Source: Octopus vulgaris | Taxonomy: Eukaryota | Length of the DNA stretch: 64,000 nt | Reading direction: 5' to 3' | NCBI GenBank assembly: GCA_951406725.2 | Contig: OX597818.1 | Span: 56,978,001 to 57,042,000, forward strand | Shown here: positions 1-64,000 of the stretch, in pieces | How positions within the stretch are numbered: the first letter of the stretch is position 1 | How the letters are laid out: each line of letters starts with the position of its first letter | Program-made: the position numbers and the translations under genes | The notes under the pieces: generated by a model | What the model was told of the DNA's origin: nothing | Databases searched by the model: none | What the model saw: the letters and a program-made list of their open reading frames with translations, nothing else

Positions 1-556
1 TTAACCACTACATGGGCAATTATGGAGTGAATTTTAGGGCTTATAAATCTAATATTTTCTTATCCTTCCTTAATACCAGATATGATTACATGAAAGAGGC
101 AGAAATGGTTCAGAAATGGCAGAAATGCCTTGTGGTTCCTTTTCATTATGACTTCAAAACATTCTGAATTTAAAATTGCTTCAGGGTTTGAATGATAAAT
201 TCTAATTAAGACCTGGGGATCAATTAAGTAATTTACTAACCTATATTTTTCTTTCACTCCATCATAAATTTGTGATGTCGACCTTAGGTTAGAAATATGC
301 ATTGTAAGAAAGAAGTTGATAGTAGAATTAGGTGAGTGTCAGAGAAAATTCTGGCAAATGGTAGAATTATACACATTAAAAAAAAATTTCCATTCTGAAA
401 AGATGCAAACCTTTCTAAGTTTCGCTTTAAACTTTCATTTTTTTTTTTAAATGTCATTTTCTAAAACTGTAAACAGGATGTTAGTTCTTTTCCGCTTTAG
501 GCAGGGCGGAGACATTATAACGTTAAAATAAAATTTATTTAAGGAAAATAGTTTTT

Positions 557-781
557 TTACTCTTTTACTCTTTTACTTGCTTCAGTCATTTGACTGTGGC
601 CATGCTGGAGCATCGCCTTTAGTCGAACAAATGGACCCCAGGACTTATTCTTTGTAAGCCCAGTACTTATGCTATCGGTCTCTTTTGCCGAACCGCTAAG
701 TTACAGGGATGTAAACACACCAGCATCGGTTGTCAAGTTATGTCGGGGGACAAACACAGACACACAAACGTATACACACAC

Positions 782-842
<61 letters not shown>

Positions 843-1018
843 CATACATATATACGTCGAGCTTCTTTCAGTTTCCGTCTACCAAATCCACTCACAAGGC
901 TTTGGCTGACCTGAAGCTATAGTAGAAGACACTTGCTTCAAGGTGCCACGCAGTGGGAATGAACCCGGAACCATGTGGTTGGTAAGCGAGTTACTTGCCA
1001 CATAGCCACTCCTGCACC
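557..1018 (-). mobile_element. tRNA-derived SINE family A (internal TA/CA microsatellite, (AAGAGTA)n-type tail)
   Basis: Head GGCGCAGGAGTGGCTGTGTGGTAAG...GGGTTCA(G)TCCC with A- and B-box-like motifs. Near-identical copies at about 14740-15117(-), 24482-24915(-), 34317-34742(-), 47015-47443(+), 49487-49877(-), 50765-51244(+), 55095-55550(-), 57070-57480(-), 58566-58982(-), 60128-60533(+) and 61203-61595(-), plus partial copies. Confidence 0.85.
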
Positions 1019-1320
1019 TTTTTTGTAGAACATTTAAAAAAAAACCAAATTAGGTGATTATTTTGTTTTTGGATTTGGTTTGCAAGATTCTTTATATGAG
1101 TTCGTGTGTTGAAGCATATTCTGTTGTGTCTGAGGAGAGTCATTTTCTTTTTGTGCCTTATATTGTAACACACTCACCGGTAAAATTTCCACTTTTTTCT
1201 TATTTTTATTTTCCTAAAGTTTTCGTTGCGTCTTGCAACCTTTTCAATAGTCTTGACTCTGTCCGTTATTTTCAAGACTATTGAAAAGGTTGCAAGATGC
1301 AACGAAAATTTTAGGAAAAT

Positions 1321-1742
1321 CATCATCATCATCATTTAGCGTCCGCTTTCCATGCTAGCATGGGTTGGACGGTTCAACTGGGGTCTGTGAAGCCAGAAGG
1401 CTGCATCAGGCCCAGTCTGATCTGGCAGTGTTTCTACGGCTGGATGCCCTTCCTAACGCCAACCACTCCATGAGTGTAGTGGGTGCTTTTTACATGCTAC
1501 CCGCAAAGGTGCCAGACGGAGCTGGCAAACAGCTATGGACGGATGGTGCATTTTACGTGCCACTGGCACGGGGGCCAGGCAAGGCTGGCAACGGCCATGA
1601 TTGGATGGTGCTTTTTACATGCCACCGGCACGGGGGCCAGGCGAGACTTGCAACGGCCACGATCGGATGGTGCTTTTTACGTGCCACCGGCACAGGGGCC
1701 AGACGAGGCTGGCAACGGCCACGAACGGATGGTGCTTTTTAA
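1321..1742 (-). mobile_element. RTE 3'-UTR fragment (family C) with about four 62-bp tandem units
   Basis: (CAT)n end and homology to 11250-11620. Similar fragments at about 2773-3105, 8800-9110, 9220-9460, 12660-13190, 15280-15668, 17020-17510, 37187-37540, 42185-42630, 51773-52078, 56355-56670 and 57910-58155. Confidence 0.8.
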
Positions 1743-1879
1743 GTGGCAATTTCACCGGTGAGTGTGTTAAATTATAAGGCACAAAAAGAAAATGACTCTC
1801 CCCAGACGCAACAGTCTATGTTTCTTTACTGTATTTATACAGGAACAAACCTTATGTCCCACATATTTGGCTGCTATGT

Positions 1880-2215
1880 TGCTATGCCGTGTGTCATGAG
1901 ACCCCATTGTCTTAGCTGGGAATTTCATTTACTGCCACATTCCTAATTAATCATCATGATCTTCAGCAGATATTGATATTGTGTTTCAGGACTTGTCTTA
2001 TATCACACTTCAGTTTGATGGCTAAATTGTGGAATGGTCCTATTAAAAGTGTTTTATATTAGAAATGAAATTGAAATATTTCTAAGAGAGAAGAACCAAC
2101 CAGAACTGCTATTTCTTCTTCTTCTTCTTCTTCACTTCTTTTCCTTCTTCTTCTTCTTCTTCTTCTTCTTCTTCTTCTTCTTCTTCTTCTTCTTCTTCTT
2201 CTTCTTCTTCTTCTT

Positions 2216-2246
<31 letters not shown>

Positions 2247-3330
2247 TTATTATTTATTATTATTATTATTATTATTAGCAAATGGTGACAAGCTATAGAG
2301 ATTAACATTTCTATGGATTTGACAGGCTTGGTCACATGAACCAATTTAATCTAAAATTTGCAAGGAGCGGGGGGGGGGGCGTCGAGAAACAATTTGATCT
2401 GTGATCTATTCACACAATCATCAAGGTATTCAAGGTAGAAGTTTCGTTACTTGAAGCCCAGGTAAAGATTAATAATTTGGCTCGTTTCCCATGTTTTGAG
2501 GAATTTCGTCGAGAAAGTGGAACAAATTTTTTCTTCTTCATTTGTGAAAGAAATAATTCATTTCTGAATTAAGGAGAGTCATTTCTCAAGAGCACTTTTC
2601 CAATAACGGTGATGCCAAAGTGGAAGAAATCAGGTTTTTCCTGAATTCATTAAACTTTAGCTGTGTAGAACTCCCACATGAATTTCGGTTAGAACTGATA
2701 TCCTGCCAATCAAACATCATATTAAAAAACATGCATAAAAAAGCAAATTTAATCAACTTTTATATGTTTTTTCATCATCATCATCATCATCATTTAACGT
2801 CCGCTTTCCATGCTGGCATGGGTTGGACGGTTCGACCGGGGTCTGGTAAGCCATGGAGGCTGCACCAGGCTCTAGTCTAATTTCTACAGAGTTTCTACAG
2901 CTGGATGCCTTTCCTAACGCCAACCACTCTGTGAGTGTAGTGGGTGTTTTTTATGTGCCACCGGCACAGGGGCCAGAGCGGGCTGGCAAACGACCACGAT
3001 CGATTGGTGCTTTTACGTATCACCGACACAGATTCCAGTCAGGTGGCGCTGGCATCTGCCACGTTTGGACGGTGCTTTTTACGCGTCACCGGCACGGGTG
3101 TCTTAACTAAAGTATTTCCTCATTTGAAAAATTTTATTCGGGCTTTTCTTTCAGTACTTAGTACCACGTATTTGTGTGAGCAAACTTCTTTAAAATTTCT
3201 TAAGAACAAAACTTCTGTTCTGAGACAAATTTATCCAATGACCATTTAATGTTGATTTTCATATTGGTTCTCTGAAAATGAAGCCTGGAATTAATGACAT
3301 TTCGAAATTATAAACCGTTGTCATACTTTG
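1880..3330 (+). pseudogene. Degenerate hAT (Buster/Charlie/SPIN, GTF2IRD2-like) transposase fossil, interrupted by (CTT)n/(ATT)n and an RTE 3' fragment
   Basis: Fragmented peptides DLSYHTSV*WLNCGMVLLKVFYIRNEIEIFLREKNQPEL, ELPHEFRLELISCQSN and FPHLKNFIRAFLSVLSTTYLCEQ match the YHTxVRWLS, QMELIDLQ and STYLCEQxFS motifs of this family, in the correct order. Confidence 0.75.
2112..2277. repeat. (CTT)n then (ATT)n microsatellite
   Basis: Directly visible. Confidence 0.95.
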
Positions 3331-4099
3331 CCTTAATTCCCATACACATTTTAATTTCCTTCCGTCATTTAAGAAATATATTGAAAGAAATGATTTTTAT
3401 GAAATGGATGAAAATAAATATTTTTGCTAATTATGGTAAACTTATATGGCTTGGTTGATAATTTCATATTCCTGTTTTTGATTTTGAAAATGGTTGCATG
3501 AAAACATCAAATACGTAAAGTAGATATAATCTTACAGGAATTGATGTATTATATGTGTGTGTGTGTATGTATTCACTTTTCTTTCAATGATCAAAAATTA
3601 ACTTCTAACTAAAAAAATAGATGATTGATTAGACACATTAACACCCAAACACCCTTATATCCCTATAACCTTTTATCCTTTAAGGCGGCAAGCTGGCAGA
3701 CACGTCAGCGCGCTGGGCAAAATGCTTAGCGGTATTTTGTTTGTCGTTACTTTCTGAGTTCAAGTTCCGCCGAGGTCGACTTTGCCTTTCATCCTTTCGG
3801 GGTCAATAAATAAAGTACCAGTTTCGCACTGGGGTCGATGTAATCATCTTAGTTCCTTTGTCTGTCCTTGTTTGTCCTCTCTGTGTTTAGCCCCTTGAGG
3901 GCAATCAAGAAATATATTACCTTTTATCCTTTTCTATCCCCTTTTTTATACATCTGTTCCCCTAATGTGTGTCCAAGAAGCCAAATTATCATTTCACATA
4001 GCTCCACTTTCTGCAGAAATGCGACTTCCCAAAGATTATATAAAACCCAAAAGAAACCCAAATGTAGGGCAGTTCAATGCAGGCTAACAGGCTGAAACT

Positions 4100-4880
4100 T
4101 CGAAGTCACTGTCTGGGCTGAGGACTTGATGAGGATGCTGGGGTTAGAGGAATTGGTGGAACAGCTGGCAAGGGCGAATGGAGGGTGGTGGTATGGACAT
4201 GTGACCATAAGGCGGCGAACTGGCAGAATCGTTAGCACGCTGAGCAAAATGCCTAGCGGTATTTCGTATGTCTTTATGTTCTGAGTTCAAATTCCGCCGA
4301 GGTCGACTTTGTCCTTCATCGTTTCGGGGTCAATAAATTAAGTACCAGTTATGCACTGGGGTCAATGTAATTGACTTAATCCCTTTGTCTGTCCTTGTTT
4401 GTCCTCTTTGTTTGTAGCCCCTTGTGGGTAGTAAAGAAATAGGTATTTCCCCTGTCTTTATGTTCTGAGTTCAAATTCCGCCGAGGTCCACTTTGCCCTT
4501 CATCCTTTCGGGGGTCGATAAATTAAGTACCAGTTACGCACTGGGGTCGATATAATCGACTTAATCCATTTGTCTGCCCTTGTTTGTCCCCTCTGTGTTT
4601 AGCCCCTTGTGGGCAATAAAGAAATAGGTATGGACATGTGTCGAGGAGGGACCAGGATCATGTTCTGGGGAGAGTGCTTGAGTTTAAAGTGAATTAACCG
4701 CGAAAGCAAGGGTGACCAAAGAAAATGTGGAGGGGACAGATGGAGGAGGAGATTGGGAGGGTTGACTTGAAGAAGAAGGAGGACACCCAAAACTGGGCGA
4801 GATGGTGCGAGAGCTGTTGGTGTAAGAGTGAGGTAGATCTGGCCACCTCTGTTGACGGGGACAAACCTGGATTTAAAATT
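4100..4880 (+). mobile_element. Degenerate RTE-clade LINE C-terminal fragment, split by SINE B
   Basis: Joining across the insertion gives ...ARANGGWWYGHVSRRDQDHVLGRVLEF...G*PKKMW..., the RTE 'RWYGHVxR...GRPxxxW' motif. Confidence 0.65.
4204..4626 (+). mobile_element. tRNA-SINE family B dimer inserted in an RTE LINE fragment
   Basis: Head aggcggcgaactggcagaatcgttagc, B-box gagttcaaattcc, core gcctttcatcctttcggggtcgataaattaagtaccag. Flanked by the direct repeat ggtatggacatgtg (4190-4203 and 4627-4640). Confidence 0.85.
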
Positions 4881-5017
4881 GTCGGACATCGAAATGCTTG
4901 TTAAACTGATCTTTACTGTTGTTGTTGTTGTTGTTAATGATTATCGTCTTTGATAATTTTCTCTTCTTTATTTATCTCATATTTTCTATATTTTTTTCTT
5001 TTCTTTTGTGTTTGCAG

Positions 5018-5098
5018 TTGTCTCTTGATATGCATTATACAGAAGATAATATCTATGAATTATCGCTCGCACGGGAGCCTCGGTCATCATTGAGTGCA
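5018..5098 (+). CDS. RasGRP: RasGRP-family gene, first exon visible in window (end of CDC25 GEF domain): LSLDMHYTEDNIYELSLAREPRSSLSA
   Basis: Polypyrimidine tract plus tttgcag acceptor at 5017 and gtaagt donor at 5099; 81 nt, phase 0/0. The peptide closely resembles the [22 protein letters not shown] segment of vertebrate RasGRP1, recalled from memory. Confidence 0.93.
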
Positions 5099-5317
5099 GT
5101 AAGTCATTCTATATCAACCTCTTTCACTTTCGCCATTTCTTCTTCTTGTCTTCTGTTTTATTTTGCTGTTGTCGATGCTCTCAGACATAAATACGGGAAC
5201 AAAATTTGCTCAGGAGGTGCAAACCCAGGTCCTAACTTTTAAAAAAAAGTAGTCGATATTTTCAGTTTTAATACCAAAATAAAGACAGATACAATAATAA
5301 TAATAATGATAATTTTT

Positions 5318-5740
5318 GGCATCCTTTTGTCTTGGGAGACAATGGAGTTGTGCATAAACTAATCCAGTCTGGTTTTTACATTTCATGTCCTCTCCAGTTT
5401 CCTCTCCAGTTTTGCGCAGGCCTCGACTAGATGTAAGAAAATCCTGGGTAGCCCAATCGTCAGGATTCCTCTCTTGACCTTTCTGACGTAGTCCAAAGGA
5501 GTGCAGAGCATTATGTTTGGCACCTGCTTGGTTGCAGGAGCTGCCGGAAGAGTGTCGAGTCGAACACTAAACCGCCTATGGGGCTCCACTCCGGATTTCT
5601 TTGAAGGTTGTCTCCTTTCCGTAACCCTGGATAGGGGCCCATACCAGGTACTGTCAGCCGGAGCCAGCTGAGCCTGGGACTCATGTCAGGCAGGGTCGTC
5701 ATTCCCTGAAGTAGTGAATAAAATCGCTACCCACTACCTA
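5318..5740 (-). mobile_element. ~400-bp dispersed repeat, probably a non-autonomous retroelement; second copy at 9980-10372
   Basis: Two similar copies in the same orientation, each bounded by microsatellites. No coding potential. Family assignment and strand are uncertain. Confidence 0.55.
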
Positions 5741-5789
<49 letters not shown>

Positions 5790-6180
5790 GTAACAAGAGC
5801 ACAAATCTCTGCCAAGGCAACACCAACGTCCTCTCAACGATTGAACAGAGATGATTTTTAAAATGAGAATGTCTGAAATAAACTTGATTGCTCTCACAAA
5901 CGAAAATACTAAAAATGAATCCGATTGCTCTCAGAAATTAAGTAAAAAAAAATAAGAGAAATAATCCACAATCTTTGTCCGGTACCAAATCGACCCCAAA
6001 ATCTTATCAGTTTGTGTCAGTTATGAAGCCCATGTGTGCATGGCAAAGCAGACGTCAAAATGACGGTGACGGCGTGACACGATGACAACGATGACGACGA
6101 CGCTGCTGATGCCGCATCCAACATTGAAATGTCTCTAAATCTCTCTTTCTATGTGTCTCTATGTGTTTTGTGTTTTGCAG

Positions 6181-6282
6181 CCAGTTACTCCTACAAAGCC
6201 TGTTGTGTTCGCTGACTGGGTTGCAGGAGTAAGTCCACCAGATGCTGAAACGATAAACAAACACGTGCATAACATGGTGGAG
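6181..6282 (+). CDS. RasGRP: RasGRP exon: PVTPTKPVVFADWVAGVSPPDAETINKHVHNMVE (GEF-EF linker)
   Basis: tgttttgcag acceptor and gtaagt donor at 6283; 102 nt, phase 0/0. Matches the RasGRP TPSKPPVVVDWASGV...KHVQRMV linker. Confidence 0.93.
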
Positions 6283-6295
6283 GTAAGTTTCTTTA

Positions 6296-7161
6296 CAGTT
6301 CTATATTTAAGAGATGAGGAATTATGAACATTATTTACATTGTTTACATTTGACGGATGTTTGTCCTCATTTTGTTTGTTGTTAACACAGCGTTTCGGCT
6401 GATATACCCTCCAGCCTTCTTCAGGTGTCTTGGAGAAATTTCAAACCTGGGTTCTCATTCCTAAAAGGATTTGAAAATATTAGATTTATAAGCCCTAAAA
6501 TTCACTCCATTATTGCCTACAAGCATATGGCGTAGTGGTTAAGAGCACGGGTTACTAACCCTAAGATTCTGAGTTCAATTCCAGGCAGATATTAATAATA
6601 ATAATGTTTAGTCTTGGTATAAAAGATGGGCTACAGATTTGACCATAACCAGTTGAGCATCATGTCCTGTAGTGATGATATGATGATATGAGCAGAAGTA
6701 GTAGGGGAGCATCATAGTAGCAGAAGTAGTAGCGGAGCCATGTGTTGAGAGGGATTATTTGGGGTTTGAATAATTGACCTCTGGATATCCTTAGACAACC
6801 CTTATTCAGAGACCTTTTGAACAGGATGGGTTACTCAACCAGAATAAAATTCTAACTGGGCTCCACCTGCAAGGTCATGTGCTATTTATCTTGCACATAT
6901 GGTTGTGGTGCATGTGCCTGGTGTACCCTTATCAGACGGTTAGTCATGATGGGTATATCGGGCTATGTATATTTGTACCCCAGGATCACTTTGATGGCAT
7001 GAACTGCTCTCTCACTCAACAATAATAATAACAATAATAATAATAATAATAATAAATACCTTAGGAATGAGAATCCAGGAGGGTATATCAGCCAAAACGC
7101 TGTGTTAACAGCAAACAAGAAGAGGACAAATATCTGTCGAATGTAAATAATATAAATAATA
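6296..7161. mobile_element. Penelope-like composite insertion A: inverted hammerhead-like termini flanking a tRNA-like head, (AAT)n and a nested repeat
   Basis: Left arm 6296-6463 is the reverse complement of right arm 7057-7161, which has an internal deletion. tRNA-like A box tggcgtagtgg at 6528 and B box gagttcaattcc at 6571. Imperfect 12-bp TSD taagtttcttta/taagtttctatg. Confidence 0.65.
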
Positions 7162-7740
7162 TAAGTTTCTATGTAAAATGTCACAAATAAATGAGGATTC
7201 ACTCACACATGCATAGACACACAAACTCCTTGCCCCACAGCCATGCCTACACCTGTGTACAAGAGTGAAACTAAGTCCTAGAGTTGTTATCATCACCTAT
7301 AAACCTATGGATGCGATGCTCCAGCATGACTGATCTAGATTGCTTGAAACCAGTAAAAATGTATAGAATATGTGTGTGTGTGTGTGTGTAGTGGATCCAG
7401 GTCACGTAATGTGGAGTAAGGCATGAAATGATGAGAAAGTAAGGAAGGTGTGTGATTTCCATAGCTTTTCGAATGGACTCCCTGCCAGCTTTTGATATTG
7501 GCCATGGAAAGAATTTGACATTTGTTTTCTCATGTAACAGTGGGAGTGGGGGTGGTGGCGGTGAGAGTGGTGTTTTGATAGATAGATATATAGATAGAGA
7601 TAGATAGAGAGAGACAGAGTAAGAGACACAGAGAGAAGAAAATGACTTCAACAGTTAACTCCCTTGTGGGTTTTTCTTATGAAATAGCTCTGTTGACATG
7701 GAAAAAAAAAATAGGACAAATATCTTAAATTCCAGATGCA

Positions 7741-7777
<37 letters not shown>

Positions 7778-8301
7778 CAGCAATAACAACAAGAACAATA
7801 ATTTTTTTTTATATTTGTTTTGCTTTTTCTTTGTTTATTTTCATCATCATTGTCTTTATAATTTTTTTTTTATTTGGCATTGAGATGGCAGAGTCGTTAG
7901 CAGGTCGGGCAAAAATGCTGAGCTGAATTTCTTTCAGTGTTTTACGTCCTGAGTTCAAATTCTGCTGGGGGGGTCAACTTTGCTTTCACCCTTTCAGGAT
8001 TGATAAAATAAAGTACCAGAAAAATATTGGGGTCAATGTAATCGAGTAGCCCCTTCTGCCAAATTTCAGGCCTTGTGCCGATTCTTTTACATGTTTCACT
8101 CATTTGACTGCGGCCATGCTGGAGCACCGGCTTTGGTCGAACAAATCAACCTCAGGACTTATTCTTTGTAAGCCTAGTTACTTATTCTATTGGCCCCTTT
8201 TGCCAAACTGCTAAGTTATGGAAATGTAAGCACACCAGTATCGGTTGTTAAGCGATGTTGCGAGGTGGGACAGACGCAGACATACAAGCATATACACACA
8301 C

Positions 8302-8332
<31 letters not shown>

Positions 8333-10373
8333 AACCAGGACAAAACAGACAAAAGGGTCCCTGCTGCAGCTCTCCAGCTTGCCAGCTCCAGTCAAACTGT
8401 CCAACCCATGCCAGCATGGAAAACAGACATTAAATGATGAGAGAAGTGTCCATGTGCCAGGTGAGAGATTGGAGTATAGTTAAGGGGTGGCTACCCTTCA
8501 TCTTCTACACCCCTGTGTAGAAGATGAAGGGTAGAAACAGAAGACAGAATAAGAATGGGGACAGGACAATGATTTTTTGGGAGTTTTCAGTTTTATTGAC
8601 TGGAATTCAAATTAAAAATTTAAGAAATAAGAAAACCAAAAAGGATGTGTAGTCAAGAAACCTGCTTCCCAACCACATGGTTCTGGGTTCAGTCCCATGG
8701 CATGGCACCTTGGGCAAGTATCTTCTACTACAGTCCTTAACTGACCAAATCATGTAAGTGGATTTGTTACATAGAAATGTCCCCGCGTCCCCCTATCACT
8801 TAACAACAAATGACTGACTCCTGTGCTGGTGGCACATAAAAAGCACCATTCGAGCATGATCGTTGCCAGTGCCACCTGACTGGCTCACATGCTGCTGGCA
8901 CGTAAAAAGCACCTTTCAAGCATGGTCGATGCCAGTACTGCCTGACTGGCCCCCATGCCAGTGGCATGTAAAAAGCACCCACTGCACTCCCAGAGTGGTT
9001 GGTATTAGGAAGGGCATCCAACTGTAGAAACATTGCCAATCCCCAGTCACACCATCAAACCCATGCCAGCATGGAAAGCGGATGTTAAATGACGATGAAG
9101 ATGATGATGAAATTGTGTGAAATCCTGTCACATATGGGCATGTGTGAAGCCCTACTGACAACTGCTGTTGGTTTGTTTACACCCCTGTAACTATCAGACT
9201 TAAAAAATAAGTACTCAGGTAAAAACCACCAACTGATTTGTGGCCGTTGCCAGCCTCCTCTGGCACCTGTGCTGGTGGCACGTAAAAAGCACCATCCGTA
9301 TGTGGTCGATGCCAGCGTCACATTGACTGGCTTCTGTACCAGTGGCACGTATAAAACACCAACTGATCGTGGCCGTTTGCCAGCCTCCCCTGGCACCTGT
9401 GCCAGTGACACGTAAAAAGCACCCACTACACTCACAGAGTGGTTGATGATGATGATGATGTAGATTTCTTTGACTTAATCCTTCAAGGTAGTGCCCCAGC
9501 ATGGTCACAGTCCAATGACTGAAACAAATAAAAGATGAAAGATAAAAAAAAAAACTTAGCAAAAAAAAAAGATAAAATTTAAAAACATAACAAACAATGA
9601 AAATAAACTAGAAAGATTATTATAAAATGCAAAACACTACATAAAAAATGCAACTCTCATGTTTGCTGGAATGAAAAACAAGCTTCTTTAATTCTTAAAT
9701 GTAATAAAAATTGTTATGCATCTTATGAAACCATATCATAGATGTATACCAAGTGCACGATCAACCTTATTGCATTTAAACTAGCCATGTAGGTGCAGAT
9801 AAGCAGCTTGCTTCCCAACCACAGGCTTCCTGGGTTCAGTCCCACTGCATGGTACCTTGGGTAAGTATCTTCTGCTATAGCTTAAGGCCGACCAAAGCCT
9901 TCTGAGTGGATTTGGTAGACAGAAACTGAAAGAAGCCCGTCGTATACATACATACACATATATATATATATATATATTGTTGGCATCTTTTTGTCTCGGG
10001 AGATAATGGAGTTGCGCATAAACTAATCCAGTCTGGTTTTTACATTTCGTGTCCTCTCCTGTTTCCTTTCCAGTCTTGCGCTGACCAGGGCTGGATGTAA
10101 GAAAATCCTGGGTAGCCCAATCGTCAGGGTTCCTCTCCCGACCTTGCTGACATAGTCAAAAGGAGTGCAGAGCATTACGTTTGGCACCAGCTTGGTTGCA
10201 GGAGCTGCCAGAAGAGTGTCGAGTCGAACACTAAACCGCCTATGGGGCTCCGCTCTGGTATGGATAGGGGCCCATACCGGGTACTGTCAGCCGGAACCAG
10301 CTGAGCCTGAGACTTGTGTCAGGCAGGGTCGTCGCTCCCTGAAGTAGTGAAGAAAATCACCACCCACTACCTT

Positions 10374-10412
<39 letters not shown>

Positions 10413-10702
10413 TGTGATCACATGACCGACCAGACCATCAGATGTTGCTACACATCGCTAGTCACAATGTGCTTCGCATTGTTTTAGCCTTTGAATGACG
10501 CCACCCCGCTGGCTAAGCGAGCAGGCCAACAGAAGAAAGAGTGGGAGAAAGAGTGGTGAAAGAGTACAGCAGGGATCACCACCCTCTGCCAGAGCCTCGT
10601 GGAGCTTTTAGGTGGGAATCGAAATGTGATCCTACGACCGCGAGTCTGCTGCTCTAACCACTGGGCCATTGCGCCTCCACATATATATTTATACACACAC
10701 AC

Positions 10703-10745
<43 letters not shown>

Positions 10746-10746
10746 A

Positions 10747-11620
10747 GCTGGACCTAAGAAGCATCAGTTGTGGTGTGCAAGAGAGACGTTTGCGCTGGTA
10801 TGGTCATGTGGCGAGAATGGATGAAGATAGTTGTGTGAAAAAGTGCCACACCCTAGCGGTTGAGGGAACCTGTGGAAGAGGCAGACCCAGGAAAACCTGG
10901 GACGAGGTGGTGAAGCACGACCTTCGAACTTTAGGTCTCACTGAGGAAATGACTAGAGACCGAGACCTCTGGAAGTGTGCTGTGCGCGAGAAGACCCGGC
11001 AGGACAAGTGAGTCCATAACCCGTGGCCTTCTACATGGGATGGAGCCAGCCTACGTATGCATACCTTCCCTTCTTGGGACACAAAACTCTACTTGTGAAG
11101 ACGTGATGAGGCAAGTGAGGATCAGAATCGAAATCGATCAATGGAAATTGCGGATGTGCTACCAGTGCCGGTGGCATGTCAAAACTCTGCTTGTGAAGAC
11201 CCGTTGAGGCAAGTGACGATCAGTATCGAAATCGATCAATGGAAATCGATCAATGGAAATTGCAGATGTGTTACCAGTGCCGGTGGCATGTAAGAGAACT
11301 TTCCGTTTCGCGACTGTTGCCAGCACCACCCCGTTTCGTGTCCGTTGCCAGCCTCGCCTGGCCCTCGTGCCGGTGGCACATAAAAAGCACCATCCGTTCG
11401 TGGCCGTTTGCCAGCTCTGTCTGGCACCAGTGCGGGTGGCACGTAAAAAGCACCCACTACACTCACGGAGTGGTTGGCGTTAGGAAGGGCATCCAGCCGT
11501 AGAAACACTGCCAGATTTGACTGGGCCTGATGAAGCCTTCTGGCTTCACAGACCCCAGTAGAACCGTCCAACCCATGCTAGCATGGAAAGCGGACGCTAA
11601 ACGATGATGATGATGATGAT
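10747..11620 (+). mobile_element. 5'-truncated RTE-clade LINE: ORF C-terminus, 3' UTR with internal ~60-bp repeats, (GAT)n tail
   Basis: ERRLRWYGHVARMDEDSCVKK...GRGRPRKTWDEVVKHDL, then a UTR ending ggaagggcatccagccgtagaaa...gcatggaaagcggacgctaaac(gat)n. Confidence 0.85.
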
Positions 11621-13197
11621 ATATGTATATATCTGGCCCAAATATTCCACCTGTTTTAATGTTCAAATTACCTTGATCCAGCCTCTCGCACGTACCCTAC
11701 AATGTCATTCTAAAAATATCCAATCACATCACTGGAATCTTGAAGCTACAAAGCAATGCATGATTTATTTGAAGCACTGTAAACAAGCATTACATCTCAC
11801 AGACTACTTTGAATGCTAAAGGGTTAAACGTATTAAATTCGTTTTTTTTAACCACAAAATATCCTTGCAAAATATGAGTTCATCTTATGCAGGAATGCAT
11901 CTTATACGCCAACAACGAATATGGTACAGCAATATTCATAAATAACATTTACGCAACGTATCATGAACAACCACAATATCAACAATTGACATTTACAACA
12001 ATATCCGATAACAACTCCTGTCAATTTGCAGCACTTTTCTAACCTTATCATGCCATGTCCCCGGTGTTAGCAGAAACAGCCTAAATTCAATCTCTACTGC
12101 ATTCCCATTAAAGTGGTAATGAACTGCACATGTAGAAAAAAGTAGATGAAATGCTAAAAATAGACTCAACCGATCATGTTGCAGCTTTGTAGTTGAGTGT
12201 GTTTGTGACTCATTGTTAATGGTGTCCCTCAAAGCCGTTGTTTACTTTTGTTTTTAATCAAAAAGAAAACATATTTTTCTGCAATGAAACACGAATATAA
12301 TAAACCCGGCACTTCATCTGGTAAAATCTTTACAATTGGAGAAATTACTGGTGATATTTTATTCTTCAGACAAAGTGTTTACCCTTATAAAGGCGGTGAG
12401 CTGGCAGAACCGTTAGCACTGGGCGAAATGCGTAGCCGTATTTCGTCTGCCGTTATGTTCTGAGTTCAAATTCCGCTGAGGTCGACTTAGCCTTTCATCC
12501 TTTTGGGGTCGATAAATAAAGGACCAGTTGCATACTGGGGTCGATGTAATCGACTTAATCCGTGTGTCTGTCCTTGTTTGTTCTCTCTGTGTTTATCCCC
12601 TTGTGGATAATAAAGAAAAAGAAGAGTTTACCCTTATCTGGTATGTGAAAAACAACATTTGAGCATGGTCGTTGCCAGTGCCACTGGACTGGCTCCCGTG
12701 CAGGTGGCACGTAAGAAACACCTTTGAGTGGTGGCACATCAAAAGCACCCACTACATGCTAGGAGTGGTTGATATTAGGAAGAGCATCCAGCTGTGGAAA
12801 CTTTGCTAGATCAGATTGGAGCCTGGTACCAACCACTCTGAGAGTGTAGTGGGTGCTTTTACATGCCACCGGCATGAGGGCCAGTCAGGCAGTACTGGCA
12901 ACGGCACGCTCAAATGGTGTTTTTTATGTGCCACCTGCACAGGAGCCAGTCCAGCAGCACTGGCAATGACCTCGCTCAAATGTTTTGTTCATGTACCATT
13001 CGCACAAGTGCCAGTAAGGTGACGCTGGTGATGATCACGCTCAAATAGTACTTTCCACATGCCACTGGCACGGAAGCTGCTCTATCAACGATCATACTTG
13101 GATGGTGCTCTTAGTGCTCAACTAGCACGGATGCTAGTCATTGGATTTGATTTCGATTTCAATTTCGATTTCACTTGCTTCAACAGGTCTTTGTGCA

Positions 13198-13338
<141 letters not shown>

Positions 13339-13427
13339 ATTTGCTTGTTCAACAGGTCTGCTTGTGAAAACCTGTTGAGGCTCTTAATGTGTATTATTAT
13401 TGCTCCAATTAAATCAAGTAAATGATC

Positions 13428-13460
<33 letters not shown>

Positions 13461-13778
13461 TGCAAATTTTTTGGAATATGTTTGAGATGGTTGGTTTCCT
13501 ATATTTTTAAATATGCAAAGCGAAGGTGAATGGCCTCATGGTTAGGGTGCTGCACTTAAGATTGCAAGATTGCAGTTTCAATTTATCTGACTGGGCATCA
13601 CCTGTAAAAGAGTAACCTTGCAACAGACTGCATCCCATTCAGAGGAATGTTGTGATCTTGATAACTGACCCTAGGAATCCTAGGAAACTGGGTAATTGGC
13701 CCCAGGAGTTCTAGAACTTGAGAGAGTAGTGTCCGGGTGTGTTACTAATTCTATCATATTTTCTGATTCCCATTTCAG

Positions 13779-13894
13779 GCTGTATTCAAGAACTATGACC
13801 ATGACAAAGATGGCTTCATCTGTAATGCTGAGTTCGAAGCAATTGCAGGAAATTTCCCATTTATTGATTCCTTTTGTGTCCTTGATGCTGACAA
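13779..13894 (+). CDS. RasGRP: RasGRP exon: [38 protein letters not shown](K), EF-hand 1 and start of EF-hand 2
   Basis: catttcag acceptor and gtaaga donor at 13895; 116 nt, phase 0/2. Contains the EF loop [12 protein letters not shown]. Confidence 0.95.
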
Positions 13895-14084
13895 GTAAGA
13901 ACTTGCATTTTATTTTCATTTTTGATTATTCATATGCAAATTTTTATGAAAATCATAATTTTTTGACTATTAAAATTTTGTCTATAGACACAGGTTTGGC
14001 TGTTTGGTTAAAAGTTTGCTGCCAGACCACAGGGTTCCGGGTTCAGTCTCACTGTGAGGCACCTTGGGCAGGTGTCTTCCATTA

Positions 14085-14710
14085 TAATCTTGGGTGCTCC
14101 AACTCCTTGTCTGTCTGGAAGACAAAGTCCCAGAGGATTTTTGCCTTCCCCTTTTCACCCATTACCTTTTCCGGTGTATGTTGGTGCCAAGTATCCGTAA
14201 CCTCATATCCATACTTACGGCATAGTAGCCAGTGGAGGTTTTGGGCTACTTTGTCGTGTCTACGCTTGTACTCTTTCTGCACAAGAATTTCACAAACACT
14301 AACAATGGGAGTCACGGTTTCAACCCTCTTCCCACACATTCTGCAGAAGTCTGTTGCACTTGTGTGGTAGATATTCTTTTTCACTGAATTAGTATTTAAT
14401 GCCTGGTCTTGGGCAGCGATGATTAGGCTTTCAGTATTCTTTTTCAGGTCAACCTTTAATAATTGCTTAACAATTGTTAAACCACCTCCATGAAGCTTCC
14501 TTGTCTTTTCATTTGTTGGTTTCATGTAGAGTAGGGTTTTTTTTCTCTCTTATTGGCTATTCTTGATCGGAATTCATGAGCACTCTCAAGTCCGTTTTAG
14601 TTAAATCCTTCTGCATTAGCAATCATACTGCAGCAGGTCTGGTTTGCTGTTTACCAAATATTCTGCCATGTTTCTTCTTTCACTGTTGATGCACTCCCAT
14701 ACACTAATCA
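14085..14710 (-). mobile_element. R4/Dong-clade (restriction-like endonuclease) non-LTR retrotransposon fragment
   Basis: LKKNTESLIIAAQDQALNTN...CRMCGKRVETVTPIVSVC...YKRRHDKVA...KILWDFVFQTDKELEH: degenerate CCHC knuckle, RHD motif and WD segment preceding the PD nuclease motif. Confidence 0.8.
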
Positions 14711-14910
14711 GCTCTATTATTATTACTATTACTATTCCTTTTTTACTTGTTTCAGTCATTTGACAGTGGCCATGCTGGAGCACTACCTTTTTTTTTTAGT
14801 CAAATAAATTGACCTCAGGACTTATTCTTTGTAAGCCTAGTCTCTTTTGCTGAACCACTAAGTTACAAGAACATAAACACACCAACATCAGTTGTCAAAC
14901 GATGGTGGTG

Positions 14911-14955
<45 letters not shown>

Positions 14956-15143
14956 GACGGGCTTCTTTCAGTTTCCATCTATCAAATCCACTCACAAGGC
15001 TTTGGTTGGCATGAGGCTATCGTAGAAGATACTTACCCAAGGTGTTGCACAGTGGGACTGAACCCTGAACCATGTGGTTGGGAAGCAAGCTTGTTACCAC
15101 ACAGCAACTCCTGCACCTATTATTATTTTTATTATCATCATCA

Positions 15144-15201
<58 letters not shown>

Positions 15202-15781
15202 CAAGTGAGTTCATGGCTCGCAGGACGGCCTGCTGTGCTAACCTTGGATCATAGAGTGACCCGCTGTTCTTGAGGAGACCTATTGAGTCAAGTACGTCAA
15301 CACCAACATCAAAATGAAAATCAAATGGAAACTGTAGTTAAGACACCTGTGCTGGTGACACATAAAAAGTACCATCCGAATGTGGTAGATGCCAGCACCA
15401 CCTGACTGGCGTCTGTGTCGGTGACACGTAAAAGCACTAACCGATCGTGGCTGTTTGCCAGCCTGCTCTGACCCCTGTGCCAGTGGCATGTAAAAAACAC
15501 CTACTACACTCACGGAGTGGTTGGCGTTAGGAAGGGCATCCAGCTGTAGAAACACTGCCAGATCAAACTGGAGCCTGGTGCAGCCTCCATGGCTTCCCAG
15601 ACCCTGGTCGAACTGTCCAACCCATGCTAGCATGGAAAACAGACGTTAAATGATGATGATGATGATGATTTTACGAATTTGGATTTTTGCATATTGCTCA
15701 GATGAAATTATTTGTAAGGGAGTTTTATTTATTCTGTTTATTTATTTGTCTCTCTCTCTCTCTATTTTTTCGTCACTGCAG

Positions 15782-15920
15782 GGATGGTATGATAAGCAAA
15801 TCCGAAATGAAAACATATTTTATACGTGCCAACTGCCATTCACTGCGAAGCAGCTTCAAACATGATTTTCACGAGAAAACCTATTTTCAACCAACATTTT
15901 GTACTCATTGTACTGGACTG
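15782..15920 (+). CDS. RasGRP: RasGRP exon: (K)DGMISKSEMKTYFIRANCHSLRSSFKHDFHEKTYFQPTFCTHCTGL, EF-hand 2 and first half of C1
   Basis: cactgcag acceptor and gtgaga donor at 15921; 139 nt, phase 2/0, compatible with the previous exon (AA+G = Lys). Confidence 0.95.
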
Positions 15921-16333
15921 GTGAGACATCATTAATTAATCAAATCATTTCATCTTTATTATCGTTTTTTTTAATTGTATTTCACATGCATATAATATTT
16001 ATTCTGTTGATTCTGACTACAAAATGTTGTGATGATATTGTGAGAATTTAGTTCAAGTTCCCATGAGAGATTTGAACTAGCGCTGTAAATTTTGCATCTG
16101 AATTTAGTTGGATATTTCCAGGCTCTTTCAGACAATTTAAATCCAGTATGGTATTGTGTGTGTGTGTAAGGCGGCGAGCTGGCAGAAACGTTAGCATGCC
16201 GGGAGAACTGCTTAGCGGTATTTCCTCTGCCGCTACATTCTGAGTTCAAATTCCACCGAGAGACACACATACACACACAGAGCGGATATCAAATATCATT
16301 GATGAGGAACATTCTTCCACTATCTAACCTATA

Positions 16334-16412
16334 TTTCTCTGATGATGGAATCTCCAACTTACTTGATGCAATGCTCCAATATTTGGGATATCCCAGAAGC
16401 AGCTGTCAGAGA
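16334..16412 (+). ncRNA. Degenerate hammerhead-like motif (same architecture as 62142-62191)
   Basis: UUUCU-CUGAUGA-UGGAAU...AUCCCA-GAAG-CAGCU-GUC|AGAGA. A15.1 is mutated to G. Confidence 0.45.
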
Positions 16413-16543
16413 CTGTCTTTACCATTTTGTACTATTTTTTGCCATTCGTTATGTGGGTAAACTTTTAGATTGAATTACATGAAATTAAATGTCCTTGTGT
16501 TGCCTTTCCTCACTATTTTAACCCATTTATATATGAGATCGTA

Positions 16544-17011
16544 CAGTTCTATATTTAAGAGATGAGGAATTTATGTACATTATTTACATTCGACGGATAT
16601 TTGTTCTCATCTTGTTTGTTGTTAACACAACGTTTTGGCTGATATACCCTCCAGCCTTCATCAGGTGTCTTGGGGAAATTTTGAAATTATTATTATTATT
16701 TATTATTATTATTGTTATTTTTATTGTTATTGTTCAGGTCACTACCTGGAATTGAACTCGGAATCTTGGGGTTAGTGCTCTTAACCACTACACTATATGC
16801 CCATGGGCAATTATGGAGTGAATTTTTAATGCTTATAAATCTAATATTTTCCTATCCTTCCTTAATACCGGTATCTTAGGAATGAGAACCCAGGTTTGAA
16901 ATTTCCCCAATACACCTGATGAAGGCTGGAGGGATTAACAGCCGAAATGCTGTGTTAACAACAAACAAGATGAGGACAAATATCCGTCAAATGTAAATAA
17001 TGTAAATAATG
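16544..17011. mobile_element. Penelope-like composite insertion B (same family as A) with a perfect 12-bp TSD
   Basis: TSD tatgagatcgta at 16532-16543 and 17012-17023. Inverted arms 16544-16685 and 16870-17011 each carry CTGATGA-A-GGCTG...CAGCC-(G/A)AAA. Antisense tRNA-like head and (ATT)n lie between them. Confidence 0.75.
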
Positions 17012-17486
17012 TATGAGATCGTAGTTGTGGCCCAGTGTTGCATAACTGGCACATAAAAAGCACCCTTTGAACATTGGGCGATATGCTGCGTTTACGAAAA
17101 CCTGTCAAGTCAAATGAAATCTTAGTTGTGAATGATGTCAGTGCTGTCTGACTGGCATCTGTACCGGTGGCACGTAAAAAGGACCGTTTGAGGTGTTGTG
17201 CCTCATGAAGGCAGTGACAGGGGACTGAGACCTTTGGTGATATATCGTGTTTGAGAAGATCTGTGAAGCTTAATGAGGTAGTAGTTGTGGTCGATGTCAG
17301 TGTCATGTCAGTGGCACCTGTGCTGGTGGCACGTAAAAAAGCACCCACTACACTCTTGGAGTGGTTGGTGTTAGGAGGGGCATCCAGCTGTAGAAACTCT
17401 GTCAGATCAGATTGGAACTCCCTTGCTTACCAGTTTTCGGCCAAACCAACCAACCAATGGCAGCATGGAAAAACGGATGTTGTTGA

Positions 17487-17950
17487 ATGATGATGATGAT
17501 GATGATGAGTGGGGTGGTGATAGTTATGGAAGGTGGTGGTGGTGGTAGTTTTGGTAGTGGTGGTAGTGGAAGGTGGTGGTGGTGGTGGTAGTAGTGATGG
17601 TGGTAGTGGAAGGTGTTGGTGGTAGTAGTGGAAGATGGTGGTAGTTTTAGTTGTGGTGGTAGTGATGGTGGAAGGTGGTGGTGGTAGTAGTGGTGGTGGT
17701 AGTAGTGGTGGTGGTAGTAGTAGTGGTGGTAGTGATGGTGGAAGGTGGTGGTGGTGGTAGTGGTGGTAGTGGTGGAAGGTGGTGGTGGTAGTAGTGGTAG
17801 TAGCTGATAGAGGTGGTTGCAACAATGGTGGTTGTAGTGTTGAATGGTGGTGGCAGTAGGTGATGGATGGTGGTGGAAGGTGGTGGAAGGTGGTGGATGG
17901 TGGTGGTGGTGGTGGTGGTGGTGGAAGGTGGTGGTGGTGGTGGTGGTTGT
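17487..17950. repeat. Compound (GAT)/(GGT)/(AGT) trinucleotide tract with GGAA interruptions
   Basis: Directly visible. Confidence 0.9.
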
Positions 17951-18102
17951 GATATAAATGTGGTGTAAGCTGACAAAGACCAGTTTAGAACTGTTAAGCA
18001 AACAGAATTATCTCAATTACCCTTTGTTAAGACATCATTAGTTTTATGTGTCAGATGACAAATGTTAGATCTCACAGTCCCCCCCCCCCCTCATTATCTC
18101 TC

Positions 18103-18131
18103 ACACACAGACATCACACACATGCACACAC

Positions 18132-18177
<46 letters not shown>

Positions 18178-19032
18178 GCACATGCACACACAAACATGGA
18201 CGTGGACATACACACACATGCAGATACATGGATGCACACACACATGTACATACATGGAGTTACACACACATGCATGCACATATATGGACATGAATACACA
18301 CATGCACACACACACACATGCACACATGCACACACAAACATGGACATGGACATACACACACACGCAGATACATGGATGCACACACAAACATGGACATGGA
18401 CATACACACACATGCACATACATGGATACACACACATGCACATACATGGATGCACACACATGCACATACATGGTCATACACACACATGCATGCACATATA
18501 TGGACATGAATACACACATGCACAAACATGGACACATGCACTCACACATGCACACGCACATACATGCACAAACATGGACATACACACACACATGCATATA
18601 CATGGACATACACACATATATGCACAAACATGGATACACACACACACACACACAGTTACATGCACATACATGGAATTACACACACACACACATGCATGTG
18701 CATACACAGATATGGACACACACATGCACAAACATGGACACATGCACTCACACATGCACACACACATACATGGACGTGGGGACACACACATACACATGGA
18801 CATGGACATACACACACATATATGCACATACACACATATATGCACAAACATGGATAGACACACACACACACACATTTACATGCCTGTACACATACACACT
18901 CATGCACATGCATGGACGTAGTCACACAAACACACATATGTATATGATTACAGACACAGACACACATACACACATTCACATATATAGACACGCACACACA
19001 CACACATGTGCACATGCACATACACACACACA

Positions 19033-19068
<36 letters not shown>

Positions 19069-19707
19069 CACTCACGCACATATACACACACATGCACAAA
19101 CATGGACACACACACACACGCACACAAACGCACTCACGCACATATATGGACGTGGACACACACATTCACAAACATGGACATACACTCACATACACACATG
19201 TACATTCATGGACATGGATACACACACACATGCACGAACATAGACACACACACACACACACATACATACATACATGGACATGAACACACACACGCACATA
19301 CATGGACACACACACACATGGACATACACACACACATGCACAAACATAGACACACGCACACACATACACACACACATGGACATACACACACACATGCACA
19401 TACATGGACACACACACACATGGACATACACACACACATGCACAAACATGGACACACACACACACACATACACACATACATGGACATGAACACACACGCA
19501 CATACATGGACACACACACACACACATGGACATACACACACACATGCACAAACATGAACACACACACACATGGACATACACGCACACATGCACAAACATG
19601 GACACACACACACACACATACACACATACATGGACATGAACACACACGCACATACATGGACACACACACACACACATGGACATACACACACACATGCACA
19701 AACATGG

Positions 19708-19738
<31 letters not shown>

Positions 19739-19742
19739 TACA
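18103..19742. repeat. 1.6-kb CA-rich cryptic minisatellite with recurrent CATGGA/CATGCA motifs
   Basis: Directly visible; source of the His/Thr and Cys/Val ORFs. Confidence 0.9.
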
Positions 19743-19992
19743 ATAAACCGGAAGAATCTTTAGGATCAGGTCCTGGCTGTCTATAGGCAGAGGCATGGCT
19801 GTATTGTTTGGAGGCTCACTTTACAACCAAGAGGCTTGAGGTTCAATCCCCCTCCATAGCAACTTGGATGAGTCTTTTCTACTTTAGCCCTGGGCCATCT
19901 AATACCTTGTGTATGTATTTGGCAATATACTTGATAGAGTAATTTGAATGTTATAAAAGGTTAAATATGCCAGCATGGAAAGTGGATATTAA

Positions 19993-19998
19993 ATGATG

Positions 19999-20061
<63 letters not shown>

Positions 20062-20079
20062 GTGATGATGGTGATGATG

Positions 20080-20111
<32 letters not shown>

Positions 20112-20134
20112 GATGGTGATGATGGTGATGATGG

Positions 20135-20166
<32 letters not shown>

Positions 20167-20167
20167 G
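19993..20167. repeat. (GAT)n/(GGT) microsatellite, tail of an RTE end
   Basis: Follows gcatggaaagtggatattaa. Confidence 0.9.
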
Positions 20168-20211
20168 TTTTAATATATGTTTAATATAATATATATTATT
20201 TCTCTTTCTAG

Positions 20212-20248
20212 CTTTGGGGCCTCATTAAACAAGGATGGAAATGTAAAG
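20212..20248 (+). CDS. RasGRP: RasGRP 37-nt small exon: LWGLIKQGWKCK(D), C1 ligand-binding loop
   Basis: tctctttctag acceptor and gtagat donor at 20249; phase 0/1. It supplies the LWG-x-x-KQG motif required by C1 spacing. Confidence 0.93.
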
Positions 20249-20298
20249 GTAGATATACTTGTATTATCATTGAGTTTGTATTATGTGTCTGTGTGTAA

Positions 20299-21060
20299 AG
20301 GTGGGGCGAGTTGGCAGAATCGTTAGCATGCCGGGCAAAATGCTTAGCTGTATTTCATCTGTTGCTAATGTTCTGAGTTCAAATTCCGCCGAGGTCGACT
20401 TTGCCTTTCATCCTTTCGGGGTCGATTATATAAGTACCAGTTATGCATTGGGGTCGATATAATCGATTTAATCCATTTGTCTGTCCTTATTTGTCCCCTC
20501 TGTGTTTAGCCCCTTGTGGGTAATAAAGAAATAGGTATTTCGCCTGCCGCTACGTTCTGAGTTCAAATTCTGCCGAGGTTGACTTTGCCTTTCATCCTTT
20601 CGGGGTCGATTAAATAAGCACCAATACGCACTGGGTTCAATGTAATCCGTGTGTCTGTCCTTGTTTGTCCCTTCTGTGTGTAGCCCCTTGTGGGTAGTAA
20701 AGAAATAAGTATTTTGTCTGCCACTACGTTCTGAGTTCAAATTCCACCAAGGTCGACTTTGCCTTTCATCCTTTTGGGGTCGATAAATTAAGTACCAGTT
20801 ACGCACTGGGGTCGATGAAATCGACTTAATCCATTTGTCTGTCCTTGTTTGTCCTCTCTGTGTTTAGCCCCTTGTGGGTAGTAAAGAAATAGGTATTTCA
20901 TCTGTTGTTAACGTTCTGATTTCAAGTTCCACCAAGGTCGACTTTGCCTTTCATCCTTTTGGGGTTAATTAAATAAGAACCAGATATGCACTGGGGTCGA
21001 TGTAATTGACTTAACCCCTTTGTCTGTCCTTGTTTAGTCCCCTGTGGGCAATAAAGAAAT
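20299..21060 (+). mobile_element. SINE family B tandem tetramer
   Basis: One headed unit followed by three headless ~175-185-nt units, with junctions at about 20534, 20708 and 20892. Other copies at 3683-3915, 12390-12620, 26015-26185(-), 38030-38407(-), 46101-46519 and 62475-62625. Confidence 0.85.
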
Positions 21061-21605
21061 AAAATATTATGTGTCTGTGTACATATGTACGTAACAAAAT
21101 ATTGGATTTGGCAGACAGAAACTGAAAGCTGAAACCCATCTATGCAATAGGTATTTTTATGTCTTCCTGTTTTGATATCGCTTGCCAATTGTAAGCAGGT
21201 GTTCCATTTATACCTGTGATGTTTGTTTACAATCTTTTGTGAAAAAAATAATCTGCTTTTGTGTCTTTTGTTGTTTTGAAGGACAAGTGGTGGTGATGGT
21301 GGGGAATATCACCTTGCTCACAAACAGTTGAGGGTTGGTGAGCAACCAGGTGTGAAAGAGTATCTGAGTGTGGAAAATCTGAATTATTATTCAGGTGATA
21401 ATTGGAAGACTTGGTAGAGTGTCAGAGAAATTACCTTGCCGTATTTAGTTGCATACCTCTATGTTTTGAGTTCAAATACCGCTGAAGATGACTTTGCCTT
21501 TCCTTCTTTCAGGAGCGATAGAATAAGCACTAATCAGATACTGACATTGGTATAACTGACTCTTCCCTCTCTCCATAGTTCTTACCTGCCTTGGATTAAA
21601 GAAAC

Positions 21606-21657
<52 letters not shown>

Positions 21658-21961
21658 TGTGATCACCATGACCGACCAGGCTATCAGATGTTGTTACACA
21701 TCGCTGGTCACAATGCGCTTCGCATTGTTTTAGCCTTCAAATGACGCCACCCCGCTGGCTAAGTGAGCAGGCCAACAGAAGAAAGAGTGAGAGAAAGTTG
21801 TGGCGAAAGAGTACAGCAGGGATCGCCACCACCTCCTGCCGGAGCCTCGTGGAGAATTAGGTGTTTTCGCTCAATAAACACTCACAACGCCCGGTCTGGG
21901 AATCGAAACTGCAATCCTACGAGCGCGAATCCGCTGCCCTAACCACTGGGCCATTGCGCCT

Positions 21962-22041
<80 letters not shown>

Positions 22042-22831
22042 AGAGTTCACAAAAAAATACAAAAGACAAAGACAGGTGGTGTACAAAACAAACAGATGTA
22101 TTAGTATAACGCTCAGGAATAGAAAAAGTCTTTTATGTTTCGAGCCTACGCTCTTCTACAGAAAGGGACACAGAAAAAACAAGGAGAGAAAAAAAAATGT
22201 GTGTAGTGGCTACCGATCTATCATGGCGAGGCGACTATATATATATATATATATAGTAGTTGTAGCCAGTGCTGCCTGATGGGCACCCATACAGGTGGCA
22301 TGTAATAAGCACCATTTGAGTGTGAGTTGATGCTAGTGTCAACTGGCTGGAAGTGTTATCATGTTCATTATTTTGTCTTGATATATAAAAGATGGGCTAC
22401 AGCAAACATTCTGCTCAATACCACAGATTTGCTTGTCAGTTGTTTGACCTTAAACGGTTGAGCATGTCCCTTAGTGGCTGACGATATGTGCATCTCTGAT
22501 CACGAGCAGAACAGCCATGTGTTGAGAGGGATTCTTTTGGGTTTGGATGATTCACCTTTGGAAACATGGGTGTTTCATTCAACATCCTTAAACAACCCTT
22601 AAACAAGGACCATTTGAATGGGATGAGCTACTCGACCTGAAAAAAATTCTGGGTTCCACCTGCAAGGTCATGCACTGTTTATCTTGATATGAGATCACCA
22701 TGTCGCGCACATATGGTTGTAATGCATGTGCCTGGTGTACCCTTATCAGACGGCTAGTCATGATGGGTATATTGGGTTTTGTATATTTGTACCCCAGTGT
22801 CACTTTGATGGTATGCACTGCTCTCTCACTC

Positions 22832-22866
<35 letters not shown>

Positions 22867-22928
22867 TATTAACTGTTATAATAAACTTGTATGTGTTCTA
22901 CATTTTCTCTTATGGTCTTTTCCTTCAG

Positions 22929-23027
22929 ATTGTACCATCAATGTACACAAGCACTGTAAAGATATGGTTGTTATGGAATGTCGACCAAAGTTAAACAGCC
23001 CACGCAGGCATGATTCTGTTTTTAATG
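22929..23027 (+). CDS. RasGRP: RasGRP exon: (D)CTINVHKHCKDMVVMECRPKLNSPRRHDSVFN, end of C1
   Basis: ttccttcag acceptor and gtgagt donor at 23028; 99 nt, phase 1/1. Completes H-x12-C-x2-C-x13-C-x2-C-x4-H-x2-C-x7-C. Confidence 0.95.
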
Positions 23028-23444
23028 GTGAGTCTGTTTATGAAAATTATCTCTTCCATCCAACTCCTTATACTCCCTCCTGCTTTCTCTGTTTATCTCA
23101 TGGACTCTCCTGTTATTAGACGACGTATGAGGGTTCTGCAAGTTTTTGCTGAACAGCCACACAGAGTTGGTTTCTTTATAGTGATCAAATGTTTGTGTTC
23201 ACATAAGCTCCCTCCCTCCATCAAATCGACATTAATACCTGTACAGGTGCAACAGGTGCCATATGTCAGATGATGTAATGATTGCAGCGCAATGTAAAAT
23301 GAAGTGTTTTGCTCAAAAACACAACGCAGTCTTGGTCTGGGAATCGAAACCACAATTTTGCAATCATGAGCACAACACCCTAACCACTAAGCCATGTGCC
23401 TTCATCTCTGTGTGTATGTGTGTGTGTGTATATATGTATGCATG

Positions 23445-23487
<43 letters not shown>

Positions 23488-23941
23488 CGGAGATGTACTT
23501 GCCTTGCAAGTGAGTTGATCTGAGATCGTGTGCTGGAACGAAAACAATTGCAGCGTGGAAGGTGTTTGTAAGCCATTTAAGAAACACACAAAAACCGTTC
23601 AATTCACTTCAATATTTAAGTTTAATTTGTCAAAATATTTTCGTCACTAAAATCCGCGACCTGTTCACCGACAAAAATCCGTGCTGCATGTAATATTTTA
23701 TTTGCTTACCTATTACAGTATCATCAAATGTCTAGTATTAGATAATCATCCTCATGCTGTTTCATTCTTATTAGAAATCATCAGTATGACGACCTGAGTT
23801 TAAATTGTTTAAATTAAATCAAACATTTTACGAAATGAGCAATTTCTTATAGATTGAAAATAATTAGAGTTTATTTTTTAACGAATTCTACGGCTCACCA
23901 CGTATCTTACCATTTTTTTTTTTTTTTTTTCTTTTTCTCAG

Positions 23942-24132
23942 ATTCTGAATATAGTTGTTATAACAACAAGCACCGAATGTTGCATGATTCAAAATCTCAT
24001 CGTAGCACACAGACTGATAACGATCTTTTGTTAACGCCAAACGCAAAGCCACTGAGTGAGGCACCGGTAAATGGGGAAGAATTCTATGAGGAACAATCTC
24101 TCCTTTATGACAGACTCTTGAAAGCTGAAGAA
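23942..24132 (+). CDS. RasGRP: RasGRP exon: (D)SEYSCYNNKHRMLHDSKSHRSTQTDNDLLLTPNAKPLSEAPVNGEEFYEEQSLLYDRLLKAEE, C-terminal tail
   Basis: Long T tract plus ctcag acceptor and gtaagt donor at 24133; 191 nt, phase 1/0, open in the expected frame. Contains RSTQT. Confidence 0.85.
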
Positions 24133-24712
24133 GTAAGTTTCCTGTGAATCACGTATGTTTTTCTGCTACAATGGTCGCTACCATCCACCGGTAACTACCA
24201 CTGTATGGTTTATGGTTTTTTTTTTTTTTTTAATTTAAGAAATATGTTATGACCTTATTTGACCTCATTTGACCTTCAGGATTTATGCTTAGTCATGAGG
24301 TTACCTTATCTCATTCAGACAAATCTACCCTTCGTAGGCAGTTGGTTATTAACTGACTCTACATCTCTGTCTGTCTGTCTGTCTGTCCCTGTTTGTCTCT
24401 CTTTGTTTCACTCTCTCTTTCTCTCTCTCTGACTACTTGACCCCCACTTTTCATCTTCCCCTCTACCTTTCTCCCTCTATCTCTTTTACTCTTTTACTTG
24501 TTTCAGTCATGTGACTGTGGCCATACTGGAGCACTGCCTTTAGTTGAGTAAATTGCCCCCAAGACTTATTCTTTGTAAGCCTAGTACTTATTCTATCGGT
24601 CTCTTTTGCCAAACCACCAAGTTACGGGGACGTAAACACATCAGCATCGGTTGTCAAGCAATGCTAGGGGGACAAACACAGACACACAAACATTCACACA
24701 CACACACATACA

Positions 24713-24754
<42 letters not shown>

Positions 24755-25497
24755 ACGGGCATCCTTCAGTTTCTGTCTACCAAATCCACTCACAAGTCTT
24801 TGGTCAGCCCGAGGCTATAGTAGAAGACACTTGCCCAAGGTGCCATGCAGTGGGACTGAACCTGGAACCATGTGATTGGTAAGCAAGCTACTTACCACAC
24901 AGCCACTCCTACACCTATCTTGGTGACTATCTATCTCTTCCTCCCCACCTCTAGTTCACTGATTCTCTTCTGCTATTCTCCACTTCTCTCTCTGTCACAT
25001 TACAATTCAGACAAAAAAAAAAGAAGTCTATTCCAGTGGGTGACAAGTTCAAAGACGCTTTGTCCAATCACTTAGAATAAAGAATTCAAAGATAAGTCTG
25101 AGAACGAATAAATATTTAATCCATAATCGTTAGTCCCGACAGGAAAACCAATTATATATTTTGGGAGAAAGAAAATAAAGCATTGCTTTTATGTGGCAGA
25201 ATTTGTGGAATTCTGGATAAAACATTGAATAAATGGTTTTGTGTGTTTACATTCTGAGTTCAAATCTCATGGAAGTCAACTTTACTTTCTCATCTTTCCA
25301 TGGTTAGTCAGCGACTGGGGTTGGTTGTAATGGATTGTCTCTACCTCCCTTTTTAAATTTGTGATCTTGTACATGTATTAGAAATCATGAAAGATGACAG
25401 AATTAGCGGTCTGTTGAACAAAAACATCATCATCATCATGACTGTCACCATCCTGTCAAACCATCCAATCCATGAGAGCATAGAAAATGGACATTAA

Positions 25498-25523
25498 ATG
25501 ATGATGATGACGACGACGACGAC

Positions 25524-25554
<31 letters not shown>

Positions 25555-25723
25555 GTCATGGTGATGGTCATGGTGATAATGATGATGATGACAATGGCGA
25601 CGATGATGATGATGATGATGATGATGATGACAATGGTGATGATGATGATGATGACAATGATGATAATAATAATGATGACGATGACAACGACAATTATAAT
25701 GATGACAATGATGATGATGATGA
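25498..25723. repeat. Degenerate (GAT)n tract
   Basis: Directly visible. Confidence 0.9.
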
Positions 25724-26579
25724 TCTCCTGCTGTACCAGGCTCCAGTTGTCTGTTCTGGTAGGGTTTCTACAGCTGGGTGCCCTTCTTAATGCCAACCAC
25801 TTCACAGAGTGTACTGGATGCTTTTTACGTGGCACCGGAACAGGTGTTTTTAAAGTGGAACTGGCTTGAGTGCTTTTTATGTGGTACCAGCACAAGCGGT
25901 TTTTTACTGAGCATAGCATGGGTTGAGCAGTTTGACAAGCTCCAGTGAGCTGCAGGGTTGCATTGTACTCCATGGCAATATTTACATACCTGGATTACCC
26001 TTCCTAACATCAAGCGGATTAAGTCGATTACATCGACCCCAATGCATGACTGGTACTTAATTTATCGACCCCGAAAGGATGAAAGGCAAAGTCGACCTCG
26101 ACAGAATTTGAACTCAGAATGTAACGGCAGACAAAATACCGCTAAGCATTTCGCCTGGCGTGCTAACGTTTCTGCCAGCTCGCCATCTTATTTCATTAGA
26201 AATATTGTAACAAAAGGGTTAATATGAGGTCGGATCTGGCAGCTATTTCTAGCTGGTAGAACAATTGTGTAAAGGCTCCCTCATTTGCTGCAAAAGTTGG
26301 CTGTCGGAGCATATATATGTCTTGTGGTGTGTTAGTTACATTTCTCCTTCTATATTCTAATACCAAATATTGTAAAGATCAGCTTTGCTTTTCATTCCCT
26401 TCTGCTGGTCTTACCAAAGTACACAGTTAAGAACTGGGGGTAGGGGGTCCTTCAATCGCCTGTGCGTTTCCCTTATAATTCCTTGGTCTTCTGCCATGTT
26501 AGAGATCAATGTATAGTTTGTGGTGAAGCAAAGAGTTTAAACTCACGGATGCAGGGAAAACCTAATGTAAAAATAGTCA

Positions 26580-26637
26580 GACACACACACACGTACGAAT
26601 GTACACACAACACACGCACACACACACACATGCAACA

Positions 26638-26669
<32 letters not shown>

Positions 26670-26796
26670 CACCACACACACAACACACAAACACACAATA
26701 CGCACACACACAACACATACACACAACATACAACACACACACACGCACACACACACAGCACCACCATACACACATAACACACACACACACAAACAC

Positions 26797-26881
<85 letters not shown>

Positions 26882-26925
26882 CACCACACAACATACACAC
26901 ACACACACACACACAACACCACACA

Positions 26926-26961
<36 letters not shown>
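26580..26961. repeat. Interrupted (CA)n tract
   Basis: Directly visible. Confidence 0.9.
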
Positions 26962-26963
<2 letters not shown>

Positions 26964-27874
26964 TCTCTCACAAATTCTAAAGTGAAGGAAATAGGACTTG
27001 TCTCGTAATAGTCATTATTTTAATTAATTAATTAATATCTCCACCCCAAACATTAAGCACTTCACGTTTAAATATTTCGTTCTCGCTATTTTTATTAAAA
27101 CAAAAACTCACCAAAACAACTCGACAGAGAATCTAAGTGAATTTAGACCAAGAAGAGTTATTTCCCTTGAATTTTCTCATTTCTCTTTCAATGTCACACA
27201 GAGTTAAAAATAAAAAACAGAATGCAGGCGTGGCTGTGAGGTATGAAGCTTGCTTCTAAACCATCTGGTTCCGGGTTCAGTCCCACTGCGTGGCACTTTG
27301 GGCAAAATTTTTCTACTATAGCCTTGGGCTGAGCAATGCCTTGTGAGTGGATTTGGTTGGTGAAAACTGAAAGAATCCCGTTTGGTATATCATTATCGTT
27401 ATTATCATTGTTTAACGTCCGTTTTCCATGCTAGCATGGGTTGGACGGTTTGACTGAGGTCTGGAAAACCAGCAGCTGCACCAGGCTCCAATCTGATCTG
27501 GCAAGATTTCTACAGTTGGATGCCCTTCCCAACGCCAACCCCTCCAAGAGTGTAGTGGATGACCATTATGAAGCTGTATTGTTAATGTGAAAGCATCAAT
27601 CTCTGAGACCCATGAAGATGGCCAAGGAAGTAACTCCATGATGAGGAGCAATGGCGGCGGCGGCGGCACCACCACCACCAACACCACCACCAACAACAAC
27701 AACAGTAATAACAAGCTGTTGTTTATGCATGAAATGGTGATGCTGTTTACATCATTTTTTGCAAGAATATGGATGACTGCTCTGTTATAATATTACACAC
27801 AGGAAGACAGACAACAGACAGATTATTTCCTGTGCCTGTTACTCTATTCTTTAAATCTACAATTGACATTTTAA

Positions 27875-29130
27875 CCCTTTCATTACCAACCTGGCTGAAA
27901 CCACCTTTGGTTCTGTAGTACAAATGTCTTGTTTTCATAAGTTCTGAATTAAAATCTTCCACCAAACCTTAGCCACAATTTATGTTCCTAACACTAACTG
28001 AATGATAACTAAGTTATTTTACCAAATTCTTTGTTAAATTTAAAATTAATTGAAAGAAACACAGAGCATCTCAAAAGAAATATGATAACGAATGGGTTAA
28101 AATATATAACAGAGAAACAGTTCTTAACCCTTTTGATACCAACCCAGCTGAAACCGGCTCTGGCTCTGAGTACAAATGTCTTGTTTTCAAAAGTTCTGAA
28201 TTAAAATCTTCCACCAAACCTTAGTCACAATTTATGTTCCTAACACTAACTGAATGATAACTAAGTTATTTTAGTAAATTCTTTGTTAAATTTAAAATTA
28301 ATTGAAAGAAACACAGAGCATCTCAACAAAATATGGTAACAAAAGGATTAACAAATGATTAATTTAACCCTTTTGATACTAACCCAATTATAGCAGCCTC
28401 TGGCTCTGTAATACAAGTGTCTTGTTTTCATAAGTTCTGAATTAAAATCTTCCACCAAACCTTAATCACAATTTATGTTCCTAACACCAGCTGAATGATA
28501 AATGAAGTCTATCTTAAGGTCAGCGTGGTTAATACTAAACTAGTTTCACGTTTAATGTACAAACTAAATAAATTAATTTAAAAAATTAATCTAATTTAAA
28601 TAAGTACATACTATGATCTTCAGTTCTATACACACCATATTTTGTGAAAAAATATGCATAACTTTAACCCTTTCGTTACCAACCCAACAGAAACCACCTC
28701 TGGGTCTGTAGTACAAATGTCTTGTTTTCATAAGTTATGAATTAAAATCTTCCACCAAACCTTAGTCACAGTTTATGTCCCTAAAATTAGCTGAATGATA
28801 ACTAAGTTATTTTACTAAATTCTTTGTTATATTTAAAATTAATTAAAAGAAACCCAGAGCATCTCAACAGAAATATGGTAACAAAAGGGTTAACAAATGA
28901 TTAATTTAACCCTTTTGATACCAACCCGACTAAAACCACCTCTGGCTCTGTAGTACAAATGTCTTGTTTTCATAAGTTTTGAATTAAAATCTTCCACCAG
29001 ACCTTAATCACAATTTAAGTTCCTAACACTAGCTTAATGATAACTATGTTATTTTACTAAATTCTTTGTTGTATTTAAAGTAATTGAAAGAAATACAGAG
29101 CATCTCAAAATAAATACAGTAAGGAAAGGG
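27875..29130. mobile_element. Array of five ~221-bp TTAA-flanked MITEs (piggyBac-like ends)
   Basis: Copies at 27875-28096, 28128-28347, 28368-~28500 (truncated), 28668-28889 and 28910-29130. Each begins TTAA|CCCTTTyGwTACC and ends GGTAAC-AAAGGG|TTAA. Confidence 0.8.
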
Positions 29131-30720
29131 TGAAACTTATTTAAAAGAAAAAAGTTAACAGAATTTTTGGCACTACAACCAACACCATAACATGCACCAT
29201 CAATACCATCTTCTACCACCATCACCATGTGAAAATACGTACAAAACCCACATTTGCATCATCAGCATAAAAGCTTGTTCCATGATTAAAATCACTTTAT
29301 GAAAACAGTTTTTTCTTCCTGCTATAGACTCAAGGCTTGAAAATTTTGGGGAGGGTGATAATTGACCCCAGTGCTCAACTGGTATTTATATTGTTAATCT
29401 CGAGAGGATGAAAAGCTGAGTTGACCTCAGCTGAATTTGAACTCAAAATGTAAAACCAGAAGAAGTGCTGCTAACCATTCTGCCATTTTGGTGCCTTTTA
29501 TGGAAACAATATTAACAGTTGGCAAATCTATTCAAATTTTGGGGAAAAACTCACCGGTGAAGGACTAGCATAGTCCTTTGGATGAGGCTAGGATACACGG
29601 GAAGAATAACAACTTTGTTCAAAGCCATGTTTTCTTTATACTATATATTAATTAGTTGAAATTATGTTGCTTTTACTTAAAGAAAGCAATTATTAAAATC
29701 TACACACTCTAGAAAATTCTTAAAAATTCTAATTTTAATACAGAAATAATTTATTATCAAATACAGAATAATGTTAACAGAATACCAGGAACAGGATAAA
29801 ATATTCCTATTTTTGCTGCTGGCAAATTTTTCTGCAAAAACATGGATATTTTATTTTATTCCTGCTATTCTGTTAGCATTATTCTGCATTTGAGAATTAA
29901 TTATTTCTGTATCTTTCAATACATTTCAACACTTTTAAAAAGCAAACTTTGTTTACTTTCATCATAATTTGAATTTATAATTTTAATATATTTTTTACCA
30001 AAATGTGGTTTTCAGAGTCTTTTATTTTTGAGTATTTCAACAACAAAAAAACTAATTTCTGTTCATGGTGAGATAACATTTTTTTAATACTACAAAATAG
30101 AATCCTCTCTTTGTTTTTTCCTTTCTTCATACCGCTCCTTTTTATAGACATATCACAAAAACCATTTCCCCAAACAATAAATTTAATCTAGCATTACCTA
30201 AATTGTCAAAATTCTCATATTCTTTCATATTTGTTGTGTGTTGTTGAAAAACTAAAAAGCCAAAAAAAGAAAACTAATTTTAATTTGTTGTGTCTGGGGA
30301 GAGTCAAAACTATTGAAAAGGTTGCAAGACACAACGAAAATTTTAGGAAAATAAAAATAGGAAAAAAATGGAAATTTTACCGGTGAGTGTGTTATATTAT
30401 AAGGCACAAGAAGAAAATTATTTTCCCCAGACACAACAGAATATGCTTCAACACACGAACTCATATAAAGAATCTTGCAAACCAAATCCAAAAACGAAAT
30501 ATAGTTTTAATTTACTTTCATCAAAACACAAACTTGTACATTTATGTTTTTCCTAAAATAGGGGATTCAGATGTTCAGTTGTCTCCCTTTGTCTTTTCTC
30601 ATTTTTCCACACCTTGTTGCAAAGGTGTAAAAACTTTTCCAATTATGAGATCTGTTAATCAACCATTAAGTTCATTGTAGATATCATCTCATTTCTCAAA
30701 TATTTTATCAAGTGCTTAAC

Positions 30721-30940
30721 CCTTTAGCTTTCATCCTTATTCTGTCAAATGCAACCCTTATTCATTCACACTCCCTTGAATTAATCATGCATTATCTCAT
30801 AACTTCATGATATCAGTGAAGTGATTATTTCATTTTAGAATGACATTGTAGGGTAGGTGCGAAAGATTGGATCTGGCTGGTATGAATGTAAAACAGGTAA
30901 AACATCTAGGTCATACATGGCCAGTTTAAACGCTTAAGGC
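30721..30940. mobile_element. Second TTAA/CCCTTTAGC MITE family
   Basis: Begins ttaa|ccctttagc. Related sequences at about 11630-11826, 51712-52168 (split by an RTE UTR) and 57590-57776, two of which end taaaggg|ttaa. Confidence 0.55.
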
Positions 30941-31658
30941 CTAAATGAGTGATCTTCATAGTCTCTCAGTCTCCCACAGTTTATTGCAAACATGTTAAAA
31001 CCTTTTCCATCTGTGAGATCTTCTTTACTACTCAACCCTGAAGTGCATTCAACATCTCATCTCATGCCTCATTTCCTTTTGTTTCTTTATGAAGGAGCAG
31101 TGTATTACGGAAGAAATCCAGTAAGTGACCCTTTGATCTTTGTTCATTGCTTGTTGTCAGGCTTCGTATTCACTGAAACCCAGCAGCTGCTAATCACCAT
31201 CGCTTGGACATGCATGGTCAGTCTGTCCTGTAGTAGTGTTCCATCTTGCATTTTTGTCTCTCTCATCCTCTATCTCTTACCTTCTTCATCTTTGTGAATG
31301 CATTTATATATATACATATATATGTGTGTGGAGGCGCAATGGCCCAGTGGTTAGGGCAGCGGACTCGCGGTCATAGGATCGCAGTTTCGATTCCCAGACC
31401 AGATATTGTGAATGTTTATTGAGCGAAAACACCTAAAGCTCCACGAATCTTCGGCAGGGGGTGGTGGCGATCCCTGATGTACTCTTTTGCCACAACTTTC
31501 TCTCACTCTTTCTTCTGTTGGCCTGCTTGCTTAGCCAGGAGCGGGCGTCATTTGAAGACTAAAACAATGTGAAGCGCATTGTGACCAGCTATGTGTAGCA
31601 ACATCTGATAGCTTAGTCGGTCACGGTGATCATGGATATATATATATATATATATACA

Positions 31659-31950
31659 GGCACATGGCTTAGTGGTTAGGGTGTTGCACTCACGATTGCA
31701 AGATTGTGGGTTTGATTCCCGGACTGGGCGTTGTGTTGTGTTCTTGAGCAAAGCACCTCATTTTACATTGCTCTGCGATCATTTCGACATCTGACATGTG
31801 GCACCCAGTTGCACCTGTACAGGTAATGTCGATTTCATGGTGGGAGTGAGCTTATGTCTACACAAACATTTGATCGCTATAAACAGATCATCCGTGTGGT
31901 TGTGTGGTAAGAAATTGTCAAACCCACATACGTCGTCTAACGACAGGAGA
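31659..31950 (+). mobile_element. tRNA-SINE family E; inverted copy at ~23105-23405
   Basis: A box tggcttagtggt and B box ggtttgattcc. The body is shared with the minus-strand copy just after the C1 exon. Confidence 0.7.
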
Positions 31951-32094
31951 ATCAATCATATATATATGTATATATATTACTCTTGCTCTCACTCAACTGA
32001 TATATAGCTTTTGTCATGACACTCGTTCTTCTTTCCTGCTTGTTTCAATTGAACTGAGCAGATGTCTACTTTTGTTGTGTACATGCATGTGCGT

Positions 32095-32132
<38 letters not shown>

Positions 32133-33025
32133 TCACACATTATTAATGAAGGAAGCAGTCAAAGTATGCCAAAGAATAATCATTATATCCAACTTTACAT
32201 GGATGCCATGTTAGAACGCGAAATACTGTATCATTGGCCCCGAGAGATCCTCTCATATCGGAGCTTGGTGCATAAAAGCATACACATAAATCACAGCAGA
32301 TGAAATTTGTCCATCATGGGTGCCATAGTTCCCACATTACATGATTTTGGTCCATTGGGCCTCCTCCATGGGAAGCACTGACCATCGCATGCTTGTCAGA
32401 TCTCATTGCTATCATATATAGAATTTCAGCTGTTGATATCACAAATATCCAACAGGCTTATTAAAAAATTAATTATTAGGGATGGAAGCCATATTAATAC
32501 TAAAAGGTAATTCTTATTTATATCTAACTTAGCATGGATGCCTTGGGTGCTGGAATTCCCATATATATGATTTTGGTCGGTTGGACCTCACATGTATATA
32601 TATATATGTATATATATGTATATACAATGTTTTGTCATTTTCATATTTGCTGAGTGGACAAGATATGTGGTTGTCGATAAACATACAATGTTAATCCCTC
32701 TCTCATTCTGTCCCTTACATGATTACTGAGCAGACATGATATAATAACCATATAATTAAGAAGTTCACTTCGCAATTATGTAGAATTGTGTGAAAACAGA
32801 CTCTGTGGCATTGTGGACCAATGTCTTCTATCGCACCTTTGGCTTGACCCAATTGTAAGAGAAATTGCAAATGGGAACCCTGTAGAAGTTTACTAAATGG
32901 AGTGACCCTGAACTTGTTCCTAGGTAGTTGACCTAATCCTTGTTGAGTGTACCTAAACTGTTGTCTTAAACTCTTTATAACCATGTAATATTTTAACTGT
33001 CGCTAACTTATATTAATATCTAAAA

Positions 33026-33318
33026 CCAGCAGTATCACCCAGCATTGCTCGGGTTTATTTCGACCCTTTAGAATTGGAATTTTCGAAAAATCGTAAAAAA
33101 TAGGGATTTTCATAGAAAAAAAAGCACCTTCTTGATGTAAATAGTTTTTAGTGTTAACATGGTCCGATTTGAATTTTTTCTTCTATGGAAGGAAGAGCAA
33201 GCCTTCTTCTATCATACTCTTAATTTTGGTCAACTTGTGCTGCAGGGTCTCTGAGGAGACAGTGTTAGTTGAAGGCTACCAAACCTGACATACACAGACA
33301 ACTTCAGCTTTATATAGA
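33026..33318 (-). mobile_element. Short non-autonomous Helitron-like element
   Basis: Minus strand begins A|TCTATATAAAGCTGAAG and ends with an imperfect GC hairpin (cccgagcaatgctggg) followed by CTGG|T (CTRR). Confidence 0.6.
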
Positions 33319-34316
33319 TTAAGATGGATTATAATTTCTGTGCACAATATTTAGTCAAGCTTCTGTAATGTATGAATTGTTTTCTCAATACCCAGTGTGC
33401 TGTATTTGGGATATATTTCAGTAAATAGGAGACTAATGTTAGATGTTTTCTTTTAAAACCGACTGCACAAAAACAGTGATGTACTCCATTGGTTTCTTGT
33501 GCACTAACAGTAAATATATTCCGTATGTGTATCCTTGATATATATATTCCTTTCTATGCAGTCACAGCTTTTTATGATAACAATTTATATATAACAAGCA
33601 AATTAGCTGGTTAGAAAGTTAACCATTACTTCTTGGACATCCTAATACCTGGACATCCTTGTTACTTATTTGCTTTTACTCACCTTACTTTGAGCTGTGC
33701 AGATAATACTAGACTGACTTAGTGTTTCAACTACTCAGATAATACAAATTCACTATTTGATAGTTTGAAACACTTCAGAATATGTGTGACTGGAGATAAT
33801 AACTATATTGAAGTAACTGTGTGGGAATACTACCCTATATTAGAATAACATGATAAGAGAAATGTAAACTTTTTGCTTCATGAATCCAAAATACTTGTCT
33901 TATTTCAGTATGTTAGCAGCATTTTCTTTGTAATCTTCCAGAAAATTGACCTGCTTTTTCTTGAACTTTGGCATAGCAATTATCTGCACCTTTGAAATTC
34001 ATGAAAATTCCCTGTTTTCTTTTTGAGTGACAGTAGCATGTTATGTTGTGTCTGGGGAGAGTCATTTTCTTTTTGTGCCTTTATTATGTAACACACTCAC
34101 CGGTAAAATTTCCACTTTTTTCTTATTTTTATTGTCCTAAAATGTGTTACATAATAAGGCCCAAAAAGAAAATGACGACTCTCCGCAGACACAACAGAAT
34201 ATGCTTCAACACACGAATTCATATAAAGAATCTTGCAAACCAAATCCAAAAACGAAGTAGCAAGTTTAGTTTGCAAGAAATAGGACTACGGAACCGAATT
34301 TCATTCAGACGATATT

Positions 34317-34742
34317 ACTCTTACTCTTTTACTCTTTTACTTGTTTCAGTCATTTGACTGCGGCCATGCTGGAGCACCGCCTTTAGTCGAGCAAATCGAC
34401 CCCGGGACTTATTCTTTGTAAGCCCAGTACTTATTCTATCGTTCTCTTTTTTTGCCGAACCGCTAAGTGACAGGGACGTAAACACACCAGCATCGGTTGT
34501 CAAGCAATGCTAGGGGGACAAACACAGACACACAAACACATACACACACATACATATATATATATATATACATATATACGACAGGCTTCTTTCAGTTTCC
34601 GTCTACCAAATCCACTCACAAGGCATTGGTCGGCCCGGGGCTATAGCAGAAGACACTTGCCCAAGATGCCACGCAGTGGGACTGAACCCGGAACCATGTG
34701 GCTGGTTAGCAAGCTACTTACCACACAGCCACTCCTGCGCCT
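34317..34742 (-). mobile_element. SINE family A, well-preserved copy
   Basis: Full head to tail, near-identical to the copies at 47039-47443 and 58566-58982. Confidence 0.85.
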
Positions 34743-35738
34743 TACATATTCATTATTTTATTTAAAAAGAAACAAGAAATATTTGCTTCAAGCAATTTTG
34801 CTTCAGCTACATACATTGCTTTCACTTCTAAAGCACTTCACTAATATTAACAAATAACAAACTGAAAATTCTCTGCTCATCATTCCATCTCAAATACTCT
34901 AATATCACATTAATAATATCACATGATATCATATTGCTTTCATGACACTATTAACTTCATCCCAAGCTGCTCCATAAAATATTCTTAGGCATTTTTCTAT
35001 GAAAGCTTAGATTTTTCCTTTAGTCGAACAAGACATTTATTAACTCATTTCTCTCATATTAGCTGCTGTTCCATGATATCTGCTCCATCTAATCATTTCC
35101 ATATCGTCTTAGCTTCAGTGAAACAAATTAATATTTCGTTTACTCTACTCTGCTCTGCTTTGATACAGATTTTCTTTGTAAGTTATTGCTGTGGGTTGTT
35201 TCCCCTTTCATTCATACAAACTAGTCACATGATGTGAGCTGAGGTAGACTGGAGGCAAATAAGGTAAAATTATCAATGAAGTTCCTCATCATTATAAGAC
35301 TGTATGAAAATATTTTGATTTGTATTATATATATATATATATATATTATATCATCATCATTCTCATCATCATCATCGTTTAACGTCCGCTTTCCATGCTA
35401 GCATGGGTTGGACGATTTGACTGAGGACTGATGAGCCACATGACTGCACCAGGGTCCAATCTTGCTCGACAGTGACCTTGCTCGAATATATATCTATCAT
35501 CATCATTGTTTAGCGTCTGCTTTCCATGCTGGCATGAGTTGGACTGAGGACTGGCGAACCAGATGGCTGCACCAGGCTCCAATCTGACCTGGCAGAGTTT
35601 CTACAGCTGGGTGTCCTTCCTAATACCAACCACTCTGAGAGTGTAGTAGATGCTTTTATGCGCCACTGGCATGAGGGCCAGTCAGGCGGTACTGGCGACA
35701 TTGAGGTCTTAAGCATTCTTTTGTTGTCTTACCATTAC

Positions 35739-35786
<48 letters not shown>

Positions 35787-35788
<2 letters not shown>

Positions 35789-36354
35789 GTAGTACCTTGG
35801 TTTTCAAACAACTCTGATCACAAAAAAATCATACCTTATCTCCTGTCTTTCTCATATTATTTTAATACAGACAATCTCAGTTTATGGATGTCTCTGATTG
35901 CAAATAAATCCTGCTTTATATATATATCCATATCTATATCAATATATATATATATATATATATACAATAAAAATGGTAAATAATTTTTCAGTGGTTTTTC
36001 ATATAACCAACAATTATTTACCGGTAAAATTCCGGTATGTAAATATGACAAATTCATCGTCAGGAACTTCTGGAAAGTTCAGTATATAGTGAAAATAATT
36101 AAAGGGCGGGCAGCAGGCTGCCTTGCCGCATACCGGAGGAATTAGAAATGGCAGTCAAAGACTGTTTTTTCCATTTTCTATAAGTGGATTTTCCAAATAC
36201 GACGAACCCTGCGATTCACATACGCAAAAAACGGAGTAGCAAATAAACGAAACCAATCTCTTACCGTTAATGAAACATGTTCATCATTAACGGTAAGAGA
36301 TTGGTTTCGTTTTGCGTATGTGAATCGCAGGGTTCGTCGTATTTGGAAAATCCA

Positions 36355-36396
<42 letters not shown>

Positions 36397-36444
36397 GCGT
36401 GATTTATTTGTGATCAGAGTTGTTTGAAAACTGAGGTACTACTG
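35787..36444. mobile_element. Tigger/pogo-like MITE carrying a nested (TA)n-bounded insert
   Basis: ~44-bp TIRs cagtagtaccttggttttcaaacaactctgatcacaaa and tttgtgatcagagttgtttgaaaactgaggtactactg|ta. Confidence 0.7.
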
Positions 36445-36569
36445 TATTTCATAATAGAGAGGAAGGTGATGGAAAAAAGTTGTTACATTTCCTGTGGGTT
36501 TCTAACACCATGTCTGCTGTAAACCATATAACTGTGTGTGTGGGGGGGTATCATACACACAAGGTTCCA

Positions 36570-36900
36570 GACATGGAAGTTGTCACTTGAACTCACACGT
36601 CTAGCATTTTACACACTGCTGAAGAGAGGGTAAGTCAGGTGGGCCGGTGACCTTGTTCGAACGCCTGACACGCAACTCCCCCCAAGAGATTGTTTTACAG
36701 TGAACTGGGAGAAGGCAAGCAAGTGCACGCAAGGTGGACATAAGAAGCACTTTAAGGATTACACTCAAAGCCTCATGGGAAGAGCTTTGAGATCAACCCT
36801 GAAACCTGGAAAGCACAAAACTGCTCCACCTGGCAAAGATGCACCAGCTGTGGTGCCACCACCTATGAACAGGACAGGATTTCAGGGGGACAAAGAAAAT
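36570..36900 (+). mobile_element. Highly degenerate RTE (BovB-like) LINE C-terminal fragment
   Basis: Frameshifted RWAGDLVRTPDTQLP...FYSELGEGK...QGGHKKHFKD motif. Confidence 0.55.
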
Positions 36901-37033
36901 GTGCTTAGGGCCTCTAGGGGTCTTAATCCGGCCTGGTAAAATTATTTTTCATTCACTGTCAAATAAATTAGTTAACTTCGTTATAAACAGGTGTCATGTG
37001 TGTGTACAAGTGACCACTGTCAGCATGTGAGTA

Positions 37034-37617
37034 CAGTAATCCCTTGCCATATCGCGGTTCACCTATCACGGTTCACCTGTTGTAGTTTATTATTTAAGCT
37101 TACCTTGATTCCTCCGTGCTGTTGTTTTGCATTTATAATAAAATAAATATATACAAATTATAGAAATAATAAAAAAAAAATATAGTACCTGGCACTCGAG
37201 CCCTGTGCTAGTAGGGTATTAAGAGCACCATCCGAGCATGATCATTGCCAGAGTGGCTATCTGACCTCCATGCCGGTGGCACATAAAAGACACCATTCGA
37301 GCGTGATCGTTACCAGCATTGCCTTACTGGCACCTGTGTCGGTGGCATGTGTAAAAGATTCGAGCAAGGTTGTTGCCGGTGGCACGTAAAAAGCACCCAC
37401 TACACTCTCGGAATGGTTGGCGTTAGGAAGGGCATCCAGCTGTAGAAACTCTGCCAGATCAAGGTTGAAGCCTGGTGCAGCCATCTGGTTCGCCAGCCCT
37501 CAGTCAATCGTCCAACCCATGATGATGATGATGATGAGTACTGTTTCTACTTCACGGATTTTCACCTGTTGCGGAGGGTTTTGGAACATAATACTTGTGA
37601 TAGTTGAGGTTTTACTG
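37034..37617. mobile_element. Tigger-like MITE interrupted by an RTE 3' UTR (37187-37540)
   Basis: ta|cagtaatcccttgccatatcgcgg ... gtgatagttgaggttttactg|ta. Confidence 0.55.
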
Positions 37618-38748
37618 TACTGTATAATTGTAACATATTTTGTACTGTCCTAAGTATGTACACCTTACAGGTGAAAGCATGTGAGTGCTGCATATTGTTG
37701 AATGCTTTCTGCATGGAGTTTCTGTCTTGTAGTTAATCCCTCATGGGCACATGGAGGAACCCAGAATCTGAGAATGTCAACACTACTCCTGATGTGTCTT
37801 TGCATCTTTATGACACTTTTGATGTTCGTTTTCCTGTCCTTTTTGTCGTTCATCCTGTGTTCTCTGCATCTTCTTCAGTTTGTCATTGCTTTCTTTCTTT
37901 ACTTGACTGACTTCTTACCAATTTCTGTCTTCTATTTTCTCTTTCACCCTTTTATGAAGAATTATAATGCATCTGAGCTCCATATGCAATAAGCTCATAG
38001 TTATTATTCTTTTCTACTCTACACACAAGAGCTGAAACTTTTGGGGAGGGGTGGCAGTCGATTAGATTGGTCCCAGTACACAACTGGAACTTGATTTGTC
38101 CACCCCGAAAGGATGAAAGGCAAAGTTGACCTCGGCAGAATTTGAACTCAGAACGTAACGGCAGACGAAATACCTATTTCTATACTACCCACAAGGGGCT
38201 AAATATACAGGGGATAAACAAGTACAGACAAAGGGATTAAATCGATTATATCGACCCCAGTGTGTAACTGGTACTTAATTTATTGACCCCAAAAGGATGA
38301 AAGGCAAAGTCGACCTCGGCGGAATTTGAACTCAGAACATAATGGCAGACAAAATACCGCTAAGCATTTCACCCGGCGTGCTAACGCTTCTGCCAGGTCG
38401 CCACCTTAAACTCATAGTTATTATTATATTTCCAAAATTGGTGAGCTGTAAGAGTCGTTACTGCATTGGACAAAATTCTTAGTGGCATTTCTTCCAACTC
38501 TTTATGTTCTTGGTTCAAATTCTGTTGAAGTTGACATTGTCTTTAGTCCTTTCAGGGTCAATAAAATGAGTACCGGTTGCTGGCCTTGTGCCAAAATTTG
38601 AAACCATTATCATTATTATTATTATTGCAATTTAATCAGCATTAGCAAGAATGATTTTTTTTTGAAAAATTCATTGATTTAATTCGATAAGTTCAGCCGC
38701 TTTCTGGAGAGAAGAATATAATGATTGTCGATCTTTGCTCTTTGTCTC

Positions 38749-38749
38749 A

Positions 38750-38834
<85 letters not shown>

Positions 38835-39075
38835 GGAGATAGATAGAAAGAAAGAGAGAGAGAGAGAGAGAGGGGGAGATAGCTAGATAGAAAGAGAAAG
38901 AAAGAGGAGTAATAGAGAGAGAGGAGAGATAGAGAGAAAGAGAGATGGAAAGACAAAGAAAGAGAAAGAGAGAAAGGGAAATAGAGAAAGAAAGAGAGAT
39001 AGAAAGAGAAAGAACGAAAGAGAGGGAGATAAACATATAGATAAATGGGGAGAGAGAGAGAGAGAGAGAGAGAGA
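38749..39075. repeat. (GA)n / polypurine tract
   Basis: Directly visible. Confidence 0.9.
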
Positions 39076-40774
39076 AATCGTGTTGCTGTTGTTGTTGTTG
39101 TTGCTACAGCTGTGGGGAATAAATATTTATTCATCCACAGCTCAAACAACAGCACAACTTTTACTCGTTTTCCCCTATTCTTCAAGTCTGGAAACGTTAG
39201 ATTCTACAACGTTTCCTCCCAGAAATATTATTGCAAAATAATTTAACCCGAAAATATAGTTATAGTTTGAAATATTATAACGAAAGAAATTCTTTAACAT
39301 CTCACAACAGAAATGTTACAATTAGTGTGGAGAATATAATTAACGGTCTGTGTTAGAAATTAATTCATTTCGTAAGCAAAAAAAGGACGTTGAATTTCTT
39401 AGTACCTCAGTGAAAATGTATTAAATATGTAATATAACAAATAAATGAATGTATAAACACGTAAGTAATGAAATAAATTAATAAACACGCGAATAATCAA
39501 ATTATGAAATAAAATACCAATTAAAATAAATTGTATTTTACCGAATCACAAAAAAAAAATCTAACATTGACAAGGGGAATAACTTGCTAGTTATCTTTAG
39601 TTATTGCTTGCTAGTTATCTCTAGTTATCTCCCTTGAACGAATTTCATTTCATTTACGTATTTTCTATAATTTTACCGGTGAGTGTGTTACATTATAAGG
39701 CACAAAAAGAAAATGACTCTCCCCAGACACAACAGAATCATTTGTTTTTATTTCATTTAAAATGTTAGTTTTGTCGTTGTTTTAATAAGTTGAAAGGGTA
39801 AATGTATTAAAGAGGCTTATTGTGTTATTTTGCTGAAATGCACGTGATAGCGAATTGCCTCAACTTTAGACCCTGTTTCCAACTGCATCATATTGTTGCC
39901 CTTCATTTAGGTAGTTTATTAAATCAATTTACGTGTTGGATTGGGGTTTTGTGTCTCTCTTAGAATATGGCCCACGGTTGAAGAATATGGAGATAAAACA
40001 GAATAAATGAATGAAATACAGTAGAGTCAAACATTTGTTATACAAAAATTGAGAAACTACATTTGTGACAATTAAAAATCTATAAATAAATATAATTAGA
40101 GGAGGGAACAACATAATTGAAATTTTTGAATGGAAGTAGTTGGTAACTTCCTAGGGTAAGAACAGATTGGAAAAAGTTCGAGTTTTACCTCAACTGGCAA
40201 CAAAGACTTCTTCACTGCGAGTGAAGGGTAGATTGTATGATGCTTGTGTTTGAAATGCAACTACATTCAACAACACCTCCTTTCACACAGGGACTCTAAC
40301 TGTTATTCCTCAACCATGCAATGTCCATCCACAATCTGTGTACCACATACCGACACCATTCTGACACTGTGAGCAGAAATCTAAAGAACAACTTCCAATG
40401 AGGATACGTCAGCCTTGTTTCTTCCAAAAGCATGAAAACACAAATGTTTCTTGTATTGGTTGAAAGTTTTGGCACCAGGCCAGAAATTTAGAAGGAGGGA
40501 CAAGTCAATTACATCGACCCCAGTGTGTAACTGGTACTTATTTCATCGACCCTGAAAGGATAAAAGGCAAAGTCAACCTTGACAGAACTTGAAATCAGAA
40601 TGTAAAGACCAATATGAAATACTGTTAAGCATTTTGCCTGTTTGCTCATATTAAGAAAGCACTCCATAGTCTTGGGTTGACCAAAGCCTTGTAATGGATT
40701 TGGTTGATGGAAACAGAAGCCCAACATACATACATATATACGTTATATATATATTATATATATATACATACATC

Positions 40775-41395
40775 CTTTTCGCCTTCAGCCCAGTGCGTCC
40801 ATGCTGCCAACAAAGCACACGGAGTTCTGTTTTTGATTCGACGGTCATTCGGAATGCTCACAGCAGCCATATTCCTACCGCTCTATGTCACGCTGGTGAG
40901 ACCCATATTGGAGTACGGGATTCAAGCCTCTTCTCCTCATCTCCTCAAAGACATACAGCATCTCGAAAGAGTCCAGAAGCTGGCTACCCGCATGGTTCTT
41001 GGTCTCAGGCATTTGTCTTATGAAGAAAGGCTGAAGACGCTCGACCTTTATTCTCTAGAAAAACGATGATGCCGTGGTGATCTCATTCTTGCTCACAACA
41101 TCATAAGCGGAAAGTGTAACCTCTCGAAAGAGCTGTTCTTCAGTCCTGCTCCAGAGCGTCGGCTGCGGGGTCACTCTGAAAAGCTCTATCTGCGACGATT
41201 TCATCTCGATTGAAGGAGAAGGGCTTTCTCCGTCCGGGTTGCGGATCCGTGGAATAAGCTGCCAGACGAGATAGTGAAGATGCCGATGACCGCTCGGTTC
41301 AAAGTCTCCCTTGACCACAAGTGGCCTGAACTCTTTACATGAACACCACCCTGTACATAACTCCATGTCTCCCTACATGGCCTTACTTTTTGCTT
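40775..41395 (+). mobile_element. CR1-clade LINE 3' fragment
   Basis: LYVTLVRPILEYG...LERVQKLATRMV...LSYEERLKTLDLYSLEKR*...RGDLI...LRGHSEKL...FSVRVADPWNKLP. Confidence 0.85.
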
Positions 41396-41489
41396 TTTGA
41401 GCATATATATACACATACATACACACACACATACAATATATGTATGTGTATGAGTCAGATACATGCCTGCGTGTATATGGAGGGGAGAA

Positions 41490-41700
41490 AATCAGGTGTA
41501 GTGTTGCCGAATCTCAGGAAGCATGGAAGTTTTGAAGGATGCAGTGCTCCAACAACTAACAACTGATGCCGGCAGTCTGTTCCATGCTTCAGCAACTCTT
41601 AGCATGAAAAAAATGTTTCCGAAAGTCATGGGAGCTGTGCTGTTTTCTGACTTTGTAAACATGTCCACGGGTGTTAGACAGGTGGAGTTTGAAAAATTTT
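41490..41700 (-). mobile_element. Second CR1/L2-type LINE 3' fragment
   Basis: Minus strand NTRGHVYKVRKQHSSHDFRKHFF...RVAEAWNRLPASVV. Confidence 0.65.
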
Positions 41701-42872
41701 CTAATTTTAAAACAACATTTGATATATTATGAAAATTTTATCTTCTCCATCTCTGACGAGCAGAAGTATTGTCTATCAATGTGTATCAGCAATGGATTCC
41801 ACTATAATGACAATATTTTCATGAAATGATCGTAAGATGCATTAAGTAACAAATTTTTAAGCTGTCATGTTTCATATATTTTAAAATAATTTTAATACAA
41901 TACCATTTTAGTCATATATATCTTTGTGAGAAATTTTGTTTGAGATTGAATTTCATGCTATTATTTCAAAGTACAGTATATACAATCACTCGTATTAATG
42001 TCTAAATATATTATAGTATAATATTTTTGACATTTTATACAGAGAGCAGTCATTATAGATTCAGTGGATAATATCCTAACAATATATTTAATTAATGAAA
42101 CATGAAATTGTGGAGGTTAAAAAGCACCAACGATGATGAGATATTACAAAAATGCATACAGCTGCAAGGCAATAGAACCATTACCATCATCATCATCATC
42201 GTTTAACGTCCGCTTTCCATGCTAGCATGGGTTGGACGATTTTGACTGAGGGCTGGTGAACTAGATGGCTGCACCAGGCTCCGATCTTGATCTGGCTGAG
42301 TTTCTACAGCTGGATGCCCTTCCTAACGCCAACCACTCCGAGAGTGTAGTGGGTGCTTTTTATGTGCCACCGGCATGGGAGCCAGTCAGGCAGTACTGGC
42401 AATGACCTCGCTTGAATCTTTTTACACATTCCACCGGCACAGGTGCCAGTAAGGGGACGCTGGTAACGATCACACTTGAATGGTGCCTTTTATGTGCCAC
42501 CAGCATGGAAGCCAGTTAGCCACTCTGGCAATGATCATGCTCAGATGGTGTTCTTGGCACCCTACTAGCACGGGGCAGAAGTGCCAGTAAGGCGACATTG
42601 GTAAAAATCACACTCAAATGGTGCCTTTTAAAATTCTTAGTGGCATTTCATTCATCTTCATGTTCTGAGTTCAAATTCCACGAAGACCAACTTAGCCTTT
42701 CATCTTTTGAAGGTCAATAGAATAAGCACCAGTTGACCACCAGGGTTGATGAAACCATATTACAAGAATTCATGAAATCATTATCTTTCATTATTTCCCC
42801 CCCCCCTTTTTTTTTTTTGTAAAATTTCTTATTTCTTATTCTAACCATTCTCTCTCTTGGCTTTCATTTCAG

Positions 42873-43043
42873 GCTCGAGAAAAGATGATTGCGGAGAATG
42901 CATTTCTGAAATCTTGTTTGGACATGTCACTTGAGCAGAATGTGACGTTGAAATGTCAAATTGGACTGATTCGACAGCACACCATTTCCTTCATCCTAAA
43001 CCAGATGGACATTTTACATCTGTATAAGGAATCTGAAGTATAA
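42873..43043 (+). CDS. RasGRP: Probable terminal RasGRP coding exon: AREKMIAENAFLKSCLDMSLEQNVTLKCQIGLIRQHTISFILNQMDILHLYKESEV*
   Basis: Pyrimidine tract plus tttcag acceptor, phase 0 as required. Continues the helical heptad pattern begun by LYDRLLKAEE and ends TAA at 43041-43043. Its link across an 18.7-kb intron is inferred. Confidence 0.75.
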   Translation, partial: AREKMIAENAFLKSCLDMSLEQNVTLKCQIGLIRQHTISFILNQMDILHLYKESEV

Positions 43044-43450
43044 GGAGCAACCCCCTATGCATGCTCTCTCATAACTTCTTCTTCCTCCTCCTCTCCTTCA
43101 TTTCCTTCATTCACTTAAAGGTGTTTGGTCATTGTGGTGTATATATATATAAATATATAAATATATAAATATATGGACAAATTTTACTTTTTGGAATGAA
43201 TCTGACCCAGAAAGGGAACTTCATCAAAGAGCTGGAATTGTGATGAACAGATTTCAAGATGGATTAAAGGATTAATGGATTAACGGATTAATTGGCTGAA
43301 CACAAGGGTAACTGTTATATCTGTTCAATGGTTTTTTTCGTTTTGGTTCTGCTGTTTCTGTCGTTCATCAACTAAAAGACAAAAATATTCCTTGTGTGCA
43401 TGTGTGTGTTTGTAAATATATGTATGTGTGTATGTGTATGTATATGATTG

Positions 43451-43499
<49 letters not shown>

Positions 43500-43558
43500 A
43501 TATATATATATATGTATATATATATGTATGTATATATATATGTATGTATATATATATG

Positions 43559-43617
<59 letters not shown>

Positions 43618-43632
43618 TGTGATAGTGTGTGT

Positions 43633-43673
<41 letters not shown>

Positions 43674-43800
43674 ATATGTATATATCTATATTAAAAGACC
43701 AACTTGTTGACATATTTGTAATTTTTGTTGTTTGTTGTTGTTTTATGTAAATAAATCCGTGTCTTTTAAAAAAATAAAAGCAATTATATATTTATGTATA
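43044..43800 (+). other. Putative 3' UTR of RasGRP with (TA)n tract and AATAAA signals at 43750 and 43773
   Basis: Follows the stop codon; AT-rich and free of recognisable TEs up to the mariner at 44123. The true cleavage site is unknown. Confidence 0.45.
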
Positions 43801-44122
43801 TGTGTACACGTTTTAATATATGCTTACATACATTTATGCACACACACACACACGCATACATATGTAAAATTATTGAGAAAACAACATCCAAATACTATGT
43901 TTCATTTTTTATTTAAAAACATTTTTTGGCCTTTCATAAAACAAAACATAAAAATAAAAATTTTAAAAAAAACACGAAATGGAAATAAATCTGTTTTAAA
44001 GAATAATTAAAGAATCCAAAAATTATTTTTCAAATGAAAGTATTTCTGGTTTTATTGTTTCACTTCACAATCAAATTGTGTGTGTGTATATAGCTACGTT
44101 TGTATCTTCATATATAAATATA

Positions 44123-45332
44123 TCAGGCTGAGTAAAAAGTAAGCAAAGTTTTGAAACATGAAATTCGTCATAATATATTTCAACAATGCGAAAATTTATA
44201 CATCAAAGTAAGTACCATTACAATCAACACATTTTTGCTGAGTTACAAGTTTGTTTATTCCGGTAACATAAAAATTTAGAGTTCTGGAGCTGATGAACTC
44301 TTTAAATGCACTGTTAGCATCGGTTTGATTTTTGAACTCCTTCTCTTGCAGGAAACCCTCAAGGTGCTTGAAAAAGTGGTAGTTGGTAGGAGAAAGGTCT
44401 GGAGAATAAGCTGGGTGGGGAAGAACTTCATAGTTAAGTTCCCTCAATGTCTGGAGCATCATTAGTGAAATGTGTGATCCAGCATTGTCATGAAGAATGA
44501 TTGGCCCTCTTCTGTTGACCAGTCTGGGACAGACTGCTTTTCGTTCAATTTGGTCATTTCATAGCAATATGTTTCTGCAGTAATGGTTTCTCCAGGTTTT
44601 AAGAAGTAACAGTGGATGAATCCAGCTGTACACCACTAAACAGTCACCATATCCTTCTTGTTGAAGATTTCGGATTCAGGGAAGGTTTTCAGTGCTTCAT
44701 TTTGGTCCAACCACTGTGAAGAACATTTTTTATTATTGCACAAAATCCACTTTTCATTGCAAGTTACAATACAGGAAGAAATGGATCAGTCTGGTTATGG
44801 AGAAGAAGCGACTAGCAAATTTCATATCTGCACATTTTCTGATTTTCATTCAAATCATATATCCATTTGTCAAGCTTTTTTGACTTTCCAATCACATGCA
44901 AATGGTTGCAGGCAGTTTTCTGGCTAACTTGAAATTCTTTTGCCAGTTCTTGGGTGGTTTTACATGGATCTTTCTCAACGAGGGTCTTTAATTAATTGTC
45001 ATTAATGACAGATGGTCATTTCCTTATCAAATCATTGGTCATTTCCTCACCAAACGTTTCATTGATATCATGAGCAGTTTCAGCTGCTTTATGTCCTTTT
45101 TTTGGAGTTGAATAGCAAAATTGCTTGAATACTGTGCTTTGACAGTTCCATTTCAGATGATTGTAACAATGGTAAAAAAAAATCAATATTAATGTATTGA
45201 TACATTTGGGCAAGTCTATGTCTGTATTATCAGACAATTGCAAAACAGTGTTTAAAAAAATTCAAAATTCTGCAAAATTCCGGTACAAATTCTTCATGGT
45301 TCAAAACGTTGCTTACTTTTTACTCAATCTGA
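44123..45332 (-). mobile_element. Near full-length but inactive mariner (Tc1/mariner) DNA transposon
   Basis: ~40-bp TIRs (tcaggctgagtaaaaagtaagcaaagttttgaaacatgaa and its inverse ending at 45332), TA on both sides, 1210 bp. Frameshifted transposase with GHKAAETAHDINETFG, LHDNA and PHPAYSPDLSPTNYHFF. Confidence 0.9.
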
Positions 45333-45644
45333 TATATATTGTCTGTCTGTCTCCCTTACTCTCTATCTGTCTGTATATATCTATCAACCTCTCTGTCTGT
45401 TCATCTCTTTCTCTCTCTCTCTCTGACTCTCTCTTTATATATATATATGTGTGTGCATGTATATGTCTGCTTCATTTAAATTAAATCTGCCGTTCTAATT
45501 ACTGTAGATGTGAAAATATTTCTTCACCATGTTATCATTTTTAGTTTTGTGAGGATATCTTTCAAGTTGGTTAGAATATAAAACAAATCAATAATGTACA
45601 TATACACGAATACATATACATGCATGATATATATATACATATAT

Positions 45645-45692
<48 letters not shown>

Positions 45693-46011
45693 GATACAAA
45701 TAAGAAAATGGAGAAACAATTTAGTTTGTTCATCAACTTTCGGATATTAGAATGTTGTATTATTTATTCATTTAACAAAATGAGAACCTCAATAGCATAC
45801 ATATATATCTTATAATTAAATACATATAAGATAAGAATTATAAATTTACGGTAAAATATTTCTTTACCTTCACCCGTTTAATACAATGAGTAAGTTAATT
45901 GCATTGCAATTAAAAACATTTATGTATTAAGAATTGGGCTACTTTACCAACAGTATATTGGATAAATACTATCCCTTAGTGGGTTACACCCATAACTCCT
46001 ATCTTACTTTG

Positions 46012-46067
<56 letters not shown>

Positions 46068-46519
46068 TATGGGGGCCCTGTTGGGCAGTACTGGCATCAA
46101 AAGGCGGTGAGCTGGTAGAAATGTTAGCACGCCGGGCGGAATGTGTAGCCATATTTTGTCTGCTGTTACGTTCTGAGTTCAAATTCTGCTGAGGTCGACT
46201 TTGCCTTTCATCCTTTCGGGGTCGATAAATTAAGGAACAGTTACGCACTGGGGTCGATATAATCGACTTAATCCGTTTGTCCGTCCTTGTTTGTCCCCTC
46301 TGTGTTTAGCCCCTTGTGGGTAGTAAAGAAATAGGTATTTCATCTGCCGCTACATTCTGAGTTCAAATTCCGCCGAGGTCGACTTTGCCTTTCATCCTTT
46401 CGGGGTCGATAAATTAAGGTACCAGTTACTCACTGGGTCGATGTAATCGACTTAATCCCTTTGTCTGTCCTCATTTGTCCCCTCTGTGTTTAGCCCCTTG
46501 TGGGTAGTAAAGAAATAAG

Positions 46520-46880
46520 TACTGGCATCAACTGTGCTTGAATGGTGCTTTTTACGTGCCACCAGCATGGGAGCCAGTCAGGTGGCACTGGAATCGGCCA
46601 CGACTGCAATTTGCTTGGCTCAACAGGTCTTCTTCAGCACAGCATATTGCCTGGCGATTAAAGGGTACTTTTAAACTGGCCAGTTATGCAACACTGGCTT
46701 CGGCCATGGTTATGATCTTACTTGACTTGCCGGGTCTTTTCAATCACAACATACCTCCAAAGGTCTCGGTTGTTTGTTATTACCTTTGTGAGGCCCAACG
46801 CTTGAAGGTCATGCTTCACCCCCTCATCCCATGTCTTCCTGGGTCTACCTCTTCCCCAAATTCCTTCCACTGTTAGGGTT
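46520..46880 (-). mobile_element. RTE LINE 3' fragment
   Basis: TLTVEGIWGRGRPRKTWDEGVKHDLQALGL... on the minus strand. Confidence 0.75.
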
Positions 46881-47014
46881 GAACACACATACATAATGTA
46901 TATGCTGTGCTTTTTCATCAGTAGGCTGCAATACCATGTCAAATTGCAGCCTGCTGGCAAACATACAAAGCACATACATCATGTATGTGTGTTCAATAAT
47001 ATATATATATATAT

Positions 47015-47443
47015 AGGCGCAGGAGTGGCTGTGTGGATAGGCGCAGGAGTGGCTGTGTGGTAAGTAGCTTGCTTACCAGCCACATGGTTCCAGGTTCAGT
47101 CCCACTGCGTGGCATCTTGGGCAAGTGTCTTCTGCTATAGCCCCGGGCCGACCAATGCCTTGTGAGTGGATTTGGTAGACGGAAACTGAAAGAAGCCTGT
47201 CGTATATATGTATATATATATATATATGTATGTGTGTGTTTGTGTCTGTGTTTGTCCCCCTAGCATTGCTTGACAACCGATGCTGGTGTGTTTACGTCCC
47301 TGTCACTTAGCGGTTCGGCAAAAGAGACCAATAGAATAAGTACTGGGCTTACAAAGATTAAGTCCCGGGATCGATTTGCTCGACTAAAGGTGGTGCTCCA
47401 GCGTGGCCGCAGTCAAATGACTGAAACAAGTAAAAGAAAAGAG
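47015..47443 (+). mobile_element. SINE family A with a duplicated ~25-nt head
   Basis: aggcgcaggagtggctgtgtgg occurs twice in tandem, followed by the full body and tail. Confidence 0.85.
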
Positions 47444-47554
47444 TATATATATTGATGCATGTATGTATGTATGTATGTATGTATGTATGTATGTATGTAT
47501 GTATGTATGTATTATGTATTATGTGTGTGTATTTCACTGATATATAACCCTCGT

Positions 47555-47608
<54 letters not shown>

Positions 47609-48114
47609 CTCTGCTGTTGCTGCTGCGGTAATTGTTGCTATTGTGCCCGTTATTTATCATAGTTGTTGTGGAGGGACAGTGGTCAGTTACTTTAGCCAGT
47701 AATGTTGTAGTTTGGCTGGGACGCAGTATAGTTTCTGTTGGATACTGCATGCATGCATGTATGTATGTATGTATGTATATAATGTGTACATATTATTAGG
47801 TATATGTATGTGTATGTATGTATATATATATATCTCTATATATAAAACTGAAACGCGCTTGTTTGTTTGTTTGTTTGACTCGACCGCTTGGATCGCTTTC
47901 AGGGCCACTACATCCCGTCGGATTGACTCCAAAATTTACAGGGACATGTAAAAGGTGTCGTTGCTAGGGCCAAAAACCCACTTTGACAAGTCCACTCTCA
48001 GTCTTTTATGTATCTGTCTTCCTCACTCACTCTATTTCCTCCCTTCCCATCACTTTCTATATATAACGTTGATTCGTCAAACGGCGTTCATAACCACTTT
48101 CACACACTCTCTCT

Positions 48115-48855
48115 CTACACGATGTTGATAATGCCTGGATCGTTCCATTCAACCCTTTGCTTTCCAAAACATTTAATGCACACATTAATGTTGAGTACTG
48201 CAGTTCGGTGAGATGCATACAATACCTCTGCAAGTACATTAATAAGGGTGATGATATGGCCATGTTTGTGTTCAGTGATGAAGACCTTAGACATGACGAA
48301 ATTAAACAATTCGTTTTGGGTAGGTATGTATCCTCCAATTATGCAGCGTGGTGCATTTTTCGATACGAGATTCATCTAAGTTCACCATCAGTTTTCCACC
48401 TGAATGTTCATTTACAGAAGAGACAGCTGGTTTACTTCACAGAGAAAAATGCACGTCAACTCATTGAAAATCCGAAAGGGACTACGCTTACAGCGTTTTT
48501 TAAATTGTGTTCAGTTGAAGAGTTTGCTGCTACTCTCATTTACCCTGAAGTACCGGAATATTACACATACAACAACAATAATTGGAAGCGCAGGTCACAT
48601 GGAACAGAACTTGACAATTGGCCCAGTGTTTCTAGGAAGAACGTCATTGGGTGTGTGTATAATATTCATCCTACCAAACAGGAAATCTTCTTTTTGAGAA
48701 TGCTGCTTCTTGTAGTTATTGGACTGAAGTCTTTTGCTGATCTTCGCACGGTTGATGGTATCATCTGCGCCACTTACAGGGAAGCATGTTTGAGGCGTGG
48801 ACTACTTCTCAATGACGACCACTTACACAGGACATTAGCAGAGGCCTCAAAATGA
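48115..48855 (+). pseudogene. Helitron Rep/helicase internal fragment (uninterrupted ~245 codons)
   Basis: DNAWIVPFNPLL...AHINVEYC...YLCKYINKGDD...DEI...RYVS...AAW...LTAFF...FFLRMLL...SFADLRTVDG...TYREAC...GLL are the hallmark RepHel motifs. It lacks the Rep N-terminus and the PIF1 helicase. Confidence 0.88.
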
Positions 48856-48942
48856 AATTAATTTATGTGTGTGTGTGTATCTATATATAAATATGTATAT
48901 ATAATGTATATATACAAAGTGTATATATCTGTATTTATTTAT

Positions 48943-48987
<45 letters not shown>

Positions 48988-49132
48988 TAAGAGAGTGGTC
49001 ACTATATGGCTCACTCTAGCACCAGTTAATCCAAAAGGTTTCAACCACAAAAATACATGTTTCCCATGAAAGTCAGTACGATTGTTAGCTCACACGGACA
49101 GGGCAAATAAAAAATAACAAAAATACAGATTA

Positions 49133-49214
49133 TTTTGGGACAATTGTTTCGCTATTAATGAATTAAATGTAATATTACTTACAAAAAAATCCACTTGTAG
49201 CTCCTCAGCCAAAA
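49133..49214 (-). ncRNA. Canonical type-I hammerhead ribozyme motif
   Basis: Minus strand reads UUUUGG-CUGAGGA-GCUA-(43-nt loop)-UAGC-GAAA-CAAUU-GUC|CCAAAA. Core is perfect, stem I has 6 bp (extendable by CAGAU/AUCUG), stem II has 4 bp, and stem III is the palindrome ACAAUUGU. Confidence 0.75.
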
Positions 49215-49311
49215 CTATCTGGATGAAATCCACTCAATCACACGCCAGACTTTACCATAACGATAAATACACGTGTGGTTCAATTGATTACATCCGACGT
49301 TATATGGCGCG

Positions 49312-49356
<45 letters not shown>

Positions 49357-50943
49357 GTATGCATTTATATATATACCACACTCTTACCCGCGCGTAGAGC
49401 GGGTCAGCTTCAGCTAGTATATATATATGTAGGTAATGAATGTATGTATGTAATGTGAATATATGTGTGTATGTATATGTATGCATACTCTTTTACTCTC
49501 TTTACTTATTTCAGTCATTTGACTGTGGCCATGCTGGAGCACCGCCTTTAGTCGAGCAAATCGACCCCAGGACTTATTCTTTGTAAGCCTAGTATTTATT
49601 CTATCGGTCTCTTTTGCCGAACTGCTAAGTTACGGGGATGTAAACACACCAGCATCAGTTGTCAAGCGATGTTGGGGGGACAAACACACACACACACACA
49701 TATACATATATACGACCGGCTGTATTTTCAGTTTCCGTCTACCAAATCCACTCACAAGGCTTTGGTCAGCCTGAGGTTATAGTAGAAGACACTTGCCCAA
49801 GGTGCCATGCAGTGGGACTGAACCCAGAACCATGTGGTTGGTAAGCAAGCTACTTACCACACAGCCACTTCTATACCTATGTGTACGTATATATGTATGT
49901 GTATGTATGTATGTGTATTTATGTAACATGTACATATATATATGTATATGTTTGTGTATGTATGTGTACATATATATGCATTTGTATGTATATATGTATC
50001 TATGAATGTATGTAATGTATGTATGCATGTAATATGTACATATATGTATCTATGTATGTATGTATGTAACATGTGATGCATATATGTATGTGTGAATTTA
50101 AACCAATTAACATAAGAAGTATCCATGTAAACATGTGGACACACATCCACAACTGTATATGCACGGACACAAATACCCACATGTACAAACAGGTGTGAAA
50201 ATTCCTCAACCTCCACTCTTGGACACAGGAAATTCAATGCAAAGGAACAATTTGTAGCCGAAAGATCTAATGACATTGATTCTTGGAATGAGTGGAAAAT
50301 ATTGAAAATGGTAAAATTTTTAAATTTTGAATTATTTCTCTCAAATTAGATTTTACACAAGAAAACAGCTTAAAACGATACTAAAGAGAAAAAGAAAAAA
50401 AACCCAAAAGAAACAAAGTGTTAATGGTGTTTTTTTTTAAATCTTTTTCTTGTTTTAGTCATTAGACTGTGACCATGCTGGGGCACCGCGTTGATGAGTT
50501 TTAGCCAAATAGTTCTAATCAAGTGCTTTTCTTTTCTTAAGCCTGGTACTTATTCTATCAGTCCCTTTTGCTGGACTGCTAGGTTATGGAGATGTAAACA
50601 AACCAATACTGGTTGTCAAGCAGTGAGTGTTGAACAAACATATACACACACACATGCATACATACAGACACATATGTATATATGCACACACACACACACA
50701 AATGAATACATGTGTATATACACACACACATGCATGCACACACACATGAACATATGCATATTGTAGGCATGGGAGTGGCTGTGTGGTAAGTAAATTGCTT
50801 ATCAACCACATGGTTCCGGGTTCAGTCCCACTGCGTGGCACCTTGGGCAACTGTCTTCTACTATAGCCTCGGTCCGACCAAAGCCTTCTGAGTGGATTTG
50901 GTAGACAGAAACTGAAAGAAGCTCGTCGTATATATGTATATGT

Positions 50944-50979
<36 letters not shown>

Positions 50980-51665
50980 ATGTGTGTGTATGTATATATA
51001 TATATATATGTGTGTGTGTATATATATGTGTGTGTGTGTATTTTGTGTGTCTGTGTTTGTTCCCTCAACATCGCTTGACAACTGATGTGGGTGTGTTTAC
51101 GTCACCGTAACTTAGCAGTTCGGCAAAAGACCCTGATAGAATAAGTACTATGCTTACAAAGAGTATGTCCTGGGGTCGATTTGCTTGACTAAAGGTGGTG
51201 CTCCAGCATGGCCACAGTCAAATGACTCAAACAAGTAAAAGAGTATATGCACACACACACCCACGAACACATGCATATACGCACACTCACATGACCTAGT
51301 GGTTAGAGCAGCGGACTCGTGGTCGAGGGATCACGGGTTCGAATCTCAGACCGGGCGATGTGTGTGTTTATGAGCGAAAACACTTAAGCCCCACGCGGTT
51401 CCAGCAGAAGGTAATGGCGAAACTTCTGCTGACTCTTTCGCCACAACTTTCTCTCACTCTTTCCTCCTGCATCTTGCAGCTCACCTGTGACGGACTGGTG
51501 TCTCGTCCAGGTGGAGGACTTATACGCCAAGGAAACCGGGGGAACTGGCCCTTATGAGCCAGGCATGGCTTGAGAAGGAACAAACAACAAAATAAACACA
51601 CACACACACACACAAAAACACCTGCATATATGCACACCCACATACACCTGAACACACACATATAT

Positions 51666-51705
<40 letters not shown>

Positions 51706-52544
51706 ATTTATTCATGCATTATGTTGTAGCTTTGAAATTTCCATGATATGGTCATCTATTTTTAGATTGACAGCACCGTCCCGTTTCGTGTCCGTTGCCA
51801 GCCTCGCCTGGCCCTCGTGCCAGTGGCACATAAAAAGCACCATCCGTTCGTGGCCGTTTGCCAGCTCTGTCTGGCACCTGTGCGGGTGGCACGTAAAAAG
51901 CACCCACTACACTCACGGAGTGGTTGGCGTTAGGAAGGGCATCCAGCCGTAGAAACACTGCCAGATCTGACTGGGCCTGATGCAGCCTTCTGGCTTCACA
52001 GACCCCAGTAGAACCGTCCAACCCATGCTAGCATGGAAAGCGGATGCTAAACGATGATGATGATGATGATGATGATGATTGTAGGACAGGTGTGAGAAGC
52101 CAGATCTGGCTGGTTTCACTGTAAAACAGGTAGAATACTTCGGCCAAATTAAATACCAAAGAGTTAATCTCAAATTTAGTTGACAACAAAATACGCTCCC
52201 CCCCCCACACCACCCAGCTCTTCAACAAAATGCAAAAGTACAAAAATTCTTCAAAACTTTCGTCCTTCAACAAAGAAAAAAAATACAAGAAAAATCAACA
52301 AAACCAAAAAAAAAAAAACCCTGCCCACCACCATATAAAGTAGACTAAAAGAAAAAAATTATTTTTCCAAAATGTTGTTTGTTGTTTGAAATTCAATTAA
52401 GACTCTAATTTCCTGTATACTAAGAAAAATGTCAAAATCATTTTTTTATCTATTATATATTTTATTTCTTAATTTTGGAAATTTAATTAAATTGACAACT
52501 GTTGGTGACTATCTGTCTGTCCATTTACCTGTCTTCTTGCATTT

Positions 52545-52649
52545 GCTTTCCTTTCTTTCTTTCTTTCTTTCATTCTTTCTTTCTTTCTTTCTTTCTTTCT
52601 TTTCTTTCTTTCTTTCTTCTTTCTTTCTTTCTTTCCTTCTTTTGTCACT

Positions 52650-52697
<48 letters not shown>

Positions 52698-53020
52698 TCC
52701 TTCTTTCATTAATTCTTTCTTTCCTTCTTTATTTCTTTCGTTAACACTTTCTTTCCTTGTTTCCTTCTTTCATAAATTCTTTCTTTCTTTCCTTCTTTCC
52801 TTCATTCTTTCTTTCTTTCTTTCTTTCTTTCCTTCTTTCATTAATTCTTTCTTTCCTTCTTTCGTTAACTCTTTCTTTCTTTCTTTCTTTCCTTCTTTCC
52901 TTTCTTTCGTTCTTTCTTTCCTTCTTTCCTTCTTTCTTTCTTTCTTTCTTTCCTTCTTTTGTTACTTCTTTCTTTCCTTCTTTCTTTCTTCTTCTGTCTT
53001 TCTGTCTTTTATTCTTTCTT
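52545..53020. repeat. (CTTT)n-based polypyrimidine tract
   Basis: Directly visible. Confidence 0.9.
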
Positions 53021-53869
53021 ATTCATCATCACCATTATCTTAATGTCCCCTTCTTTCCATGCTTGCCTCGCTCAGATGGAATTTTTCTTCAGGCATATTT
53101 TCTTCAGCTGGATGCCTTACCTGTCACCAATCCTCACCTGCTTCCAAACATGGCAATATTTCCCTCTGCCCAGACAGGATTTCCATGGAAGACTGGACAC
53201 AAATAGCATCACTTGTATGATGAGGATGCTTGTTTATAATAATCACGGATGTCTAGGCAGGATACATCCATACATACATACACACATCCATACATACATG
53301 CACACATCCATACATACATACACATATTCTCTCTCTCTCAGTATGTATATATATATATATATAATACAAATAAGAAAATGGAGAAACACATTAGTTGGTT
53401 TATCAGCTTTAGGACATTAGAATGTTGACTTATTTAATTAACAAAACTACAACCATAATAACATACATATATATACAGTATAAAATTCAATACATTTAAG
53501 ATAAGAATACAAATATTTATCAAAAAAAACATTAATATAAATTATTAGAATCATTAAAATTCCTTACAGCTGTTTCAGCCTATGGAAAAAGTAATTTTCT
53601 GTGTCTATACTTGTCAATTGTATTGAGGTTGTAGGCAGTTAATATATATATAGGGAGAATTCACAAAAAAACAAAAGACGAAGACAAGTGGTGTAGAAAA
53701 CAAACATATGTATTAGTATAACACTCGGGAATTGAAAAAGTCTTTAATGTTTCGAGCCTACGCTCTTCCACAGAAAGGAACACAGAAAGAAACAAGGGGA
53801 GAAAATAATGAATGTGTAGTGGCTAGCAGTCTATCATGGTGAATGGTATATATATATATATATATATAT

Positions 53870-54760
53870 ATATGACCAAGTCAGTAGTGGGGTGGATGCT
53901 CTGAGAGCATAGCTGTTAGCATAAAAATAAGCTGGGCAAAGTTCAGAGAGCTCCTACCTCTACTTGTAACAAAGGGCCTCTTGCTCAGAGTGAAAAGTAG
54001 ACTGCATGATGTCTGTGGGCAAACAGCCATGCTACAGGGCTGTGAAACATGGGCTGTGACTGCTGAGGACATGCATAGGCTTGAAAGAAATTAAGCTAGC
54101 ATGCTCCGCTGAATGTGTAATGCCAGTGTGCATACATGACAGTGTAAGCGCCCTGAGAGAAAAGTTGGACATAAGAAGCATCGGATATGGTGTGCAAGAG
54201 AGATGACTGCTTGTATGGTCATGTGATGCATATGGATGAGGACAGATGTGTGAAGAAGTGTCACAACCTAACAGTGGAGGGAACCTGTGGAAAAGGTAGA
54301 ACCAGGAAGAAATGGGGTGAGGTGGTGAGGCATGATGTTCGAATGTTGGGCCTCTCAGAGGTAATGACAAGCGGCTGAGACCTTTGGAGATATGCTGTGC
54401 TTGAGAAGACCTGGCAAGCCAAGTGAGATCGTAGTCATGGTTTAGGCCAGTGTAACCAGTCCATTTAAGAGTACCCTTCCATCGTTGGGCAATATGCTGT
54501 GCTTGAGAAGACCTTTTGAGTAAAGTGAAATCATTGTTGTGGTCATTGCCAGTACTGCCTGACTGACCCCCATACCAGTGCCACGTAAAAAACACCATTC
54601 AAACATGGTTGATATCAGTGCCACCTAACTGGCTTCTATGCCAGTGGCATGTAAAAATCACCCACTACACTCTTGGAGTGGTTGGAGGAAGGGCATTCAG
54701 CTGTAGAGACCTTGTCAGATTAGACTGAAGCCTGGTGCAGGCTTCTGGCTTGCCAGATAT
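53870..54760 (+). mobile_element. RTE-clade LINE fragment with stops and frameshifts
   Basis: SWAKFRELLPLL...VKSRLHDVCGQTAMLQGCETWAV...LYGHVMHMDEDRCVKK...GRTRKKW, followed by the same 3' UTR family. Confidence 0.8.
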
Positions 54761-55304
54761 GAGTGTGTGTGTCTACATATGTGTATTTGTATACTGAATG
54801 TCTACCAATGAGAAGCCCAATACAGTGTGAAATCATGTGATCTAGCAGTCCTGGTGTCTGTAGCAGACTAGTTTTGTCTATCGGTGACATAATTACAAGT
54901 ATTTTTATGCCCCATGAGTCCATATGAGCTGTTCACTCTGGGTAAGTAACACAGTAATCAATGTTGTAACAAAACAGCCACCTTAAGTTGGCCATAAAGA
55001 TTGTCTTTAATGGTAAATACTACTTCTGTCACTGTTAATTATATATATAGGTATGTATGTATGTATGTATGTATGTATGTATGTATGTATGTATCTTTTA
55101 TCTTTTATTTGTTTGAGCCATTTGACTGCAGCCATGCTGGAGCACCACCTTTAGTCAAGCAAATCAACCCCAGGACTTATTCTCTGTAAGCCTAGTACTT
55201 ATTCTATCGGTCTCTCTTGCCAAACTGCTAAGTTACAGGGACGTAAATACACCAGCATTGGTTGTCAAGCAATGTTGGTGGGACAAACACAGACACACAA
55301 ACAT

Positions 55305-55339
<35 letters not shown>

Positions 55340-56669
55340 ACCCGTGCTAGCATGGAAAATGGGCGTTAAACGATGATGATGATGATATATACAATGGGCC
55401 TCTTTCAGTTTCTGTCTACCAAATCCACTCACAGGGCTTTGGTCGGCCTGAGTCTATAGTACAAGACACATGCCCAAGGTACCATGCAGTGGGACTGAAC
55501 CAGGAAGCATGTGGTTGGTAAGCAAGCTACTTACCACACAGCCACTCCTACATGTATATAATCACCATCATCATCATCATTTTACGTCCGCTTTCCATGC
55601 TTGCATGGTTTGGATGGTTTGACTCAGGACTAGTGAGCCAGAGGCTGCACCAGGCTCAATCTGATCTGGCAAAGTTTCTACAGCTGGATGCCCTTCCTAA
55701 TGCCCTATGTATATATTTCAAATTTACAGAAAGCAAAAGATGAAGACAGATGGAGGAAGAACAAGCAGGTGTATCAGTTTGATGTTCAGGAAGAATGAAA
55801 ATGCCTTTGATGTTTTGAGCGTATGCTCTTTCACGGAAAGAATTGAGAGAAAAAAAAAAAACAGAAAATGGAGAGAAAATAAAAAAAAAGCAGATAGGGT
55901 ACTAGGATACAGTTTATATCATTTGTTCCCTGCATACATTTCTCCATTGTGTTTATTTGCATCCTCTACAGTAGAGTTGATGTTCCAAATGTAATTATAT
56001 GCTGAGCCATAACATTTCATCAGGGGAACACTTTATTGTGTTATGTTTACACAAATCAATTACTTTTTCCTGCATTTGCTCTGCATATCATAACCAGTAA
56101 TAATACTAAGTAAAGTAATAACCATACCGTTTGACTGGAAGTAGATTGGATGAGAATAAATAACTTAGTGCTCTAAACTCACCAGTAGCAATTGGACATC
56201 ACAAAAACAATATATAATATACTTATGAAGCAATTGTAATGACGAAAGAAGAAATAGGAGGCTATTTTTATTGACTAAAACAGGATTTCATGATGACCAT
56301 TGTACATCTTCAGTGTGTGTGTGTTTTCATGATTTTATAATTGAAAATACATAATCATCAGCATCATCATCGTTTAACATCCTCTTTCCATGCTGGCATG
56401 GGTTGGAGGGATTGAATGAGAACAGGCTCCAATCCGATCTGGCAAGGTTTCTTTCTCCAGCTGGATGCCCTTCATAACACTAACCCCTCTGAGAGTGTAG
56501 TGGGTGCTTTTTGAATGCTACCGGCTCGAGAACCTGTCATGCAGCACTGGCATTGACCACAGAGGAATGGTGCTTTTTATGTACCACTGACACAGGTGCC
56601 AGCCAGGCGACACTGGCATCAGTCACGCTTGAACTGTGCATGTTACATTCCACTGGCATGGGTGCCAGT

Positions 56670-56772
56670 CAGGCCTGCATTTTCATAGAAAATACACAGG
56701 CCTGTATTTTCACAAGAAATACACAGGCCTATATTTTTAGGGAAAATACACAGGCCTGTATTTTTATAGAAT
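56670..56772. repeat. ~27-bp minisatellite, about 4 units (caggcctgtattttyanagaaaataca)
   Basis: Directly visible. Units contain a palindromic caggcctg and tgtatttt/aaaataca self-complementarity. Confidence 0.75.
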
Positions 56773-59239
56773 CTCTGCTAAATGAAAAACAAAAACCAGC
56801 ATCACCATCTTATTTTTCACACATCCCACCTTGCCTATTGTTTCTCCCATTTAAACATTCGTACTAAAAAGTTAAATTTGAACTCTTAACCCCTAACCCC
56901 ACTTTCCAGTCTTTCCTGGTTATCGAATCATTTCTCTTAGTCTAGGAAGCCATAATAAAGGGGCTACTACAAGAATTTGTTAACCACCTCTCATCTTCCA
57001 ATTCATTAATATAATAGACATGCAAAGGAAAAGAACAACAAAACCAGTCAGATACAAACTCACATCTTTTATCTGTTATTAGACTGCGGCCATGATGGAG
57101 CAGCATCTTGAAAAATTTTTAGTTGAATGAATTGACATCAGTACTCGATCTTTTATTTAAAGCTTGATACTTATTCTATCAGTCGCTTTTGCTGAACTGC
57201 TAAGTTATGGGGATGTAAACAAACCAACACTGGTTGTTAAGCGACGGAGGAAGACAAACACAGACATAGACACACACACATATACACATACACATATACA
57301 CATACACACACATATGCAACAGGCTTCTTTCAGTTTCCACCTATCAAATCCACTCATAAGGTTTTGTTCGGTCCAAAGCTATAGCAGAAGAGACTTGCCC
57401 AATGTACCATGCAATAGGACTGAACCCAGAACCTTGTGACTGGGAAGCAAACTTCTACACCACACACCCACGACTGTACCTCTTTGTATTTTTGTTGCAG
57501 TTGAAGTTTAAAACTTTAACATTTTTTAAAACGAAAATTAATTTCCAATCAAATCTGTAAAATAAAAAATTCAAATTGCAAAACAGAATTTTAAGATGGC
57601 ACTAGCCATTATCTAGCCAAAATATTCTATTTGTTCCCAACCAGCCAGATGTGGCCTCTCACACCTACCCTACAATGTCATTCGAAAAACAAACAATCGC
57701 ATCATACAAATTTCCAGTCTTGAAATTAGTGCATGTTTAATTCAAAACAATATGGATAAATAAGCTAAAGGGTTAAAGAAGACACCCCTATGCGATTGTT
57801 ACACTGTCATCAATGAAGGGGACACAGTTCCTTACCCTGACCCCCCATTTGTACACATACACAAAAACCTTCTGGAAATGGAGTCAGAGATGTCAAAATA
57901 TTTCTGGTAATCATCATCATCATCGTTTAACATCCGCTTTCCATGCTAGCATGGGTTGGATGGTTCAACTGGGGTCTGGGAAGCCAGAAGGCTGCACCAG
58001 GCCCAGTCTGATCTGGCAATGTTTCTACGGCTGGATGCCCTTCCTAACGCCAACCACTCCGTGAGTGTAGTGGGAGCTTTATGTGTGCCACCGACACAGG
58101 TGCCAGACGAGGCTGGTGAACGGCCACGATCGGATGGTGCTTTTTACGTGCCACGTTCTTCAATAAATCTAAGAGCTTGTACAGATTTAGGTCCAAATAA
58201 CTGCAAAAAATATATAAATAAATAAATCAGTACAGTTCTATAAATCAGGTTTTACAGAATTACTTCATTTTTGAAGTGTTCAGAAATTCAAGAATTCGGT
58301 GGGTGTCTACAATTGTAAAAAAATCCCAAATAACAAATAAACCATTCAACATATTTTAGCATAGAAAAAAATGAGCCAGTGCCACCTCACTGGCTCCCAT
58401 GCCGGTGGCACATAAAAAGCACCATTTGAGTGTGAATTTATGGAATGAAGTTCCATAAATCCTATCAATTTTGTTAAAAATGGAGGAGGCAAGTTGTTTA
58501 AATTTACAAGAAGTTTAATTAGTTTTTTTGCACCTGTATGAGTATATTTGTACAGTTTCTTTATATACTCTTTTTACTCTTTTACTTGTTTCAGTCATTT
58601 GACTGCGGCCATGCTAGAGCACCGCCTTTGATCGAGCAACTCAACCCCAGGACTTATTCTTTTGTAAGCCCAATACTTATTCTATCGGTCTCTTTTGCCG
58701 AACCGCTAAGTGACAGGGACGTAAACACACCAGCATCGGTTGTCAAGCAATGCTAGGGGGACAAACACAGACACACACACAAACACACACACACGCATAT
58801 ATATATATATACATATATACGACGGGCTTCTTTCAGTTTCCTTCTACCAAATCCACTCACAAGGCTTTGGTCGGCCCGAGGCTATAGTGGAAGACACTTG
58901 CCCAAGGTGCCATGCAGTGGGACTGAACCTGGAACCATGTGGTTGGTAAACAAGCTACTTACCACACAGCCACTCCTGCGCCTTAATCGTATATCTACAA
59001 GAATTCCTGTATCTCCTGCGTAAATATGCCTCTACACACGTATGACTGAACATACACACACTCTTCTCCTTATCAGATTATATTTCTTCTATATTGTGTG
59101 TAAATTTTTGTACACATATGTGTACCCTTCTACTTGTATATTTTCTTATGTTTATACTGTGACAGAACCCCTACAACCCGAATACCATTGTGACCATACT
59201 ACCATTCAGTATCCTTCTCACATAATTCGAAGCTGGATT

Positions 59240-59629
59240 GGATGGAAGCACTCCGTCGGTTACGACGATGAGGGTTCCGGTTGATCCGAATCAACGGAAC
59301 AGCCTGCTCGTGAAATTAACGTGTAAGTGGCTGAGCACTCCACAGACATGTGCACCCTTAACGTAGTTCTCGGGGATATTCAGCGTGACACAGAGAGTGA
59401 CAAGGCCGGCCCTTTGAAATACAGGTACAACAGAAACAGGAAGTAAGAGTGAGAGAAAGTTGTGGCGAAAGAGTCCAGCAGGGATCACCACCATGCCCTG
59501 CCGGAGCCTCGTGGAGCTTTTAGGTGTTTTCGCTCAATAAACACTCACAACGCCCGGTCTGGGGATCAAAACCGCGATCCTATGACCGCGAGTCCGCTGC
59601 CCTAACCACTGGGCCATTGAGCCTCCACG
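59240..59629 (-). mobile_element. tRNA-SINE family D with a 12-bp TSD
   Basis: Head gtggaggc(t/g)caatggcccagtggttagggcagcggactc. TSD cgaagctggatt at 59228-59239 and 59630-59641. Related heads at 10411-10680(-), 21655-21965(-), 31328-31635(+) and 51290-51590(+). Confidence 0.8.
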
Positions 59630-61391
59630 CGAAGCTGGATTATTACCTCTGAAATAACCTTTTTATATTTACTAAAACACACCTGTATAACCAACACATC
59701 CCTATCCAAATTTTATTTTTTTACTCTTACCTTTCTCCACTCATTTATCTCCCCTACATTTATTTTGGTCTACTTTTTCAAATTCACTTTAATTGTAATA
59801 TTAGTGACTGCTTTTCTGTTTTTACTTATTTTTTCTACTTTATCGTTAATACATGTTTCCTAATATGATTTTTTTATGCAAACACGCCTCCTTTATATTC
59901 CTCATCTTCTATCTTTAACTCATTATCATTCCTCTATTTCTTCTGCCATTTGTTTACGTTAACCATCTTGTATTAGATTTCGTTTTTGGATTTGGTTTGC
60001 AAGATTCTTTATGTGAGTTCGTGTGTTGAAGCATATATCCTGTTGTGTCTGGGGAGAGTCAAGGCTATTGAAAAGGTTGCAAGACGCAAAGAAAATTTTA
60101 GGAAAATCATCATCATCGTTTAGTGTCCGCAGGAGTGGCTGTGTGGTAAGTAGCTTGCGAACCAACCACATGGTTCCGAGTTCATTCCCATTGCATGACA
60201 CCTTGAGTAAGTGTCTTCTACTATAGCCTTGGGCCGACCAAAGCCTTGTGAGTGGATTTGGTAGACGGAAACTGAAAGAAGTCCATTGTATATATGTATA
60301 TATATGTATGTGTGTGTATATGTTTTTGTGTCTGTGTTTGTCCACCCCCAACATCTCTTGACAACCGATGGTAGTATGTTTACTCCCCGTAACTTAACGG
60401 TTCGGCAAAAGAGACCGATAGAATAAGTACTAGGCTTACAAAGAATAAGTCCTGGGGTTGATTTGCTCGACTAAAGTCAGTGCTCCAGCATGGTTGCAGT
60501 CAGATGACTGAAACAAGTAAAAGAGTAAAAGAGTAGATACCCCCTCAGACACACACACACACACATACACACATGTTTATTATACCAAAGATGACAGTCT
60601 ACTTGAGGATTCAATGAGGCCTGGGCTCTTTATGGTCGTACAATAGAAAAAAACTGTCTACAGTTTATATAAGAGAGTATTGTGTTGTATTTTGGGTGAT
60701 GGGCATCTTTGGAAACTAATTTTAAAATGCAGGAATTTTAATGTCAAATTAGTGTATTGTTGTATGTAAATATGAATGGTTTGCGACAATCCTAAATTCT
60801 CTTCATGTTTGCAATTGATACATTTGATTGGAAATATTTGATCGAGGTTAAATCATTTGGGATTATCTTTGTACTTGTTTGAAGAACAGATCTTAATTGA
60901 TATCATTTGAAAGATATTGGAATTTTGGGGGATGGGTAAATAGTTTAGTTCAAAGATAAAACTTCTAGAAAACTAAGTTTAGTTGCTGTGATTTGGCCAA
61001 ATATTTTTATTTATGGAAATGCATCCAGACAGAGAGAGAGAGAGAGAGAGAGGAAATGAAGATATTTATCCATTGCCAGATCAGATTGGAGCCTGGTGCA
61101 GCCTTCTGGCTTGCCAGCTCTCAGTCTAACTGTCCAACCCATGCTGGCATGGAAAGCAGACGTTAAACGGTGTTGACATTGCTGCTGCTGATGATATATA
61201 TATTCTTTTTCTTTTACTTGTTTCAGTCATTTGACTGCGGCCATGCTGGAGCACTGCCTTTAGTCGAGCAAATCGACCCAGGGACTTATTCTTTGTAAGC
61301 CTAGTACTTATTCTATCGGTCTCTTTTGCCGAACCGCTAAGTGACGGGGACATAAACACACCAGCATTGGTTGTCAGGGGGACAAACACAG

Positions 61392-61436
<45 letters not shown>

Positions 61437-62048
61437 TACGACGGGCTTCTTTCAGTTTCCATCTACCGAATCCACTAACAAGGCTTTGGTCGGCCTGAGG
61501 CTTATAGTAGAAGACATTTGCCCAAGATGCCACGCAGTGGGACTGAACCCAAGAACCATGTGGTTGGTAAACAAGCTACTTACCACACAGCCACTATATA
61601 TGTATGTATGTATGTATATATAATATATATATATATATATACATATGAGAGGGATATAATACAATTTTACCGTACCTTCAGTTTTTTTATATGCTAGACC
61701 ACTCATGTGAAATTGATGTTAATTAAATTAATATCAAATTTCTCACCCTCATTTTAAATTTAAATTTATATATATATATATATATATAATACAAAATAAG
61801 AAAATGGGGAAACACCTCTTAATCAATGATCAACTACCAGATAATACCCAATCACATAATTTATTAATATTATTTTGTATTATTAATTTGTGGTAAATCA
61901 TTTTACCTTTGCCCACCTAATACAGTAAATGAATTAATTGTATCGCAATTCTTAACATTTATGCATTACTTTGTTGGGTACTTCACTAGCAGTATATTGG
62001 ATATATGTTATCCCATGGAGGGTTGCACTTACAACCTCTATCTCAATT

Positions 62049-62083
<35 letters not shown>

Positions 62084-62141
62084 CAGAATGAGATAACAAA
62101 GCGAAGGCTGTGAGGAGATTTCAGGACATTTATAATGAAAT

Positions 62142-62191
62142 AGTCTTACAGCTGTTTCTGGGATATTATGGATATCCCTTCATCAGAGTTT
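62142..62191 (-). ncRNA. Minimal hammerhead-like motif in a (TA)n-adjacent repeat
   Basis: Minus strand reads CU-CUGAUGA-A-GGGAUAU-ccaua-AUAUCCC-A-GAAA-CAGCU-GUA|AG, with palindromic ACAGCUGU. Stem I is only 2 bp. Confidence 0.5.
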
Positions 62192-63152
62192 GTCTGAGAA
62201 AATATTTGAGTTTGAATTATAATGGAAAAGGAGGAGGTAGGGAATATAGAGGGAAATAAGAGAATGAAAGTAGAAATAATATATATAAAGATATTGTTGT
62301 TACAGTTCCATTCTTCGAGGAAAATGGAGTGTAGAAGTGGTAAAAATGTTTCCTGTACAGGGTATGTAAGTTCCAATAGTAGGTCATGTTTAGTCATTTC
62401 AAAGTATGGAGCTGTGGAATCGGTGTTGCTTGTTCAAAAGTGTTTTGTGGTGTCAATGAAAATTTGAGACTATATTGGCAGAAGCGTTGCACACCGGGCG
62501 GAATGCATAGCCGTATTTTGTCTGCTGCTACGTTCTGAGTTCAAATTCTGCTGAGGTCGACTTTGCCTTTCATCCTTTCAGGGTCGGTAAATTAAGTACC
62601 AGTTACGCACTGGGGTCGATGTAAATGGCCAATCATTAAATTATGTTTTCTTGAATAAATTTCAAAAGTAATAAATTAAAAAAAATATTATTGGATCATC
62701 TTTGTTTACCAAAATTTTTGTTTGCAATTCTTCTTACCAATTTTTTGAGATTTCTTTTACTTTTTTTTCTAATTTCCAGACACCAAGATGGTTGTACTTG
62801 CTATATAATGAAGATTAATAAAGGGCAAATAAGGTAACATCAAAATGTAAGTTGGCATGAAATTTGTAACACCCTAGTAAGAATGAAGGAATCCTACAAC
62901 AAAAGAATTCTCTAGAAAACAGGATTTACCAAATTGTATCATATTGATGTTCACTCCAATACATACATACATACATAAACATACACACACACACACACAT
63001 ACACACACATATTTATATATACACATATATATGTATGTACGCATGTATATATATATGTATGCATAAATATATACATATATGCACATACATATCTATTCAG
63101 TGTTGACTGTTGGGAGAAAAAAGTACTCCATACAATAGTAGTGGTTATCATC

Positions 63153-63306
63153 TTTATTTTGGTCGAGTTATTTTCTTGCTAGTCCGAGTTTTACCTGTGG
63201 GTACATAAGATCTTAAAGGCAAGTGATGACATGGTGTAACTTGCCTGAAGACTCTGTGCACTGACAGCAAAACACAACAGCAAGAGACTGACTCGGCCAA
63301 AATAAA
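63153..63306. mobile_element. Small MITE-like element
   Basis: Imperfect ~28-bp terminal inverted repeats (tttattttggtcgagttattttcttgct and agcaagagactgactcggccaaaataaa) and an internal aggcaagt/acttgcct stem. Confidence 0.5.
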
Positions 63307-63528
63307 TTATTTATGTATATAATAATAGTTTAAAAGAGCTTTACATGACTTAAAGTTTTGTGGGCATGTAGGATACGTCTGATCATCTGATGAGTGTTAT
63401 GATCCTAATGTGTACATGAAACTTTAAATTATGTGGAAGCGAGTCAAACTGTCAAACTGTTATGTAAATGCATGTCACTCTAACCAAATGGGTTGATTGC
63501 TACTTTTTTCCTTTGTTCAATGACTTGT

Positions 63529-63603
<75 letters not shown>

Positions 63604-63774
63604 CACATATATGTGTATGTATATATGTGTGTATATGTTTGTGTATATATATATACATATACATATATATGTGTGTGCATATACATGAACATATATGCAT
63701 ATATATGAATATGAATATATATATATACATATGTAAATATGTATATATTTATATTTACATGTACATATATATAC

Positions 63775-63811
<37 letters not shown>

Positions 63812-64000
63812 CATACACACACAAAATGTATAATTTTAAAAATTGAAAATTATAAATTACCAAAAATATTGAAGAAAAACCCAACTGTAAATTACTCAAA
63901 TAATTGTGTCTTTTTTCCATACCTAAAGATATCCCAGCTATTTTTTCTTGTCTGGTGTAAATTTTTGGTTTTGAAATCCAATTTTTATATGGAATGTCAT

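Follow-up and report, generated by a model that had tools for sequence, protein, structure and literature searches.

A dispersed octopus repeat family joins a tRNA-like head to a Penelope-type hammerhead arm

The repeats described here are best explained as copies of an abundant element that consists of a tRNA-like head, an (AAT)n tract, a linker and a Penelope-type hammerhead arm, and that is likely transcribed by RNA polymerase III (Pol III) and likely inserted by the reverse transcriptase-endonuclease of a Penelope-like element (PLE); we place the probability of this reading at roughly 0.65. Three copies lie in the window, i.e., the whole stretch of 64,000 nucleotides of Octopus vulgaris DNA that was analysed. 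Both complete copies in the window, as well as copies sampled in reads, bear the marks of PLE-type insertion, namely an inverted, 5'-truncated second copy and an optional tail.

Organization of the copies in the window

Copy 1 occupies 468 bp (16544-17011) between two exact copies of a 12-mer, at 16532-16543 and 17012-17023 on the plus strand, which occurs just these two times in the whole window and would be repeated at the flanks by chance with a probability of about 1e-7 per position. The perfect 12-bp target-site duplication of the preliminary description was thus recovered; the final 2 nt of its left member are also identical to the element's end. Read on the minus strand, copy 1 consists, in this order, of a tail-less inverted arm, a 70-nt extension, the tRNA-like head, (AAT)n and a tailed arm. 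The inverted arm (16875-17011, plus strand) contains a hammerhead motif, with C3 at 16916 and G12 at 16944, and all remaining parts have minus-strand orientation: the 5' extension that precedes the head (16803-16872), the head itself (16735-16802), the (AAT)n tract (16686-16734), and the 3', or sense, Penelope-type arm (16571-16685), from which the linker and the first 20-25 nt or so of the arm have been deleted in this copy. The sense arm contains a minimal type I hammerhead motif (16624-16669), with C3 at 16664 and a predicted cut between 16629 and 16628, and is followed by the optional 3' tail (16544-16570), recognised by comparison of the arms and by the two family ends at 6294-6296 and 6328. 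The two arms are 91% complementary over 111 nt (16571-16681 versus 16899-17009). It was indeed found, therefore, that a minus-strand segment containing A and B boxes continues across (AAT)n to a hammerhead terminus and that an inverted second terminus caps the other end, as had been claimed.

The same architecture had been noticed at 6296-7161, where we delimited a second complete copy (6294-7161) in the opposite orientation, flanked by a 9-bp duplication (6284-6292 and 7162-7170, plus strand). It begins with an inverted arm that carries the tail (6294-6464, minus strand; C3 of its hammerhead at 6424), followed on the plus strand by the 5' extension, defined by comparison of the copies (6465-6520), a head with a perfect A box (6528) and a perfect B box (6573) at 6521-6590, (AAT)n (6594-7056), and a tail-less sense arm (7057-7161) that has lost the 5' half of its hammerhead. 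In copy 1, therefore, the tail is on the sense arm only, and in copy 2 it is on the inverted arm. The (AAT)n of copy 2 is split by a second repeat of about 410 bp (about 6607-7017), itself (AAT)n-tailed and related to 22371-22868 with 77% identity over 360 nt. The internal segment reported to recur at 1 to about 80 proved to be a third copy (1-79, minus strand), cut by the window edge, which comprises the 5' extension and a deleted head start and has no arm at its 5' side. No further arm was found elsewhere in the window by nhmmer.

The 5' extension, 56-70 nt long, is common to all three copies. It includes a TATA-like motif some 30-35 nt before the head in copy 1, or more exactly 30-34 nt before the head's first base (6487-6491 in copy 2, and the equivalent positions), which is invariant in the three copies; this could be an upstream Pol III element of an extended sub-lineage, or a product of chance in AT-rich DNA. 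The possibility that the extension is a decayed inverted head was not supported, as 49 and 85 of 1000 shuffled sequences scored equally well.

Distribution of the family in reads and contigs

Two RNA runs from one study (X22 and X23; 8,764 and 7,154 reads) and two contig sets (X1 and X4; 29,658 and 20,719 records) were aligned to positions 6270-6612 of the window, which contain tail, arm, extension and head once each. The variants, joints and loose ends reported below are those with the best support: the top 40 among 133 variants, the top 15 among 206 joints and the top 24 among 1252 loose ends. Words of the element were found in twenty runs under three organism labels, the best of which held 52% of the words, and in two small-share metagenome rows; two insect-metagenome runs with a word share of 0.04 were left out and do not count as evidence. 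The copies belong to a large dispersed family and are not a local scar: with unique flank as the reference, contig depth came to about 2-3 x 10^4 over the head and to about 3-13 x 10^4 over the arm, values that convey an order of magnitude and no copy number.

Among the best 15 of 206 joints, 13 connect an inverted arm, cut at a total of 11 different points, to positions 6519-6528, and the head's first G bases often lie between the inverted arm and the head at this 5' joint. None of these 15 is a tandem joint, and the copies in the window are single units with inverted arms. Loose letters before 6523 (558 and 465 reads) match the reverse complement of the head at 18-19 of 20 positions by eye; that is, they represent full head-to-head pairs, to which fold-back in the RNA library could add, the contigs supporting only the nearest 10-14 letters. 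At its other end, the arm stops either at 6294-6296 or at 6328, next to unrelated flanks (agreement 0.40-0.51), which defines an optional tail of 32-34 nt. Beside the tail-less end (6327-6345 in the window, and the matching ends) is a 9-nt unit of variable copy number, with 544 of 2791 reads in one run and 459 of 2546 in the other showing a loss of 9 nt; slippage at a priming site may account for this variation. As a separate observation, A>G and T>C changes accounted for 47 of the 106 variant places in one RNA run and 56 of the 111 in the other, whereas in the contig sets their share was 13 and 15 of 47 (Fisher p 0.009-0.16); this suggests A-to-I editing of double-armed copies, although contigs drop minor variants and the samples differ.

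The tRNA-like head and its transcription

The only perfect pair of A and B boxes in the window is that in the head of copy 2; when one mismatch was allowed, the head of copy 1 (minus strand, 16802-16735) was added and nothing else, and no pair was found in 20 shuffles. In copy 1 the A box, from 16795, has the single mismatch, and the B box, from 16757, follows 27 nt on, with a 7-nt deletion relative to copy 2. No tRNA was called in the window by ARAGORN at default settings, nor by Rfam in the whole window and in both copies; ARAGORN called the heads only after its thresholds had been lowered, when it made 30-202 calls across the window, and these calls were not counted as evidence. The heads aligned to each of the three tRNAs tried better than 299-300 of 300 shuffled sequences did. 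The scores of the copy 2 head were 62 and 47 with tRNA-Arg and 48.5 with tRNA-Gly, so that Arg and Gly are not separated by them. When the pattern of the same head was run against a viral collection, both of its two matches were tRNA-Arg(ACG), although the wildcards had been chosen with tRNA-Arg in mind and the search was not blind. A comparison of the head with phage genomes returned three matches in unannotated DNA, which were dismissed as chance. Judged from sequence likeness, a tRNA-derived origin of the head is supported, and its isotype is likely Arg. Weaker head-like matches occur in the window at 8647, 49867, 60137, 31660, 1006 and other positions (nhmmer, E 0.017-0.8); by their sequence, they look like heads of a different, commoner SINE family.

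How the element is transcribed is where the chief rival to our reading arises. It takes the element to be what remains of a non-autonomous PLE, copied from RNA that Pol II made by read-through, with the tRNA-like piece as a passenger and the 5' hot spot of joints as a result of stalling or fold-back of the reverse transcriptase at a small hairpin; we consider it unlikely, even though it is favoured by the upstream extension. Present in all three window copies, the extension cannot come from a Pol III start at the head; its depth in RNA is about a third of that of the head, and it reaches still further upstream in X4 contigs. Furthermore, the RNA reads are even on both strands and have no defined ends, no starts pile up at the head in either RNA run, the bases around the 5' boundary form a short palindrome, and internal priming, as described for a PLE of Anolis (Frangieh et al., PMC11167929), would render any arm-containing RNA copyable. 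Against a passenger head, the hot spot, and with it the 5' boundary of the unit, falls on tRNA position 1, 7 nt before the A box; moreover, the A and B boxes have been kept, and the sense strand contains no run of four T. Since T-runs on that strand never exceed three in the segments checked, we infer that Pol III starting at the head would be able to read through, and Pol III transcription remains our preferred reading.

Linkage of head and arm

The composition of the unit was deduced from reads that overlap its successive parts. Among the best 24 of 1252 loose ends, the letters 3' of the head are a 7-nt spacer followed by (AAT)n (676 and 513 reads), and the letters before the arm are (AAT)n followed by a fixed short linker (748 and 612 reads). 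Direct bridges between head and arm were provided by 186 reads from 76 starts in one RNA run and 121 reads from 56 starts in the other, and by 2 contigs in each DNA run. These results together define a unit of head, (AAT)n, linker and arm of about 270 nt. Bridging reads made up 22% and 19% of the reads at head ends; linkage of all heads would be expected to give 16-54%, depending on tract length. Many heads are linked to an arm, possibly most; the proposed connection of the tRNA-like part to the hammerhead terminus thus holds for many copies, with a share that is bracketed by these percentages.

It is improbable, and more so than the Pol II remnant, that two separate elements are involved, i.e., a plain tRNA-(AAT)n SINE and PLE ends that repeatedly entered its (AAT)n by means of an endonuclease preferring ATT. 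Such an origin would accord with the ATT motifs that the Anolis PLE is reported to cut (Frangieh et al., PMC11167929), with the entry of another repeat into the (AAT)n of copy 2, with a linked share that is only bracketed, and with an arm depth about twice the head depth. It is difficult to reconcile with the single duplication that surrounds the whole composite in both complete copies, or with the inverted arms, which join the head's 5' end at 11 truncation points (best 15 of 206 joints) with no (AAT)n in between. Where the arm does follow (AAT)n, it begins at the fixed linker and not at variable points, in keeping with the single composite unit that we favour.

The hammerhead motif

Three arms in the window fold into a hammerhead with a stem I of 4-5 bp and a stem II of 5-6 bp (z -1.7 to -2.0), and have a bulged base after A9 (9/10.1), a G10.1-C11.1 pair, and a palindromic CG (15.2-16.2) that replaces stem III. 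These are the features by which the minimal hammerheads of PLEs are described by Cervera and De la Pena (PMC4209133): a short helix I, a bulged 9/10.1 position, G10.1-C11.1 and a palindromic 15.2-16.2. No hammerhead was found by Rfam, either at the gathering score in the whole window or by E-value in the two copies, and a relaxed descriptor gave 4 matches in the window against a mean of 0.97 (maximum 3) in 30 shuffles. As the descriptor result is weak when taken alone, the case for the motif is made by its close agreement, feature by feature, with the form published for PLEs, and by the majority of the family.

All four arms deviate from the core, as the preliminary description had cautioned. 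In copy 1, the sense arm has G12>A (16636) and the inverted arm has C15.2>U and U16.1>C; in copy 2, the inverted arm has U16.1>C (6390) and the sense arm is without the CUGANGA half. The C at 16.1, found in three of the four window arms, runs against the majority of reads, 2568 of 3275 (78%) and 2018 of 2640 (76%) of which have U16.1 in the two RNA runs. Among the best 40 of 133 variants, core losses in reads affected G12 (22-23%), C11.1 (15-19%), C15.2 (26-27%) and G16.2 (12-14%), and no other position of the catalytic core varied. These four positions sit on two CpG pairs, and the defects at G12 and C15.2 in the window can thus be attributed to CpG decay. In addition, about 11% of reads have a 3-nt deletion at 6390. 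Considering that C16.1 is present in three of four window arms and the 5' extension in all three copies, the data suggest a sub-lineage with a damaged ribozyme that nevertheless spread. In the family as a whole, the core is majority-intact at the positions seen; no stem covariation was seen among the best 40 of 133 variants.

Cleavage of the element as a dimer, which had been part of the retrozyme interpretation, did not survive analysis. The second arm, a product of insertion in inverted orientation, lies on the opposite strand, leaving a single hammerhead per transcript, and an RNA across copy 1 is predicted to fold arm on arm at -191 kcal/mol, as opposed to -50.5 kcal/mol when the inverted arm is held open; in such a duplex, the two arms would be unable to act as a cleaving dimer. 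Dimer cleavage in cis was ruled out on these grounds of geometry and folding. In neither RNA run did starts or ends pile up anywhere on 6270-6612, a weak negative for self-cleavage or circular RNA. It is therefore very doubtful that the element is a non-LTR retrozyme spreading as circular RNA after dimeric hammerhead cleavage, despite its type I minimal hammerhead with a majority-intact core, its similar size, and the published link between retrozymes and PLEs. Retrozymes are defined by tandem repeats, whereas the copies here are dispersed and inverted, with one hammerhead per strand that would be hidden in the arm-arm duplex; furthermore, of the 11 truncation points, only 6389 is no more than 1 nt away from the predicted cut, and it is not a dominant one (best 15 of 206 joints). 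In the Anolis PLE, hammerhead mutants are reported to insert normally and no RNA-seq reads to end at the cut site (Frangieh et al., PMC11167929). The hammerhead of the octopus element is likely inherited from a PLE and is probably dispensable for insertion.

A hammerhead pattern searched in metagenomes returned four loci, all of other families, with no tRNA and, when their ORFs were read, no evident PLE ORF. Hammerhead motifs of other animals differ at the sixth pair of stem II, the remaining positions being fixed by the search pattern. Three of the loci (L001 2737-2892, L002 722-865 and L004 1755-1884) constitute another dispersed family, having 130-146 nt in common; the shared stretch opens with a minimal hammerhead whose stem II base is the same, and the flanks differ. 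These stretches are likely the PLE end-pieces of another animal.

Insertion by a Penelope-type enzyme

Craig et al. (10.1101/2021.04.23.441226) name two marks of PLE insertion, a neighbouring copy that is inverted and 5'-truncated, and a tail of 30-40 bp at one of the ends, the latter not being seen in LINE priming. For the Anolis PLE, Frangieh et al. (PMC11167929) describe nicking of both strands at AT-rich sites and two internal start sites of reverse transcription that bracket the tail. The full arm of the octopus element extends beyond the predicted cut by 85 nt in copy 1 and by 95 nt in copy 2; for the start region of the Anolis PLE, the distance given in that source is 85-92 nt.

We propose the following course for the preferred, PLE-dependent reading. 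Pol III would start at the head and read through the element, and a PLE protein would bind the arm and nick both strands of the target. Reverse transcription would then be primed inside the RNA at either of two sites, producing an end with or without the tail, and the copies made from the two target ends would join at their 5' ends, one of them often shortened. With internal priming, the RNA would need neither poly(A) nor a defined 3' end, and the scheme would fit a Pol III RNA whose 3' trailer is random. Of the earlier suggestion of a non-autonomous, Pol III-driven 'ribozyme-SINE' or retrozyme moved by Penelope machinery, we thus retain a family of linked head and hammerhead with PLE-type insertion marks, and give up the retrozyme. 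A 23-mer of the arm had no match in metagenome and viral contigs, where no autonomous PLE with this arm was found, and no Penelope-like domain was found in the three window ORFs scanned with Pfam. The long inverted arms, flanking duplication and absence of an ORF would also suit a MITE-like DNA transposon with long terminal inverted repeats, but this is largely excluded by duplications of unequal size (12 versus 9 bp), unequal arms, a tail whose position on the sense or the inverted arm differs between the copies, and the many points at which inverted arms are cut.

Relation to known elements

In its behaviour the element resembles the product of a PLE insertion, and in its construction a tRNA SINE. 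With endonuclease-positive PLEs that carry minimal hammerheads in their pseudo-LTRs (Cervera and De la Pena 2014; Craig 2021; Frangieh 2024), as these are described, it shares the hammerhead architecture, the inverted 5'-truncated partner, the 30-40-nt optional tail on one end and AT-rich targets; it differs in having no ORF and in a fixed 5' end marked by the putatively tRNA-derived A/B-box head, and no donor PLE was found in metagenome and viral contigs. With tRNA-derived SINEs as characterised in SINEBase (PMC3531059), it shares a short length (<700 bp), non-autonomy, a tRNA head with internal promoter boxes, dispersal, variable duplications and a high copy number. In contrast to them, its 3' part is of Penelope type and not LINE-derived, its simple repeat is internal, and its insertions are often inverted pairs.

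The nearest precedent is Sm-alpha of Schistosoma, which, like Sj-alpha, is described as a SINE-like repeat with a Pol III-type promoter followed by a type I hammerhead (PMC6765202, PMC8490949). According to the same sources, however, Sm-alpha is tandem, and its active ribozyme frees units from multimers and leaves the promoter at the 3' end; the motif found here is minimal and the copies are inverted, and neither a PLE partner nor a tail nor an inversion is named in the accessible descriptions of Sm-alpha. Animal non-LTR retrozymes (PMC7229834; bioRxiv 10.64898/2026.07.22.740005) are also short non-coding hammerhead repeats for which PLE enzymes have been proposed, but they are tandem repeats that give rise to circular RNA (PMC7229834), and the available text of the bioRxiv paper contains no mention of tRNA, promoter or polymerase III. 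Goubert et al. note a possible dependence of retrozymes on PLEs, by which they could be regarded as SINEs of a new type. In the TRIMp3 elements Cassandra, Helenus and Ajax (Kojima, PMC10886601), a Pol III promoter derived from a small RNA has similarly been captured by a non-autonomous retroelement outside the LINE system; there, however, the machinery is that of LTR elements, and Penelope is not mentioned in the accessible text.

A tRNA-headed, PLE-dependent SINE was not reported in the open literature that was covered, subscription journals, Repbase Reports, Dfam and the Zenodo library of PMC13282606 being outside that scope. The sequence may already be catalogued, and a family so abundant is probably present in de novo libraries.

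Octopus SINEs named OK, OR1 and OR2, which Ohshima and Okada reportedly described in 1994, are said to have tRNA-derived heads, those of OR1 and OR2 being of Arg origin. Compared with them by description alone, the present element differs in having only 7 nt between the head and (AAT)n. One of the two, OR1 or OR2, is cited as a CORE-SINE, the citing sources disagreeing on which.

Significance

SINEs are defined as LINE-dependent in SINEBase (PMC3531059), that is, as passengers of LINEs, and a tRNA-headed family with a PLE insertion signature would extend this definition. It is a tentative proposal, to which we give somewhat less than an even chance, that the octopus family, with its tens of thousands of copies, consists of genuine Pol III SINEs, is dependent on PLEs and not on LINEs, has not yet been recognised as such, and would complete a series with the LINE-SINE and LTR-TRIMp3 systems; under the same proposal, a sub-lineage may carry the upstream TATA-like element, by way of internal priming and of double-armed copies being copied from either strand. 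If copied by PLEs, the family would provide tRNA-derived SINEs with a helper outside the LINE class, and the minimal cis signal for Penelope enzymes would map to about 170 nt, with very many natural insertion products at hand. These would offer a direct handle on two questions, namely how PLE inversions and tails are formed and how important the hammerhead of the pseudo-LTR is. Similar families may hide under the 'unclassified SINE' and 'Penelope' entries of automated libraries; the annotation of Octopus vulgaris is reported to include 893 recently active unclassified SINE families.

Other mobile-element remnants in the window

Decayed transposon ORF fragments are located at 44196-44558, 10658-11011, 14082-14549 and 48094-48855. 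Three window ORFs were scanned with Pfam, and one of the fragments gave a weak match to DDE_3; the remaining ones may be pieces of RTE, R4/Dong and Helitron elements, which they resemble.
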